A DNA stretch of 64,000 nt from Promethearchaeota archaeon (GTDB lineage: Archaea > Asgardarchaeota > Lokiarchaeia > Sigyniarchaeales > SOKP01), in contig JAGXNO010000004.1 of NCBI GenBank assembly GCA_019894975.1, forward strand, positions 32,001 to 96,000. Direction: 5' to 3'. Positions 1 through 64,000 of the stretch are shown here, piece by piece. Within the stretch, counting starts at the first letter, position 1. The number at the start of each line of letters is the position of its first letter. The position numbers and the translations under genes are program-made. Below the pieces are notes generated by a model. The model was given only the letters and a program-made list of their open reading frames with translations, did no database searches and had not been told where the DNA came from.

Positions 1-309
1 TAATGGTCCATATTTATAAGAATCTTCAGTGTATCCCTGAGCAATTACAAGAGGAGGTTCAAAATATCCTACAAGGTTATGGGGTAACAATTCTTCACTA
101 CAGTCGACTCTATAAAAATTTGAATTATTAGAACCGTAATACTCAGCAATAGCTCGAGCTAATGTAGTTTTACCCACACCAACATTCCCTTCTAATAAAA
201 TATTACGTCCTACTGAATGAGCTAATACAATTTGTTTTAACTCTTCTGATCTGCCAATGATTTTAAATTTATCTTGTATTTCTGTTACAATTCTGGTCGT
301 CTCAACCAT
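1..309 (-). CDS. MoxR/CbbQ-like AAA+ ATPase, N-terminal part (runs off window)
   Basis: Manual translation from ATG at 309: MVETTRIV...IIGRSEEL...NILLEGNVGVGKTTLARAIA (Walker A); not in the ORF track because it is open-ended. Confidence 0.8.
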   Translation of the reverse strand, partial: MVETTRIVTEIQDKFKIIGRSEELKQIVLAHSVGRNILLEGNVGVGKTTLARAIAEYYGSNNSNFYRVDCSEELLPHNLVGYFEPPLVIAQGYTEDSYKYGPL

Positions 310-420
310 GATTTTATTAATTATTTATTTCTATAATAGTTTTAGTTTATACAAGATAGTAGCATAAAATAAAAAAGAAGGTATCTTATTATATAATAGA
401 ATAGATTAGCTTATGTAATC

Positions 421-1368
421 TTATCTGGGATAAAGATTTATCTCGTCTGTTTTTTCAAAAGAAGATTTAGGTAATTCTATTATAGGTATTGAATTCTTTT
501 TCCAAAGTTTCCAAGATATAAATCCTATAAGAATTAATAGTGACGGATATATAATAATTTCCAATAAAGCAGGATTAGCATTATAGCCAAAAAGTGCCTT
601 TAACAATGATCCAATTATTTCAAGCCATACAGGAGTTGATGGATTTCCATCAGGAAATGATTCTGGTAAAATATGTTTTATGTTCCAAACCTCATTGATT
701 ATGGGATTAATAACACCCGCTTCTATAAATTCATGGATACCATAAGTAATCAACCCTGCAGCAAATAATATAAGCATCATATTTGTTACTTTAAAGAATT
801 TTGACAAATTAACTGTTCTTATTCCATAAAAGGTTAAAATACCAATAAGGACTGATATTGTTATACCTATAATAGAACCAAATATGCTTACAAATGGGTC
901 GATTGATCCAATTGATGTTGCTCCCGTTAACAATAGTACTAACTCAATACCTTCTCTTATGATAATAATGTATGTTAAAATTGAAATAGAAAATACTTTT
1001 TGGCGATTTATTGATTGTTCTATTTTATCCTCTAAACTTTCCCGCATTTTTGGACCTTCTTTACTTACCCATAATACAAGAGTTACAATAAACAAACCAG
1101 ATATAATAAATGTAAATCCCTCGAAAATTTTTTCTAAAAGTCCTGAAAAACCCCCATAAATACTAGAAAAAACAATTGCAAAGAGAATACTTGAAAATAT
1201 TGCTAACACCGAGCCTAAATATATATATCTATTGTATTGTTTTTGATTTGTTTTTCTTAGATACAATAATAAGATTACAACTACTAATGTTGCTTCTAAT
1301 CCTTCTCTAAAAGCTAAAAACATAGGAGATATTAAATCAATATATGTAGCCATCATTATTATGCTCAA
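421..1368 (-). CDS. FTR1/EfeU-family high-affinity iron permease
   Basis: Two RExxE motifs (FREGLEA, IREGIEL) in a multi-TM protein. Confidence 0.9.
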   Translation of the reverse strand: MSIIMMATYIDLISPMFLAFREGLEATLVVVILLLYLRKTNQKQYNRYIYLGSVLAIFSSILFAIVFSSIYGGFSGLLEKIFEGFTFIISGLFIVTLVLWVSKEGPKMRESLEDKIEQSINRQKVFSISILTYIIIIREGIELVLLLTGATSIGSIDPFVSIFGSIIGITISVLIGILTFYGIRTVNLSKFFKVTNMMLILFAAGLITYGIHEFIEAGVINPIINEVWNIKHILPESFPDGNPSTPVWLEIIGSLLKALFGYNANPALLEIIIYPSLLILIGFISWKLWKKNSIPIIELPKSSFEKTDEINLYPR

Positions 1369-1596
1369 ATATTTACTTTATTTGAATAATAATTTCAAGA
1401 AATTTAAAGATTTTAGTTATGTCTAATAAGAATGAATTAAATTTTTATTTTGAAAAAGAAGTGATTTAATGTTTTTAAAAAGTAATTATAAAAAAATAAG
1501 CTATTTCAACAATTTTAGCATATTAAGAACTTATTTTGTAAATAGTTTCACTTTAATTTGATATTATTTTTTCAAACCTTCTTATGTCCGCAAACA

Positions 1597-2151
1597 TCAC
1601 TTTTCTTTATTGATTAAATACTGAATATGCCCTAATTCGGGAATAATTATATTTTTTAATGCCACAATTATAGCATTTGCGGACTGTGGTAACAAAAATA
1701 TAGCTTTACTTTTTTTCTTACTGTAAAGAATACCTGCAGTTGCTCTCGATAACATAGTCGAAGATCCAATTTCATTGAAAGACAGAGATCTAAACAATTC
1801 TCCAAATCCATCAAATTTTTTATATAAACGTGGTTCTAAGGTCTCATATGTGATATCATTGACCGCTAATCCCGTACCACCACTAAATATTATAGAATCA
1901 ATCATCTTTTTTTTCATAACTCTTATTAAAACTTCATTAATGTAATCTTCTGAATCTGGAATAATTTCTGTGTAAACTAATGAAATTGACAGATCTTTCT
2001 TTAGGAATTGTTTTACTTCTGGAATTATTTTATCAGAACTTTTTTTTTTTGATATAATCTCATTAAATTTCCTAGTATTTACTACTATTAATGCCAAATT
2101 CGTCTTTTTTAGTATTTCTAACTTATAATCTTCTGATACGGTTTCGGTCAA
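1597..2151 (-). CDS. moaB: MoaB/MogA-family molybdopterin adenylyltransferase paralogue (diverged duplicate)
   Basis: SGGTG..DITYE and GFGELFR..S motifs; closely similar to 3515..4063. Confidence 0.8.
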   Translation of the reverse strand: MTETVSEDYKLEILKKTNLALIVVNTRKFNEIISKKKSSDKIIPEVKQFLKKDLSISLVYTEIIPDSEDYINEVLIRVMKKKMIDSIIFSGGTGLAVNDITYETLEPRLYKKFDGFGELFRSLSFNEIGSSTMLSRATAGILYSKKKSKAIFLLPQSANAIIVALKNIIIPELGHIQYLINKEK

Positions 2152-2260
2152 ATTCTTCTCTCTCCGTTTTTTTATATATTTATATCGGCAGAGATTATAA
2201 TTTAGTGTATTATCCTCCAGATACAGGCATTAAAAAAACAATTATCAACGATTTTAGAAG

Positions 2261-3508
2261 TTATTGAGGAAAAAGTTTTACTTTAACTAAATCTCCTTTT
2301 TTCAAACCTTCTCGATAGGGAGGAATTTCAACTATTCCATCTGAAAACGTGAGTGAACTTATAACCCCAGATCCCTTCAATTTAACTGGTTTTGCGATCA
2401 ATTCATTCTGAGTTTTTTCAATAATTACTCTTAAATAGTGAAGATATCCAAGACTCGAAACAGGAACATCTTTACTAATCTTTGCTATAACTTCATGACG
2501 AGGATCAAGAATTAGGCAGCCTAGCATTTTTCTTATAACAATTCCTGTAATTTTTAAGAAAGATACATAAGCGGCTACGGGAGTACCTGGTAAGCAGAAT
2601 ATTAAAGTATTATTTAAAATCCCAATTAGAATAGGTGCCCCAGGTCTCTGAGCAACTCCATGTATCAAAACTATTCCTGACTCATGAACAATTTCGGGAA
2701 GAAAATCTTTAGTTCCAACAGAGGTGCCACCTGTAAAGATTATTATGTCAGAATCTTCTGTAGCTTCGATTAATTTATTTTTGATGATATCCTTATCATC
2801 TTTCACGGTTTCACCTTTAACCACTTCCCCCCCATACAATGTAACCAATGCAGATATCATTGGAGTGTTGGAATTATAAATTTTCCCAGGTTTTAGTTTG
2901 GTTCCTGGTTCAATTAGTTCATCTCCAGATGAAAAAATACTTACTCTTGGTTTAGCTCGTACCTTTACCTTATCTAATCCTAAGGATGTTAGCAATGCAA
3001 TTTGCTCAGCATTTAACTCAACACCCTCGGTTAAAACTTGAGTTCCTTTTTTAATATCTTCTCCTTTCTTTGAAACATTTTTACCGGGAGGAAGAGATAT
3101 GTAAAGGCTTATTACATCATTTTCTATCTCTGTATCTTCAATTTTAATCACAGTATCTGCTCCTTTTGGGATGGGTGCTCCTGTAGAAATTCTTATCCCT
3201 TCACCGTTATTTAGATTAAGGTTTGAAAATTCACCAATTTCGATCTTACCACTTAGTTGGATTTTTTTTGGATTAGAAAGAGACGCATTAAATGAATCTT
3301 CAGCTTTAATAGCATAACCATCCATAGCTGATCGATCAAAAGGAGGAATATCTAGTTCACTTGTTATATTTGTAGCTAAAAATCGATTTAATACAGTGTT
3401 GACTTCGATTTCTTCAATGGGATTTATCTTTATATATGAAAAAACTAGTTCTAAAGTGTCTTCTAATGAAGTTAAATTAGCAAATCCTACTTTTCGAAGC
3501 TTTTCCAA
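2261..3508 (-). CDS. moeA: Molybdopterin molybdenum/tungsten transferase MoeA
   Basis: PPFDRSAMDGYA, STGAPIPKGAD, SGDEL, GGTSVG, LPGTP motifs. Confidence 0.95.
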   Translation of the reverse strand: MEKLRKVGFANLTSLEDTLELVFSYIKINPIEEIEVNTVLNRFLATNITSELDIPPFDRSAMDGYAIKAEDSFNASLSNPKKIQLSGKIEIGEFSNLNLNNGEGIRISTGAPIPKGADTVIKIEDTEIENDVISLYISLPPGKNVSKKGEDIKKGTQVLTEGVELNAEQIALLTSLGLDKVKVRAKPRVSIFSSGDELIEPGTKLKPGKIYNSNTPMISALVTLYGGEVVKGETVKDDKDIIKNKLIEATEDSDIIIFTGGTSVGTKDFLPEIVHESGIVLIHGVAQRPGAPILIGILNNTLIFCLPGTPVAAYVSFLKITGIVIRKMLGCLILDPRHEVIAKISKDVPVSSLGYLHYLRVIIEKTQNELIAKPVKLKGSGVISSLTFSDGIVEIPPYREGLKKGDLVKVKLFPQ

Positions 3509-3514
3509 TAATTT

Positions 3515-4063
3515 TCACTCTTCCTTATTGATTAAATATTGAATATGACCTAATTCTGGAATAATGATACTTTTTAGAGCTAAAATTACCGCATTTGGCG
3601 AACCAGGTAATAAAAAGACGGTCTTATTTTTACTTTCACCGCTAAGAATACCCGCTGTTGCTCTAGATAACATAGCGGCGCTCCCAATTTCATTAAAAGA
3701 GAGATATCTAAATAATTCTCCAAAACCATCAAACTTTTTTTTTAGACTTGGTTCTAAGGTCTCGTATGTAATATCCTTAGGAGATAATCCTGTACCCCCA
3801 CTAAAAATTATAGAATCAATATTCTCATCTTTTATAACTCTAGTTAAAACTTCGTTTATATGTTCTTCTGAATCTGGAATAATTTCAGTGTAGATTAAAG
3901 CTATGGTTGGATCTTTTTTTAGTAAGAGCTTCACTTTTGAAATTGTTTTATCTGAACTCTTTTTCTCCGATATTATCTCATTGAACCTACTCGTACTTAC
4001 AACGATCAGGGCTATATTTATCTTTTTTGGAGCTTGTTGTTTATGTTCTTCATGAACTTTCAT
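3515..4063 (-). CDS. moaB: MoaB/MogA-family molybdopterin adenylyltransferase
   Basis: SGGTGLSPKDITYE, GFGELFR, AMLSRA, LLPGSP; located in the Moco operon. Confidence 0.92.
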   Translation of the reverse strand: MKVHEEHKQQAPKKINIALIVVSTSRFNEIISEKKSSDKTISKVKLLLKKDPTIALIYTEIIPDSEEHINEVLTRVIKDENIDSIIFSGGTGLSPKDITYETLEPSLKKKFDGFGELFRYLSFNEIGSAAMLSRATAGILSGESKNKTVFLLPGSPNAVILALKSIIIPELGHIQYLINKEE

Positions 4064-4094
4064 TAATTTTCACATCCTATTTGATCCAATCTTT

Positions 4095-5324
4095 TTATTG
4101 GAAAAAATAAATCCTCCTTTTATCTCCTCTTTCTATGATCGATTCTAATTCCCCAATCTCAACATATCCATCTGCATAGAACATAGTACTTATTGCTTCT
4201 GAGCCAGTTTTAACTGGAAAAATCATCTGTTCCCCATCCTTTTCTTGAATTTTTACTGCCTTAAATTCATTTCGACCTACAGTACTATAAATTCTCTCCC
4301 CTACTGTCATAACCTTTGAAAATTTATCTTTTAAGGGAAATCCTGACATTTTTCTTAAAAAATTTTCTATAAATACATAGAAGCAACTTAATGCTGATGT
4401 TGGATAACCAGGTAAAATAAATATTAACTTTTCTTTTATCTTAGCAAAAATTATAGGCTTCCCTGGTTTGATTTTGACACCATGAATTAAAATCTCGATA
4501 TCTTCATATTCCTCAAGGACTTGGGGCCCTAAATCCCCTTCTCCTTTTGATGTACCCCCCGATACAATTATTATATCACTATTTTCTAAAGCCTTATTTA
4601 CAACTGATTTTAATTCTTCATAATTATCTTTTACTATACCTAAAAATTTGACATCTACACCCGTGTTTTCAATCGCTTTTTTTAACACTACTGAATTTAC
4701 ATCATAAATTTTACCAATTTCAAGATTTTTAATATCATGGGTTACAAGTTCATTTCCTGTGCTTAGAAGGGAAACTTTCGGACGTTTAAATACCCAAATA
4801 TTACTTATCCCTGAAGAAGCAAGGATACCAATTGTTGCCAAATTGATTAGTGTCCCTTCTTTAATAATGGTGTCATCCTTTTTTATATCGTGACCAATAT
4901 TGACTACATGGGTTCCTGGGGTTAGTGCCTTTGAAATTGAAATAGTATTTCCATCACTCTCAGTAAATTCCACCATAATAACAGCATTCGCATTTTCAGG
5001 TATTGCGGCTCCAGTAGCTACATATGAACACTGGCCTTTATTTATTTTTTTTTTAGGAATATCCCCAGCTCTAATAGTTTCTATTAACTCTAGTTTAATG
5101 AAATTGTCCTCTTCAGCTCCAAATGTATCTTCAGCAATTACCGCGAATCCATCCATCCGTGATTTTCGGAAATGGGGGACATCAATCTTGCTTTTAATAT
5201 TGCGGGAAATAATTCGATTATAACATTCATGGATATTAATTAATTCTTCCTCATTTTTCAAACTTGAAATAGAATCAAGTATTTCTTTAAATTCTTCTAC
5301 TTTAATAGTTCTTAGAAATTTCAT
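4095..5324 (-). CDS. moeA: Second MoeA paralogue
   Basis: SRMDGFAV, ATGAAIP, STGNEL, SGGTSKG, KPGKP, LPGYP motifs. Confidence 0.95.
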   Translation of the reverse strand: MKFLRTIKVEEFKEILDSISSLKNEEELINIHECYNRIISRNIKSKIDVPHFRKSRMDGFAVIAEDTFGAEEDNFIKLELIETIRAGDIPKKKINKGQCSYVATGAAIPENANAVIMVEFTESDGNTISISKALTPGTHVVNIGHDIKKDDTIIKEGTLINLATIGILASSGISNIWVFKRPKVSLLSTGNELVTHDIKNLEIGKIYDVNSVVLKKAIENTGVDVKFLGIVKDNYEELKSVVNKALENSDIIIVSGGTSKGEGDLGPQVLEEYEDIEILIHGVKIKPGKPIIFAKIKEKLIFILPGYPTSALSCFYVFIENFLRKMSGFPLKDKFSKVMTVGERIYSTVGRNEFKAVKIQEKDGEQMIFPVKTGSEAISTMFYADGYVEIGELESIIERGDKRRIYFFQ

Positions 5325-5357
5325 GATATAGCCAAATTATAATTAATTTAAAGCTTT

Positions 5358-5813
5358 TTAATGAACCCATTCAGATGATCCATCACTAAAATCCTCTCTC
5401 TTCCAAACAGCTATTTCCTTTTTATACATGTCGACTGCACTCCTAATCGCTTCAAATCCCTCCTCTCTATGCGCTGAAACTATAACAACGTATACCAAAT
5501 CTTCAGTTAATTCAAATTCCCCTTTTAGATGAATAATCCTAGCATCAATAATTCCTTTTTTTTGCTTTAGTTTATTACAAATCTTAGAAATACTCTCATT
5601 TGCCAACTCATCATACGCGTCAATCTTCATCTTTACAACAGGTTTGCCCTCTTTAGATGTGTTTCTCACAATCCCCGTAAAGGTATGAATTGATCCGGCT
5701 TCTATTATATTAGAATTTTCTTTTACAACTTTAATAATACTCTCCAGATCAATCTCTCCCTTAGAATAAATTCCCGATTTAATACTCTTAGATTTATCAA
5801 TACCTTGCATCAT
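5358..5813 (-). CDS. moaE: Molybdopterin synthase catalytic subunit MoaE
   Basis: FTGIVR, SAHREEGF, WKRE motifs. Confidence 0.92.
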   Translation of the reverse strand: MMQGIDKSKSIKSGIYSKGEIDLESIIKVVKENSNIIEAGSIHTFTGIVRNTSKEGKPVVKMKIDAYDELANESISKICNKLKQKKGIIDARIIHLKGEFELTEDLVYVVIVSAHREEGFEAIRSAVDMYKKEIAVWKREDFSDGSSEWVH

Positions 5814-5816
5814 GTA

Positions 5817-6101
5817 TCATCCTCCGGACACTGGCATTAAAAAAGCAATTGTGTCTCCATCATTTAATTTAACTATTGACGGATTTTTTTCATGGATCGC
5901 CTGATTATTTATTATTGTTGAAATTAAACTATGTATTTTTTGAGCATCTTCGTCCCAAATTAAATTCTGAATCTTTTTTCCATATTTTTCAATTAATAAA
6001 TCAATTAAATCCTTCAGATGGTCTTTTGAAAATTCAAATTTCTCTTTTTCTTTCTCGGTAATGTCTTTAAATTCTGCAAAATATAAAACTTCAACAATCA
6101 T
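5817..6101 (-). CDS. moaD: MoaD/ThiS/SAMP-like sulfur carrier (likely start MIVEVLYFA)
   Basis: Beta-grasp pattern with C-terminal PVSGG; operon context. The ORF track extends it to 6131. Confidence 0.9.
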   Translation of the reverse strand: MIVEVLYFAEFKDITEKEKEKFEFSKDHLKDLIDLLIEKYGKKIQNLIWDEDAQKIHSLISTIINNQAIHEKNPSIVKLNDGDTIAFLMPVSGG

Positions 6102-6127
6102 TTTTCTCAATAATTTAAGGGGAATTC

Positions 6128-7045
6128 TCAATAAAATGGTTCTCTGGAATCTACTACTTGTTTAACTATTTGTTCATATTTTGATAGGGATTGATGATTT
6201 CGGAGAGCTTCTTTAATATTTTTCCCAAGATCAGATCGATACAGACATCCAAATAAATTCCCATCGCACCCAACTCTTAATTTTGTACAACCCATGCAAA
6301 ATTCATGACTAGGAGTAATTGTCTCAACTACCGCGGAATTTGGTAGGATAAACACTTTTCGATTTTGCATTGATCCTCTTATAATTGTTTTGGTTGCTCT
6401 TGATTCAAGATCCTTAATAATTGGGCTCAAATCTAAATGATGTTTGGCATAGAAATCCCCGTTTCCACCTAAGACATCCGAAACTTCATGTAATTCGATT
6501 AATTGCAAAATAAAACCATTTTTTGCACAGAAATTTAAAATATCTTCGAATTCAGTATCATTTAAACCCTTCATAAGCACATAATTTAATTTAATTGGAT
6601 CAAGTCCAACCGTTTTAGCTTTTTCTAAACCTTCTAAAACTTGGTCAAGAGTATCTACACCATATATTTTCCTATAAACTTTAGGTTTAAGTGATCCTAA
6701 AGAAACATTAATTCGATTTAAACCAGCTTTATACAATTCTTCAGCTTTTTCAGATAAAAGTAATCCATTTGTTGTTAAGGAGATATCTTTATAAAGGTTC
6801 AACTCTGAAACATTTTTTATTATTTCTACGATTTCTTCTCGGCATAAGGGTTCCCCTCCAGTGAATTTAATCTTAGTGACATCTAGTATTTCTGCTAATA
6901 TCTTGCATAATTTTGTAATCTCTTCAACACTAAGCTCATTTGTTTTGCTATATCCTTCACTATCACAATAGAGGCACGAGTATTGACATTTTGAAGTTAT
7001 TGAAAACCTAATATGCTTTATCTTTCTATTGAAGTTATCTTTCAT
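6128..7045 (-). CDS. moaA: GTP 3',8-cyclase MoaA (archaeal type)
   Basis: D.FNR start, CxxxCxxC (CQYSCLYC), TGGEPL, FCxxCxKLR..CL; archaeal REPFY C-terminus. Confidence 0.95.
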   Translation of the reverse strand: MKDNFNRKIKHIRFSITSKCQYSCLYCDSEGYSKTNELSVEEITKLCKILAEILDVTKIKFTGGEPLCREEIVEIIKNVSELNLYKDISLTTNGLLLSEKAEELYKAGLNRINVSLGSLKPKVYRKIYGVDTLDQVLEGLEKAKTVGLDPIKLNYVLMKGLNDTEFEDILNFCAKNGFILQLIELHEVSDVLGGNGDFYAKHHLDLSPIIKDLESRATKTIIRGSMQNRKVFILPNSAVVETITPSHEFCMGCTKLRVGCDGNLFGCLYRSDLGKNIKEALRNHQSLSKYEQIVKQVVDSREPFY

Positions 7046-7056
7046 ATGATTATACT

Positions 7057-7485
7057 TTATTCTTTTACTTTACTCTCAACTTTTATATCGAAGATTTCTG
7101 TAGAGGGGTATTGACCACCTTCATCCTTTTCATACATCTTTACTACATCCCAAATATTTAATAAAGCAATCCCCACCCCTGTTAAGGCCTCCATCTCAAC
7201 ACCTGTCTTAGAGAAACTTTTAACTTTGCAGGAAACCTTTATAATCGTGTCATTTTCAATTTCAAAGTCTATATCAATATTCTCAATTGGAATCGGATGA
7301 CAAAATGGAATTAAATTAGGGACAATTTTAACGGCATTAAAAGCAGCCACTTTAGCTATAGTAAAAACATCTCCCTTCTTAACCTGATTATTCTTCACTC
7401 TTTCAAGGGTACTTTTCCTTAGTTTTATTCTTCCAGAGGCGGTTGCAATCCTTGTAATTGTCTCTTTACCAGATATATCAATCAT
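7057..7485 (-). CDS. moaC: Cyclic pyranopterin monophosphate synthase MoaC
   Basis: MIDISGK, KKGDV, LIPFCHP, TGVEMEALT, WDVVK motifs. Confidence 0.95.
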   Translation of the reverse strand: MIDISGKETITRIATASGRIKLRKSTLERVKNNQVKKGDVFTIAKVAAFNAVKIVPNLIPFCHPIPIENIDIDFEIENDTIIKVSCKVKSFSKTGVEMEALTGVGIALLNIWDVVKMYEKDEGGQYPSTEIFDIKVESKVKE

Positions 7486-7538
7486 TATGGGTATACTATT
7501 ATTATTGTCATTTAGGTAAGTTTAGGGTAGTTTTTAAG

Positions 7539-7562
7539 CGTTATGAATTAAAGAATACAACG
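7539..7562. promoter_or_regulatory. ModE-type operator upstream of the moa/moe operon
   Basis: CGTTAT-N12-ACAACG, next to a TATA-like TTAAAAA on the minus strand; same geometry as the site upstream of tupA. Confidence 0.7.
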
Positions 7563-7740
7563 AAAACTTAAAGAGCTTAATAGTCCAAATTATTAATTTT
7601 TTAATTTGATTAATAATTCACAATAGTTTTTATATCTATGAAAAGAGAATCTAAATCTATTAAGAATTTGTGATAATAAACCTCGATTAAATCTCACTTT
7701 TTTCAATCTATAAGCCATTATTTGCTACTAATGAAATAAA

Positions 7741-7762
7741 AGTCTAAGACTAGTCTAAGACT
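7741..7762. repeat. Tandem duplication of the palindromic 11-mer AGTCTAAGACT
   Basis: AGTCTAAGACT-AGTCTAAGACT read directly from the sequence. Confidence 0.85.
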
Positions 7763-7837
7763 CCAGTTAAAGTTTGCGTTATTAAACTATATATTAAACC
7801 TTAACAGTAATATAATTATAACAAAACAAAATAAAAC

Positions 7838-8047
7838 GTGATAAAAAAAATGACCCAAGTTTATGAAAAAGTAATGGAAGTTCCTGAAGTTGAAAAAATT
7901 AAAGTTGAAATTTCTGAAGAAAGTAAAATGGATGAATTACTTGGAGATTTGAATCCAAGATATTTTGAGGAAGTGATGGCTCCTGAAAATGCTCTTGATA
8001 AAGCTCATGCTGCAAGAATTTCCAATAATCTAATTAGACCTTTTTAG
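7838..8047 (+). CDS. Small acidic hypothetical protein (probable start MTQVYEK at 7850)
   Basis: Protein-like codon and residue composition; followed by a T-rich tract. Confidence 0.65.
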   Translation: MIKKMTQVYEKVMEVPEVEKIKVEISEESKMDELLGDLNPRYFEEVMAPENALDKAHAARISNNLIRPF

Positions 8048-8112
8048 AAGGATTAAAAGTTTTTTTTGTAGTTTTCTCTTATACTTTTATTTCTAATTGT
8101 TACAATTTATCC

Positions 8113-9204
8113 TCATAATAGTTTAACATCTGTTGCCTTAAAGTTTATGAATACTTCAGATCCGATTTTTAATTCTAAATTCTCTTTTGAAAGTTCAGTT
8201 ATTGTTGTTAAAAATTTTTCTGATCCACATTTAACTATTACGTGACAAATATTTCCAAGATCTCGAATATTTTCTATATTTCCTTTAAAAGTATTCCTAT
8301 AACTTGTATTTTTTGGGGGAGTTTTGACGAGGCCAATACTTTCTGGACGGATACAGACTTTAACTTCACCTTCTTCTTGGTTCGAAGTAGTAATAGTTAA
8401 ATCATTAACTCGTACAAGTGTTAATCCCGTAGATTTATCTAATTCTGCAATTCCATATAATATATTCTCATATCCAACAAAAAGAGCTGTAAATTCATCT
8501 TTTGGGGCTGTGAAGATTTCACTAGGGATCCCTATTTGCGAAAACTGTCCATTAGTTAGTACTGCTATCCGATCGGCATATTTAATTGCTTCAATGGGGT
8601 CATGTGTACTCATTATAATAGTTTTTTCTTTATCTTGTTTAATTTTCATTATAAATTCTTCTAATAATTTAATATTAATAGGATCTAAATTAGCTGAAAC
8701 TTCATCTAACAAGTAAATCTCCGGTTCGAAAATGAAATTCATTGCAATTGCTACTCTTTGCATTTCCCCACCAGATAAAGCTCTCGCATTCTTATTTTCC
8801 ATCCCTTTTAATCCTGAAAAATCTATAATGGTATTAACAGCTTCTGAATATTCATTATACTTAATCCCACGTATTTTTAAACCATATGCTATATTATTGA
8901 ATACGGAAGTATTTCGGACTACCGGTTTTTGTCTAACAAATGAGAGATTTCTTCGAAAACTTATTTTTTTTTTTGGTGAAAATGTAGATATATCTTTTCC
9001 TTTGTAAATTATTTTCCCTTGTGTTGGTGATTCGAGTAAACCGAGAATTCTTAATAGCGTAGTTTTACCACTGCCATTAGGGCCTATTATAACAAAACAT
9101 TCACCTTTTTTGACGGAAAAACTGATATTAGAAAGGACTTTAACTGAGGTTTTATCTTCTTTATAATATTCTTTATGAAGATTTTCAATTTCAAGTAAAT
9201 CCAT
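8113..9204 (-). CDS. tupC: Tungstate ABC transporter ATP-binding subunit with TOBE domain
   Basis: GPNGSGKTT, LSGGEMQR, C-terminal TOBE (FKATDV); operon with tupAB. Confidence 0.88.
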   Translation of the reverse strand: MDLLEIENLHKEYYKEDKTSVKVLSNISFSVKKGECFVIIGPNGSGKTTLLRILGLLESPTQGKIIYKGKDISTFSPKKKISFRRNLSFVRQKPVVRNTSVFNNIAYGLKIRGIKYNEYSEAVNTIIDFSGLKGMENKNARALSGGEMQRVAIAMNFIFEPEIYLLDEVSANLDPINIKLLEEFIMKIKQDKEKTIIMSTHDPIEAIKYADRIAVLTNGQFSQIGIPSEIFTAPKDEFTALFVGYENILYGIAELDKSTGLTLVRVNDLTITTSNQEEGEVKVCIRPESIGLVKTPPKNTSYRNTFKGNIENIRDLGNICHVIVKCGSEKFLTTITELSKENLELKIGSEVFINFKATDVKLL

Positions 9205-9205
9205 A

Positions 9206-9901
9206 TTAATCTCCTCTATTTTGTATAAGAGTTAAACCATAATTCACTATGAAAGCTATTGAAATAAGAATAATACCCAAAGCGATTGCCATTCCAAATT
9301 CACCCATTCGAGTTTGAAGTACAATAGAAGTTGTAAAAGTACGAGTTTCCCAGCGAATATTTCCCCCGACAATCATTACAGCACCTACTTCAGATATGGC
9401 TTGACCGAATGCTACTAAAAATCCCGCTATTATGGACTTTTTAGATTCTTTAATTAATTCCCACCAAAGTTGACGCTCATTAGCCCCTAATGAGAGTACA
9501 GTTTCCTTTAATACAGGATCAACACTTTCAATTGCAGCTTTTGCCGTACCAGTAATGATTGGGACAGCGAGGAGAAACTGAGCGACTATCATGGCACTTG
9601 TTGAGTAGAGTAATCCAAATGAGCCAAGAGGACCCGTTCTGGATAACATTAGAAATACAATTAAGCCCATTACTACAGGAGGAAATCCCATAAAGGTATT
9701 AATTAAATTACTTACTGTTTTCTTTCCACGAAACTCACGCAATCCAATATATGACCCAATTGGTAAAGCAAGCAATGCTGCAAGAAAAGTTGATGTCAGT
9801 GAAACTCGAAATGATACTTCTATAATCCCCCATAATTCGGGATCAAAAGTAACCATCAAGCGTAATGCTTCTAATATTCCCTCGATGATCTCATTTGCCA
9901 T
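9206..9901 (-). CDS. tupB: Tungstate ABC transporter permease
   Basis: PPVVMGL..LSRTGPLG, EVGAVMIVGGNI..TRT.TT motifs. Confidence 0.92.
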   Translation of the reverse strand: MANEIIEGILEALRLMVTFDPELWGIIEVSFRVSLTSTFLAALLALPIGSYIGLREFRGKKTVSNLINTFMGFPPVVMGLIVFLMLSRTGPLGSFGLLYSTSAMIVAQFLLAVPIITGTAKAAIESVDPVLKETVLSLGANERQLWWELIKESKKSIIAGFLVAFGQAISEVGAVMIVGGNIRWETRTFTTSIVLQTRMGEFGMAIALGIILISIAFIVNYGLTLIQNRGD

Positions 9902-9981
9902 AGTAATTGAAATCTTATTATTCTTATTTATTTTAACAAATAAAAAAATGAATATTGGTCAAATGTACAATTTTTAATCAT

Positions 9982-10998
9982 TTAGATTGAAAGCCCTGAA
10001 AATTCGCTATGATAAGGTGCCCAAAAAGCAATTTCAGTATCTGTGGTGGGGCAGCTGTGAGTCTCATTGCATACTCCAAAAGCCGAATGAAATAAGACAG
10101 CATTATTCCTTTTATAATTATCAATCAATGCCTGACCATAGGGGGAAGTAAGGAAACCCACAAACCTACAAGCTGCTACGAATTTAACATGTGGATGTAA
10201 AATGGGATTGACAGGGATTGCTCCATAAGGATTAAGTAAAAAATCTTCCCCTAAAACTGATTCAGCTAAAAGATTCAATGCCGTATAAGTGTCATTGAAA
10301 GAAAGCCATGTTCCCCTATCGACTAGGGTATATCCTCTATCATCAGCATCATTATAAGCTATAAGCAAAGTATCTCCCATCCCCGCTCCAACATCCTTAT
10401 AATAGTTAGTACCCGAAGTACTTGGATCCCAACCTATTAGAACCCATAGACTCAATTCTTTTAAATGTGTTCCAGAGCTATCTCCTCTTGAATAAACTGT
10501 TGTATTAAGCCCTACTGTCATTCCTAATTTCAATTTGGTCATTACGGTTGTAACATTATCATCAGGTAGTAGATTAGCTGGATTTGATGAGTGGCCAACT
10601 ATTATAAAATCATTGTACATTACACATGCTCGATGAACTCCATATGGTATTTGACCACCACTATAGTTAACAAACGTATCTTCTCTTGATCTTGAATGAA
10701 CAAGAATAACGTCTGCGTCTCCGCTTTGACCATAAGCTATTGCCTGACCTGTACCTACTGACAACACTCTAATTTTAATACCTGTTTCTTGGGTAAACTT
10801 TGGAAGTAAATAATCTAATAAACCAGAATCATAAGTCGAAGTTGTAGTCGCTAAGGTTATTTGATTTGGATCTTGGGCATTCATGTAATCGATAACGAAA
10901 TATGTTCCCACTGATCCACCAGCGATTAGTATAAGTGCTAGAATGACCGCAGTTTTATGCTCGCCTAAGAATTGTTGCGTTGATCTTTTTGTTGACAT
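9982..10998 (-). CDS. tupA: Tungstate-binding protein TupA, membrane anchored
   Basis: Diagnostic TTTS motif (ATTTSTYDSGLL), GTGQA, YNDF, SRGDSSGTH, NPY. Confidence 0.92.
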   Translation of the reverse strand: MSTKRSTQQFLGEHKTAVILALILIAGGSVGTYFVIDYMNAQDPNQITLATTTSTYDSGLLDYLLPKFTQETGIKIRVLSVGTGQAIAYGQSGDADVILVHSRSREDTFVNYSGGQIPYGVHRACVMYNDFIIVGHSSNPANLLPDDNVTTVMTKLKLGMTVGLNTTVYSRGDSSGTHLKELSLWVLIGWDPSTSGTNYYKDVGAGMGDTLLIAYNDADDRGYTLVDRGTWLSFNDTYTALNLLAESVLGEDFLLNPYGAIPVNPILHPHVKFVAACRFVGFLTSPYGQALIDNYKRNNAVLFHSAFGVCNETHSCPTTDTEIAFWAPYHSEFSGLSI

Positions 10999-11052
10999 TT
11001 TTTATTCTTTTTTTTTAAATTTGATATTCTTTCAAATGATTACTCCCATATA

Positions 11053-11080
11053 AGCGTTATTACCATCTAAACATAACGCT
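11053..11080. promoter_or_regulatory. ModE-type operator upstream of tupABC
   Basis: Perfect inverted repeat AGCGTTAT-N12-ATAACGCT next to a TATA-like TTATAT on the minus strand. Confidence 0.78.
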
Positions 11081-11155
11081 AATTTTATAAAAATTAAACA
11101 CAGTGAAATATTAAAAAAAAAAGAAATTTGAAATTGAATTATTTGTTTGAAGCGT

Positions 11156-11494
11156 TTATACTTCAGGTGCTTTTAATCCTATCAATCCCATAGCTTCGAC
11201 AGCGTCATAGGCAATGTTGATTTCATAGTCCCACCCTTCGACCGCTTTAGCAATTAGTAACTCTCGATTGTATGCGATGTCCATTACTTCTTTTACTTTA
11301 CCTGGTTTTATGGAAGAAACAGAAATACTATGCATTTTCCCATTAGATGGCCACACTGCAGAGGGAATAAGAGGTTTACCTAAGGATCTATCTTCAGGGA
11401 ATTTCGCAACTGCTTCCTGATAGGCTTTTCCAACCTCCTCTGATTTTCCCGCTGGCCACCACTGTTCTGTTACAAGATACATTAAAATTTTCAT
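11156..11494 (-). CDS. Hypothetical protein
   Basis: 112-aa ORF with protein-like composition; no motif recognised. Confidence 0.75.
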   Translation of the reverse strand: MKILMYLVTEQWWPAGKSEEVGKAYQEAVAKFPEDRSLGKPLIPSAVWPSNGKMHSISVSSIKPGKVKEVMDIAYNRELLIAKAVEGWDYEINIAYDAVEAMGLIGLKAPEV

Positions 11495-11620
11495 CTCCTA
11501 ATAATTTATTACAAAATTGGATTCATTTAGACAAAATGACTGATGCTATTTAATTGTTTAACATTTTAGTACAAACCTTAAATCCTAAATCTTTTTATAA
11601 ATATTTTAATTAGTAAGAGT

Positions 11621-12376
11621 ATGGCAACCTGGGGAGTCCACTTTCGCATTGCTGAGAATATTTTAAACATTTATCCGAAAATAAATCGGAAATTTTTTGC
11701 AATAGGTAATATTGCCCCTGATTGCGGCCTTCCTAATAAAGATTGGTCAGCCTTCACCCCACCGAAAGAAATATCTCATTTTTCAGCTGAAGAAATAAGC
11801 GACTTTCTCTTTATAAAAACAAATAAATTTATTCTAAATGATGTTAAATTTTATTCCACATACTTAAGGGAACATAATTTAATCTCCTTTCAGAAGGATC
11901 GCTCTATTCTTTTCGGATATTTCATTCATCTTATAACGGATAATCTATGGAATTATTACATTATGAAACCACTTAAGGAAAAATATTTAGATATACTTCA
12001 AAAGAACCCAAATTTTATTTGGGATATAAAAAGGGATTGGTATGATTTAGATAAGATATTTATAACAGAAAATAAAGATTCATTATTTTGGACAGACTTT
12101 CTTGAAGCAGAATATAATGATGATCTCCTCGATTTTTTCCCAAGAGAAGGAGTTAAGCGTCAACTGAAATTTATCAAAAAATTCTATCAAATATCTAATG
12201 AAGAATATATGAGAATTTCAAAAAAGGAATTCATTTACCTCGATAGAAAACAAATGGATAATTTTATTCAGAATTCCACAAACGTAATCTTGGACATTCT
12301 TGCTAAGATTTTTGAGAAGGATTTTAGTTTTACAGACAAAATTTCTGTTCTAGATGGGATTCTTATTTGGCATTAA
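11621..12376 (+). CDS. Zinc-dependent phospholipase C-like protein
   Basis: N-terminal W..H, GNIAPD, SHF, GYFIHLITD motifs. Confidence 0.75.
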   Translation: MATWGVHFRIAENILNIYPKINRKFFAIGNIAPDCGLPNKDWSAFTPPKEISHFSAEEISDFLFIKTNKFILNDVKFYSTYLREHNLISFQKDRSILFGYFIHLITDNLWNYYIMKPLKEKYLDILQKNPNFIWDIKRDWYDLDKIFITENKDSLFWTDFLEAEYNDDLLDFFPREGVKRQLKFIKKFYQISNEEYMRISKKEFIYLDRKQMDNFIQNSTNVILDILAKIFEKDFSFTDKISVLDGILIWH

Positions 12377-12881
12377 AATCTAAAATAATTTTTTTTACCC
12401 ACTTTGTTGCTTTTTCTTTAACTTTATCTGGTTCATGCTGTTTTGGCTCTTTAAAACGGATTTCACCTAGAATATTTGCATTTTTTAATGCTTTTTTCAA
12501 TTTATTCATAGCTTTAATTCCATCTCCCTGGCTACAAGTCCAAAGTGCCATATTTTTGCCTGTTAGATCAAATTTAGATAAGAAGGAATGAATAGGGGGA
12601 GTGTATGTCCATGCCCATACGGGTGTTCCCAAAATTATCAGATCATAATCCAGAGGATTTATCTCAATGGGTTTTAATTTTGGCTTTATTTTCATTGTGG
12701 CTTGATAACCCCCCCAAAAGTATTTCGAGCCACTTTCAGCTTTAAGTTCTTTTACAGGTTTTAACTCAAGAATTTCTGAATCTATTGATTCTGCTATTGC
12801 TTCAGCAATTATTTTTGTGTTCCCTGTAAGAGAATAGTAAACAACTAGTATATTTTTCATATTTTTTTCACTTAAATTCAA
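12363..12881 (-). CDS. Flavodoxin family protein
   Basis: YYSLTGNT FMN-binding loop, GTPVW. Confidence 0.88.
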   Translation of the reverse strand: MNLSEKNMKNILVVYYSLTGNTKIIAEAIAESIDSEILELKPVKELKAESGSKYFWGGYQATMKIKPKLKPIEINPLDYDLIILGTPVWAWTYTPPIHSFLSKFDLTGKNMALWTCSQGDGIKAMNKLKKALKNANILGEIRFKEPKQHEPDKVKEKATKWVKKIILDFNAK

Positions 12882-12942
12882 AAAACTATTGAATTGGGAA
12901 TAGTATCTAATTAAAATTAAAAAAGTAAAAAATAAAATAAAT

Positions 12943-13671
12943 TTATGGTAAAGTTACTGTATTTGTATTTTCATTAAGATTAAGGATTCCTTTAATGGCA
13001 AGTTGCTTGATGGTGCGTACCGCCATAATTGGCGGAACGTCCAGCAGTTTTTTAAGATCATCTAGCTTAGCAGAACCTTTTTCCATGATTGTGGCAATAA
13101 TATCCACCTCAATTATTTCCTCATCTGAATTTTCAATAAGGAACGCGGTAAAGAAATTCTCCTGTCTCAATTGATTAATTTTAGATTCTAACTCATCCAT
13201 CTTCTTCTGGTAGGAATTTTTCAGCTCAATTTCTCTGTTTTCATTTTCAACTGTTTTTTGATCTAATACAGTTTTTTCTTCTTCTTTTGAAGTAATCTTT
13301 TCGTTTATAGAACTCAATTTATCTTCCAACTGAGTATGCTCAAATGCCGGTTTTTTTAAATCATTAACGCTAGTCTCCAAAGTATTTGTTAGTTCTGAAA
13401 TTTTTGAAGTTAATTCATCTTTTTTAGCGTTTAATCCTGCCATAGTAGTATCTAATTCCTCTGATTTCGTTCTTAATTCAGTTAATTCAGAATTTTGAGC
13501 CGATAATCTATCTTTAATAGTGTCTTCTTCTTTTTGTTCAGCCTGCATAAATTTCCATGCTTCTCTTAATTGAGAAAGAACTTCCTCGTTATGTTTTTGC
13601 AGAACTTGCCAATATGTATCATAGGCGGTCTCAAATTGTTCGATTAATGCTAAAATTTCTTGTGAACTCAT
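12943..13671 (-). CDS. Coiled-coil protein with C-terminal winged-helix-like domain
   Basis: Long heptad-rich region followed by DIIATIMEKGSAKLDDLKKLLDV..AVRTIKQLAIKGIL. Confidence 0.75.
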   Translation of the reverse strand: MSSQEILALIEQFETAYDTYWQVLQKHNEEVLSQLREAWKFMQAEQKEEDTIKDRLSAQNSELTELRTKSEELDTTMAGLNAKKDELTSKISELTNTLETSVNDLKKPAFEHTQLEDKLSSINEKITSKEEEKTVLDQKTVENENREIELKNSYQKKMDELESKINQLRQENFFTAFLIENSDEEIIEVDIIATIMEKGSAKLDDLKKLLDVPPIMAVRTIKQLAIKGILNLNENTNTVTLP

Positions 13672-14417
13672 TAGAAATCAACCTCCCCTTTTAATGTTAC
13701 AGTTCCACTTCCTTCATCATACTCAATTGGTCCATTCTTCTGCACCATTTTCGTTAATATATTTCTTGCTACATCTTCCCTTAAACCCATCGCTTGGACA
13801 ATGTTCCTTAGTTCAATAGTGGTATTAGGTTGCAATGCTTGTATAAGTTTTAATTGGGCAGATTGGATATAACCAGCTTTGATCAATGACTTCATAGCGG
13901 CAGCCCGTATAGCATATGAATTACTAAAATTCTCCTTTTTATTATATTCCTCTTGAAGTTCTCCTCCCAGTTCATTCATTTTGTTATCGAACTTCTCTTG
14001 AATATCTTTTAACTCTACAAGTCGATTTTCTAATTCTTGTAGTCGACTACTTCGAGTTGCTAATTCTTCTTTTCGGGTTGTAATTTTTGTTTGAGTTTCA
14101 GCTAATTCATTTTGTGCACCTTGGATTTTATCTAGAAGTGTTTGTCGTTGATTGTTAAGCTCAGCATTATTTTCTTCTAAGGAAGTAATATCTCGTTGAT
14201 TCTGAGAAATCTTATTTTTCAATGAATTGATTTCATCATCATTAGTTTCAATAGTTTTTAAATCGGTTGTTTTAGTTTCTTCAAGTTTCCCAATCTGCTC
14301 TAGTAGATTACTGGGCTGTGTTTGCAATTTAGGAATTGAATCTGAGTTTAATCCATTAAGTTCCTCAATGATTGTGAGTATTTTCTTTAAGGATGATTTT
14401 GTATCAGTAAGACTCAT
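13671..14417 (-). CDS. Coiled-coil protein with C-terminal winged-helix-like domain (partner of the adjacent gene)
   Basis: Heptad repeats; C-terminal LRNIVQAMGL..ARNILTKM..IEYDE..TVTL; stop codon overlaps the next start. Confidence 0.75.
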   Translation of the reverse strand: MSLTDTKSSLKKILTIIEELNGLNSDSIPKLQTQPSNLLEQIGKLEETKTTDLKTIETNDDEINSLKNKISQNQRDITSLEENNAELNNQRQTLLDKIQGAQNELAETQTKITTRKEELATRSSRLQELENRLVELKDIQEKFDNKMNELGGELQEEYNKKENFSNSYAIRAAAMKSLIKAGYIQSAQLKLIQALQPNTTIELRNIVQAMGLREDVARNILTKMVQKNGPIEYDEGSGTVTLKGEVDF

Positions 14418-14569
14418 ATTTATCTCTCTTCTTTAAAATGATTTATAAAATAATAGTGGGGAGATTAATAAATTCTCTCTAATCAATAAAAACCATAGGA
14501 GGATTGATGATGAATCAAAAAAAAGATATAACTGTAGAATTATTTTCATTTAATACTAAAACATTTTTA

Positions 14570-14585
14570 AATTCAAGCTTGAATT
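14570..14585. promoter_or_regulatory. Perfect 16-bp palindrome AATTCAAGCTTGAATT (possible operator)
   Basis: Read directly; lies about 35 nt upstream of ORF 14620. Confidence 0.35.
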
Positions 14586-14619
14586 AATTAATATAACATA
14601 TTAAGTTTTAGAAACCTAA

Positions 14620-14811
14620 ATGAACGAAATTAAGAAGCTTTTAGGATTAATCGGTATTATCCTCTTAGGATGTGGAATTTTCTCAATATTCTTAAATATC
14701 TATATTTTTGGTTTGTCTTTTTTTTCTTTTAATATAGGTATGGTCATTACTCTTTCATTATCAATTGGGGGTATATTAGTATTAATATGGGGGATAAGGA
14801 TTAAACTATAA
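14620..14811 (+). CDS. Small two-TM membrane protein
   Basis: 63 aa with two hydrophobic helices. Confidence 0.55.
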   Translation: MNEIKKLLGLIGIILLGCGIFSIFLNIYIFGLSFFSFNIGMVITLSLSIGGILVLIWGIRIKL

Positions 14812-14884
14812 TACCTTCTTTCAATTTGATTCATAATCCGTTTATTAAGTCTGTTAAGATTATAAATTTTGATTTTTCGAAACT

Positions 14885-16219
14885 TTGGAATTGAGGGAAA
14901 TCGATAATAAAGTCTTAATTAAATCAAAATTTAAGTTACCATACGGGACTAACCTTGGAAGTAAATGGGGATTTAAACTGTCAAATTCGACTACTAAAGA
15001 TAAGAAGTTCAATAAACATCTCCCTATTATTCTTCTGATCATGTTCACAGAAACATTAGGCTTCAGTATCGTTCTACCCGTTTTACCGCATTTGGGGCTC
15101 TCGTTAGGGTTAAATTTCTTTCAAATTGGGTTAATATCAAGTATTTTTAGTTTTTGTCAGCTTTTTGCTAGCCCGATTACAGGTAAACTTAGTGATAGAT
15201 TCGGGAGAAAACCAATCTTAATATTTAGCCAGTCAAGTACCTTTTTAGGATTCCTTCTCCTTGGAATGGTTGACACAGTATGGATATTAATATTAGCACG
15301 TTTAGTCGATGGTCTACTAGGAAGTAATATGACGGTGACTCAAGCATATCTAAGTGATGTAACAGATCCTAAAGATCGAACCAAAACTTTTGGATATTCA
15401 AGTGCAGTTTTTGGTGCAGCTCTTATTTTTGGACCCGTTATTGGAGGAACTCTATCTAGTATAAATTATTCTATTCCAATGTTCTTTGCTGCGGGAATAA
15501 GCTTAATTTCCATAATATTAGTAATTATATTCTTACAAGAGTCATTGACTATTAAGAAAGAAAAATTTAACTTGAAATTTGAAGAAATTATCCCCATTAA
15601 AGAAACTAAACGGTTTTTTAAGTCAACCGAGATAAAAGGGCTTCTAATAATCTTTTTTATCTATAATTTTGCGTTTATGATCTTTATCTCTAGTTTTGCT
15701 TTACTAGCCAAAATCCAATTAGACGTAAATTCCCAAGAACTTGGTTTTTACCTAGCTTGGGTTGGAATTCTGCGTGTTATTTTTCAGAGTGCCCTAATAA
15801 CTCCCTTATTAAAAAAAATCAACGAAAATAATACATTGAAGATTGGAGTTTTAGCTTTAGTAATCACAATGATATCTTTAGTTCTAATTACAAACTTCTG
15901 GATTGTATTTATACCGCTAATTTTTCTAGCATTTGGATCAGGAGTTGTACGTCCTATCCTTACAAGTAAATTGAGTAAATCTGTCGGAAAGGAAGAAACT
16001 GGAAGTCTTTTAGGTGTGAATAATTCCTTTTCTAGTATAGCTCAGATCCTATCACCAATTCTTGGGGGATTAATTCTTGAATTTTTACCTTCTCAGACAC
16101 TACCGGCAATCTCAGCAGTACTTTTCCTCTTGATTTTTGTTTTCTGGCGCTTTGGATTTACTAAACCCATACAAGTTGAAGCTACATCACCAGTTAAATA
16201 CGAGAAAAAGAATTTATAG
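14885..16219 (+). CDS. MFS transporter, TetA/DHA1-like (true start probably downstream of 14885)
   Basis: Motif A GKLSDRFGRKP, ARLVDG, GPVIGG. Confidence 0.9.
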   Translation: MELREIDNKVLIKSKFKLPYGTNLGSKWGFKLSNSTTKDKKFNKHLPIILLIMFTETLGFSIVLPVLPHLGLSLGLNFFQIGLISSIFSFCQLFASPITGKLSDRFGRKPILIFSQSSTFLGFLLLGMVDTVWILILARLVDGLLGSNMTVTQAYLSDVTDPKDRTKTFGYSSAVFGAALIFGPVIGGTLSSINYSIPMFFAAGISLISIILVIIFLQESLTIKKEKFNLKFEEIIPIKETKRFFKSTEIKGLLIIFFIYNFAFMIFISSFALLAKIQLDVNSQELGFYLAWVGILRVIFQSALITPLLKKINENNTLKIGVLALVITMISLVLITNFWIVFIPLIFLAFGSGVVRPILTSKLSKSVGKEETGSLLGVNNSFSSIAQILSPILGGLILEFLPSQTLPAISAVLFLLIFVFWRFGFTKPIQVEATSPVKYEKKNL

Positions 16220-16235
16220 ATAAAACAAGTAATGA

Positions 16236-17075
16236 TTAAACTTCTTTTGAGATATCTTCTATAAAGGAATTTTTGTTAATCGGGCCATACGGAAGGTTTC
16301 TTCTTTGGATGACAATATTCAGGTGCTCTATCATTTTTTCTGCTAAATAATTAAAGTCAAATTCAAATGAGGTAGTTTTTTGGTAATATTTTTTTAGAAA
16401 TAAATTTATCAACTCAACCTTATGTCTTGGCTCACCCATATCAAAAAGGCCAGGATTAGTATCTAAAAGGGAACAACAAATCCACGCTAAATCATCCATA
16501 TTATTTCCTTCATAAGCGTCCTCAAAATCAACTCCATATAAAATTTCTTCTGAAAAATCAATAATAAAATCCCTAAGTCGAGTATCTCCTTTGTTTAAAA
16601 CGAAAGTTTCTTCCGTATTATATTTTCTAACTAGATTCTTTTCATGTAGTTGTGCGAGCCATTCCGCTAATTTTTCAATACTAAATATTACTTGATGTTT
16701 TATTTCAGAAGTTAAATCCCCTAAATCTATTGTGTTTTTTAAGTTATCATTAATGAAATCACACAAATTAACTCCCTGTACTTTTTCTAAGAGTAAGTAT
16801 GGTTTCTTTAAACTCAATATCTCCGGGACATGGAAGTTTTGATTTTTTAACCTATTTAATATATTATTCTCACTGACAATATTTTTCGTTCTAAAAATTT
16901 TAATTATAAATTGCTTAGGGAAATTTTTTGGCTTTTTGTCAAAAACAATATCGATTACTGTATTTTTCCTACTCTGCAATTTTGAAATATTATAATTCAC
17001 ATCCTTATTGCGAAATTCAGGAATAATTCCCCTCAAATCCTTAGCAATTTTAGAATTAATTTTTAGGAGACTCAT
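16236..17075 (-). CDS. Atypical protein-kinase-like (APH/RIO/Bud32-fold) protein
   Basis: IIKIF, LLLEKVQG, LAQLH, KGD..RDF, GVDFE motifs. Confidence 0.65.
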   Translation of the reverse strand: MSLLKINSKIAKDLRGIIPEFRNKDVNYNISKLQSRKNTVIDIVFDKKPKNFPKQFIIKIFRTKNIVSENNILNRLKNQNFHVPEILSLKKPYLLLEKVQGVNLCDFINDNLKNTIDLGDLTSEIKHQVIFSIEKLAEWLAQLHEKNLVRKYNTEETFVLNKGDTRLRDFIIDFSEEILYGVDFEDAYEGNNMDDLAWICCSLLDTNPGLFDMGEPRHKVELINLFLKKYYQKTTSFEFDFNYLAEKMIEHLNIVIQRRNLPYGPINKNSFIEDISKEV

Positions 17076-17195
17076 TACAACCTTACTAGTTTGACTTTAT
17101 AATAATTTTATGGACTAAATAACAATCTATATCTATAAAATTATGTATTATAGAATGCTTAATAACCGGATTTCATGAAGAAAGGTAAAATAAGA

Positions 17196-17753
17196 TTATT
17201 CTTGTTTTTCTTTAATTTTATTCAGGATCATCTCTTTAATATCAGAGAATTCAGGAACTACAATGATACCTTCCATTTTTTTCAATTTTTCTATGTTTTC
17301 AATCTCAATATCTCTGATTTTCAGTGTTAAAGGAGATCCATCTGGTCTTGTAGTAACAATTGGCTCTAAATCTTGGTCTGATGGAAATATATGTACATCC
17401 ATATCCCCTTTTACAGCTTGGGCAACACAATTAGTAATTAATGTATCTGCTATACCATGGACAATTTTTGCCACAGAGTTTGCAGAGACAGGACATACTA
17501 AAAACATATCATATTTACCTAATTGTAACGGTCCCGCATAAAAAGGAATGTTTGGTGTCTTTTCCACTTTTACTCTTTTTACCACTTCAGTTAGAGCTAA
17601 CCATTTTTTATACCACTTTACAACCGCAGTACCCTCTTTTGTTAAAATTACGGTTATATCGACACTATATTCCTCTTGTAAATCTTTCATTAAATTAATA
17701 CACTCATCTAAAAGGTATCCCGTTCCGGTTATACCCCACATTAATTTAAACAT
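17196..17753 (-). CDS. Archaeoflavoprotein (AfpA/dihydromethanopterin reductase-like flavoprotein)
   Basis: WGITGTG, GKYD..CP.SANSVAKI..GIADTLITN.VAQA.KG. Confidence 0.8.
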   Translation of the reverse strand: MFKLMWGITGTGYLLDECINLMKDLQEEYSVDITVILTKEGTAVVKWYKKWLALTEVVKRVKVEKTPNIPFYAGPLQLGKYDMFLVCPVSANSVAKIVHGIADTLITNCVAQAVKGDMDVHIFPSDQDLEPIVTTRPDGSPLTLKIRDIEIENIEKLKKMEGIIVVPEFSDIKEMILNKIKEKQE

Positions 17754-17863
17754 ATGAATTCCTATGTATTTTATATTTTTTTTCTATAATAAGAAGAATT
17801 AATAATTTAAGCATAATAAATATTTAATGAGATTATTCTAATATCATTACGTTCAGAGTAAAA

Positions 17864-19099
17864 ATGAAAGATTCTAAATATATTTACCTTGATAATGCTG
17901 CTACCACTCCAATGGACCCTAAGGTTATTGAAGAGGTAATTAAACATTTTAATGAGACCTACGGAAATTCCTCAAGTTTACATTCAGCAGGGCAAAAAGC
18001 AGGGCAAACATTGTTAAAATCTCGTGAAATAATTGCCTCGTTAATCAATGCCCATAGAGATGATATTTTTTTCACATCCTCTGGCACAGAAGCGGATAAT
18101 ATAGCGATATTTGGGGTTGCTTCAAAAAATAAAGAAAGAGGTAATCATATTATTACCACTACAGTTGAACATCATGCTGTAGAAAATCCTTACAAACAAT
18201 TAGAAAAGAAAGGATTTGAAGTAACCTTTTTACCAGTTGACCAATTTGGTCTGATTAACCTCAATGACCTAAATAATGCAATTAAAGATAAAACTATCTT
18301 AATTAGTATTATGTTTGCAAACAATGAAATCGGCACAATTGAACCTGTAAAAGAAATTGGAGCAATAGCAAAAAAGAATGATGTTATATTCCATACAGAT
18401 GCAGTTCAGGCTTTTGGAAAAGTACCAATTGATGTAATTGACATGAATATTGATCTTTTATCTGCTTCTGCTCATAAACTCTACGGTCCAAAAGGAGTCG
18501 GAATGTTATATATCCGTGGTAAAGGAGCAAGAAAAGGGTGGGGGAAATATATAGAGCCGATTATGTTTGGTGGCGGTCATGAAAGAGAAATGAGACCGAG
18601 TACTGTTAATGTCCCTGGAATCGCTGGCTTTGCTAAGGCTGTAGAACTCGCAAAAGAAGAATTGGAAAAAGAAGCTGCTAGACAGACAAAATTACGAAAC
18701 AAGATAATTAAATGGGTTATAGATAATATTGAAGATTCTTTTCTTAATGGTCATCCGACTCAAAGACTCCCAAATAATGTGAATTTAGGATTTAAATATA
18801 TTGAAGGGGAATCAATAGTATTAGATTTAGATATGGAGGGTATTGCAACTTCTACAGGATCTGCGTGTTCTTCGCAATCACTTGAGCCTTCACATGTATT
18901 AACAGCTATCGGTTTGAAACCTGAAGAAGCACATGGCTCTCTGAGAGTTACATTAGGGAGATTTACCACTGAGAAGGAGGTTGATTATTTCTTGGAAAAA
19001 TTACCTGGAGTTATCGATAGATTAAGAAAAATGTCTCCCCTTAAGAAAGGTGTTAAATATATGTTCGATAAATCTTCTGATACAGAACATCACCATTAA
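17864..19099 (+). CDS. iscS: Cysteine desulfurase IscS/NifS
   Basis: YLDNAATTP, HTDAVQ, SAHKLYGPKG (PLP Lys), STGSACSS (catalytic Cys). Confidence 0.95.
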   Translation: MKDSKYIYLDNAATTPMDPKVIEEVIKHFNETYGNSSSLHSAGQKAGQTLLKSREIIASLINAHRDDIFFTSSGTEADNIAIFGVASKNKERGNHIITTTVEHHAVENPYKQLEKKGFEVTFLPVDQFGLINLNDLNNAIKDKTILISIMFANNEIGTIEPVKEIGAIAKKNDVIFHTDAVQAFGKVPIDVIDMNIDLLSASAHKLYGPKGVGMLYIRGKGARKGWGKYIEPIMFGGGHEREMRPSTVNVPGIAGFAKAVELAKEELEKEAARQTKLRNKIIKWVIDNIEDSFLNGHPTQRLPNNVNLGFKYIEGESIVLDLDMEGIATSTGSACSSQSLEPSHVLTAIGLKPEEAHGSLRVTLGRFTTEKEVDYFLEKLPGVIDRLRKMSPLKKGVKYMFDKSSDTEHHH

Positions 19100-19165
19100 T
19101 TTAGATGAAAATAATAATTCTTTTCTCCTATATTATTTATATTAACATGATTCAATAATAGAATT

Positions 19166-19966
19166 ATGAGATTACAAAATAAAGTTGCTTTAATAACGGG
19201 TGCATCCCTAGGTTTTAAAGAAGGCGGTCCATCAATAGGAAGTGCCATCGCATTTAAATTTGCTGCCGAAGGGGCAAAAGTGGTAGCTGTTGATGTTTTA
19301 GAAGAGATGGGACAAAAAACGATAGATCAAATTATCGATAATGGCGGAGAAGGTTTATTTATTAAAACCGATGTTTCTAAAACTAATGAAGTAAAAGAAG
19401 CTATAAATCTCGTGAAGGACAAGTACCAAAAATTACACATTTTAGTTAATTGTGCAGCAACCTATGAAGGAGAAATTTTTAGAAATGTTGTTGATATCCT
19501 TGAAGACGATTGGAAAAGAACAATAGACGTTAATTTAAATGGATATTTTAGATTTAGTAAATATGCTATTCCTTTAATATTGGAAAGTGGTGGAGGAGCT
19601 ATAGTTAATATTTCATCAGGTGCGGCTTTTAAAGTGTTAAAGGATTTTTGCGTATATCCAGTAACTAAAGCAGCAATAAATGCTTTAACGAGAACGCTAG
19701 CAATCGATTTTGCCCCCCAAATCCGCACTAATTCTATATGTCCCGGTTTTGTTAGAATTGCTAATTCTGAAGGGGATCGAACGATTCAAGAAATAAAGAC
19801 ATGGGTTAATGATATAGCAAAAACTTATCCATTAAAAAGGGTATGTACAGTTGATGAAATTGCAAATGTTGCGTTATTTTTAGCGAGTGATGATTCATCC
19901 TATGTTAATGGGGAGTGTATAAATGTTGATGGTGGTAGAATTGTATCTGATACTCATGATTTTTAA
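19166..19966 (+). CDS. Short-chain dehydrogenase/reductase
   Basis: Rossmann N-terminus, NISS, YPVTK (YxxxK), VDGG. Confidence 0.9.
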   Translation: MRLQNKVALITGASLGFKEGGPSIGSAIAFKFAAEGAKVVAVDVLEEMGQKTIDQIIDNGGEGLFIKTDVSKTNEVKEAINLVKDKYQKLHILVNCAATYEGEIFRNVVDILEDDWKRTIDVNLNGYFRFSKYAIPLILESGGGAIVNISSGAAFKVLKDFCVYPVTKAAINALTRTLAIDFAPQIRTNSICPGFVRIANSEGDRTIQEIKTWVNDIAKTYPLKRVCTVDEIANVALFLASDDSSYVNGECINVDGGRIVSDTHDF

Positions 19967-20076
19967 TTCGTTTACTAAGATTTTATCGATAAAGATTGAT
20001 CTTCGTCTTTAACTTATTACTTTATTACTAGAAAAATTCGAAAGAATTTTTGTAATAAGAAAATTTCTTCTATTTA

Positions 20077-22380
20077 ATGAGTAAAGAGGAATTTAATTTT
20101 TCTGATAAAAAAATATTGATCGAAAAAAGAGAAGATGTTGGCTCTTCTTATAAAATAAATGCATATAAGACAAAATTGAAACTTATGCAGGAACAAAAAA
20201 TTCCTCAAAAAGATATAAACGATTTATTAACTCACTTCTTCAATAAAAATAATTATATCTCAAATAAAACCAAAAACTCTATATCTAAAATAATTTGTGC
20301 TCAAAAAGTTAAGATCTTAATTCTAATAACTCACTCAGGTAGAGATATATTAGTTAATCGAGATAAATTAGTTAGAGATTATGGATGGTTTTTCTTTATT
20401 TCAAAAACAGAAAAAGATTCAAAGCAATCAGAAAAAAAAAAGCCTAAAAAAAAAGTTGAATCAAAAGCAGAAATTACTATAAGCAGGGAAGAATATCAGT
20501 TTGAAGATTTGCTGGTTCTTTTGAAACAGAAAGAACATATGAGGTCATTATACAATACAAAAGAATATAATCAATATTTAAAATTAATAAAATCTACTGA
20601 AATCCCTCAAATGCCTATAAAAGACGTTCTTGATGATTTTTTTCTTAAAAACAAGCTAGTTCCTATTGAAGAAAAGAAAGGAATTAGAAAAATAATTTAT
20701 TACCAAAAGAAAAAAGTAATAGTAATAAAATGTCTTATTGGCGATGAGATGTATGAGAACCTAGAAAACTTAGTAAAAAAGTATGGCTGGTATTTCTACA
20801 TCACAGGAGTTCCAGTTGGAAAAAGTGAATTATGTATAGCAATTGATAAGATAGAAAAGAGATTCGACACAGAATACTTCTCAAATATCTCCCTGGTAGA
20901 AGAATCGAACGACTCTAAGGATATCAGAGTAACTATATATCCTATTGTCTTAAAACCAAACCATAATTGTCATATTTTGGGCTTAGGAAAGTTAAATATT
21001 CTATTGGATTGTGGCCTTTCAGAGAAAGATGAAGAAAATGAGATTGAAGGGGATTTCAGACACGTTGAAGAATATCTTCAGAATTTACCCAACAAAATCA
21101 TGGACCAAGAAAAAGTAAAGATCGACTCTTCAGAAAAAGAACCTAATGAGATTACTCAAAATTACGCTCCATCCAATCCAAAAATAGATGCAATCTTTAT
21201 CTCGCATAGTCATTTTGATCATGTCTCTGGCCTTAGAGAATTGGTTAAATTATATCCCGACATTCCTATTTTAAGTTCAAGAATAACTTTAGATTTATAT
21301 CTCCTCCGAGATTCCAGTTTTTTAAAGCAAGAAAACGATGAGGAAATTGAGCAAGAAGAATACAAAAACATAGTCAGAAACATAATTTATGTTGAAAATG
21401 GTGATAAGCTCGAGTTTAAAGAAAAAGGTTGTTTTCTCTCATTTTTTCATGCAGGTCACATGCCTGGAGCTCTGATGATGTTAGCTAAAGTAAATGATTT
21501 CAGATTATTATATACGGGAGATTACACTTATCATGATATCACTCCATTTGCAGGAACAAGACGATTCTTAGAACAAATATCTCGCCCTATTGATTATTTG
21601 CTAATAGATGGTACCAGTGCTCAAGAAGAGTTTGGTGATATCTCTGATCAATTTCATAGTTTAATTTTGTTTTTAGAGCAAAAAGCAGAATATGGTGATA
21701 ACTCTTTAATTGGGGCAGATCCTTCAAGCTTAGCTATTTCATTCATGTTGACATTCTGGAGGTATTTTAGAAAACTCCAAATAAGACAAGATTACAAGAA
21801 ACGTCCAAATATTTATGTAGATATGATGGTAAGAAAGAATATTCAAGTTATTAATCATCGTTATGAATATATTTACGGTCCAATCTCTCGCTTAATCAGA
21901 GATAAAGCAAATCCATTTAATAGCATAAAGTTTAGATGGTTTGACCAAAATAGCTTAGATTTTTTACGTAAGAAAAATAACATTATTATCTCTCATCCTC
22001 CAGATCTATCTTACGGGTTGATAAGAAACATAATCAATCGTGTAGGACGCAATCCTCATAATTTCATATTTCTTGCAGGATCAATACATGAATCTCCCGG
22101 ATTAGAACTCATCGAAGGTGCTGGAGAAATAGAATTCTCCGAGACGTGGAAAATGCCTTTTCGAGCATTTCTGCTAAATACATTTGCCCCTCATATTAAA
22201 ATTAAACTTCATGCTGATAAAAATCAATTACGAGAGATGATTAAAATTCTTGAGCCAAAAGAAGTATGTTTTTTCCATCAATCTCCAAAAAAACTAATAG
22301 ATGTTGTAGAATATGTAAAAGAATTAGGTGTAGAAAAAGTTTCTTTGCCTAAAAAAAGGATGCTTACAATTTTGAATTAG
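20077..22380 (+). CDS. MBL/beta-CASP-fold nuclease-like protein with long N-terminal extension
   Basis: LLDCG, SHSHFDH, AGHMPG, YTGD, C-terminal LHAD and FFH motifs. Confidence 0.78.
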   Translation: MSKEEFNFSDKKILIEKREDVGSSYKINAYKTKLKLMQEQKIPQKDINDLLTHFFNKNNYISNKTKNSISKIICAQKVKILILITHSGRDILVNRDKLVRDYGWFFFISKTEKDSKQSEKKKPKKKVESKAEITISREEYQFEDLLVLLKQKEHMRSLYNTKEYNQYLKLIKSTEIPQMPIKDVLDDFFLKNKLVPIEEKKGIRKIIYYQKKKVIVIKCLIGDEMYENLENLVKKYGWYFYITGVPVGKSELCIAIDKIEKRFDTEYFSNISLVEESNDSKDIRVTIYPIVLKPNHNCHILGLGKLNILLDCGLSEKDEENEIEGDFRHVEEYLQNLPNKIMDQEKVKIDSSEKEPNEITQNYAPSNPKIDAIFISHSHFDHVSGLRELVKLYPDIPILSSRITLDLYLLRDSSFLKQENDEEIEQEEYKNIVRNIIYVENGDKLEFKEKGCFLSFFHAGHMPGALMMLAKVNDFRLLYTGDYTYHDITPFAGTRRFLEQISRPIDYLLIDGTSAQEEFGDISDQFHSLILFLEQKAEYGDNSLIGADPSSLAISFMLTFWRYFRKLQIRQDYKKRPNIYVDMMVRKNIQVINHRYEYIYGPISRLIRDKANPFNSIKFRWFDQNSLDFLRKKNNIIISHPPDLSYGLIRNIINRVGRNPHNFIFLAGSIHESPGLELIEGAGEIEFSETWKMPFRAFLLNTFAPHIKIKLHADKNQLREMIKILEPKEVCFFHQSPKKLIDVVEYVKELGVEKVSLPKKRMLTILN

Positions 22381-22511
22381 TTAATTCATAGAAAAATGGT
22401 AATATCTTTAAGAGATTGATAAATTACGGGCTTTTTTCAAGAAACGATAAAACTTTAAGTCAATAATTTCTTCTTCTATTTAGAAAAAAAACTCTTATGA
22501 GATGAGGTAAA

Positions 22512-22892
22512 ATGTACTCAGAAAAGGTTATGGAACACTTTAAAAATCCTCGAAATATGGGGGAAATGAAGGATGCCGATGCAATAGGAGAGCATGGAAA
22601 TCCGACATGTGGAGACCTTATGCACATTTATATCAAAGTGGGAGAAAAAAACGGAGAAAAAATAATTAAAGATATATCTTTTCAAACATTCGGATGTGCT
22701 GCGGCGATTGCAACCTCCTCTATGGTTACAGAATTAGCAAAAGGAAAATCATTAGAAGAAGCCTCTAACATTTCTCGAGATGACGTAGCTGAATCGCTAG
22801 ATGGATTACCCCCAATAAAATTACATTGCAGTAATTTAGCTGCTGATGCTCTAAAAGATGCAATAAAGAACTATCTTGATAAAAAGAAATAA
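22512..22892 (+). CDS. iscU: Fe-S cluster scaffold IscU/NifU-N
   Basis: HFKNPRN, CGD, FGC..A.A.SS, LPPIKLHCS. Confidence 0.95.
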   Translation: MYSEKVMEHFKNPRNMGEMKDADAIGEHGNPTCGDLMHIYIKVGEKNGEKIIKDISFQTFGCAAAIATSSMVTELAKGKSLEEASNISRDDVAESLDGLPPIKLHCSNLAADALKDAIKNYLDKKK

Positions 22893-22915
22893 TTATCTTA
22901 TCTCTTATCATCCTC

Positions 22916-23785
22916 ATGGATTTTTCTAAACCAGTAACTGAAATTATTAAAGAAAGAAAATCCAATAGAACTTATTCTGGAAAACCTCTTGAAAAAAAGC
23001 TAAGAGAAAAAGTAATAGTTTTATTAGAAAATCATGATTTAAAAAGCCCCTTCAGTGATTACGCGGGAAAAGCTAGATTTCAGCTATTAAGTATACCAGA
23101 GTTTGATCCTAAAGAAAAAAGAAAACTAGGAACTTACGGTATCATAAAAGGTGCTCAAGATTTTATTGTGGGGGTAGTTGAGAAATCTCAGTATGATCGA
23201 GAGCATTTTGGATATCTTTTGGAAACTATAATCCTAGCATTGACTGATTTAGGTTTAGGTACATGTTGGTTAGGTGGCACTTTTAATAAGAGTCTTTTTT
23301 CAGAGAAAATTAATTGTTCTTCTGATGAAATTTTACCTGCAATTACACCAGTTGGACATAGCGTTCAAAAATCAATTAGAGAAAAGATGATTAGATCTTT
23401 TGCTAAAGCGGATGAACGATTACCATGGGAGAAGTTGTTTTTTGATGGAAATTTATCTGTTCCAATTACTAAAGCTAAACTAGGAATATATACAGCATTA
23501 CTGGAGATGATCCAAGCTGGACCTTCAGCAGGAAATAGGCAACCATGGAGAATTATTAAGAGCCCTAATAAAAACAATTTTCATTTTTACACTACCAATC
23601 CTAAAGATGGACGTTTTCTACATTATAGTAAATTTAGACCATTAGATATCGGAATTGTAGTTTGCCATTTTGATCTCACTGCTAATGATTTAGACGTGAA
23701 AGGAGACTGGGTGGTTAAAGATCCCCAAATTCCCAATACAGAGAATTTACTTTATAAGATTACTTGGGAAGAGAAAATGAATTAA
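22916..23785 (+). CDS. Nitroreductase family protein (two-domain type)
   Basis: RKSNRTY, GTYG.IKGA, LGLGTCWLGG, PSAGNRQPW. Confidence 0.88.
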   Translation: MDFSKPVTEIIKERKSNRTYSGKPLEKKLREKVIVLLENHDLKSPFSDYAGKARFQLLSIPEFDPKEKRKLGTYGIIKGAQDFIVGVVEKSQYDREHFGYLLETIILALTDLGLGTCWLGGTFNKSLFSEKINCSSDEILPAITPVGHSVQKSIREKMIRSFAKADERLPWEKLFFDGNLSVPITKAKLGIYTALLEMIQAGPSAGNRQPWRIIKSPNKNNFHFYTTNPKDGRFLHYSKFRPLDIGIVVCHFDLTANDLDVKGDWVVKDPQIPNTENLLYKITWEEKMN

Positions 23786-23793
23786 AAAAATAA

Positions 23794-24393
23794 TTAAATT
23801 TCAACTGAATTACTACCTTCAATGACTTTAAGGTTGGAGATAAAAGGAATTTTTTGTACCTCAGACAATAGTTCAACTTTCGATCCTGATTCTCTTGCAA
23901 ACCCTTCTCCCTTTTTGATGGATAATAATCTTGTCTTTTGTTTGAAGGTAACAATAAAGCTTATACGATTTGTGTTTTCATCTATCGAATCGATTCCCAA
24001 CATGGTATAATATTTTAAGTGACGAACAAAAATAGGGCTCAGAACCTGGGCATAATCTTCAGTAACAGGAAAGTCAAGTTCTAAAATATCTTGAGCTAAA
24101 CCTTTTTGCCCGAATTTAGTATAAGTCATGAAATACATTAAACCACACCCAACAACCGTTAGTAATATCCCCACTATATAGAATCTCGTTCCATTAGCCA
24201 TACCTACTGCCATTACAAAAAAGATAAAACCAACATCTCTTGTTTCTTTTAGGGCATTTCTGAATCTAACAACAGAGAGCGCACCTACTAGTGTAAAAGC
24301 CCTTGCTAGATCCGTTCCAATGATTATCATAATCATCGCCACAATCATCCCTAATAAAACTAAAGTTTGAGTAAAGTTTGGTGAATTGAGATA
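23794..24393 (-). pseudogene. 5'-truncated DUF4956-family membrane protein
   Basis: ARAFTLVGALSVVRFR..ETRD motif; family-like frame (SPNFTQTLVLLGM) continues upstream of Met 24348 to a TAA at 24394-24396 with no start codon. Confidence 0.6.
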
Positions 24394-24467
24394 TTATTTA
24401 CAGATTATAAACAAAATCTTAATTAAATCAATTATTTTATAACTTATTAAAATAAGGAGTTAAAAAA

Positions 24468-24695
24468 ATGATTTTACATACGTATGACCTATGTCCTTTA
24501 CATTGGGTTTTCATGCTCGTGGGAGGGATAGTATATTTCGTTATTAGCTTATTAATTGCTCGATATATGCACAAAGATGCTATTAAGAGAGGAATTAAAA
24601 ACAGCGAAATTTGGTTATTAATCGGATTTTTCCTAAACTTAATTGGATTAGTTCTTTATCTATTCGTTAGGAAAAATTATGATGAGAGACCATAA
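24468..24695 (+). CDS. Small membrane protein (PLDc_N-like: DA.KRG...W...G..LY...R)
   Basis: Motif pattern; GGAG Shine-Dalgarno upstream. Confidence 0.7.
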   Translation: MILHTYDLCPLHWVFMLVGGIVYFVISLLIARYMHKDAIKRGIKNSEIWLLIGFFLNLIGLVLYLFVRKNYDERP

Positions 24696-24857
24696 GACAT
24701 AATATCTAAAAATAAGAAAGGTGTAAATTTTTATCACATCATTTTTTTTTTATTAATTTGTTATACTAGAAAATAAAATGAACTAGTTTCAAAAATTGAT
24801 GATTTATAATATATTATTTCTTGGTATGGGGAAAATTAATTTTATCTTTGCTACTTT

Positions 24858-25301
24858 TCATGTACTATGTAAAGAAATTTTATATGCTTTAGCGCAATGT
24901 TCACAGCAAAAGTTCATTTCTTCACCATGAATCGTTTCAATATGAAACTCTCCATATAATTTAACACCACAACTTTTACAAATTTCGAGCTTTGATTGAA
25001 TAGCAACCTCGATCAGATTATCAAACCTAGAAAAAATTCTATCAATGAAATCTATCCCGGAAAGAGTTAGTTTATAACCTTTTGAGCGTTTAGATTCTTC
25101 AGTGGCGATTTCTTCAATATGTCCTTCTGCTTTAAGTTTTTTAAGAAAATCATAGACATATGTAGGGCTAGCGGTTTTTCCTAAGTCTTTTTTTAATCTT
25201 TCAAGGATATAATAACCAGTTACAGCCTCTTTTGATTTTAACATAACTAAAGAATATAGTTTAGTTAAATTTTGAATTTTTAAATCGGTTTCTTCCGTCA
25301 T
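24858..25301 (-). CDS. PadR-like wHTH regulator with C-terminal TRASH metal-binding domain (CopR-like)
   Basis: GY.I..L..SPTYVY..L..L..EG; C-terminal CKSCG...FCCEHC. Confidence 0.82.
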   Translation of the reverse strand: MTEETDLKIQNLTKLYSLVMLKSKEAVTGYYILERLKKDLGKTASPTYVYDFLKKLKAEGHIEEIATEESKRSKGYKLTLSGIDFIDRIFSRFDNLIEVAIQSKLEICKSCGVKLYGEFHIETIHGEEMNFCCEHCAKAYKISLHST

Positions 25302-25483
25302 CTATTACTCTCGAATTTAATTTTTTTTTTTATATTTAGATTATATTAGAAAACCATAATATTTAAATATATATTTTTCCGTATATATACTCAGAAGTAT
25401 TATTTTTTATAAAATAAAAGTCGTACATGATAGAAAACTTTTGGTGATAAATTATAGTTTTAGACGGATTTCATGCAGATAAT

Positions 25484-25759
25484 ATGTTTCATATGATGGA
25501 ATGGAGCTCAGAAGTTTGGTTTTTTGTAATTATTATAGGTATCATTAGTTTTTTTTTGATAGCTTTAATTTTACTTTACACGATGAGAAAAGGGACAAAT
25601 AAACTTGAAAGCACTAAGTCTTCTGATCAGCAACTCAAAAAAACAGAATTTGAGAGTGATCAACATCTCAACGAGACACAATTCTGTCCTGACTGTGGAG
25701 CTAAATTTGATGAAAAAGGTATAGTATATTGTCCCGCATGTGGTCATAAGATTCAATAA
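25484..25759 (+). CDS. Single-TM protein with double zinc ribbon
   Basis: N-terminal TM helix; CPDCG..YCPACG. Confidence 0.75.
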   Translation: MFHMMEWSSEVWFFVIIIGIISFFLIALILLYTMRKGTNKLESTKSSDQQLKKTEFESDQHLNETQFCPDCGAKFDEKGIVYCPACGHKIQ

Positions 25760-26450
25760 AAGTGGTGAACTAATAAAGATGACATCTAAAGGAGTAAATT
25801 GGAATAATTTTAAAATAACGCCTCATCCGACTTTAGATGTTTATAATAAATTGGCTAAATCTTATGATAAAAGAAACGCAATGATGGAAAGAGTATTATC
25901 TAAGGCAAGATCGATTTTTTCGGTACTTAAAGGGGATGTATTAGAAGTCGGAACTGGAACTGGATTTAATCTAAAGCACTATAATCCAAAAACAAATATT
26001 GTAGCATTAGATTGGAGCCCTGGGATGGTATCACAAGCACACCTAAAAGTTAAAAAACATCGTTTAGAAAATGTTAAAGAAATCATTATAGGTGACATCC
26101 AAAAATTAAGCGATTATTTTGATCCTGAATCTTTTGATTACGTAACATCTAGTTGTGTTTTTTGTTCTGTTCCCAATCCCACCTTAGGTCTTAAAGAGGT
26201 TTTTAAAGTTTTGAGACCTTACGGTAAATTAATTCAGATTGAGCATGGATTAACAGAAATTAAACTTATCAATTTGGGGTTAGAACTCTTTGATCCATTC
26301 ACTTTTAAGAGATTTGGTTTCCATCTCAATAGAAATCATTTCAAAAACCTTGAAAATTCTGGATTTGAAATAACCCATCATCAAAAAATTGATCGGGTAG
26401 GAATCTTTCGTTTATTGATTTCAAAAAAGTCTCTTAAATATAAAATATGA
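25740..26450 (+). CDS. Class I SAM-dependent methyltransferase (likely start MTSK at 25779)
   Basis: VLEVGTGTG, FCSVPNP, IEH motifs. Confidence 0.88.
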   Translation: MVIRFNKSGELIKMTSKGVNWNNFKITPHPTLDVYNKLAKSYDKRNAMMERVLSKARSIFSVLKGDVLEVGTGTGFNLKHYNPKTNIVALDWSPGMVSQAHLKVKKHRLENVKEIIIGDIQKLSDYFDPESFDYVTSSCVFCSVPNPTLGLKEVFKVLRPYGKLIQIEHGLTEIKLINLGLELFDPFTFKRFGFHLNRNHFKNLENSGFEITHHQKIDRVGIFRLLISKKSLKYKI

Positions 26451-26637
26451 GGTAACCAAATGGTAATAATTGTAAATATATTAACAAATATTTTTTTTTA
26501 TTTTATTAAAATTATACATCTTTCAGATTTTTTTACAAAAATTAGAAAATATTATTAATAGAATTTTTTCAAAATATAAACAAAAGATATAATTAATAAA
26601 AATGGCAATAAGAAACATGAAAAAAGGTGATTTTTGA

Positions 26638-29535
26638 ATGACAGAAATTAAAGAAGATATAAATTTGAAATTATCAGGAATGACTTGCGCAAACTGTGCG
26701 TTGAAAATTGAGAATAAACTGGGCAATCTTGAAGGAGTTAAGAAGGCTGTAGTTAATTTTGCAAATGAAGAAGCCACAGTGGAGTATGATCCAAAGACAA
26801 CAAATTATGATATTATGCAGGCTGCGGTGAAAGATCTGGGATATAAAGCGTCTTTAGCCAGGGTTGAATTAAAAGTAATAGATGAGATATCAGAAGAGAA
26901 CTTTGAAATTCTAATTAAAGAAGTCCTAGGCATAAAAGGAATTCATGATGTTAGAGGTAATTTCAAAGCTTCAAAATTGTTCATTGGATTCAATGAATTG
27001 GCACTAGACGAAATTGGAGTATATTCAAAAGTTAAGAAATTGGGTTACAATGTTGAGAAATCAGCCGGAACAACGGATCTAGAAATCATAAAACATAAGA
27101 AAGAAATGAAATACCGGCTGCGTATCATGTTAATTTCCTTAGTATTTTCCCTTGTTATTACCCCGATTAGTTGGTTTATGGTAGAATCATTCGAAAGAAA
27201 TATTCTCCTTTTCTTCTTGGCAATAGCAAATTTTGTTATTTGTGGGTCGTTTTTCTTAATTGGAGCATACAAATCATTAAAAAACAAATCTACAAATATG
27301 GATGTACTAGTTGCTTTAGGTACAACGACCGCGTTAATTTACTCTATTTTAACAACTTTCTTAATAGAAGGAAAAACGTTCTATGAAGCAATGAGTTTGA
27401 TTATTACCTTTTTATTAGTCGGGAAATATCTTGAGCATAAAACTAAAGGACAAGCCTCAGAAGCTATCAAAAAACTGATTGGCTTGCAGCCGAAAACTGC
27501 TATTATTGTAAAAGATGGAGAAGAATTAGAGATTCCTATCGAAGAACTTGAAATCGGGGATGTGTTAGTAGTAAGACCTGGTGAAAAAATTCCTGTTGAT
27601 GGGAAAGTAGTCGAAGGAAAAACAAAGGTAGACGAATCAATGATTACAGGAGAGAGTAAGTATGTTAAAAAGGAAATAGACAGCGAAGTAATCGGAGCGA
27701 CAGTGAACCAAACAGGGCTAATTCATATGGTAACTGAGAAAATTGGAAAAGAAACCTTGCTATTTCAAATAATTGATTTTGTAAAGCAAGCTCAAAGTAG
27801 AAAAGCAGCAAAACAACAATTAGCTGATAAAATTAGCAATTATTTCGTTCCTGTAGTTATTTTAATTGCTATCGGTGCCTTTCTCTATTGGTATTTTATT
27901 GGGACTCAAATATATCCCGCACTTCAAGCTACGCAACTGGAAACGTCATTACAAATATTTACATCAATCGTGGTTATTGCCTGCCCTTGTGCTTTAGGAT
28001 TAGCTATTCCTACAGCGGTGATGGTTGGAACAGGTAAAGGAGCTGAAAGTGGACTATTAATTAAGGGCGGAGACTCTCTGGAATCTATTAACACAATCAA
28101 TACCATTGTGTTTGACAAAACCGGTACATTAACGGTTGGTAAACCCAAGGTTTCAGCGATTTATTCAGAGAAAACTTTGACGGGATCAGGTTATGACGAT
28201 AACGATGTTTTACTTTATGCCGGAAGCGCAGAGATGGGTTCAGAACATCCACTTGGAAGAGCTATTATCGAAGAAGCAAACCAAAGGGCTATCGGTCTTG
28301 AACCTTTGACTGAGTTCAACGCTGTTCCAGGGAAAGGGATTAAAACCAATATAAAAGGAAAGAGTGTACTGATTGGAAATGAAAAGTTAATGATTGATAA
28401 TAACATCTCAACTGAAGAATACAAGGCTAAATTTGAGGAATTTCAGCAACAAGGAATAACAACTATCTTAATAAGTATTGGTGATAAAGTTCGGGGAATT
28501 ATTGGTATCTCAGATAAGATGAAAGATCAAGCACCTTATGCTCTAGATAAGTTAAGAGAAATGGGAATTGAAATTTACATGATTACAGGGGATAATATGC
28601 AGACGGCATTAACTGTTGGAGGACAACTTAATTTCGACGAGTCGCACATTTTAGCAGAGGTTTTACCAAATGATAAAGCTTTAAATATCCAGAAACTCCA
28701 ACAATCGGGGGAGAATAGGATTGTTGGGATGGTCGGTGATGGTATAAATGATGCTCCCGCATTAGCTCAAGCAGATGTAGGAATTGCTATAGGTTCCGGT
28801 ACTGATGTGGCAATTGAAACAGCAGATATAGTGTTGATGCGTGGAGATCTACGTAATGTCGTCTCAGCAATTAATCTATCTAAAAAAACTTATAGAAAGA
28901 TGATAACAAACTTATTCTGGGCATTTATTTATAATATCATAGGACTTCCACTAGCAGCAGGTGTATTATTCGGTTTTACGGGGATTTTCTTACCACCATA
29001 CTTAGCAGCTGTTTTCATGGCAATTAGTTCCGTTTCAGTGGTGACCAATGCGCTCTTCCTTAAAAGATTTGAGCCGAAGACACCTCAACAAATTGAAGAA
29101 GAAAGATTGTTAATCTCTCAAGAGAAAGTCACGGATCCTGTATGTGGGATGGAAATAAATCCAAGAAGTGCAATTGAATATGAATATAAGGAAAAGATTT
29201 ATCATTTCTGCAATCCCAATTGTGAGGCTCATTTTAAACGAGATCCTGAACGATTTAAGAATTATGATGCAATGGATCCTAAATTAATGCAAATGAAAAC
29301 TAAGGATCCAAGTGATAATATGAAAATTGAAAATATAAATAACAAAAAAAAAGAGGTAGATAAAGGTATGGGTAAATTGAAATGCGAGGAATGTGGATTA
29401 GAACAAGATCTTCCAATGCATTGTGGACAAGCAATGCATAAGGAGGGAGAACAATTAGTCTGCTGGATGGGTGCTAGTTGTGGGGCTCAACCAATTCCAG
29501 AGCATCATGGAAAACAGATGGAAATTATTAACTAA
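26638..29535 (+). CDS. copA: Cu(I)-translocating P1B-type ATPase with N-terminal HMA, C-terminal YHS/TRASH and an extra Cys/His domain
   Basis: GMTCANC, TGES, CPC, DKTGT, SEHP, GDGIND, YN, M..SS motifs; DPVCGM..FCNPNC. Confidence 0.95.
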
Positions 29536-29553
29536 TCTAAATAGGGTGAGAAC

Positions 29554-29739
29554 ATGGGCAGGCTGCAATTAAAATGTTGTAAATGTGGAAATATGATGGA
29601 AACTCTTCCAGGTGGTAGCCAAGATATCATAATTGATGATGATACAGGAGACATGCTTTATTGGAACGGTAAAGAGTGTGGTTATAGGCCTGCTGATTGC
29701 CTTGTATGTGAAAAATGTTTAGAAAAAGGTTGTAAGTAA
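29554..29739 (+). CDS. Small Cys-rich metal-binding protein
   Basis: CCKC..C..CLVCEKC..C in 61 aa; GGTGA Shine-Dalgarno; directly after copA. Confidence 0.7.
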   Translation: MGRLQLKCCKCGNMMETLPGGSQDIIIDDDTGDMLYWNGKECGYRPADCLVCEKCLEKGCK

Positions 29740-29836
29740 GATTTTTTTTGATCCCTTTTTTATAATTTATAAAATATAATATTTAAAGGAATTTTGATAT
29801 TTTTTACTTTAAAGAAAATTGAATGAGTGCTAGATT

Positions 29837-30835
29837 ATGAAATACTACTCAAATATTTTAAAGTTAATCGGTAGAACTCCTTTAGTCAGAATTGACAAAA
29901 GTAATCCAAATCCTAATGTGCTTTTGTTAGCTAAATTGGAAAAATATAATCCTGCTGGTTCTGTTAAAGATAGAATAGCAATTTCCATGATTGAAGAAGC
30001 TGAGAAAGAGGGGATCTTAACCCCAGATAAAATAGTTATCGAACCAAGTAGTGGTAATACTGGTATAGGATTATCACTAGTATGTGCTGTAAAAGGATAT
30101 AAATTAGAAATTGTTATGCCTGAGACAATGTCAGTTGAACGTCGGAAAATTATGACTGCCTATGGTGCAAAAATAACATTAACTCCTGGGGATGATGGAA
30201 TGAACGGAGCGCAAGATTATGTTAAAACCAGAGTTAAAGAAAATCCCGAAAAATACTTTTTTCCAAACCAATTTGCGAATGAAAATAATCCTATGGCACA
30301 TTATAGATATACTGCTGAGGAAATAATAGAAGATACTGATGGTAAAATTGATGTATTTGTCGCGGGACTTGGTACTACTGGTACTTTGATGGGAGTATCA
30401 AAAAGGTTGAAGGAACACAACCCCAATATTAGAATCATTGCCGTAGAACCTGAATCTGGAGCACCTGTTCAAGGATTAAAAAACCTTGAAACCTCATATG
30501 TACCAGATATTTATGATGAATCTCAAATTGATGAAAAGGTTTATATAAACATGGAACATGCGGAACATGCGTCAAGAATGCTTTCTCTGCAAGAAGGGAT
30601 TTTTACAGGGATAAGTTCGGGTGCCGCCATGTATGTAGCAATAGAAACTGCGAGAAAAATGAAATCTGGGACTATTGTTGTTCTATTACCAGATGGGGGT
30701 GAAAAATATATTAGTCACCCGATTTTCTCCCCGGAAAAATGCCTAGAATGCACTAAAAAGTGCAAGATTATGACGTTGTGGGATGATGAATATATCGCCT
30801 CAATAGCCGAGTGGTGGGAAAATAAACCTGAATAA
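29837..30835 (+). CDS. cysK: PLP-dependent cysteine synthase (CysK/CysM family)
   Basis: KLEKYNPAGSVKDR, SSGNTG, GTTGT, PDGGEKY. Confidence 0.9.
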   Translation: MKYYSNILKLIGRTPLVRIDKSNPNPNVLLLAKLEKYNPAGSVKDRIAISMIEEAEKEGILTPDKIVIEPSSGNTGIGLSLVCAVKGYKLEIVMPETMSVERRKIMTAYGAKITLTPGDDGMNGAQDYVKTRVKENPEKYFFPNQFANENNPMAHYRYTAEEIIEDTDGKIDVFVAGLGTTGTLMGVSKRLKEHNPNIRIIAVEPESGAPVQGLKNLETSYVPDIYDESQIDEKVYINMEHAEHASRMLSLQEGIFTGISSGAAMYVAIETARKMKSGTIVVLLPDGGEKYISHPIFSPEKCLECTKKCKIMTLWDDEYIASIAEWWENKPE

Positions 30836-30844
30836 ACTCTTTAA

Positions 30845-32128
30845 CTAAGGGCTGACATCCTTATTATTTTCAGATTTCAACCAGATTTCTAATAAAACGA
30901 AAATTATCAATCCAATTATGCACAGTAAGGCACCAATAAGGAATGCGCATTGATAAGCAAAAACTTCACTCTTACCTTCATTTATAAGAATGTTAATTAG
31001 GGGACCGCTGATTAATGTACTAGCTAATCCCCATGAAAGAAAAAACGTTGTGTTGTATACTGCAAAAAGCTTACCTCTCATTTTAGCCGGAATTAGAATT
31101 GAGGCAATCGCATATGATGAAGCATATATAATAACTTCTGCGGCTCCCATTAAAAATCCACCTATGAAAATAAACTGTAGACTATTAGTAAGAGCGGTAA
31201 TTAGTAGTGCAACTATCCCTATCGATGTACCAAGAATCAACGCTCGAGAATGACCAAATTTCTTACTTAAATACCCTGCAGTAAATCCAATAATCATGGC
31301 TGCAACTGAACGCATGTTCGCGATAAAACTTAGCATAATACTATTTACATTAAATCCTGAATCCAAAGAGAGATATTGAGAATAAGGAACAGCTATAGAG
31401 TTTCTGCCGAAATTTATGAAAATCAAAGCTACTATAAACATGACGAAAATAAATAAATAGTTTTGATTATCTTGATCATTTATTGAATTCTCTTTCTCAA
31501 TTACTTCTGTATCAACACCACCTTCAGGGGCTAATAACATTGGTATTGATGAGACAAACATTACTGCTGATGCTACAAAAAATAGAGGTCCGTTTCTAAA
31601 CCCAAAACCAGAATCATAAAGTGCACCTCCGATGAATATACCCATTATCCTTCCTAATCCACCTAAACTGGTCAATTGCCCCATTATCCTGCTTCTTTTT
31701 TCAGAAGGGTATAGATCGCTTATTAATGCACTCCACCCGATATTGGACATAGACCAAAACATTTCAACAAAACTAAGTCCAATTATGATTATATAACCTG
31801 CTATATACAAATTATAGAATGCGAAATGTACAGCCCAAATTGTTAGAGTCCCTGTCCCAGCTAATATTTCTCCGCAAATTATGAATGTTCGACGACGTTG
31901 AATTTTATCAGTAATAGGACCCCATAGAAAATTCTGGAATATAACACTCATTATCATAGGTAAAGTTGCGTACAGAGTTGTCTCCCAAACTGACAGACTC
32001 AAAAACTCCTTTAAATATATTGATAGAAAGGTATAGAACAATCCCCTTCTAAACATTGCAAGCATTTGAAAAGAGGATAGACCAAAAAAAATTTGAGTTG
32101 TTGATTTTCTGCTATGCAAAATTTCCAA
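30845..32128 (-). CDS. MFS transporter
   Basis: About 12 TM helices; G.ITDKIQRRR and GYLSKKFG motif-A-like loops. Confidence 0.85.
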   Translation of the reverse strand: MEILHSRKSTTQIFFGLSSFQMLAMFRRGLFYTFLSIYLKEFLSLSVWETTLYATLPMIMSVIFQNFLWGPITDKIQRRRTFIICGEILAGTGTLTIWAVHFAFYNLYIAGYIIIIGLSFVEMFWSMSNIGWSALISDLYPSEKRSRIMGQLTSLGGLGRIMGIFIGGALYDSGFGFRNGPLFFVASAVMFVSSIPMLLAPEGGVDTEVIEKENSINDQDNQNYLFIFVMFIVALIFINFGRNSIAVPYSQYLSLDSGFNVNSIMLSFIANMRSVAAMIIGFTAGYLSKKFGHSRALILGTSIGIVALLITALTNSLQFIFIGGFLMGAAEVIIYASSYAIASILIPAKMRGKLFAVYNTTFFLSWGLASTLISGPLINILINEGKSEVFAYQCAFLIGALLCIIGLIIFVLLEIWLKSENNKDVSP

Positions 32129-32259
32129 TTAAAGAATGGTAACTGTTATTAAATAGTTAAAAGAAAGATTTTTTCTAATTATTTGCATACCTAAAATCCA
32201 TTTTTAAAAGGATAAGATAATATTAATCCTAAATTAGATGAGATTAAACAAATCCCAAT

Positions 32260-34683
32260 TTATTCAACCAAGGTTTGTTTCTTTTCAAAATCCTTGATGA
32301 TTTCATTTAATAGGTTAAGAACTTTAGGGGTATCTGGAATTTTTTCCATTTGTTCATAATATAAGGGATAGTATTGATGCAATTTATCTAGTAATTCAAT
32401 CCAAGTTTTCTGAGATTCAGTTTCGGCTGGAATTTGTTTCTTTATTTGGAATAGAACCTTTTTTTCTTTCTTAGCTTTTAAATTTTTGAGAAAAGATTTA
32501 GTTACGATAATTCTGAAGTCAGAATATTCATCAGGTCTAAAGTTTGCTAAGGCATAATTCATATTATCATCGGCAAAAGGTAAAATCCTTATTTTCTTAT
32601 CCTCGGGTTCATCTGGGTTTTTCACTAGAGTAATTTCGATATCATTTTTATTTAAATCCTCTAAAATAGGATACAATTCTCCGGGATTTATTTTCGTAGC
32701 TAATTCAATTTCGTTGGAAATTTCAGATATAGGTATATAGAAATCAGGAGTTATTTCTGGGTTTTCCATCCTATAAATATATTCTTTTTTTATTATTTCA
32801 ATAATTTGATGTTTAAAATTTTCGGTAAGATGCTCAGAACTAAATGAAAATTCTGCTTTTTTCAATTTTTCTTTCTGAATATCTGCATCCTTTTGTTTCT
32901 TACCATAATCAGTCGATAATGAGGAAATAAAACTGTTTGTTACCTCACCCTTTTCTAAGTTACTTGTTAGTCTACTAGTTTTTCTATCTTTTTCTAGGGC
33001 AGTTTCTAAAAGTCTTTCACTCAAATATCTTCTCGCTTTTTGCCTAGCGACTCCTTTTTTCTCAAAACGCTCAGTTACAGAAACAAAGTTAATCATCTTG
33101 ATTGGTTTACCTAAATCTTGCTTTTCTTCAGAAATTACTATATCCATGTCCTTACTTGCTAATTGCTCAAGAAGTGCATAGACATTTCCTTTTGAGAGTT
33201 GAGTAGCTTTAATTAATTCTCTCTCAATTATTTCAACGGGGTAAGCTTCACCCCTCCTAATATATTCACTTTTCACTATTTTATAAACTCTTTCCATACT
33301 TTTCTCTTCTTCACTAACTGTCTCTTTTTGTAATCTCATAAACATGGATGTTTCATGAGGTTTTAAGTAATAAACTAATACTGTGCTACCTAAGAAAAAT
33401 ATCATTAAAACTGAAATAATATATTTATCCGCCATTAGTACTACACCAACATCACTTATTACTTGATTTTGTACCTGAGACGCTAATGCATAACGAGATA
33501 AAGTTTGAGCAAGCACACAAGCTAAACATAATAAAATTAAACCGTCTTTTTTAAATATAAGAATACGCCACCCTAAGGTTCTCCCCGTTTTTTTGACAAT
33601 TCTATATAGAAAATACATTGATATTATAAATTCAAATATAAAAATATATGATGATACGGAACCTGTTGCCCCAATACTGGCCTTTAAAGCAACAACAGTA
33701 TCTTCCTGGAGGAGCATAAACACGCTAATTTGAAAAATTTGAAAGAAAAAGATGAATAATACAATTAATGAAAAGGTAAAATTATCAAAAGTTCCCGCTC
33801 TTTTGGTTTCTGCTCGTCTCCGAGTTAACACAAATTCGAAGATAATAAAGACGAGTGTCATAACTAAACTGAAATAAATTAATGGCATTATTACACGCAT
33901 TTCTAGATTATATACTTTAACTGCGCTCGTTGGATCAGCGTTTCCAAAGAATTCTAAGGATAACCATACTAAAAAAAACCTATAAAACAATGAAATTACA
34001 ACTAGCACTCCCAAGATAAAAAATGGAATAATTATAGCAACAAAATATCTTGGGATCGAATATTTTTTAATAAACCTTGCCTCTATTTTGGTTGAAAATT
34101 TTCTTGAATAGATATAGAACCGACTGCTCAATAGCAGTAACCAAATCATTGCTAAGGTCAATAAATAAGTCATAATATTGAGATTTGTAACGGAAGATAA
34201 ATATAAAAAGAGCAGATAAAATACCGTTAATAAGCCAAAATATAATATTATTTGCTTGATAATTGTTTTTTCTTCAAAAATAAAGATTCGTACTTTATCG
34301 ATACTCAATAGAATAGAAAGTGACAGAAAAAATGCGACAATAGCGTTTGAAAAAGCAAAAGGATTACCAAGCATTAATATATTAATCCAAGTGCTATTCG
34401 GGAAATTAATTGCACTAATTAATAGAAGAGAATACAGTATAAATATTCCATATAATCCCCAAAATTTTCTATGGAACGAATAAGATTTTGGTTCTTTTCC
34501 ATCTACATAGACTTCTTGGTGAATAATTTTATCAGAATAAAAGACAGATAACTGGTTTTTTGCCTTTGATGATATATCTGTTAATTGGACTCTCTTTTTT
34601 GAAGAAAAGTCTTTAACTTTTTGTTTAATCCCAGTTTTATTTGTTGTTGACTTTTTTGAAGAATCAGATTGCTCATCAGACAT
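32260..34683 (-). CDS. Large polytopic membrane protein with cytoplasmic repeated wH-like domains
   Basis: About 10 TM helices, then a charged C-terminus with two related EYI.R...EL..AT....G..Y.LLE.L segments. Confidence 0.8.
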   Translation of the reverse strand: MSDEQSDSSKKSTTNKTGIKQKVKDFSSKKRVQLTDISSKAKNQLSVFYSDKIIHQEVYVDGKEPKSYSFHRKFWGLYGIFILYSLLLISAINFPNSTWINILMLGNPFAFSNAIVAFFLSLSILLSIDKVRIFIFEEKTIIKQIILYFGLLTVFYLLFLYLSSVTNLNIMTYLLTLAMIWLLLLSSRFYIYSRKFSTKIEARFIKKYSIPRYFVAIIIPFFILGVLVVISLFYRFFLVWLSLEFFGNADPTSAVKVYNLEMRVIMPLIYFSLVMTLVFIIFEFVLTRRRAETKRAGTFDNFTFSLIVLFIFFFQIFQISVFMLLQEDTVVALKASIGATGSVSSYIFIFEFIISMYFLYRIVKKTGRTLGWRILIFKKDGLILLCLACVLAQTLSRYALASQVQNQVISDVGVVLMADKYIISVLMIFFLGSTVLVYYLKPHETSMFMRLQKETVSEEEKSMERVYKIVKSEYIRRGEAYPVEIIERELIKATQLSKGNVYALLEQLASKDMDIVISEEKQDLGKPIKMINFVSVTERFEKKGVARQKARRYLSERLLETALEKDRKTSRLTSNLEKGEVTNSFISSLSTDYGKKQKDADIQKEKLKKAEFSFSSEHLTENFKHQIIEIIKKEYIYRMENPEITPDFYIPISEISNEIELATKINPGELYPILEDLNKNDIEITLVKNPDEPEDKKIRILPFADDNMNYALANFRPDEYSDFRIIVTKSFLKNLKAKKEKKVLFQIKKQIPAETESQKTWIELLDKLHQYYPLYYEQMEKIPDTPKVLNLLNEIIKDFEKKQTLVE

Positions 34684-34859
34684 TATATGTATAAATTCTT
34701 CTTTTCAATTTAAACCTAATTATAATACAAAAATGGAAATAGCCATTATCAATAGAATAGAGTAATCATATCAAGACAATTGATAAATTTCATATGAAAT
34801 CTTTAAAAATACTCAAATATAACAATAAATATAGTATATACATTATTTTTTTTGATAGT

Positions 34860-35138
34860 ATGAAAAAGACTCAAGTTGAAAGTAAGGAGAACCTAATTAA
34901 TCTAGTTAGAAAAGCGATTGAATTACTTTGTGAAAAAAATATTTCGAGTGTTGTAATCTTATCATCATACAAAATAAACTCAGTCCTCAAAGAATCATTT
35001 GGTATTAATATAAAAGTAGATAGAATAGGTAGAATATTAAGCCAGATAGCCAAATTAAATCAATTAAAAAGACTTAGTACTAATATTCCAAAATATAAAT
35101 TACAGATTTCAAAAGTTTCAAGTCTACAATTTTATTAA
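34860..35138 (+). CDS. Small basic hypothetical protein, possibly wH (ORF track start 34794)
   Basis: ORF with helix-turn-helix-like pattern (YKINSVL..GINIKVDRIGRIL). Confidence 0.6.
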   Translation: MKKTQVESKENLINLVRKAIELLCEKNISSVVILSSYKINSVLKESFGINIKVDRIGRILSQIAKLNQLKRLSTNIPKYKLQISKVSSLQFY

Positions 35139-35144
35139 AAAAGA

Positions 35145-36500
35145 TTAAGTTAAATTACGAAATTCGGTAATTGTTTTTTGGAGTTTTTCAAGTAAAATTC
35201 TAATCTCTGAATAACTATCTTTTACTGGTTTTAATTCTGTATCTATTTCTTCAAATTTACCATCAATTTGTGTATTAAAGGGAATGGTAACTTTTTCTAG
35301 ATTCTCAGAAATACTTTTCATAAGGTTTTTTATCTCATCATCTTTATCTGAGGTTAAATTATTTAATTCCATTATTGATGTTGATATCTGAGAGTTTAAA
35401 TTTGAAGTTGATTCTAAAGCATCTAATACTTCTTGTACTTTTCCTTCAAATGGGGTGGTTTTACTGTTTATTTGATTATCAATTGTTATTTTTGATTCTT
35501 CTATTGCGGAGTTTAGAATTTGAGAAATCTCAGTTTTTAATTCCTTCTGACCTTCAACACGTTTATTGATATATTCAGTAATATTTTTCTTAAAAAGACT
35601 AGAAATTTCCTCAAATGTACTATTAAAATATTTTTTAACATCTCTTAGGCCGTCAGAAAGAGTATTTTTCAATTGATTTATCGATCTACTAATATGTTTC
35701 ATACCCTTTAGAGTTCCTTGAGTTACGTCACCAACCCATACATTAAATTGAGTCTCATACGTATCAGCAAGAGCTTCATTTAATTTTGTGAATCCATTAT
35801 TAAATCCAGAAGTTATCTGATTAACCTGTTCTGAATAATCCTTCACGGTTTCATCTATTAAATCTTCTGTTGATAAAGGGATATCTTGAAGTTCTCTTAA
35901 AGATTGTTCCTTAATCTCATTAATCATAACTGGAGACAATCTTTGAGAATCTTCTGCAAACTTCTGAACCCACCTAAAGAAATTTAAATTAGACGGTATC
36001 TCGAGCTCATACGAGATTTCAAAATAATCATTTGATTTTTTATATTCTTTTAATGAATTAATTGCAAATCCAAATCCCCTTTCTTTGCCCATTAGTGTAT
36101 GATCAAAGATAATTACGAAACCATGAGGATTTTTGTCTGTTTGGATAAACTTATGATTTTGAATAGTTATTTCAGTAAAATCTAGGCCCCATCCAGGCCT
36201 TGAGAGATACCAACCTACTATTTTCATGTCTTTTTCTTGATATTCCTTTTCTAATCCAGCAAATAATTCAATATCTTCTTTAGAGAACCCTGTTGATACG
36301 TGAATTCCATGTTGAATTGGAATAATGTTTAATAAATTGATGACTTTGCTAGTTTCATCAACATTTCCTATACAAATACCCATAACTTCTATGCTTTCAT
36401 CCAGTGCTTCATTTCCGAATCTTAATACATGAGTCATCATTCGAATAAAAGCATCTGCCTTGATTATGACTTTAAAATCACTAATTCCGTGTGGCGACAT
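35145..36500 (-). CDS. MPN- (catalytically degenerate JAB/Mov34) domain + coiled-coil protein
   Basis: EVMG.C.G and VGWY retained, but HSH replaced by LSR and S-x2-D by T-x2-T. Confidence 0.82.
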   Translation of the reverse strand: MSPHGISDFKVIIKADAFIRMMTHVLRFGNEALDESIEVMGICIGNVDETSKVINLLNIIPIQHGIHVSTGFSKEDIELFAGLEKEYQEKDMKIVGWYLSRPGWGLDFTEITIQNHKFIQTDKNPHGFVIIFDHTLMGKERGFGFAINSLKEYKKSNDYFEISYELEIPSNLNFFRWVQKFAEDSQRLSPVMINEIKEQSLRELQDIPLSTEDLIDETVKDYSEQVNQITSGFNNGFTKLNEALADTYETQFNVWVGDVTQGTLKGMKHISRSINQLKNTLSDGLRDVKKYFNSTFEEISSLFKKNITEYINKRVEGQKELKTEISQILNSAIEESKITIDNQINSKTTPFEGKVQEVLDALESTSNLNSQISTSIMELNNLTSDKDDEIKNLMKSISENLEKVTIPFNTQIDGKFEEIDTELKPVKDSYSEIRILLEKLQKTITEFRNLT

Positions 36501-36506
36501 TTTTTT

Positions 36507-37997
36507 CTAGTCTCCTCCCTTTTCAAACTTATTTATTTTATTTGATAATTCTTGATTCTCAGCTCTAAGATCCTTCACTGTCTTTTGTAATTCCTTATTT
36601 TCTGTTTGTAATGTACTCAATTTATTCTTGATAGGATTCTTTGAGCTTTCTAATAATATAATCGCTGCTTTTAAATCAGATAAGTAGTTTTTTGTTTCTT
36701 TATATAGATTATTAAGATTTCCTTTAATTTTACTAACCTTTTTATTAAAACTTGTTAATAGATCTTCTTGTACGGTGTTTAAATCGCTTTGAATTAGATT
36801 ATTTATCGACTTATATTTTTCTGTGTATTTTTTTAGGGCACTACTTCCCCCATTTAAACTTTTAATATTATTTGAGAAATTATTATTAAAATCTGATATA
36901 TTATTTGAGATTTTTTCCATCTTTTCTAAAAGTTGTGTAAATCCTTTATCTTCAAATGAGCTTCTAATTTGATTTATACACTCGTCTTTTGATTTCTTAA
37001 CCAACTCTTCAATTTTCTCTTTTTCATTATCTAAATCTTCAAGTTTATCATCAACGTAGAAATCTAAATCTTTTATATCATTTTGTAAATTATAATTGAA
37101 GGATTGCTGTAATGTTATAATCTCATTACTCAATTTATCCCTAATCTCTTTTAAATCATTACGTATTCCCGTATTATTAATAGAAATCTTACCTACTATA
37201 TCCTGTCCCCACGTATTTAAGAAGTATACCATAGGTTTAATTGATGATTCTAGAAAATTATCCATTCCATTTTTTAAAGTGGTAATAATTTCATCAAATC
37301 GTACTTCAGGTAATTTTGATTCTATTTGCTCATCTTCAGGGATAAAAACATCACTAAATAAATCAACAGTTTCATTTAACTCAAGAATTTGGGGAACTCC
37401 CGTATGAACTTTGTTAATTAAGTCCACGATTTTCAAATAAAATTCAAGATTATCAGGAAATATTACATTTGCGTTTACTTCATGGTAATCTGATTTTAAA
37501 GCTAAGGAAGGGTCATCTAGATTCGTTTCACTTAGTCTAAATGCTCTAAATCCAAGTTCATTTGGTTTTTCAAGATATGTGTGATCAAACACTAAACCTA
37601 TACCACTTGGATTTTTTTGCCAAAAAATTTGGTTATATTTGTCAGTTTCACTAAAGAATATACCCAATCCTGGATGTGAATGGTACCATCCAACAGAAAA
37701 CCAACCAAGATCACCATATTGCTCCCATATTTTCGTATCTAATTCTCCAAACGCTCCCAATTGATCAACCGAGAATTTAACTTCTATTGTGCCTCCATGA
37801 GAAACGGGTACTACATCTTCAATAATTACATTTTTAATTTCACCTTCTCCTTCAAGACGGCCAATCAAAACACCCATAACTTCAGATAATTTTGCATGTT
37901 CAATATATTTTGAACCAAAACGTAACACATGAAGTAACATCTTATAGTAAGCAAGGGGTTTAATTGTTACTACACTTTGATCATTAATATTCCCCAT
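36507..37997 (-). CDS. MPN+/JAMM metalloprotease + coiled-coil protein
   Basis: EVMG...GWYHSHPGLGIFFSETD (E-xn-H-x-H-x7-S-x2-D). Confidence 0.88.
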   Translation of the reverse strand: MGNINDQSVVTIKPLAYYKMLLHVLRFGSKYIEHAKLSEVMGVLIGRLEGEGEIKNVIIEDVVPVSHGGTIEVKFSVDQLGAFGELDTKIWEQYGDLGWFSVGWYHSHPGLGIFFSETDKYNQIFWQKNPSGIGLVFDHTYLEKPNELGFRAFRLSETNLDDPSLALKSDYHEVNANVIFPDNLEFYLKIVDLINKVHTGVPQILELNETVDLFSDVFIPEDEQIESKLPEVRFDEIITTLKNGMDNFLESSIKPMVYFLNTWGQDIVGKISINNTGIRNDLKEIRDKLSNEIITLQQSFNYNLQNDIKDLDFYVDDKLEDLDNEKEKIEELVKKSKDECINQIRSSFEDKGFTQLLEKMEKISNNISDFNNNFSNNIKSLNGGSSALKKYTEKYKSINNLIQSDLNTVQEDLLTSFNKKVSKIKGNLNNLYKETKNYLSDLKAAIILLESSKNPIKNKLSTLQTENKELQKTVKDLRAENQELSNKINKFEKGGD

Positions 37998-38139
37998 TAT
38001 AGATTCACTAGTTTTTTCAAATTTATGATATATATATGGTTTGTATGGTTTTAAATATTTGAATAAAAAGTATTTAATTTAAAAAGAACTATTTTTTAAT
38101 TCTACCCTAAAAAATCCATAAGTAAATAATAGGATGGTT

Positions 38140-38784
38140 TTAGACGTGTGGTAATGGTTTACCACAATAGGGGCAAAATTTCCAATCTAAATCCTTCCCG
38201 CAATGTGGACAAAAACTCGATGCTTTTGAGGGAGTTGGTGCTACATCTCCCATTCCTTGTTTTGGGATGGAAGGTAATTCCCTAGTTGTCTTCAATGTTG
38301 CAGTATGATCATCTTCTTTCCTAGCAGCAACAGTAGCTTTAAAAGCTTCCCTTCTCTCTTCTTCGAGTTCTTGTTGAGTTTTTTCTCCCTCAACTTTAAC
38401 CCATCCTTGAACTTGAGGTCTTTTCAATTCACTTTCAGGTACTTTTTCCAATTCAACTGAATTTGTTTCTGATAATGGGGCTACTACCTTTCTTTCTTCT
38501 TTCTTTTGAATTGCTTGTTTAACTAAGGCTTGTGTAGTCTTCATAACCTGATGAGGATTAATATTAGGAATTGCTACTGTACGTAAAACCCAACCTACGA
38601 TAAGATTTTGATTTGGGAATCCACCCTGAACATCTTCATCCTTATAAACATAGGAATCAATTACATCTCTTCCTTTTAACAGACGCGAGGCCCATTTATC
38701 ATTAATCAATCCCAATTGGATTCGATAGCTGGTTCCTGCAATACCCAATTGGCTTGTTAGTGGTTCAAATCCTCTTTCGGTCAC
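38140..38784 (-). CDS. Conserved-looking hypothetical protein with C-terminal double zinc ribbon
   Basis: CPHCG..FCPYCG at the C-terminus; GTG start. Confidence 0.75.
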   Translation of the reverse strand: MTERGFEPLTSQLGIAGTSYRIQLGLINDKWASRLLKGRDVIDSYVYKDEDVQGGFPNQNLIVGWVLRTVAIPNINPHQVMKTTQALVKQAIQKKEERKVVAPLSETNSVELEKVPESELKRPQVQGWVKVEGEKTQQELEEERREAFKATVAARKEDDHTATLKTTRELPSIPKQGMGDVAPTPSKASSFCPHCGKDLDWKFCPYCGKPLPHV

Positions 38785-39040
38785 ATTTAATCACATTTTA
38801 TCTAATAATTATTTGAAATAAGTAATATTATAATGGTAAATTTTGAATTTAAATTCTTATTTATCTCATGCTAAAATTTATTTCTATTATTAAAAGTTTT
38901 TTGGAATGGAATAATCCAATAATTCAAATTATCCCATTTTCCTTATGTAAAAAAAAGATATAAATACAAAAATTTGTATTAATTTGTAAAATAATTATTA
39001 AAAACAGTTTTACTAAAAAATAGGAATACTGGTTGAAAAA

Positions 39041-40028
39041 ATGACAGTAATAATCCAAAAAAGAGCTTACTTAACAATCGTAGCCGCATCAGTGAGATTT
39101 GCTAATGTCCGCATACCTAAAGATGATTGGTTAGAAGTGAGTGGTATTTTTACAGGTCGAAATGAAGGAAATGATGTTTTGGTTTCTAAAGCTTATCCCA
39201 TTATGCATCAAGAACTAGATAAAGATGCTGTTATCGATCAATACAAATGGTCAGATGAAGACTATGAATCACTTTATGTTATTGATGATGAAGCTTTTTC
39301 AAGAGATCCTCCTGAATTTGTTGTTGGTTGGTGGCACTCACATCCTGGTTTTATTTGAACTGGACTTACCAGACTTCAACTAAAAGGTTATGATGTCACA
39401 TATCGATATTCGAACCACTCTCTCTTATCAGCAAAATAATCCTTTAGCAATTTCACTTGTATTTAATCCTCAAAGATTAATAAGACAAATTGAAGTTGCT
39501 GATAAAAAGGGAGACCCTGATAAACAATTAAAAAATGATCCTGGGTTTAAAATTTTCCGATTAGATGATGTTAATAGTGGAACAGAAGCCTCTTATCATA
39601 CTGCTGACTTTAAAATTGAAGAATATGAAAGCATGGAGCAGTTATTAAGGCTTACCCAAAAATTCATTGTTGATATAACTAATTTATTCCCAAAAGAGAA
39701 AGTTCCGCAAACTTATGAAAAAGTTGTGGATGAACGAATAGAACAATTAAACTCATTACTATTAGGTACTGAAGAATATTTAACAACATTAACCCGTCGT
39801 GGTGAAAAACATCGGATTCCCGAGGTACTAGAAAATCAAAATCAAGAAATTAACAGATTTATTGAAGAAACAAATAAGAAGATAGAGTTTATAAGAGAAT
39901 TTATTGGATATTTAGAATTTAAAGAAAGAGACACTATAGTTCCTCAAGTGGAAAAGAATTTATCAAAGTGGGACGAGACTACGAAGGGTTTAGGAAAAAA
40001 GCTGAAAGATCTTTCCAAAAAGTTTTAA
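39041..40028 (+). CDS. MPN+/JAMM metalloprotease + helical C-terminus, interrupted by a 31-nt intron (exons 39041-39352 and 39384-40028; 318 aa spliced)
   Basis: Two ORF-track fragments join to WLEVSG...GWWHSHPGF|KVMMSHID, an intact JAMM motif. Confidence 0.85.
39353..39383 (+). other. Candidate archaeal BHB/BHL-type mRNA intron (31 nt)
   Basis: ATTTGAACTGGACTTACCAGACTTCAACTAA; outer helix CCU/AGG, 4-bp helix GGUU/AACU, 3-nt AAA bulge; canonical cut sites restore the frame. Confidence 0.72.
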
Positions 40029-40165
40029 CCACTTTACAATCAAAAATATTTTTCATCTTATTTTTAATTTTGATAAATTTTTATTTGATTAAGCGTTAAT
40101 TTGATTAAGAAAACTACGAGTCAAAATAATCGCTCTCTAGAGAAATAAAGATTGTATCTTCTATT

Positions 40166-42370
40166 ATGAAAAAACTTAATTTTCCATTCACAGCAATTCT
40201 CGGACAAGACAAGATGAAAATGGGTTTAATTCTTAACCTAATTGATCCTTTAATTGGGGGAATCTTGATGACAGGTCAACAGGGTACAGGAAAAAGCACT
40301 GCTGTTAGAAGTCTCGTGGAATTAATGCCCCAAATCGAAGTTATTAAAGGCTGCGATTTTTCTTGTGATCCTTATTCAGATGTAGATGATGTATGTGAAA
40401 ACTGCAAAGAAAAAATCGAAAATAAAAATGTCGAAACGGAATTTAGAGACATGTGGTTGGTAAATCTACCTTTAGGGGTAACTGAGGACATGGTATGTGG
40501 CTCATTATCTATCGACAAGGTACTTACAGAGGGAATAAGAGCTTTACATCCTGGACTACTTGCTAAAGCAAATCGAGGAATTTTATATGTAGATGAAATT
40601 AATTTACTTCAGGATCATATTGTTGATGTATTATTGGATTCTGCTGCTTCTGGTGTTAATATAATAGAAAGAGAGGGTATTTCAGTCTATCATCCCTCCA
40701 GATTCGTTCTTGTAGGAAGCATGAATCCTGAAGAAGGAGACCTAAGACCACAAATTGCCGATCGTTTGGGTTTAGAGGTTCGGATCAAAGCCCCAAGAGA
40801 TAATGAATTACGCGCTGAGATAACCAAAAGAGTTATTAGTTTTGATGATAATCCAAAGGAATATATTAAACAATTTGAAAGTGACCAGGAAACACTCAGG
40901 AAGAAAATCATAAATGCTCGTAAGCTCGTAAAAGAAGTGCAAATACCTGGTTCAATATATGAATTTGTATCTAAAATCGTGAGTGAATTAGAAATATTCT
41001 CTCAAAGAGCAGATATTACTTTTATTCGATGTGCAAGAGCTAACGCTGCTTTAAATGCTAGGAAATTGATAACTAATGAAGATTTGACAGTAGCAATGGA
41101 TTTGGTCTTTGAACACAGAATTCAATCACTTCAATACGAAATGACTCCTGAAGAGATTAAATCTAAGATTGCAGAAGTTTATGGAAAAATTAAAGAAGCT
41201 TATGAAGATACGAATGTTCTTCAACCTAATCGAGAAACCGAGGGACCATTAAAACATGATGATGGGGAACAAAAAGAGTTTAAACGCCAATCTGTCGATC
41301 CTAATAAAGTAGATATCCCAGAATCAAGAGAACAGAAGCTCCCTCCGCCCAAATATCCTGATGATAAGAAGAGAAATCCTAAACCTGCTGGAGGTTGGAA
41401 AGTTAAAAATATTCCATATGATGAAGATCTTCGATTTTTTGAAGCTAAAAATTCATCTCTACCATTTATATATCAAATGGAAAAAAAGATGACTTCCATC
41501 CTAGACAATATAAGAAAGGATCGAAAGATTTCTGATTATGGAGGTAGAGGAATAGGTAGAAGAATTAAGATATCTTCATCTCAAAAAGGCAGATATGTAT
41601 CATACAGATCACCTATGAGTGAACAGCCAAAACGGATTGCGTTAGATGCAACAATTAGGAATTATCTAAAAAATATAGCCTATAATGAAACTGATATAGA
41701 TTTTCCAATACATTTTAACAAATATGATTTAATGGATAAGATTTATGAATACCGTGCTCCTTTAGCTCTTTTTTTTGTACTAGATAGTTCTGCATCCATG
41801 TATCATGTAATTAGACAAATGACTGATGTAATATTAAGTCTGCATCGAGAAGGATATAGAAAAAGAGATAAAATATCTCTAATAATTTTTCGCGGTAAAC
41901 AAGCTGTAGTTCTTCAGAATCCCACTGTTAACTTTCAGATGGCGGTTAATAAATTGAAAAAGATCGAAGGTAAATCATACACACCCATGGCTGCAGCCCT
42001 TAAAAAGGTTTCAGATCTTATCAAAATTGAAAAATTAAAGGATAGGAACATTATCCCAATTGTATTTGTATGTAGTGATTGTGGTGCTAATATTTCGGTC
42101 AAACATCCCGGTTTAATAGCTCAAGTTGAAACTGATTATATGTTAATTACAGAAGAACTGAAAGATTTAACAAAGAAATTATCAAAACAAAAAATACATA
42201 TGGTGGTGCTGGAACCAAAAAAATCTTATGCTACTCAAGCTCTGGGGGTTCATACTTATTCCGCAGATAAAATTAAAAAGAATTTTAAAAAATATGCTGC
42301 TGCTCAGGTATATAAATTTAACAAATACAATCCCAATTCATTAATTTTGGAATTGAAAAAAATTCTTTAG
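40166..42370 (+). CDS. Mg/Co-chelatase ChlI-ChlD-like AAA+ ATPase with C-terminal VWA domain
   Basis: FPFTAILGQ, GQQGTGKST, ANRGILYVDE, NPEEG; VWA MIDAS DSSASM. Confidence 0.9.
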   Translation: MKKLNFPFTAILGQDKMKMGLILNLIDPLIGGILMTGQQGTGKSTAVRSLVELMPQIEVIKGCDFSCDPYSDVDDVCENCKEKIENKNVETEFRDMWLVNLPLGVTEDMVCGSLSIDKVLTEGIRALHPGLLAKANRGILYVDEINLLQDHIVDVLLDSAASGVNIIEREGISVYHPSRFVLVGSMNPEEGDLRPQIADRLGLEVRIKAPRDNELRAEITKRVISFDDNPKEYIKQFESDQETLRKKIINARKLVKEVQIPGSIYEFVSKIVSELEIFSQRADITFIRCARANAALNARKLITNEDLTVAMDLVFEHRIQSLQYEMTPEEIKSKIAEVYGKIKEAYEDTNVLQPNRETEGPLKHDDGEQKEFKRQSVDPNKVDIPESREQKLPPPKYPDDKKRNPKPAGGWKVKNIPYDEDLRFFEAKNSSLPFIYQMEKKMTSILDNIRKDRKISDYGGRGIGRRIKISSSQKGRYVSYRSPMSEQPKRIALDATIRNYLKNIAYNETDIDFPIHFNKYDLMDKIYEYRAPLALFFVLDSSASMYHVIRQMTDVILSLHREGYRKRDKISLIIFRGKQAVVLQNPTVNFQMAVNKLKKIEGKSYTPMAAALKKVSDLIKIEKLKDRNIIPIVFVCSDCGANISVKHPGLIAQVETDYMLITEELKDLTKKLSKQKIHMVVLEPKKSYATQALGVHTYSADKIKKNFKKYAAAQVYKFNKYNPNSLILELKKIL

Positions 42371-42455
42371 TTGTTAAAATATTTAATACACTTCAACAAA
42401 AGGTATAAAGGATTTCCTAGAAACTTCTTAAATTTTCTATTCTTAATGAAAATAG

Positions 42456-43703
42456 ATGGTAGATAAGACGAATTCTATTCTTGTAGTAGGCTTCAATACA
42501 AGACCGTTAGCTTATTCTTTGAATAAAGCAGGATATGAAATATATGCTGTAGATTTTTTTGGTGATTTGGATCTTTATCCAAGTGTGAAAGATAGTCTAA
42601 TCTTGACTAAAGAGTTAGCAACTAATTACGATTCAATTAAAAACAAATATGCTAAGCTATTTCCTGATTTTACAATAAAAATGTTGGAAAAGTATCCAGA
42701 AATAGATTATTTGATAATTGGAAGTGGATTAGATGATGCTTACAAAGAACGAGAAGATATTTTAAACGAAATACACAATGAGAAATATAAAATTATAAGT
42801 TTGAATAATGATGTAAAAACAATCAAAAGAGCTCGTGATATTGAATTTATTTTCAAAAGGTTAAAAGCTCACGAATTTCGTGTCCCCTTTACCATATCTT
42901 ATGATGGTTTAGAAAATTATAGCAATAATCTTAGATTTCCATGTGTCCTCAAGAAAAAGAGGAGTGCTGGGGGAATAAATATTTTCAATATCAAAAATCC
43001 TGAGGAATTTTCGGCCATAATTAAAAATTTAAAACTTAGGCAGTTTAATCCTTTAGACTGGGCGATTCAAGAATATATTAAAGGAATTCCTATTAGTTGT
43101 ACAACTATATCAAATGGTAAAGAATGTGAAGTTATTTCGATAAATCAACAAATTATTGGGGAACAATTTTTAAATTCCCCAAAAGAGTTTATGTATTGTG
43201 GGAATATTGTACCTGCGGATCTACAGGAAAGTGATGAACAACAAATATCCAAATTATCTATAATGCTATCAATTGAATTAGGTTTAAAAGGAATAAACGG
43301 GTTTGATTTTGTTTTGAAAGACCATCGCCCATTTCTAATGGAAATAAATCCAAGAATCCCCGGGTCGATTAGAGCATCTGAAACAAGTTTAGGTTTGAAT
43401 CTAATGGATTTACACATAAAAAGTTTTGCCCAAAATAAATGGGATAAAATTAAAAGTCAACTTAAATCATCAAAATTTAACTGCTATTCAACGAAATTTA
43501 TATTTTTTGCCCCTAAGGAAATCTATAAAACCCAAATTGTAAAAATAAATAACCTTGAAGGTATACATGATAAAACTGAACCAATAAGGAGTATATTAAA
43601 GGGGGAGCCTGTATGTACCATTTTAGTTAAGAATAAAGTAAAATCGGAATCTTATAATAAAGCTTTAGAGATTGTCTCTAAAATCAATGAAATTATTGAA
43701 TAA
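42456..43703 (+). CDS. Archaeal ATP-grasp domain protein (methanopterin/C1-associated family)
   Basis: G.NTRP.A.S, DFFGD.DL, QEYI.G, FMYCGN, EINPR. Confidence 0.8.
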   Translation: MVDKTNSILVVGFNTRPLAYSLNKAGYEIYAVDFFGDLDLYPSVKDSLILTKELATNYDSIKNKYAKLFPDFTIKMLEKYPEIDYLIIGSGLDDAYKEREDILNEIHNEKYKIISLNNDVKTIKRARDIEFIFKRLKAHEFRVPFTISYDGLENYSNNLRFPCVLKKKRSAGGINIFNIKNPEEFSAIIKNLKLRQFNPLDWAIQEYIKGIPISCTTISNGKECEVISINQQIIGEQFLNSPKEFMYCGNIVPADLQESDEQQISKLSIMLSIELGLKGINGFDFVLKDHRPFLMEINPRIPGSIRASETSLGLNLMDLHIKSFAQNKWDKIKSQLKSSKFNCYSTKFIFFAPKEIYKTQIVKINNLEGIHDKTEPIRSILKGEPVCTILVKNKVKSESYNKALEIVSKINEIIE

Positions 43704-44430
43704 TTGCTTTAATTTTGGCGATAATTTGGTTTAATTTCCTCTCATCCGCTTCTGGAACTGCTAATGCAAGAATACGATTCTCATCCAAATCGTGAATAAT
43801 GACAGATCCGTTATCCCCGCCGATTATAGAATACTCCATTCCACTTTCTAATAAAACACCTGATAAATTATATAGCGCTGCAACCATGGCTGATAGAATC
43901 GGTTCGGGCATAGTTGATTGAATTTTTATTGGTAAACCATCTTTTGTAATTATCGCTAGTACAAGGGTGTTAGGTATTGCTCTTTTCAATCCTTTGAATA
44001 TCTCCTCTTTAAGGATATCAGAAGTCTCGATTATTGCCGAAATTTGTAAAGCTAATTTTTGTAATCTATTTATATGTGAATCCAATCCTTCAAGTTCTGC
44101 TAATTCTCGATTCAAATAAGTTATCATCGTAATATTTCCTGTGAGAATCGATAAGACAATTCGATCTTTCCCCGTAATTAAATTATATGCTACATCTTGG
44201 TTTAAGGAATCTTTTAACATTTTAGACGAAAGGAATACTAAACTACTATTAGCTGCTGTAATCTCCCCCATTGTCATTTTAATCGACTTTTTAAACATAT
44301 TTGCAATTTTAGTGCCTTCAGGAGTTCCAACATTAATTCCTAATAAAGCAGACGTTGATTCGAGTTCCTTTTCGAGGATATTAGATATATCCGATTCTAA
44401 TTCCTCAAGAATCTTATCTTGTTCTTCCAT
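43693..44430 (-). CDS. Tandem Roadblock/LC7-like domain protein
   Basis: Two roadblock-like units (VGTPEG.KIA; IITKDGLPI...LSAMVAAL). Confidence 0.72.
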   Translation of the reverse strand: MEEQDKILEELESDISNILEKELESTSALLGINVGTPEGTKIANMFKKSIKMTMGEITAANSSLVFLSSKMLKDSLNQDVAYNLITGKDRIVLSILTGNITMITYLNRELAELEGLDSHINRLQKLALQISAIIETSDILKEEIFKGLKRAIPNTLVLAIITKDGLPIKIQSTMPEPILSAMVAALYNLSGVLLESGMEYSIIGGDNGSVIIHDLDENRILALAVPEADERKLNQIIAKIKAIIQ

Positions 44431-44492
44431 GAATCTATATTGTATATCTGAACATAAAAAGATAGTCTAATAATTCAGTAATAATAATAAAA

Positions 44493-45614
44493 TTGTATAT
44501 GGAAATAAAATCTAATATTTATATCATAATATTAGCTGCGGGGATAGCCACCAGATTAAAACCCCTCTCTGAAAAGATCCCAAAACCATTAATAGCTATT
44601 AGTGGTAAAACCCTTATATTCCGGATTATCTCGAATTTTAAAGAAGCAGGATTTAATAAATTCTGTATTGTTCTAGGTTATAAAAATGGGTTGGTTAAAA
44701 AGGAAATTTTAAAGATTAAAGATATTGAGGCGGATTTTATCGTTCAAAAAGAACCTACTGGTATGGCTGATGCTATTGCCTTCGCTATTAATTCCATCTT
44801 ACTAAACCATAATGATGCCTCAAAATTCTTTATTACTGCAGCAGATATTATTTTCTCTAAAGAAGAGCTCTTGAAAATGTTTGAACTTCATAAAAAAGCT
44901 GATATTGTTTTAAGTTTGATGAAATCTAATGATCTTGAGATTGCTAAAAGTCATGCAAATGTTAAAATATCAAAAGATTCAGGCTTAAGTAAAGATATCG
45001 ATGAAAATCAAGGTTTAAGCTTAATCGATATAATTGAGAAACCGAAACCACAGGAGATTATGAGTGATTATTATTCATTGCCATTATATCTAACTAATCT
45101 GGAAATCTTGAGATATTTTAAGAATTTAGAAATATCTGAGCGTGGGGAAAGAGAATTTCAAGATGTTCTAAAAAATGCAATGCAAAATCATCTAGATATT
45201 CGAGGTATAAGAATTCTAACTCCATTAATTACCGCAGAGAATATAGGGGAATTTCATTTAACCTGCTTACAAGATATAATTAGAATGAATAAAAGATTTT
45301 TAGTTGAAATTAAGAAGAACTCGTTTAAAGGAAAAAAACCAAACATTATTGAACCATTAAGATTCGGAAACGATGTTAAAATCGGAGATAAATTGAAATT
45401 AGGCCCGTATGTTATTATTGGTGATTCATCCACTATAGGGGATTTTTCTGAGTTGTCCAATACAATTCTATTTAACAAGGTAAATTTAGGAAAATTCTGT
45501 GCATTAGAATGGTGTATTATTGATGAGGGTGTATCTCTACCAGATAACTATTGTGCAAAAAATTGTTTTATCACGCGAGATAACAAAAATGATTTAGAAA
45601 TCATAAATTTTTAA
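44493..45614 (+). CDS. Sugar-phosphate nucleotidyltransferase with C-terminal left-handed beta-helix
   Basis: LAAGIATRLKPL..PKPL, Q..PTG.ADA, EKP, SERGERE. Confidence 0.85.
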   Translation: MYMEIKSNIYIIILAAGIATRLKPLSEKIPKPLIAISGKTLIFRIISNFKEAGFNKFCIVLGYKNGLVKKEILKIKDIEADFIVQKEPTGMADAIAFAINSILLNHNDASKFFITAADIIFSKEELLKMFELHKKADIVLSLMKSNDLEIAKSHANVKISKDSGLSKDIDENQGLSLIDIIEKPKPQEIMSDYYSLPLYLTNLEILRYFKNLEISERGEREFQDVLKNAMQNHLDIRGIRILTPLITAENIGEFHLTCLQDIIRMNKRFLVEIKKNSFKGKKPNIIEPLRFGNDVKIGDKLKLGPYVIIGDSSTIGDFSELSNTILFNKVNLGKFCALEWCIIDEGVSLPDNYCAKNCFITRDNKNDLEIINF

Positions 45615-45665
45615 ACTTTACTTGGTATAGTAAATATTATAAATAGGAATTATTGTGATTTTGGT

Positions 45666-46478
45666 ATGGATGAGTATGAACGAATTAATGAATTGAAGAA
45701 GCTCTTAGAGACAAAAGAAAGGCTACTTCGTTTAAAAGACGAACAGGTACAAACTCTGGAAAATTCTTTAAAGTGGAAAGATGAGCAAATAAAAACACTG
45801 GAAAGTTCGCTAAGGATAAAAGATGAAAAGGCCAGCACACTAGAAAAAACAATTGAATTAAAAGAGGATGATATTAGGAAATTAACAGCAACTTCAATAA
45901 ATAAAGATACTCTAAATGAAAAAGACGAGAAAATTTATCAGCTAGAAAAAGAATTAGAAATCCTTAACGATGAGTTAGCTAAAGCAGATGAAGATTTAGA
46001 AAGTTTAGAGCTTGAAAATGAGAAATTAAGAAAAGAGGAATCAAGTTCAACCGATAAAATTATCGATTTTACTAACGTAAAAATCACTAAAACCGAAATT
46101 CTTGAAAAGATGAGAGAAATGCTTCCAAACGCTATCTCTAATGTAACCATTGTCGTCCCAGGAATAGAAGATTTGCAAGACCTGTACTTATATGAGGTTA
46201 GATCTTCTGTCGCTATGAATATCTGCTGCTCAATTAATCTTGAAAATGATGAACATTCTGAGCTCCATCAAGAATTCGAATCTTTAGATAATATTACAAT
46301 CAAAAATTATGAACAAAAGGATAGGATAGGTATTGTTAGAGATGCAGAAGAATTACTTATTGGAGTTATAGGTTCTTCAGAAACGAATCATTTAGTATCG
46401 CATACAAAAGATCCCAAGCATATTCGATTGTTAAATTCATTGATAACCGAAGCTTGGATACGAAGCAGGAAAGTATAG
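45666..46478 (+). CDS. Coiled-coil protein with C-terminal TrmB/PLD-like alpha/beta domain
   Basis: 14-residue KDEQ..TLE.SL repeats; C-terminal IVVP...IVRDAEELLIG. Confidence 0.65.
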   Translation: MDEYERINELKKLLETKERLLRLKDEQVQTLENSLKWKDEQIKTLESSLRIKDEKASTLEKTIELKEDDIRKLTATSINKDTLNEKDEKIYQLEKELEILNDELAKADEDLESLELENEKLRKEESSSTDKIIDFTNVKITKTEILEKMREMLPNAISNVTIVVPGIEDLQDLYLYEVRSSVAMNICCSINLENDEHSELHQEFESLDNITIKNYEQKDRIGIVRDAEELLIGVIGSSETNHLVSHTKDPKHIRLLNSLITEAWIRSRKV

Positions 46479-46504
46479 AACTGCACATGTAAAATATTTT
46501 GAAA

Positions 46505-47227
46505 TTAAAAGAAAGGACATTTCCCTTTCTCACATTTATCATTTATTTCTGAGAAATTACATTTATTATGCTCATAATTCATTTCAATGTTAAATTTCTC
46601 TTTTAAAAAGTCGAGTGTTTCACATATTGCTAATTTAACTGATCGTTTGCAACAATGCTCCAAATTATCCGCTATTTTAGCTAATGATTTTGAGGTCATT
46701 TCATTTGCAAGTGACCTCTGTGTGTTTGTTGAAGGCGTTGCTCCTGTCATAATACTAACTGCTATCCCAAATCCCATGCCTGCTCCACAAGAATCATAAA
46801 ACCCACACCATCCTCCTGGTATTTTAGACGCCCTTCTAATCCCTTCTTTAATATCAAACGGGGTAATGTCATCGCCATTTACCTTTTTTATATCATTATT
46901 TTTAAGGGCGGTTAGAATCACCGCGGGAGTCAATACATGGTGTTCGGGACCATAAACCTTAAATTTATGATGTTTCATTATCAAATCTGCTAATTTAAAA
47001 GGATCTTTGATATTTGTTTCTTCACAAATTCTTTCGATAATTTCAATTGGATTTTTAGAATGACAATTATCACAAATATAATGTCCTTTTTCGCAGTAAA
47101 TATTAGTAGTGAAAGACTCTTCACAGAACATACAGGTTAAATTCCGATGATTTTTCGGATCTGTTGCATATACCAAATTCCCCCCGCAAAATTCACACTT
47201 ATCACTCTTTTTCTCTTTCATTTTCAA
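46505..47227 (-). CDS. Cys-rich DUF5714-like protein
   Basis: N-terminal zinc-finger-like CxxC clusters; GPEHH, PGGWCG..CGA, CCKR. Confidence 0.75.
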   Translation of the reverse strand: MKMKEKKSDKCEFCGGNLVYATDPKNHRNLTCMFCEESFTTNIYCEKGHYICDNCHSKNPIEIIERICEETNIKDPFKLADLIMKHHKFKVYGPEHHVLTPAVILTALKNNDIKKVNGDDITPFDIKEGIRRASKIPGGWCGFYDSCGAGMGFGIAVSIMTGATPSTNTQRSLANEMTSKSLAKIADNLEHCCKRSVKLAICETLDFLKEKFNIEMNYEHNKCNFSEINDKCEKGKCPFF

Positions 47228-47240
47228 TCATCCTTAATAT

Positions 47241-48092
47241 TTAAATTTCTATAAATGTCCTTTTTCTATTATGATAATGTGCTAATTCACTATATCCTAT
47301 CCTTTTTAAGATTTCTATCATCTTATCAAATTTCCACGCAATCTCTTCTGGCCTATGGGCATCTGATCCTAATAAAACAGGGATATCAAGAAAGAACATC
47401 TCCTTTATAATTTGTACACTCGGATATTGTTCTTTACAATCTTTCCTCAATCCCCCTGTATTAATTTCCATTGCTACACCTTTTTTCTTAATTTGCTCAA
47501 GGGTCCTCATCATTTCCTCATATACTTTCTCTTTATCTGTTGGGATATCATTAAATTTCTTTGGTAAATCAAAATGGGAAATTATATCAAAATCGAATTT
47601 GTCTGAATTTACCATTTTTTGTATCGACTGGTAATAGAATAAGTACACCGCATCGACTCCATAATACTCATATTCTTTTCTGAATCGGGAATCATCAAAT
47701 CCCCATGCTCCTCTCCCATTAAAAAAGTTTAATATATGTATTGAACCTAAAATAAAATCTAACCTTTTTTTAATGGGATTTAAGTGAGTATTTAAAGCTG
47801 ATTCTTGGTTTTTAAAATAATCTATTTCAAAACCAATTCTAACAGTGATATCTTGTTTATATTTCTCTTTCAATTCCTCAGAGGTTGTTAGATATTTTTC
47901 GATTTCAGGTAGTGCTATAGCATATTCTTCATAAGGAATTCTCTCAATATCATTTAGAAATTCATAAGGAAAATGATCACTGACTCCGATTGTTTTTAAT
48001 TTGAATTCTATCGCAATCTTCACATATTCCTCAATTTTACCGACTGCATGTTTGCACCCTTGGTTGTGAGTGTGCCAGTCTCCATATGCCAT
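47241..48092 (-). CDS. hisJ: Histidinol-phosphatase, PHP/HisJ family
   Basis: D.HTH, SDH, GSIH, HFDL.K, EINT.G, GSDAH. Confidence 0.85.
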   Translation of the reverse strand: MAYGDWHTHNQGCKHAVGKIEEYVKIAIEFKLKTIGVSDHFPYEFLNDIERIPYEEYAIALPEIEKYLTTSEELKEKYKQDITVRIGFEIDYFKNQESALNTHLNPIKKRLDFILGSIHILNFFNGRGAWGFDDSRFRKEYEYYGVDAVYLFYYQSIQKMVNSDKFDFDIISHFDLPKKFNDIPTDKEKVYEEMMRTLEQIKKKGVAMEINTGGLRKDCKEQYPSVQIIKEMFFLDIPVLLGSDAHRPEEIAWKFDKMIEILKRIGYSELAHYHNRKRTFIEI

Positions 48093-48193
48093 TGAATAAA
48101 GATAATAGTCAAATTAAGATAAAAATAATTATTCTAGAAGATAAACTGTTTATATTTATAATGGAATATAAAATAATTTGAAGGTAATCCTAT

Positions 48194-48682
48194 ATGACGA
48201 AATATCATATGAGAAGAGTAGAAAAGGAAATATCAGAAGAAAATGACATAACAACCATATTAAAAGGTGGAAAGTACACAATCATCTCATTGTGCAAAAA
48301 AAATGAAGCATACTTAGTAACTTTAAGTTATGGTTATGATCAAAATAAGAATGCTCTTTATTTCCATTGTGCTAATGAAGGTCAAAAAATTGATTATATT
48401 AAGTTTAATCCAAATGTATGTGGTACAGTTATTGAAGACAATGGTTATGATGATGGTTGTGGGCAAGCATATCGTTCAGTTGTATTTAGAGGGAAGATGA
48501 ATCTTGTAGAAGATCTACAGGAAAAAAAACATGGTTTTGATATCTTAATAAATCAGCTAGAGAATGATCCTCAAGCAATCAAACTTAGATTTTTAAAAGA
48601 AGATAAGACGTATGAGGAGACTGGAATGTTAAGACTTGATATAAGAGAGATTTCAGGTAAAGAAGAGAAAGTAGAATCCTAG
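48194..48682 (+). CDS. Pyridoxamine-5'-phosphate oxidase-like FMN-binding protein (NimA-like)
   Basis: MRR..EI, YFHCA.EG.K, YRSVV..G. Confidence 0.85.
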   Translation: MTKYHMRRVEKEISEENDITTILKGGKYTIISLCKKNEAYLVTLSYGYDQNKNALYFHCANEGQKIDYIKFNPNVCGTVIEDNGYDDGCGQAYRSVVFRGKMNLVEDLQEKKHGFDILINQLENDPQAIKLRFLKEDKTYEETGMLRLDIREISGKEEKVES

Positions 48683-49464
48683 GACCTAGAACATTTTAAA
48701 ACCGTTTGCCAACAATACTGCTTTAATACTTTTATTTTAGTTAAAGGGGATTCAATAATATTTAGAATTTTATAAAAACCTTTAAACAGAGCCTTATTTC
48801 TTATGAAATCTCTGAAAAACATTGCTAAAGGGGAAACTAGAAAATATTCATAATGTTCAAGATTACCAAATACTGCATTTGCAACCTCTATATCTGAAAC
48901 ATATAGGGGGTGCTCATGTTGAGTCCTTTTTTCTGGCGCAAAGAACTTTCTATTTAGCTCAACTATTATATTTTTTTTCAATGGTTCAATAAACACAATA
49001 TATCCTTTATATTTGAGTATTCTCTTACACTCTTTAAAGAATAATTCAAGATTAGGTAAATGGTGTATTACTCTTGACCCCACAATCATATCAAACGATT
49101 TATTTTCAAAATCTGGGATTTGAGCGTTCATTTCTCGAAAATCAATGTGTAATCCTCTTAATTTAGCTTCAATCTTACAAACTTCGATTGAATTTTTAGA
49201 GAGGTCTATTCCTGTTACAATCGCACCTTTTTGGGCTAAATAAAAAGACAAAGTCCCACTGCCACATCCCACATCTAGAATTTTTTTATTTTTAACATCT
49301 CCTAACTTTTCTTTAAATTTTACATTCGCTCTGCGGAAGAAGCTTTCCCCTTCTAAATCATAATCTCCGCTGGAACTACCCACAGCTTTGCTATAATATT
49401 TTTTTTCGTTTTCGAAAATCTGATTATATTTTGAAAGGATTTTCTGACGTTCTTCTAAGTTCAT
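48679..49464 (-). CDS. Class I SAM-dependent methyltransferase
   Basis: ILDVGCGSG, GIDLS, IHHL, EP. Confidence 0.88.
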   Translation of the reverse strand: MNLEERQKILSKYNQIFENEKKYYSKAVGSSSGDYDLEGESFFRRANVKFKEKLGDVKNKKILDVGCGSGTLSFYLAQKGAIVTGIDLSKNSIEVCKIEAKLRGLHIDFREMNAQIPDFENKSFDMIVGSRVIHHLPNLELFFKECKRILKYKGYIVFIEPLKKNIIVELNRKFFAPEKRTQHEHPLYVSDIEVANAVFGNLEHYEYFLVSPLAMFFRDFIRNKALFKGFYKILNIIESPLTKIKVLKQYCWQTVLKCSRS

Positions 49465-49582
49465 TATTCTTTCATATCAATATCCATTTTTTTTCAATTA
49501 TAATTTCACTTGATATAAAATGGAAAAAATTTCTTATTAATTATGGTTTAAGATTAAATAAGATTTAAAATATTTTAGAAAT

Positions 49583-51328
49583 ATGAATGAAACGAATACT
49601 CCAGAAGCGATTTATACCAGTATATTAGCTAAGAATATTAAAATTAAAAAAGGTATTATTTCCTTAATCCATTTATTACGAGAACTCGAAAATGATGATC
49701 TGTTGATTGATGCTAAAGAAATTACTACCAAGTTAGCTACAAAATTTAAAGAAATCTATGATATTTTTATCCACATTTTCGAAACTGAACAAAATTCCTT
49801 AACGCGATTAGTAATTGTAAAACTTTTGATTATTACTTTCCCAGATAAATGTATAAGGTTTATACAAGAGCAAATAGAGCGAGAATCCTCAGCTATATTT
49901 CTAACTTTCCTTTATAGCTTCTTGAGATCTCAGACAACTGAAACATCTGAAATTTTAAAGAAGAATCTAGTTAAAAAATATGCAAATAAATATGATCTCG
50001 ATTTAAAAGAATGTCCGTTTTTAATAGATTTAGAAAAAACTCAAATTAATAAGATAAAACAACTCGATATTACCATAGGTTATTTCAGGAAATTCGCTAC
50101 AGATGATATTAATGTATTGGAGAATTCTTCCCATTTTAATTATGTTGTAAAGAATCGTCATATTCACGCATTGGACCTTAGTCGTTGGGAATTAAAAGAA
50201 ATACCCGAATCTATTTGTTTACTTTTAGAATTAACATATCTGAATTTATCGGGTCTTGGATTAACATCTTTACCTCAATCTATGGGGGATTTGTTAAAAC
50301 TTGATTATATTAACTTGAGTGGTAATGAAATAAATAAAATACCGGAATGGCTACTTGAAATTGCGCGAATTCGAATCTCAAAAACTTATTTAAATGAAGG
50401 TGTTATATCCTCCGAAGTAATTACATTAGCAATTATTGAGATTTTTAACGGGGAGAAGCTACAAAAGATCGAACAAACTGCTAATATTTTATATTGGGAT
50501 ACTGCTCTTCATTACAAAATAAATAATGATGGAAACATTCTTGGTGTATATCTCAAAAATGAGAATTTAAAACTTAGTTTATTTCCAGAGCAAATTTGTG
50601 AGCTGAAATTTCTTGAAGAATTAGAAATTCCTGATTCTTCTATTCAAACTCTACCTAAATGTATTGGAAACCTAAAATCTCTCAAATATTTTAATCTGTA
50701 TAACAATAGGATTAATTTTATTCCTAAAACAATTGAAAATCTAATAAATTTGGAATATTTGGATCTTGATGATAATGATATGTCTGAAAGTTTTTTATTG
50801 GGTTTAAGATGGTATAAAATTGGGCAACAGTATCTAGAAGTAGGGGAATTTAACAATGCAATTTTAGAATTGAACGATACTTTGAAAATTTATCCAAAAA
50901 ACAAGTATGGATGGTATCATCTGGGTATTGCACATAAAGAATTAGGAGAAGATAAAGAAGCAGAAAAAGCTTTTAAAACTTTTTTAGAAATTGGTAATAC
51001 TAATTCACTGGTATGGAGTGAATTGAGTGAAATCTATCATTCAAATATGGAATATAACAAAGCTATTGAAGCCATTAAACATGCTATTGATATGGAACCT
51101 GAAGTAGCCATTTTATATAGTAATCTTGCTTTTAATTACAAGAAATTAGGAAAATATGAAGATGCTATAAAAGCATACTCTCGTTCACTTGAAATCTTCC
51201 CTGATAATATATATGTATGGAGAGATCTTGCATCGATCTATCGAGACAAAGGTGAAATCATAAAGGCAATTGATGCTGATGAACATGCATTAGAATTAGA
51301 ACGTAAATCTAATATTAACTTAGATTAG
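49583..51328 (+). CDS. Leucine-rich repeat + TPR protein
   Basis: LxxLxLxxNxLxxLP repeats followed by four or more TPRs (W..LG..., YSNLA..Y.KLG.Y..A). Confidence 0.88.
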   Translation: MNETNTPEAIYTSILAKNIKIKKGIISLIHLLRELENDDLLIDAKEITTKLATKFKEIYDIFIHIFETEQNSLTRLVIVKLLIITFPDKCIRFIQEQIERESSAIFLTFLYSFLRSQTTETSEILKKNLVKKYANKYDLDLKECPFLIDLEKTQINKIKQLDITIGYFRKFATDDINVLENSSHFNYVVKNRHIHALDLSRWELKEIPESICLLLELTYLNLSGLGLTSLPQSMGDLLKLDYINLSGNEINKIPEWLLEIARIRISKTYLNEGVISSEVITLAIIEIFNGEKLQKIEQTANILYWDTALHYKINNDGNILGVYLKNENLKLSLFPEQICELKFLEELEIPDSSIQTLPKCIGNLKSLKYFNLYNNRINFIPKTIENLINLEYLDLDDNDMSESFLLGLRWYKIGQQYLEVGEFNNAILELNDTLKIYPKNKYGWYHLGIAHKELGEDKEAEKAFKTFLEIGNTNSLVWSELSEIYHSNMEYNKAIEAIKHAIDMEPEVAILYSNLAFNYKKLGKYEDAIKAYSRSLEIFPDNIYVWRDLASIYRDKGEIIKAIDADEHALELERKSNINLD

Positions 51329-51336
51329 CAAATTCA

Positions 51337-51990
51337 TCAGGAGTCTCCCTCTATATAACCCTTAATGTATTGTCTTACGCTATCAGCAGGGCTATATATC
51401 CCAAAATGGCCCTCACATAATATATCCGCATTCAAGTTTAGTAGTTTCCTTAGAGAATTTTGGTAATCCGTAAAATTACTGATACCTGGAATTATTGGGC
51501 CGTGTAAATCTTGACCAAAAAGAATTTTTTTTCCTTCTATTTCTATTAAAATAGAAATTGAACCTGGTGTATGTCCAGGGGTGTGGATACATTCAAAATC
51601 ATATTTCCCAAGATGTAATATTTCATCTTCTCTAAATCTCTTTGACAATTTTATAGGTTTATATTTTATGCTATACCACGAAGCAACTGTTTCTCGATCA
51701 TGGCCTTCTTCTTCGATTGCATCTGCATCTAAATCATGAGCGTAGAAGTTAACTTTGCTGTTGAATTGTTTGAGATCTGAGCAAATAGCTATGTGATCGA
51801 TATGCATATGAGTCAGAATACAATGTTTAATATCCATTGGGTTTAAACCTAGTTTTTTGATTCTTTTAATCATCCCTAAACTCATTCCACAATCAATTAA
51901 AACAAGACCCTCTTCACTTTGAGTATCAACCATAAAAACAGAGCATCCAGAATCTCCTACATGGTACACATTCTTAAAAACTTCTTTCAT
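51337..51990 (-). CDS. Metallo-beta-lactamase fold hydrolase
   Basis: THMHIDH, HTPGHTPGS, EGH. Confidence 0.9.
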   Translation of the reverse strand: MKEVFKNVYHVGDSGCSVFMVDTQSEEGLVLIDCGMSLGMIKRIKKLGLNPMDIKHCILTHMHIDHIAICSDLKQFNSKVNFYAHDLDADAIEEEGHDRETVASWYSIKYKPIKLSKRFREDEILHLGKYDFECIHTPGHTPGSISILIEIEGKKILFGQDLHGPIIPGISNFTDYQNSLRKLLNLNADILCEGHFGIYSPADSVRQYIKGYIEGDS

Positions 51991-52034
51991 AACTTATCAA
52001 ATCCTATTTAATTATTATTTTCTTTTACTATATC

Positions 52035-52841
52035 TTATTTGTTTCCTAAAACCTCATTAAGTAGAAAATCTACACTTTGCAAAGTCTTTTTAACTGATTT
52101 ATTTTCAATAATTAGATTTTTTTTTTTAAAACTTGGAACTTTCGAAAATAATGCTTTAATTGGAATTGTTCCCTCCTCCAAGCTTCCATGTGTATCTTTC
52201 CCAAAATTGTTTGATAAATGAATTGCAATTATAGGAAAGTCAAAAATAATAGAAATATCTTCTATTAAAGCGTTAGAATCAATATAAAAGGTATTCAGAT
52301 GTCCTATATCGAGTAGGAAGTTTAGATCAGGGAAAATCTTGTTATAATAAAGGATATCATTTACATTTTCAATTAAACCCGTTGTTGTAGATTTTTGACG
52401 GTTTTCAAGTGCTAATGGTATTGAATAGAAATCAGAGATTTTCATTAATTCTGAAATTGTTTTAATTTGTTGTTTATGGGCCTTTACTTTTACTGAAGGT
52501 ACTTGATAAAACGTGTTACTAATCTTTCCCGTATGTACAACTGTATAAAGAGGATCCCATCTCTTTATGAAGACAATTTCCTTTTCCAATAATTTACTTG
52601 CAGAATAGCGCATATTATTATCAATTGAGGCAATATTCACATCAATAAATGATAAATGGAAGGAGAGTTGTATGCCTGACGAGTTTAGTTTATTAATAAG
52701 TTTTATTGAATTTTTCCGATATTTTGGAATTTTAAATATTGGATTATCTAACTGAATTTCACATATATCGATATTTAGATTAAGAATTGAATTTAATATC
52801 CCTTCAAAATCCCAGTTTGCACGAATTGAAATTCCTAACAC
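52035..52841 (-). CDS. Sugar phosphate isomerase/epimerase (xylose-isomerase-like TIM barrel)
   Basis: VVHTG, ALEN, DIGH, IHLSNN..D.H. Confidence 0.8.
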   Translation of the reverse strand: MLGISIRANWDFEGILNSILNLNIDICEIQLDNPIFKIPKYRKNSIKLINKLNSSGIQLSFHLSFIDVNIASIDNNMRYSASKLLEKEIVFIKRWDPLYTVVHTGKISNTFYQVPSVKVKAHKQQIKTISELMKISDFYSIPLALENRQKSTTTGLIENVNDILYYNKIFPDLNFLLDIGHLNTFYIDSNALIEDISIIFDFPIIAIHLSNNFGKDTHGSLEEGTIPIKALFSKVPSFKKKNLIIENKSVKKTLQSVDFLLNEVLGNK

Positions 52842-52907
52842 AATAACACAAGTAATATTAATTCCTAAATAATTTTAGGGATTAAACTTAATACTTAATT
52901 GATATAA

Positions 52908-53528
52908 ATGCCAGCAAAAGGAGATGGTTTGGTTTCAAAATATATAAATAGACATATTTCTCGTCCATTAACAAAATTAATTTTGCATTTTTGGCCAAAT
53001 TGTAACCCAAACATAATATCTATCACATCAGCTTTAACTGGAATTATTGGTTCAATTTTTTTTTGTATGAATTTTCCTCTTTTAGGAGGAATCATCGTCC
53101 AAATAGCAAGTATCATAGATGGTTCTGATGGGGAAGTTGCCCGTGCTAATGAGAGAACTTCTTTTTTTGGAGGTTTCTTTGATTCTGTGATGGATAGGTA
53201 TGTTGATGTTTTTATTTTTATAGGTCTAACAATATACTCACTTAATGTTCTTTTGATTACACATGGATTTATACTGGGAATAATTGCTATCATAGGAGCC
53301 TATTCAATAAGTTACACTGCCGCTAAAGTTGAGTTGAAAGAAGGTATTGATTTTTCCAGAACAATTCAAGGACGTGATACAAGACTATTTATTGTGTTTT
53401 TAGCGGGGATTTGTGCAATCTTCTCAGACTGGGCAGTTCCAATATGTTTAATCTTAATTTCAATAATTACTCATTGTTCTGTTATTTTAAGAATCAATCA
53501 AGTTAGAAAAAAAAAGGATTTGTATTAA
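52908..53528 (+). CDS. CDP-alcohol phosphatidyltransferase, DIPP-synthase type
   Basis: DG.VS..INR.IS N-terminal signature plus DG.DG..AR...G...D...DR..D; RD.R. Confidence 0.8.
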   Translation: MPAKGDGLVSKYINRHISRPLTKLILHFWPNCNPNIISITSALTGIIGSIFFCMNFPLLGGIIVQIASIIDGSDGEVARANERTSFFGGFFDSVMDRYVDVFIFIGLTIYSLNVLLITHGFILGIIAIIGAYSISYTAAKVELKEGIDFSRTIQGRDTRLFIVFLAGICAIFSDWAVPICLILISIITHCSVILRINQVRKKKDLY

Positions 53529-53597
53529 TATCCTTAATCACTCCTTAAATTAGCTAATTTTAAGTAGAAATTTTTTGTTTTATCTCAAAGGAGATAT

Positions 53598-54743
53598 TTA
53601 TTTTTGAATTGAACTTGTTATTTTATTTATTGATTGTATACTTACATCTGAAAGACCGTTAATAAATTCTTCTGTCAGGAGATGGGCTATATCATCACTA
53701 TATTGTATCGGTGGATGTTTCATAAAATATGATGATGGTTCGTATAAAGCCCCACCTTGACTTCTTTCCAATGCTAATTTTAAACATCTGATTGCATCAA
53801 TTACTACTCCCGCAGAATTAGGTGAATCTTCTACTGAAAGTCGTAATTCAAGATTTATTGGGATATCTCCAAAAATATTTCCCTCCATTCTAATAAAACA
53901 TACCTTATTATCTTTTTGCCAAGGAACCCAATCACTTGGACCAATATGTATATTATCATTTTTCAATCTAATTGCTGTCTGTGACTGAACAGCCTCCGTT
54001 TTTGATTGCTTTTTAGAAATTAATCTATGCTTATCAAGCATATTCAAAAAATCTGTATTACCACCTGTATTAAGTTGGTATGTACGCATAAGTTTTACTC
54101 CTCGATTTTTGAATAGATTTGTTAACACTCGGTGTACTATTGTTGCACCTAATTGAGACTTAATATCATCTCCTATTATTGGTAAGTTTTCATTTTTGAA
54201 CCTTTGAGCCCACGTTGGATCACTCGCAATAAATACAGGGATACAGTTTATGAATCCTACTTTTGCTTTTAACGCACACTCAGCATAAAACTTAGTTGCT
54301 TGTTCAGATCCGACCGGGAGATAATTTAAAAGCATATCTGCACCTGAATTTCTAAGTTCTTGTATGATTTCTTCTTGTGTTGATTCTCTTTGATCAGATA
54401 AAATAAATGTATGTTGTTCAGTGTAAGAAGACATATGATCGGCAAAACCATCTAAAATTTTTCCCATTTTAACAATAATCCCTGTTTTAGAAATATTTTT
54501 ATAAAATACTCTTGTACAATTAGGTGGTTGAAAAATAGCCTTAGACACATCCTTTCCAACTTTCCTTTGATCAATATCAAAACCCGCCACAACTTCAATA
54601 TCTCCGGGTTTATATCCACCAATCTCCCAATGCATTAAACCTATAGCATCATTACTTCTTTTATTTTTATAATAGTAGATTCCTTGAACTAAAGAACAAG
54701 CACAATTTCCAAATCCAACAATCGCAATTTTAATTTTACTAAT
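53598..54743 (-). CDS. ino1: myo-inositol-1(3)-phosphate synthase, ATT-initiated (ORF track starts too late, at 54635)
   Basis: Frame extends to (M)SKIKIAIVGFGNCA.SLVQG; GDDIKSQLGAT, GGNTDFLNM, DSPNSAG; GGAGGTG Shine-Dalgarno at 54751-54757. Confidence 0.88.
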   Translation of the reverse strand: MSKIKIAIVGFGNCACSLVQGIYYYKNKRSNDAIGLMHWEIGGYKPGDIEVVAGFDIDQRKVGKDVSKAIFQPPNCTRVFYKNISKTGIIVKMGKILDGFADHMSSYTEQHTFILSDQRESTQEEIIQELRNSGADMLLNYLPVGSEQATKFYAECALKAKVGFINCIPVFIASDPTWAQRFKNENLPIIGDDIKSQLGATIVHRVLTNLFKNRGVKLMRTYQLNTGGNTDFLNMLDKHRLISKKQSKTEAVQSQTAIRLKNDNIHIGPSDWVPWQKDNKVCFIRMEGNIFGDIPINLELRLSVEDSPNSAGVVIDAIRCLKLALERSQGGALYEPSSYFMKHPPIQYSDDIAHLLTEEFINGLSDVSIQSINKITSSIQK

Positions 54744-54774
54744 TATTACACACCTCCATAGTTTTCAAGTTGTA

Positions 54775-55656
54775 TTAATTTATTTTTAAGATTTTTTTTT
54801 TTTTAAACTCTATTTTTTCATTATATTTGCTCTTTTCATCTGAACCTGTTGGATTTAGACCAAAAGGACAGATGTTAGAAGATATATTAAAAAGTTTTTT
54901 TAATTGATGATAATTTTTGAAATTATCAATATCTAACCAGATAATATCAGAAAAGTCATAATAACCAACATCTAAATCTGAATCCAGGGCTGATAAGACA
55001 ATGTCTGTAACACTGAATTTATTAAAATGCGATTCAACTTTCTTGCATATCTTTTTAATCACTTCAGTTTTTAATATAAATACTCCCATATCTAAACGAT
55101 TATATTTAGTCAAATTTTTTCTAATTTTTAGAATGCTATTATTTTTTCCAAATACTTTTGTTGCATCATTAATGTCATAATATCCTTTTTTATACATTGG
55201 ATCCGTCGCTAATAGAATATCTCTTTTTTTCTTATAGCTCTTAATAATTTTGTTAAAAATATTTTCTGAAAAAATATGATCAGACATCGATAATATAGTA
55301 TATTCTGAAGAAATTTTATTTAAACCTAAAAGAAGGCTGTATCCATTTTCTCTCTCTGGAAACTTATTTTCAATAATTTCTAAATCAAGATTTCCCAAAC
55401 CAATCCATGATCGAGCTATAGATTTTAAAACCATTTTTCTATATTTAATATTATTAATTAGTCTACTAGTTACAATTTTTATTTTTGTTATTCCTGTTTC
55501 AATCATTCCTGAGATAATATATCCTAAAATATTAGAATTACCTAATTTTAAGAAATATTTCTTAAATCTGCCATCGATAAATTTAAATCGGCTAGAATTA
55601 CCAGCTGCTAAAATTAAACCTTCTAATTGGTTATTATATGTCATTAATATTACCAT
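54775..55656 (-). CDS. Inositol-1-phosphate cytidylyltransferase (IPCT)-like NTP transferase
   Basis: LAAG..SRF, ENGYSL, MSDH, DATKV, D.G.F, W.DID. Confidence 0.78.
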   Translation of the reverse strand: MVILMTYNNQLEGLILAAGNSSRFKFIDGRFKKYFLKLGNSNILGYIISGMIETGITKIKIVTSRLINNIKYRKMVLKSIARSWIGLGNLDLEIIENKFPERENGYSLLLGLNKISSEYTILSMSDHIFSENIFNKIIKSYKKKRDILLATDPMYKKGYYDINDATKVFGKNNSILKIRKNLTKYNRLDMGVFILKTEVIKKICKKVESHFNKFSVTDIVLSALDSDLDVGYYDFSDIIWLDIDNFKNYHQLKKLFNISSNICPFGLNPTGSDEKSKYNEKIEFKKKKILKIN

Positions 55657-56113
55657 TCTCCATTCAGATTTTTATATTGAAGATAAGAATAAATAATTTA
55701 GATTGAATAAATTTTAAAATTTAATTTCTATTGATTCCTATTACTACAATCAAGTAAAGATTTTTAAAATCTATCATATTTTAAAATTCAAAATAATTTA
55801 TGAAACAATTTTAAAGTTCTTTCATAATAAAACTTCTGATTTATTTGTACTCTTAATAAGATCAATAGATATATAAGTTTTGGTTTTCTCTTAAAAATAT
55901 AATTTTTTGATTAAACAATCCTTTAATTAAATAAACATGTGTTTTCATGATACATTTTTTATAAAATCTTATAAAAATTTTTTATTCATTTAAAAATGAG
56001 TAATACTCCTATTTTTATATTTTAAATAGAACAAATTCATCCGGAAAACTTTCTATTAAACCATTCTTTTTATGGAAATTTAAATTATTATTACTTAATA
56101 ATATCTGAATTTC

Positions 56114-56953
56114 TTGATTAGAATGGGAATAAATGAAGCAGAAAATGAAAAGGAAACAACTAAATCATTTACAACTAAATTAAAGAATTATTTAAAAAAT
56201 CTTTTCGATTTTTCTCAGCTTGATACAAAAACAATTCTCTATATTATAATCTTTATAATACTAATTGTACTTTCCGTATTCTTGCTGTATTACAATTATT
56301 TTGTGGATGAAACATTTATTTATATACTAATTGCCAAGTGGTTTGTGAATCCAATATGGGATTTAGGCTTTATAGGCATCTTTCTCTTCATCGCAATTAT
56401 GGGGATTCAGGGATTATTAGTCCCAATACCCTCGGAGGTAGTTTTATTAGCAACAGGAATTATTTGGGGTTGGTTTTTAGGGGGAATCATGGGGATTATT
56501 GGTTCAATGGGCGCGGCTTCATTATGTTTTTATGTGAGTAGAAGAGGTGGAAGACCATTAGCTAAAAAGTTTATTGGAGAAAAGGGAATTGATATGGCTG
56601 ATGATTTAATTCGTAAATATGGGATTAAAGCAATAATAGTTTCTAGACTTATACCATTCATCTCTTTTGATGTTATTTCTTATGCCTCTGGACTCGTTGA
56701 TATCGATTATAAAAAATATTCAATCGGGACATTAATAGGATCCATATTTCGAGCTTTCTTTTATTCAGTTTTAGGTGTTCTATTAGGATTTTCCCCGCCT
56801 ATTGATACTGGAGATGTAGCCCAAATGAGATCTCAAGCAGAGGTATTTAATTGGGTTTTATTGATCGTATTGGCAGTATTAGTATTAATGGTGGTTGCCT
56901 ATTTCTTCACTGCGAGGTATTATGAAAAAAAAAAGCAAGAAATAAAAGATTAG
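56114..56953 (+). CDS. TVP38/TMEM64 (DedA/VTT) membrane protein
   Basis: PIPSEV, R.GGRP, RLIPF.SFD..SY..G. Confidence 0.88.
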   Translation: MIRMGINEAENEKETTKSFTTKLKNYLKNLFDFSQLDTKTILYIIIFIILIVLSVFLLYYNYFVDETFIYILIAKWFVNPIWDLGFIGIFLFIAIMGIQGLLVPIPSEVVLLATGIIWGWFLGGIMGIIGSMGAASLCFYVSRRGGRPLAKKFIGEKGIDMADDLIRKYGIKAIIVSRLIPFISFDVISYASGLVDIDYKKYSIGTLIGSIFRAFFYSVLGVLLGFSPPIDTGDVAQMRSQAEVFNWVLLIVLAVLVLMVVAYFFTARYYEKKKQEIKD

Positions 56954-57024
56954 ATTCAAACACACTATATTGTATTATTGTGATATTATTTCTTTTTTTA
57001 ATGGTTATTTTTATATTTTAGCAC

Positions 57025-57195
57025 ATGAATGAAAAAGATAAACCTACACAAGAAGTATGGTTCAAAGAAAATAACATATATGATTTGAATATGACCGAGT
57101 TTTACAAAGAAATCAGTGCAGCAATAGAAAACAATAATTTACAAACAGTCTATCAACTTTCAAAGATTATTGCTAGATATCATTTTGGAAATTAG
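57025..57195 (+). CDS. Small hypothetical protein (56 aa, below the ORF-track cut-off)
   Basis: MNEKDKPTQEVWFKENNIYDLNMTEFYKEISAAIENNNLQTVYQLSKIIARYHFGN*. Confidence 0.5.
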   Translation: MNEKDKPTQEVWFKENNIYDLNMTEFYKEISAAIENNNLQTVYQLSKIIARYHFGN

Positions 57196-57446
57196 ATACT
57201 TAGAGATTTCATATAGTATTTTGATTTAATTCCATTTTTTGATATTCAGCTAATCTTCTTAAGGATTAAATCTCGATTTTTCGAATTTTTTGTATAAAAG
57301 TTTATGCCCACTACACTTTTTGTGTACAAAAACTTTTGTTCGTTATAATAATATAAAAATTTTATGATCCGAGAAATTTTATATAGATGAACTCTATTTA
57401 CTAGATTAAAGGTATTAGATATATTTATTAATTATATTGATGAATT

Positions 57447-57704
57447 ATGAATCTTACCGCAGATTATGAAAAGCTTTTAGAGGATAATTTAAAAGAAGAA
57501 TTGGAATGGGTGGTACAAGAGTTCCAGATGTTGTTTAAGCAAAAGATGCTTAAGCAATGTTATTCAAAAGATGATATTTCACTCGGAAACCAAATTCTGG
57601 ATAACGTTATTGACAACATTAAAACTAATGAAAACGAAGAATTACTTAATTTATTAGGTACAACGTTAAATAGTATTGAAAAGCAATTTCCAGAATTCTT
57701 TTAG
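57447..57704 (+). CDS. Small helical hypothetical protein
   Basis: 85-aa ORF with amphipathic helices. Confidence 0.7.
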   Translation: MNLTADYEKLLEDNLKEELEWVVQEFQMLFKQKMLKQCYSKDDISLGNQILDNVIDNIKTNENEELLNLLGTTLNSIEKQFPEFF

Positions 57705-57910
57705 TAGGATTTAAATTCATTTATAGCATGTGTTCATAAACGGCTTAATCGATTCCTTAATTTTGATATTTCTTCTTCTTTTTAGAGAAATCAATATTAT
57801 AAACTCAAATCAGAATAAATTAAGAAACCAAAATTCTTTTAAGAACAAGACGCATATTTAAAAAGAGAGAGTTAGTATTATTTATCATAAAATAAGAATT
57901 GTAATTTGAT

Positions 57911-58999
57911 ATGATTGAAAGGATAATTATAGTTCATTGGAGTCTCCAGATCGGACCGGAACCAATAATTCAATATCCTCCCGGAGAAGAAATCCTCCCT
58001 AAGGAAAATATCTTAAGAATCTGGGCTAAACACGAGTTAAATAAAGAAAACACGATGATAGAATTCACTCCTGAAGAAGGTGAAAATAGCTTTATATCAA
58101 TTATACAAAACTTTGAAAATGAAATGTATTTTTTTATCTTAGTTTATAAAAAGGAAGATTTAATAAACCATTTTGGAAAGGAATCTCCTGATATATTAGC
58201 CATCATGAGTAAGAATCTAGTAGAGTTAATCAATACAAATAAGATTACGAGAGCTGTGTCAGAAGCATATACAACTATAAAAAATTATTCTAAACTAGAT
58301 AAAGAAGAAAATCTAAAAAACTTTTTTCAAGATAAAATAAAAAATACAATCCTACAAATCCTTAGGGATGGAGTGATCTCTAAATCGAATCTTACCAATA
58401 AACTAAGAAACGATTATGGATTTTCAACATTAAATATTGATTTAATTTTAGTATCTTTTATACGGGAAGATTTAATTGTAAAAAAAAATGTACCTGGAAG
58501 CAAAGAGTGTTATTTTTTGATAAATGACATAGTTTGTTTGCGAATTCCGCCTCCTATTCTTCCAATAGATCAGAATGATGCAAATCTAACTAAGAAATAT
58601 AAAGATTCCATAGAAAATTTTTATTTTAGCTATGATTTAATCTCTGATTTAGAAAATAGAATTATAATACAGACCGTTTTACTAGATAAGGATGTCTTTT
58701 CGTTAATTAAAACGCTAAGAAAAGGAAAACTTTCTTTTAATGAGTGTTTAAATGTTTTAAATAACAACCAAGAACTATTGAACGAATTGTTGGAGAAACA
58801 ATTCATATTTGAAGCGAAAGGTTATGTTTATCTCTTTTCAGATGTGAGATTTATAAAGTTTAAACCCTTTTTTGTAATCCAACGGTTATTAGAAAGATAT
58901 AAACATCAAGAAATTTCTCTAAATGAATATCTAGCTCATTTAAAATTATTAGCAGAAGATAAAGAAATCCCTAATTCTTTAAATTATGAAATTATTTGA
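57911..58999 (+). CDS. Longin/uDENN-like N-terminal domain protein with wH-like C-terminus
   Basis: N-terminal IIIVHW...GP...QYP pattern resembling the longin/uDENN start of NPR2/DENN-like proteins. Confidence 0.55.
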   Translation: MIERIIIVHWSLQIGPEPIIQYPPGEEILPKENILRIWAKHELNKENTMIEFTPEEGENSFISIIQNFENEMYFFILVYKKEDLINHFGKESPDILAIMSKNLVELINTNKITRAVSEAYTTIKNYSKLDKEENLKNFFQDKIKNTILQILRDGVISKSNLTNKLRNDYGFSTLNIDLILVSFIREDLIVKKNVPGSKECYFLINDIVCLRIPPPILPIDQNDANLTKKYKDSIENFYFSYDLISDLENRIIIQTVLLDKDVFSLIKTLRKGKLSFNECLNVLNNNQELLNELLEKQFIFEAKGYVYLFSDVRFIKFKPFFVIQRLLERYKHQEISLNEYLAHLKLLAEDKEIPNSLNYEII

Positions 59000-59092
59000 A
59001 TAATTGAAATTTAAAGAAAATAAAAATATAAATATCTCGAAGTCTAAACTTCTTATATCACATAGTAAATAATATTAAAATGAGGAATATAA

Positions 59093-59845
59093 ATGGAATT
59101 AGTTGATGTATTACAAGGCAGTTTTTCTCTAATATTTGTCATTATATCTTTAATCATCGGTTTAACGATCTTTTCTAAATTTTTTGAACATAAAAACAGA
59201 CTATTTGTTTTAGTTGGCCTCTCATGGATTGGTATTTGCATACCCTGGGTCCCTGATTCAACGAGTTTCATAATGAACCTATTCGTCCAACGGTTCCTAC
59301 ACGTAGGATGGTATTTTATAATCGGTAATGTCTTTCTCCCCATCGCTCTTTTAACTTGGTTAATAGCTTACACAGATATGATTAAAAAAAAAGCACAAAA
59401 GAAGGTAGTGCTGATTACGGTCATTCTTTCAATTCTGTTTGAAATCATGTTCTTTGCCTTATTTTTAATTGACCTAGATTTGATTGGAGTAATCAATCCA
59501 AGCAGACCGTTTACTGTAGATTTCGGTATATTCATAACGGTTTACTTGTTGTTAATTATCTTAGTAATGGTGGTAACCGGTGTGATATTTGCTCAAAAAT
59601 CAGTTAAGTCAGGAGATCGAGAAGTAAGAGTAAAAGGAAAATTACTCCGTGCTGCATTTATTACTTTTGCAATAGCCGCTATATTAGACTCTCTCCTTGG
59701 AACTATTTTTGAGGACCCTACTGACCCGTTATTAGCAGTAATGGTGGTCGTCGTCCGAATATTATTAATATTCAGCGCATTAGAATTTTATGGTGGTTTT
59801 CTTTTGCCTCGGTGGATGAAAGAGATTTTTATCAGAAATGAATAA
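59093..59845 (+). CDS. Multi-pass (about 7 TM) membrane protein of unknown function
   Basis: Hydrophobic helices; C-terminal GF.LP.W. Confidence 0.8.
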   Translation: MELVDVLQGSFSLIFVIISLIIGLTIFSKFFEHKNRLFVLVGLSWIGICIPWVPDSTSFIMNLFVQRFLHVGWYFIIGNVFLPIALLTWLIAYTDMIKKKAQKKVVLITVILSILFEIMFFALFLIDLDLIGVINPSRPFTVDFGIFITVYLLLIILVMVVTGVIFAQKSVKSGDREVRVKGKLLRAAFITFAIAAILDSLLGTIFEDPTDPLLAVMVVVVRILLIFSALEFYGGFLLPRWMKEIFIRNE

Positions 59846-59923
59846 TCAGATTTCTTTTTTTTATTACTTTATTCACAATTCTTTTTATAACTAAAAACCC
59901 TTATTTTTATAAGAAATACCAAA

Positions 59924-60466
59924 TTGTCTAATAATAGGAAAATGGATGAATACTCAGATTCAGATTGGAACTGGGATTTCTATGAGGAACTTGTAGATGA
60001 TGTTGAAGATAACAAAAACATTATCCAGTGTATATCGTGTGGAAAGTGTGTAGGAGATTGTCCCGCTGCGAAGGTATCCAATTTTAATATAAGAAAAATT
60101 ATCGGAAAAGTGTTACGTGGAGATAAAAGCGTCTTAAAAGATTCTGATATTTGGTTTTGTTACCTCTGTGAACGTTGCAAAAGAGTTTGCCCGAAAGACA
60201 ATATTAATATTCCATTGCTCATCATTAACTTACGGAATGAAAGTTTTAAAAAAGGCTTTGGCCCACGTTATAATGATTTGAGAAAGTATGTTGAAATGTC
60301 AGAGCGTTTTTTGACTTCAGGAGTCGTAGTTGAGGAACCCTTAGGAGAACCTCTTTTAAAAGAAAGGATTGAAGAATTAAATGAAATTTGTAACTTTGCT
60401 CGGATACAGTATGTATTTGCAAGTTCTACCAATAAAACTAAAAAAAAGAAGATAAAAAAGACTTAG
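59924..60466 (+). CDS. hdrC: Heterodisulfide reductase subunit C-like 2x[4Fe-4S] protein
   Basis: CISCGKCVGDCP and WFCYLCERCKRVCP. Confidence 0.82.
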   Translation: MSNNRKMDEYSDSDWNWDFYEELVDDVEDNKNIIQCISCGKCVGDCPAAKVSNFNIRKIIGKVLRGDKSVLKDSDIWFCYLCERCKRVCPKDNINIPLLIINLRNESFKKGFGPRYNDLRKYVEMSERFLTSGVVVEEPLGEPLLKERIEELNEICNFARIQYVFASSTNKTKKKKIKKT

Positions 60467-60467
60467 T

Positions 60468-61487
60468 TTGACAAACATGATTAAAAGCAATCTATCTTTA
60501 GATTTAGAAGAAATAGCGAGGACTCATTCAGATAGTCCCTTGGAATTTTTCACGGATAAGAAACTCTGTCTATTCAAAGCTTGCCTAGAATCTTATTTCC
60601 CCGGTGTAAGATTTGGCATCCAAGATTTACTCGAAGAGCTCAATTTGAAGGTGAGTGAGTGTAGCAACCAATCTTGTTGCAGTGGAACGTTCTTCCAAAG
60701 AAACCTGATGACACGAGCTCAATTTGCTGCCATAAATGAAAGAAATATCTATGAACTTAACCAGCAGGCTGATGTTGTATTTTTTAGTTGTAACGGTTGT
60801 TATAACTCCCTGATGAGAGGACGCGAATTTCTAAAAACTCAAGAGGTAACTGAAAAGACTAATGAAATATTAAATAGATTAAAGAAAAAAGTAGGAAATA
60901 ATAATCCAGAAAAATATAAAATCTTAGAAAATCCACATGTTCGGTTTATTCATGATTTAGATTTCTTCCATTTAATTAGAAATGATGTACTAAACTCATT
61001 AAAATTTGATTTAAAAAATCTCAAGGTAGCTGTTCATTACGGATGCCATTACCTTAATCTATCAAGAGATAAACGAACGGTTGAACCCTATTTAAAAGAT
61101 AAAACTAAGCTCGATAATTTAATAAAACTTTTTGGCGGTATCCCTGTAGATTATCAAGAAAAAGAGAGCTGTTGCGGTTGGGGTGCGTCACAAGTTTTAA
61201 TCAATCCTAAAGAAGCCTTAAAAATAACTTTTAATAAACTAGCTAGTGCAGAAGCTGTGGGTGCTGATTTTTTGGTAACCCCATGTCCTACCTGTTTATA
61301 CACATTAAGCAAACCTGAATATAGAGAAAAGATGCACAAATGGTATGGGAAAAAATTGGATATCCCTACAATTCACCTAAATGAATTAATCGCCATCCTA
61401 AGAGGATGTGAAGAAGAACGATGCATTACCCTTCGTAGGAAAACTCCTCGTCTTGAAGAGATTTTTGAAATAATCACTCAAGAATGA
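60468..61487 (+). CDS. hdrB: Heterodisulfide reductase subunit B-like CCG-domain protein
   Basis: CCSG..CNGC, HYGCH, CCG.G, PCPTC. Confidence 0.82.
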   Translation: MTNMIKSNLSLDLEEIARTHSDSPLEFFTDKKLCLFKACLESYFPGVRFGIQDLLEELNLKVSECSNQSCCSGTFFQRNLMTRAQFAAINERNIYELNQQADVVFFSCNGCYNSLMRGREFLKTQEVTEKTNEILNRLKKKVGNNNPEKYKILENPHVRFIHDLDFFHLIRNDVLNSLKFDLKNLKVAVHYGCHYLNLSRDKRTVEPYLKDKTKLDNLIKLFGGIPVDYQEKESCCGWGASQVLINPKEALKITFNKLASAEAVGADFLVTPCPTCLYTLSKPEYREKMHKWYGKKLDIPTIHLNELIAILRGCEEERCITLRRKTPRLEEIFEIITQE

Positions 61488-61492
61488 AATAT

Positions 61493-61888
61493 TTACATTT
61501 CTTCAATAGCATACCTCGGACATGAGTCTAAGCATAACAAACAACCAATACATTTTTCATATGAGAATTCTAATCTCTCATCCCCGTTGAAATGTAACGC
61601 ATCAGTTGGACATAATGAAATACAGCTTCCGCAATCTATACATTTTTCAATGTCCACTATTACCCGTCCCTTTTTATTTACGATTATATTGCTTTCAATA
61701 AGTGATTCCGTTATGGTTTTTACTTTTTCTTCAGGGATGTCCAACAACAAATTTATACCAGCTGAACCCGTCGAAAATTTTAAAATGTTAAATGTAATAT
61801 CATGCTTTAATATGTCATTTACAACTTTCGAATAATCATCGATATCTTTAACCAATCCAAAGGGGATAGATATATTTATAATCGTCAT
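61493..61888 (-). CDS. NIL domain + ferredoxin (MA1822-like; iron-sulfur partner of the homocysteine synthase)
   Basis: FNIL motif; CIDCGSCISLCP and CIGCLLCLDSCP. Confidence 0.85.
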   Translation of the reverse strand: MTIINISIPFGLVKDIDDYSKVVNDILKHDITFNILKFSTGSAGINLLLDIPEEKVKTITESLIESNIIVNKKGRVIVDIEKCIDCGSCISLCPTDALHFNGDERLEFSYEKCIGCLLCLDSCPRYAIEEM

Positions 61889-61891
61889 TTT

Positions 61892-63364
61892 TTACATCAA
61901 CTCCTCCGAAGTTATTATTCCGACTACTTTTTGGTTCTCATCGATAACGGGTAAAGCAGAAATGTTATTTTGTTTCATTTTTCTTGCTGCATTTCCGATT
62001 GGCTCATCATTAAATGTAGTAACCACACGTTTAGTAACAATTGAATCTAAATCATTCTTTTCATTCGCAATTGCTTTAGTAATATCAAAACTTGTTACAA
62101 TCCCCTTGAGTCTATTTTCTCTATCAGTGATTACAATATGGTTAATATTTTCTTTAATTATTTTTTGGGCAACTACTTTAATATCACAATCCTCATAACA
62201 AATTTCTGCTTTTTTCTTCAAGTCCTTTACAAATTTTAATTTTATTATTTGTTTCATTGGTTTAAAGACCGTATCTGTTGGGAGTGTTTCGGCAGGAGGA
62301 TTTAAATAGAATTTTCCCTTTTGAATCCATTCTTTAAGAGTGTTTGCAATTTTACGAGCATGATAAAATGAAGATAATGATGAACATTTTACTTTTTTAC
62401 CATCCAATTCTATATACTCACTTTTTAATTCTTTATAGTTAATTCGTCTCGGTTTTGGACGATCTCTCCTTGGTATTCCATAATCTACGATATCCGTTAT
62501 AAGTTCCTCATCACTAATTGCAGTTTTTTTTGCTAGACCTTCGTTTAAAATAGGGATTGGTATCCCAAGACCTACAAATAAAGATGTGCCATAATTCTCA
62601 TAAGTTACACCTCGTAAATATTCGGCACTCATTTGTTTTAAATCACCCTTAACAAACAGAGTTCCAAATTGATTAGTTGGGCTATGTTGAGTACCCTCGC
62701 CAATTACATATCCAATTCCCCCACCTAAGAATATTCTAGTTCCAATACCTATAGTTTCGTAGTCAGGATCGTTACTTAATGGACTTAAGCATCCTGCCCC
62801 AGCATAATGAGCATTTCCATAATGAGGTAATAATTTGCCCATATAAGTATATAGTGTTTTATCAGAGCTATTCACAGCACAAACATACCTTTGATATGCA
62901 TTTCGCGGATTACATAAAATTGCCTGATTAATTTCGTCTATAGTAAATTCTGTATCCACTTCTGCAAGAGGATAACAATCTGTGGTATAAGAATTACCTC
63001 TTAATCGTATTGGCTTTCCCGCAACAAGGTCTTCAATCACATGAGCACCGCCGTATTCAAAACGCTTTACATCTGATAGTTTAGTGCAACCAATATAACA
63101 ATCAACTGCAGCATTACCATGATATGCATTTACATCATTCAACCACAATTGTTCAAACTTTATCGGAGGATCAGAGTGCCCAAAATTCAAAAAAGCGCCA
63201 CTAGAACACATTGGACCGAACGTTCCAGTTGTTACAACATCAATCTCTTTAGCGGCTACCTTGACTCCATTATCGTTTACATATTTAACCATTTCTTCCG
63301 CAGTTAATACTACGGCATCACCATTTTTAATTTTTTCATTAATTTCTGCATAAGTTTTAGTCAA
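61892..63364 (-). CDS. Homocysteine biosynthesis protein (DUF39 + CBS; MA1821-like L-aspartate semialdehyde sulfurtransferase)
   Basis: DVVTTGTFGPMCSSG, YGGAHVIEDL, TDCYP, NPRNAYQ, YTYMG; C-terminal CBS pair. Confidence 0.9.
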   Translation of the reverse strand: MTKTYAEINEKIKNGDAVVLTAEEMVKYVNDNGVKVAAKEIDVVTTGTFGPMCSSGAFLNFGHSDPPIKFEQLWLNDVNAYHGNAAVDCYIGCTKLSDVKRFEYGGAHVIEDLVAGKPIRLRGNSYTTDCYPLAEVDTEFTIDEINQAILCNPRNAYQRYVCAVNSSDKTLYTYMGKLLPHYGNAHYAGAGCLSPLSNDPDYETIGIGTRIFLGGGIGYVIGEGTQHSPTNQFGTLFVKGDLKQMSAEYLRGVTYENYGTSLFVGLGIPIPILNEGLAKKTAISDEELITDIVDYGIPRRDRPKPRRINYKELKSEYIELDGKKVKCSSLSSFYHARKIANTLKEWIQKGKFYLNPPAETLPTDTVFKPMKQIIKLKFVKDLKKKAEICYEDCDIKVVAQKIIKENINHIVITDRENRLKGIVTSFDITKAIANEKNDLDSIVTKRVVTTFNDEPIGNAARKMKQNNISALPVIDENQKVVGIITSEELM

Positions 63365-63640
63365 ATCATCACCTAATTTTTCCTATGATATGATTTATTT
63401 GAGGTTCATTAAATTGTATTTAATATGAATATCTCCAATATAAATATTCAACATGTCAATTATGCATGTACCGCATAGAATATATTAAAAATGTGTATTT
63501 CTGATCTTATCACAAATTTTGTAGAATTAAGCTCAATTATCAGTAGAAGTTCATATTGTAATTGATCCAAATTATTTCTTAGAATGGTTTATATTCTTGT
63601 TTTGTTTTCAATAATTACCTAAAGCGTATTAAAAGATATA

Positions 63641-64000
63641 ATGGCAGAAATTACACCTTCCATGGGACCATCTAAAAGAAGTATAATCGCAATAGTTTTG
63701 TTAATCTTGACTACAGTATTATGGGGTACCTCTTTTATTATTACTAAAGACATCACCAAAGATGTCCCAATCTTTTTTTACATTGGCTTAAGATTCACAA
63801 TCGCTCTTGTAGGATTCATACCATTCTTCCCTCATTTAAAGCATCTTAATAAAAAAATTCTTCTAATGGGTTTAGGAACAGGGATGCTTTACTTTTTTGG
63901 GTTTGCGATTCAAACTATAGGACTTCAAACAACTACACCGGGAAAAACCGGTTTTATAACGGGATTGAGTGTTATTATTGTACCATTTATTGCATGGATT
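63641..64000 (+). CDS. EamA/DMT-family transporter (runs off window)
   Basis: Manual translation: LWGTSFIITK...LRF...QTIGL.TT.PGKTGFITGLSV..VP. Confidence 0.85.
   Translation, partial: MAEITPSMGPSKRSIIAIVLLILTTVLWGTSFIITKDITKDVPIFFYIGLRFTIALVGFIPFFPHLKHLNKKILLMGLGTGMLYFFGFAIQTIGLQTTTPGKTGFITGLSVIIVPFIAWI

What the first reader, a model, noticed from the sequence alone, without database searches (positions are those of the whole stretch)
39341..39395. Candidate tRNA-type (BHB/BHL) intron inside the catalytic motif of an Asgard JAMM/MPN+ protein-coding gene
Seen in the sequence: ORF 39041 stops (TGA 39356) just after HSHPGF, and the rest of the domain continues in another frame. Removing exactly 31 nt (39353-39383; 39354-39384 gives the same product) yields CAT CCT GGT TTT|AAG GTT ATG ATG TCA CAT ATC GAT = HSHPGFKVMMSHID. 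That is the exact JAMM spacing H-x-H-x7-S-x2-D, matching the intact neighbour paralogue (HSHPGLGIFFSETD). The RNA can fold as: outer exon-exon helix C44C45U46/A85G86G87; central 4-bp helix G47G48U49U50/A78A79C80U81; 3-nt bulge A82A83A84; 5' loop U51-U56; inner stem GAA-CUGG/CCAG-(AC)-UUC capped by ACUUA. Established knowledge: archaeal EndA cuts after the second unpaired nucleotide 3' of the central helix on each strand. Here that is after U39352 and after A39383, the same two junctions derived independently from the protein motif. The best-known archaeal mRNA intron of this kind is in crenarchaeal cbf5; I am not aware of one in an Asgard ubiquitin-like protease gene. Inference: a genuine EndA/RtcB-spliced mRNA intron.
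Basis: partly seen in the sequence, partly recalled or inferred. Interest (0 to 1): 0.95.

Follow-up and report, generated by a model that had tools for sequence, protein, structure and literature searches.

The report
tRNA-type mini-intron in Asgard JAMM gene
A 31-base insert shaped like the introns that archaea cut out of tRNAs splits the active-site motif of a deubiquitinase-like (JAMM/MPN+) gene in this Asgard archaeon. Comparison with 50 sister species indicates that it is cut out of the messenger RNA, which print reports for only one archaeal coding sequence (cbf5).

Summary
The JAMM gene at 39041-40028 is broken after HSHPGF by 31 nt (39353-39383) carrying a TGA and a +1 frame shift.

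- **The insert is real DNA.** Independent contigs from four runs of four studies cover it without a difference.
- **Relatives define the junction.** In the same genus, 38 orthologues have no insert and read HSHPGFKVMMSHID. Twelve carry a 29-32 nt insert at exactly this site.
[quoted passage not shown] The predicted EndA cuts fall on the junction defined by the intronless alleles.
- **The gene is under selection.** Both halves have dN/dS of 0.07-0.17. The intron is more conserved than four-fold degenerate sites.
- **The machinery is present.** The genome encodes two divergent EndA paralogues (crenarchaeal alpha/beta-like) and RtcB.

The best reading is an EndA/RtcB-spliced mRNA intron (about 0.8).

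Two weaknesses remain. I found no RNA data. This genome's variant has a relaxed 6-nt 5' bulge and is not the minimum-energy fold.

Earlier notes of this scan report the same kind of intron in other genes of this genome, in other Asgard genomes, and in this JAMM gene in other genomes. The papers I could search report only cbf5 and a Haloferax 5' UTR.

The parts
39041..39352 (+). Exon 1 of the JAMM/MPN+ gene (codons 1-104, ends ...GWWHSHPGF)
   Evidence: ORF list. Pfam JAB, E = 4e-08, cut off at profile position 97 of 117. Aligns to the N-terminal 104 residues of 38 intronless orthologues.
39353..39383 (+). 31-nt intron. It carries TGA at 39356-58 and ends in TAA in the exon-2 frame. The boundaries 39354-39384 would give the same product.
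   Evidence: Absent, to the base, from 38 same-genus orthologues. Present as 29-32 nt at the same site in 11 other genomes. Present in independent DNA contigs. Found by covariance model R1 at E = 5.7e-13.
39384..40028 (+). Exon 2 (KVMMSHID... to the stop at 40026-40028; 214 codons)
   Evidence: The Lys-Val codons upstream of the first ATG vary only synonymously in intron-bearing alleles.
39344..39346 (+). Outer (exon-exon) helix, 5' strand CCU. Pairs with AGG at 39385-39387.
   Evidence: Sequence. 79% of cells are paired across alleles.
39347..39350 (+). Central 4-bp helix, 5' strand GGUU (exonic; includes the Gly wobble base). Pairs with AACU at 39378-39381.
   Evidence: 100% paired in 11 distinct sequences. 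Two of the four pairs show changes on both sides (GGUU/AACU, GGCU/AGCU, GACU/AGUU).
39351..39356 (+). 5' bulge holding the 5' cut (after U39352). It is 6 nt here (UU|AUUU) instead of the canonical 3.
   Evidence: Sequence and constrained fold. Seven orthologues have the canonical 3-nt bulge closed by an inner helix.
39357..39377 (+). Intron hairpin (GAA-CUGG, loop ACUUA, CCAG-AC-UUC). It abuts the central helix on the 3' side.
   Evidence: Folds. The apical G-C pairs are kept in all alleles, and the lower pairs covary.
39378..39381 (+). Central helix, 3' strand AACU (intronic)
39382..39384 (+). Canonical 3-nt 3' bulge AAA holding the 3' cut (after A39383)
   Evidence: AAA in 12 of 14 alleles, AGA and AUA in the other two. 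The cut after the second bulge residue follows the rule stated in PMC2738675.
39385..39387 (+). Outer helix, 3' strand AGG (inside the Lys-Val codons)

Best explanation
The insert at 39353-39383 is an archaeal splicing-endonuclease (EndA) type intron inside the coding sequence of a CSN5/Rpn11-like JAMM gene.

In the transcript, exon bases CCU-GGUU pair with intron bases AACU and exon bases AGG. This forms an outer helix and a 4-bp central helix. On the 3' side lies a canonical AAA bulge. On the 5' side lies an enlarged bulge, followed by the intron hairpin.

- **Shown:** the geometry, its conservation, and the match between the predicted cuts and the intronless junction.
- **Inferred:** the heteromeric EndA of this genome cuts after the second bulge residue on each strand (after U39352 and after A39383). 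RtcB then joins the exons, giving an mRNA for a 318-aa protein with an intact H-x-H-x7-S-x2-D zinc site, and releases a 31-nt (probably circular) intron. Unspliced RNA would give only a 105-aa fragment lacking the Ser and Asp of the motif.
- **History (inferred):** the intron was most likely gained once near the base of this genus. It was then lost precisely many times, or exchanged between alleles.
For: 1. **Real DNA.** Contigs from runs of four studies bridge the insert with 0 differences and 0 gaps.
2. **Distribution.** Of 50 same-genus genomes with the gene, 38 are uninterrupted and read ...HSHPGFKVMMSHID.... Twelve have inserts of 29, 30, 31 or 32 nt at the identical site, each with an in-frame stop or a frame shift. 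Each of those genomes has only this one orthologue.
3. **Covariation.** 85% of cells are paired, against 19-55% when partners are slid. Eight pairs show changes on both sides (0 of 500 shuffles reach this). The central helix is 100% paired.
4. **Exon constraint.** The exonic Gly wobble base covaries with the intron. GGC is used in 9 of 12 intron-bearing alleles and in 4 of 38 intronless ones.
5. **Canonical folds in relatives.** Seven orthologous introns fold into a canonical helix-bulge-helix-bulge-helix as their unconstrained minimum-energy structure.
6. **Cut sites.** The rule 'between the second and third bulge residue' (PMC2738675) gives exactly the junction seen in the intronless alleles.
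7. **Selection.** dN/dS is 0.07-0.17 in both halves between intron-bearing genes, like intronless pairs at 0.04-0.08. pN/pS is 0.13 against a 95%-identical relative with the same intron.
8. **Intron conservation.** Mean intron identity is 0.67, against 0.41 at four-fold sites of the same genes.
9. **Untranslatable without splicing.** The Lys-Val codons between the intron and the first ATG change only synonymously. They are preceded by an in-frame TAA or TAG, so they can be translated only after splicing.
10. **Machinery.** There are two EndA paralogues of 202 and 200 aa (30% identical). One is most similar to the Aeropyrum catalytic subunit and keeps Tyr and His. The other has Phe and Lys at those positions. 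RtcB is present.
11. **Domain restored.** The intronless orthologue (89% identical) matches Pfam JAB across the junction (residues 2-122). It aligns through the motif to CSN5 and Rpn11.
Against: This genome's variant (shared with 4 other genomes and 3 metagenome contigs) lacks the inner pair that closes a 3-nt 5' bulge, so the bulge is 6 nt. The BHB-constrained fold (-4.4 kcal/mol) is less stable than an alternative long hairpin (-8.3). The folding z-score is only -1.06. Efficient cleavage would therefore need a broad-specificity enzyme.

No experiment on any Asgard EndA is known to me, and the preprint 10.64898/2026.10.13.758758 says none has been done.

In a close relative with the same intron (L065, a single short contig), the motif Ser reads Leu.
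Confidence: 0.8

Rival explanations
1. Split gene. The two halves are translated separately (105 aa ending ...HSHPGFI, and 212 aa from the ATG-ATG at 39390) and assemble into a JAMM domain without RNA splicing.
For: Both halves are intact and under purifying selection. An ATG-ATG follows the insert directly. Gene callers routinely predict 211-212 aa products.
Against: The ATG-ATG is the conserved Met-Met of the motif in all intronless orthologues, not a new start. The Lys-Val codons upstream of it stay synonymous although they would be untranslated. A split gene does not explain the conserved BHB geometry, the helix covariation involving exon bases, or the higher conservation of the insert compared with silent sites. 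It would divide the zinc ligands His-x-His and Asp between two chains.
Confidence: 0.08
2. Decaying intron or pseudogene in this lineage. The insert descends from a true BHB intron, but the relaxed variant in this genome is no longer (or only poorly) spliced, so the gene is dying here.
For: The 5' bulge is 6 nt, the closing pair is lost (U.C), and the BHB is not the minimum-energy fold. The relative L065 has Ser to Leu in the motif.
Against: The relaxed variant persists in two diverged clades (dS above 1-2), with dN/dS of 0.07-0.09 between them and no stops or frameshifts in either half. pN/pS is 0.13 within the own lineage. True decay in this family looks different: the G101 copy is truncated with an internal TAA, and the G140 copy is frameshifted.
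Confidence: 0.07
3. Translational recoding. Ribosomes bypass or frameshift across the insert.
For: A stop follows directly after the take-off region, with a hairpin, superficially like phage T4 gene 60.
Against: Insert lengths of 29, 30, 31 and 32 nt give all three frame relations, so no single frameshift works. There is no landing codon matching the Phe take-off codon before AAG (the intron ends CUAA). The conserved feature is BHB geometry.
Confidence: 0.03
4. Assembly or sequencing artefact.
For: The genome is a metagenome-assembled draft of 175 contigs.
Against: Identical sequence appears in contigs of four runs from four studies. Homologous inserts occur in 11 other genomes and 3 metagenome contigs.
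Confidence: 0.01

Closest known systems
BHB intron in the cbf5 (pseudouridine synthase) pre-mRNA of Crenarchaeota (Watanabe 2002; Yokobori 2009, PMC2738675)
   Same: Both are short EndA-type introns inside a protein-coding sequence. Both disrupt a catalytic motif (the catalytic Asp codon in cbf5, the JAMM zinc motif here). In cbf5 most motifs are 'unconventional' BHBs, handled by a heteromeric endonuclease. The cuts fall between the 2nd and 3rd bulge residues. The distribution is patchy, with inferred secondary losses.
   Different: The phylum differs (Asgard/Promethearchaeota rather than Crenarchaeota), and so does the gene. Here the intron is confined to one genus (12 of 50 species). Splicing was shown experimentally for cbf5 but not here.
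BHB intron in the 5' UTR of HVO_1309, Haloferax volcanii (PMC7714728)
   Same: It is an mRNA substrate of the archaeal splicing endonuclease. It was found as a circular RNA and is cut in vitro.
   Different: It lies in the untranslated leader (46 nt) and does not interrupt a reading frame.
Archaeal pre-tRNA introns, including the many non-canonical ones of Asgard tRNA genes (preprint 10.64898/2026.10.13.758758)
   Same: They share the motif, the size range and the presumed enzymes. The preprint reports two EndA paralogues consistent with an (alpha-beta)2 enzyme in most Asgard genomes, as found here.
   Different: The host RNA here is a messenger. [quoted passage not shown]
Unconventional HAC1/XBP1 mRNA splicing in eukaryotes (IRE1 cleavage, tRNA-ligase/RtcB joining). 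This comparison is from my own knowledge.
   Same: A small (26 nt in XBP1) frame-shifting intron is removed from a mature-looking mRNA without the spliceosome, and the exons are joined by the tRNA ligase.
   Different: The nuclease differs (IRE1 rather than EndA/TSEN), as does the recognition motif (twin stem-loops). That splicing is regulated by stress. No regulation is shown here.

Membership tests
Archaeal EndA-type (bulge-helix-bulge) intron | 4-bp central helix between the two cleavage sites | tested here: met
   39347-50 pairs with 39378-81. The helix is 100% paired in 11 distinct alleles, and 2 of the 4 pairs show compensatory changes.
Archaeal EndA-type (bulge-helix-bulge) intron | 3-nt bulge 3' of the central helix on the 3' strand, closed by an exon-exon helix | tested here: met
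   AAA at 39382-84, followed by AGG pairing with CCU.
Archaeal EndA-type (bulge-helix-bulge) intron | 3-nt bulge on the 5' strand, closed by an intron helix (strict hBHBh') | tested here: not met
   This genome has a 6-nt bulge (39351-56), a relaxed BHL-like form. Seven of the 12 orthologous introns do meet the strict form. The window's copy is therefore a relaxed member of a family whose other members are canonical.
Archaeal EndA-type (bulge-helix-bulge) intron | Cuts after the 2nd bulge residue on each strand give a functional joined product | tested here: met
   The predicted cuts (after 39352 and after 39383) reproduce the sequence of 38 intronless orthologues and the JAMM spacing.
Archaeal EndA-type (bulge-helix-bulge) intron | Host encodes the splicing endonuclease and RtcB ligase | tested here: met
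   PF01974 is found twice (101 and 66 bits) and PF01139 twice, one of them a partial match at a contig end. The two EndA paralogues look like alpha and beta subunits.
Archaeal EndA-type (bulge-helix-bulge) intron | Spliced RNA and/or excised circular intron observed; cleavage by EndA in vitro | not testable with these tools
   No RNA run is listed. No spliced-form protein or contig was found.
JAMM/MPN+ metalloprotease (CSN5/Rpn11-like) | MPN fold match above the Pfam cut-off | tested here: met
   PF01398 scores 33.5 bits on exon 1 alone. It scores 48.2 bits across the junction in the 89%-identical intronless orthologue. The best solved relatives are CSN5 and Rpn11.
JAMM/MPN+ metalloprotease (CSN5/Rpn11-like) | E...H-x-H-x7-S-x2-D zinc and catalytic motif | tested here: met
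   The motif is complete only after removal of 39353-39383. It aligns to HSHPGYGCWLSGID of CSN5.

The most novel reading that the evidence does not exclude
The intron is not just tolerated but acts as a gate. Only EndA/RtcB-spliced transcripts give the active JAMM protease, while unspliced RNA yields a truncated 105-aa MPN fragment. Under this reading, the tRNA-splicing machinery of Asgard archaea post-transcriptionally controls a CSN5/Rpn11-like enzyme, as a prokaryotic counterpart of IRE1/RtcB-type unconventional mRNA splicing. The strong conservation of the intron's primary sequence (0.67 against 0.41 at silent sites) leaves room for a function beyond mere removability. So does the persistence of a thermodynamically 'weak' variant in two separate clades.
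Probability: 0.12. Interest if true: 0.9.

Novelty: new member of a known kind. Interest (0 to 1): 0.74.

Why it matters
In the papers I could search, EndA-type splicing of a coding sequence in archaea is documented only for cbf5 of Crenarchaeota. A 2020 study says so explicitly (PMC7714728).

Here the same mechanism is strongly indicated in the archaeal lineage closest to eukaryotes, in a eukaryote-like CSN5/Rpn11-type gene. The natural 'experiment' of 12 intron-bearing and 38 intronless sister alleles fixes the splice junction to the base.

- **Annotation.** Gene callers split such genes into two 'hypothetical proteins'.
- **Intron evolution.** The many precise losses imply a spliced-RNA or recombination route.
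- **Origin of mRNA processing.** It bears on how far protein-mediated mRNA splicing had developed before eukaryotes.

It also offers a compact test substrate, in canonical and relaxed variants of one intron, for the substrate range of Asgard EndA.

Tried and rejected
- **RNA evidence.** The look-up of sequencing runs listed no RNA holder. No DNA contig laid on the region showed a joined form.
- **Spliced form among proteins.** Among the best 120 database proteins, none is a near-identical full-length version of any of the 12 intron-bearing genes. The best full-length matches are 77-93% identical, that is, other species.
- **Spliced form among contigs.** The exact-junction pattern of this genome is absent from JGI metagenome contigs. 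A degenerate GGC-junction pattern found 8 contigs, all only 70-76% identical to the intron-bearing genes, so they are intronless alleles of other species.
- **Genome-wide scan.** My scan for 'BHB plus ORF-joining' did not discriminate (observed 4813/303 against expected 4552/294). Ordinary gene boundaries satisfy the ORF criterion. I used it only for background motif frequencies.
- **Is the intron a mobile sequence family?** Model R1 finds only this site in the own genome, and only the 12 orthologous sites among 135 family genomes. The two extra weak hits (C173; G147) lie inside intact ORFs.
- **Conversion tracts.** Silent-site identity within 20 codons of the junction is 0.44, against 0.41 overall, so there is no sign of recent gene-conversion tracts.
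- **P0004.** Despite its 212-aa call, it is an intronless allele with an in-frame stop elsewhere, on a low-coverage contig.
- **Window-wide checks.** No tRNA gene lies in the window.

Full report
**1. Observation**

The sequence is exactly as described.
- An ORF from 39041 encodes an MPN/JAB domain (Pfam PF01398, E = 4e-08). The match is cut off at profile position 97 of 117.
- The ORF ends ...GWWHSHPGFI with TGA at 39356-58.
- The rest, (KV)MMSHID..., continues in the +1 frame to 40028.
- Deleting 39353-39383 (31 nt) gives H-S-H-PGFKVMM-S-HI-D. This is the JAMM spacing of the intact paralogue next door (HSHPGLGIFFSETD, 36507-37997 minus strand).
- The window is contig C120:32001-96000 of a 3.9-Mb, 175-contig draft genome. 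Database relatives are labelled Promethearchaeota/Lokiarchaeia, that is, Asgard.

**2. Not an artefact**

Assembled contigs of four public runs from four studies were laid on 38900-40100. In all four, a contig crosses the insert without a single difference or gap. Examples are 39203-39933 in X4, 39217-39648 in X5 and 39318-39516 in X7. X1 may be the source sample. The others are independent.

**3. Orthologues fix the junction**

I ran a six-frame search with exon 2 over 135 genomes of the family and found the gene in 122.
- In the window's genus, 50 genomes have it.
- In 38 of them it is one open frame of about 316-319 codons that reads ...HSHPGFKVMMSHID....
- In 12 genomes (G000, G001, G004, G013, G015, G074, G077, G080, G086, G089, G098, G099) the open frame stops exactly at the Lys codon.
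- In those 12 there is an insert of 29, 30, 31 or 32 nt between the Phe and Lys codons.
- No genome of the 12 other genera of the family has the insert.
- Three further metagenome contigs carry it.
- The 30-nt inserts are in frame but contain a stop. The others shift the frame. Only removal of the whole insert restores the protein.
- Each of the 12 genomes has only this one orthologue.

**4. Structure and covariation**

All inserts share one architecture.
- The exon bases CCN-GRYU are followed by UU or UC, then the cut.
- The intron starts with one more unpaired base, forms a hairpin, and ends with ARYU plus two more bases (AA in 12 of 14 alleles). The second cut follows.
- The 3' exon starts A-AGG or A-AAG.

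Counted on the MAFFT alignment A1:
- 85% of the cells of my 16-pair structure are standard pairs. This falls to 19-55% when partners are slid by 1-3 columns.
- Eight pairs show changes on both sides, a value reached by 0 of 500 shuffles.
- The 4-bp central helix is paired in every sequence. It occurs as GGUU/AACU, GGCU/AGCU, GACU/AGUU and GGCU/AGUU.
- One of the covarying positions is the wobble base of the exonic Gly codon. GGC is used by 9 of 12 intron-bearing alleles and by 4 of 38 intronless ones, which prefer GGA.
- These sequences are related, so the shuffle count is not a probability. The slid-partner control and the repeated independent pair types are the stronger argument.

The published rule is that the endonuclease cuts between the second and third residue of each bulge (PMC2738675). 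That places the cuts after U39352 and A39383, which is exactly the junction defined by the intronless alleles.

In this genome's composition, only 0.39% of arbitrary (site, length) combinations show even the central helix plus two outer pairs in register. Only 0.025% also show three inner pairs.

**5. Two structural classes**

- **Canonical class.** Seven introns (G001, G013, G015, G074, G086, G089, G099) are canonical helix-bulge-helix-bulge-helix motifs. Their 5' bulge is exactly 3 nt and is closed by an inner helix such as AAAG/CUUU. In their unconstrained minimum-energy fold, the central helix, the 5' bulge and the inner helix all appear.
- **Relaxed class.** The window's intron belongs here, with G004, G077, G080, G098 and contigs L065, L067, L068. 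Its start AUUUGAA leaves 6-7 unpaired bases on the 5' side.
  - Some members keep a single closing pair (U-A or G-C) next to the central helix. The window's copy has U.C there.
  - For the window, the BHB-constrained fold is -4.4 kcal/mol, against -8.3 for a competing long hairpin. The 66-nt fold has z = -1.06.
This is the main internal weakness.

**6. Selection**

- Between intron-bearing genes, dN/dS is 0.07-0.17, in both the N-terminal and the C-terminal half. Intronless pairs give 0.04-0.08.
- Against a 95%-identical relative with the same relaxed intron, pN/pS is 0.13, from 22 synonymous and 11 non-synonymous differences.
- Real decay in this family looks different. G101 has a truncated copy with an internal TAA. 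G140 has a frameshift at about codon 37.
- The introns themselves are on average 67% identical (up to 90% between G000 and G004). Four-fold degenerate sites of the same genes are 41% identical, with no rise near the junction. The insert is therefore under selection itself.
- The Lys-Val codons between the intron and the first ATG vary only synonymously. They are preceded by an in-frame TAA or TAG. That makes sense only if they are translated after splicing.

**7. Machinery**

- The genome has two PF01974 (tRNA intron endonuclease) genes of 202 and 200 codons, 30% identical.
- The first is most similar to the catalytic subunit of the Aeropyrum pernix heterotetramer (3p1z_B, E = 1e-34). It keeps Tyr and His at the spacing of the catalytic residues.
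- The second has Phe and Lys at those positions. The identity of the catalytic triad is from my own knowledge.
- This matches the (alpha-beta)2 architecture. According to PMC5829648 (abstract), this architecture and the epsilon2 type are the only ones that cut non-canonical introns. A 2026 preprint reports it for most Asgard genomes.
- RtcB is present.
- ARAGORN calls introns in 13 of the 29 tRNA genes it finds in this genome.

**8. History**

- On a maximum-likelihood tree of 56 coding sequences, intron presence needs at least 9 changes, 7 of them forced by well-supported branches.
- All introns sit at one site and are alignable. I therefore infer one gain near the base of the genus, followed by many precise losses. 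Possible routes are recombination with reverse-transcribed spliced RNA, or with intronless alleles, as discussed for cbf5 in PMC2738675. Some lateral exchange is also possible.
- The relaxed class occurs in two separate clades of the gene tree, which I cannot explain.
- A covariance model of the intron finds only the 12 orthologous sites in 135 genomes, and no other site in the own genome. It is thus not a dispersed sequence family.

**9. Product**

The 89%-identical intronless orthologue matches Pfam JAB over residues 2-122, across the junction. It aligns through the motif to CSN5 and Rpn11.

The gene sits in a conserved cluster:
- an MPN+/MPN-like pair with coiled-coil tails;
- a zinc-ribbon protein;
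- downstream, an AAA+/vWA protein and an ATP-grasp enzyme.

**10. What is missing**

I found no RNA evidence. The searches are listed under Tried and rejected. Splicing is therefore inferred, not shown.

**11. Comparison and novelty**

- The kind is known: the cbf5 intron of Crenarchaeota is a relaxed BHB inside a catalytic codon, handled by a heteromeric EndA, with patchy loss.
- A 2020 paper states that cbf5 was the only reported BHB intron in an archaeal mRNA besides their Haloferax 5' UTR case (PMC7714728).
- My searches found no paper on such introns in Asgard protein genes.
- Earlier notes of this scan, unchecked by me, report the same kind of intron in other genes of this very genome (cdhC, purA, dnaG and others). 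They also report it in other Asgard genomes, and first-reader notes record this JAMM intron in other genomes.
- I therefore class this as a new member of a known kind. It is well supported by comparative evidence, and the phenomenon it belongs to is more interesting than the single instance.

Noticed in passing
Gene tree of L001-L060; introns in A2: The relaxed intron variant (start AUUUGAA) occurs in two separate clades of the host-gene tree (G000/G080 and G004/G077/G098). It is 84-94% identical between them, although four-fold sites of the host genes are only about 40% identical. A canonical-class intron (G086) sits closer to the second clade. This could mean lateral exchange of the intron, strong sequence constraint, or a poorly resolved tree.
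   Followed up: partly
L065:45-686 (Logan contig, 95% identical to exon 2): A close relative with the same intron reads KVMMLHID: the Ser of the JAMM motif is Leu (TCA to TTA). This is a single short contig, so it may be an error or a sign of loss of activity in that strain.
   Followed up: no
L028 (G101:C2:11966-13244): The same-genus genome G101 keeps only residues 127-318 of this gene, with an internal TAA. It is a genuine pseudogene remnant and a useful contrast to the intron-bearing alleles.
   Followed up: partly
L029 (G140:C11:62585-63826): The orthologue in another genus has a one-base frame change near codon 37 (...DDWLEVNGI / GRNEGNDV...) with no insert. It is either a sequencing error or a frameshifted gene.
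   Followed up: no
window 35145-43703: There is a conserved cluster here. It holds two tandem MPN-domain genes with long coiled-coil tails (36507-37997 with an intact JAMM motif; 35145-36500) and a zinc-ribbon protein (38140-38784). Then come the intron-bearing JAMM gene, a ChlI/ChlD-like AAA+-vWA protein (40166-42370) and an ATP-grasp enzyme (42456-43703).
   Followed up: partly
L005, L007, L047, L054 (orthologues in G014, G001, G095, G047): These orthologues have no ATG at the conserved N-terminus (MTVIIPK...). The frame is open, but the start seems to be a non-ATG codon (TTG, GTG or ATT/ATA-like).
   Followed up: no
whole genome G000: ARAGORN finds only 29 tRNA genes in a genome that is 95% complete, and 13 of them have a called intron. 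Many tRNA genes are probably missed because of multiple or non-canonical introns.
   Followed up: no
L066 (ENA contig NODE_348840, coverage 1.85): An intronless allele (85% identical) has an in-frame stop at ...VIDQ*KW.... It sits on a low-coverage contig, so this is probably a sequencing error.
   Followed up: no
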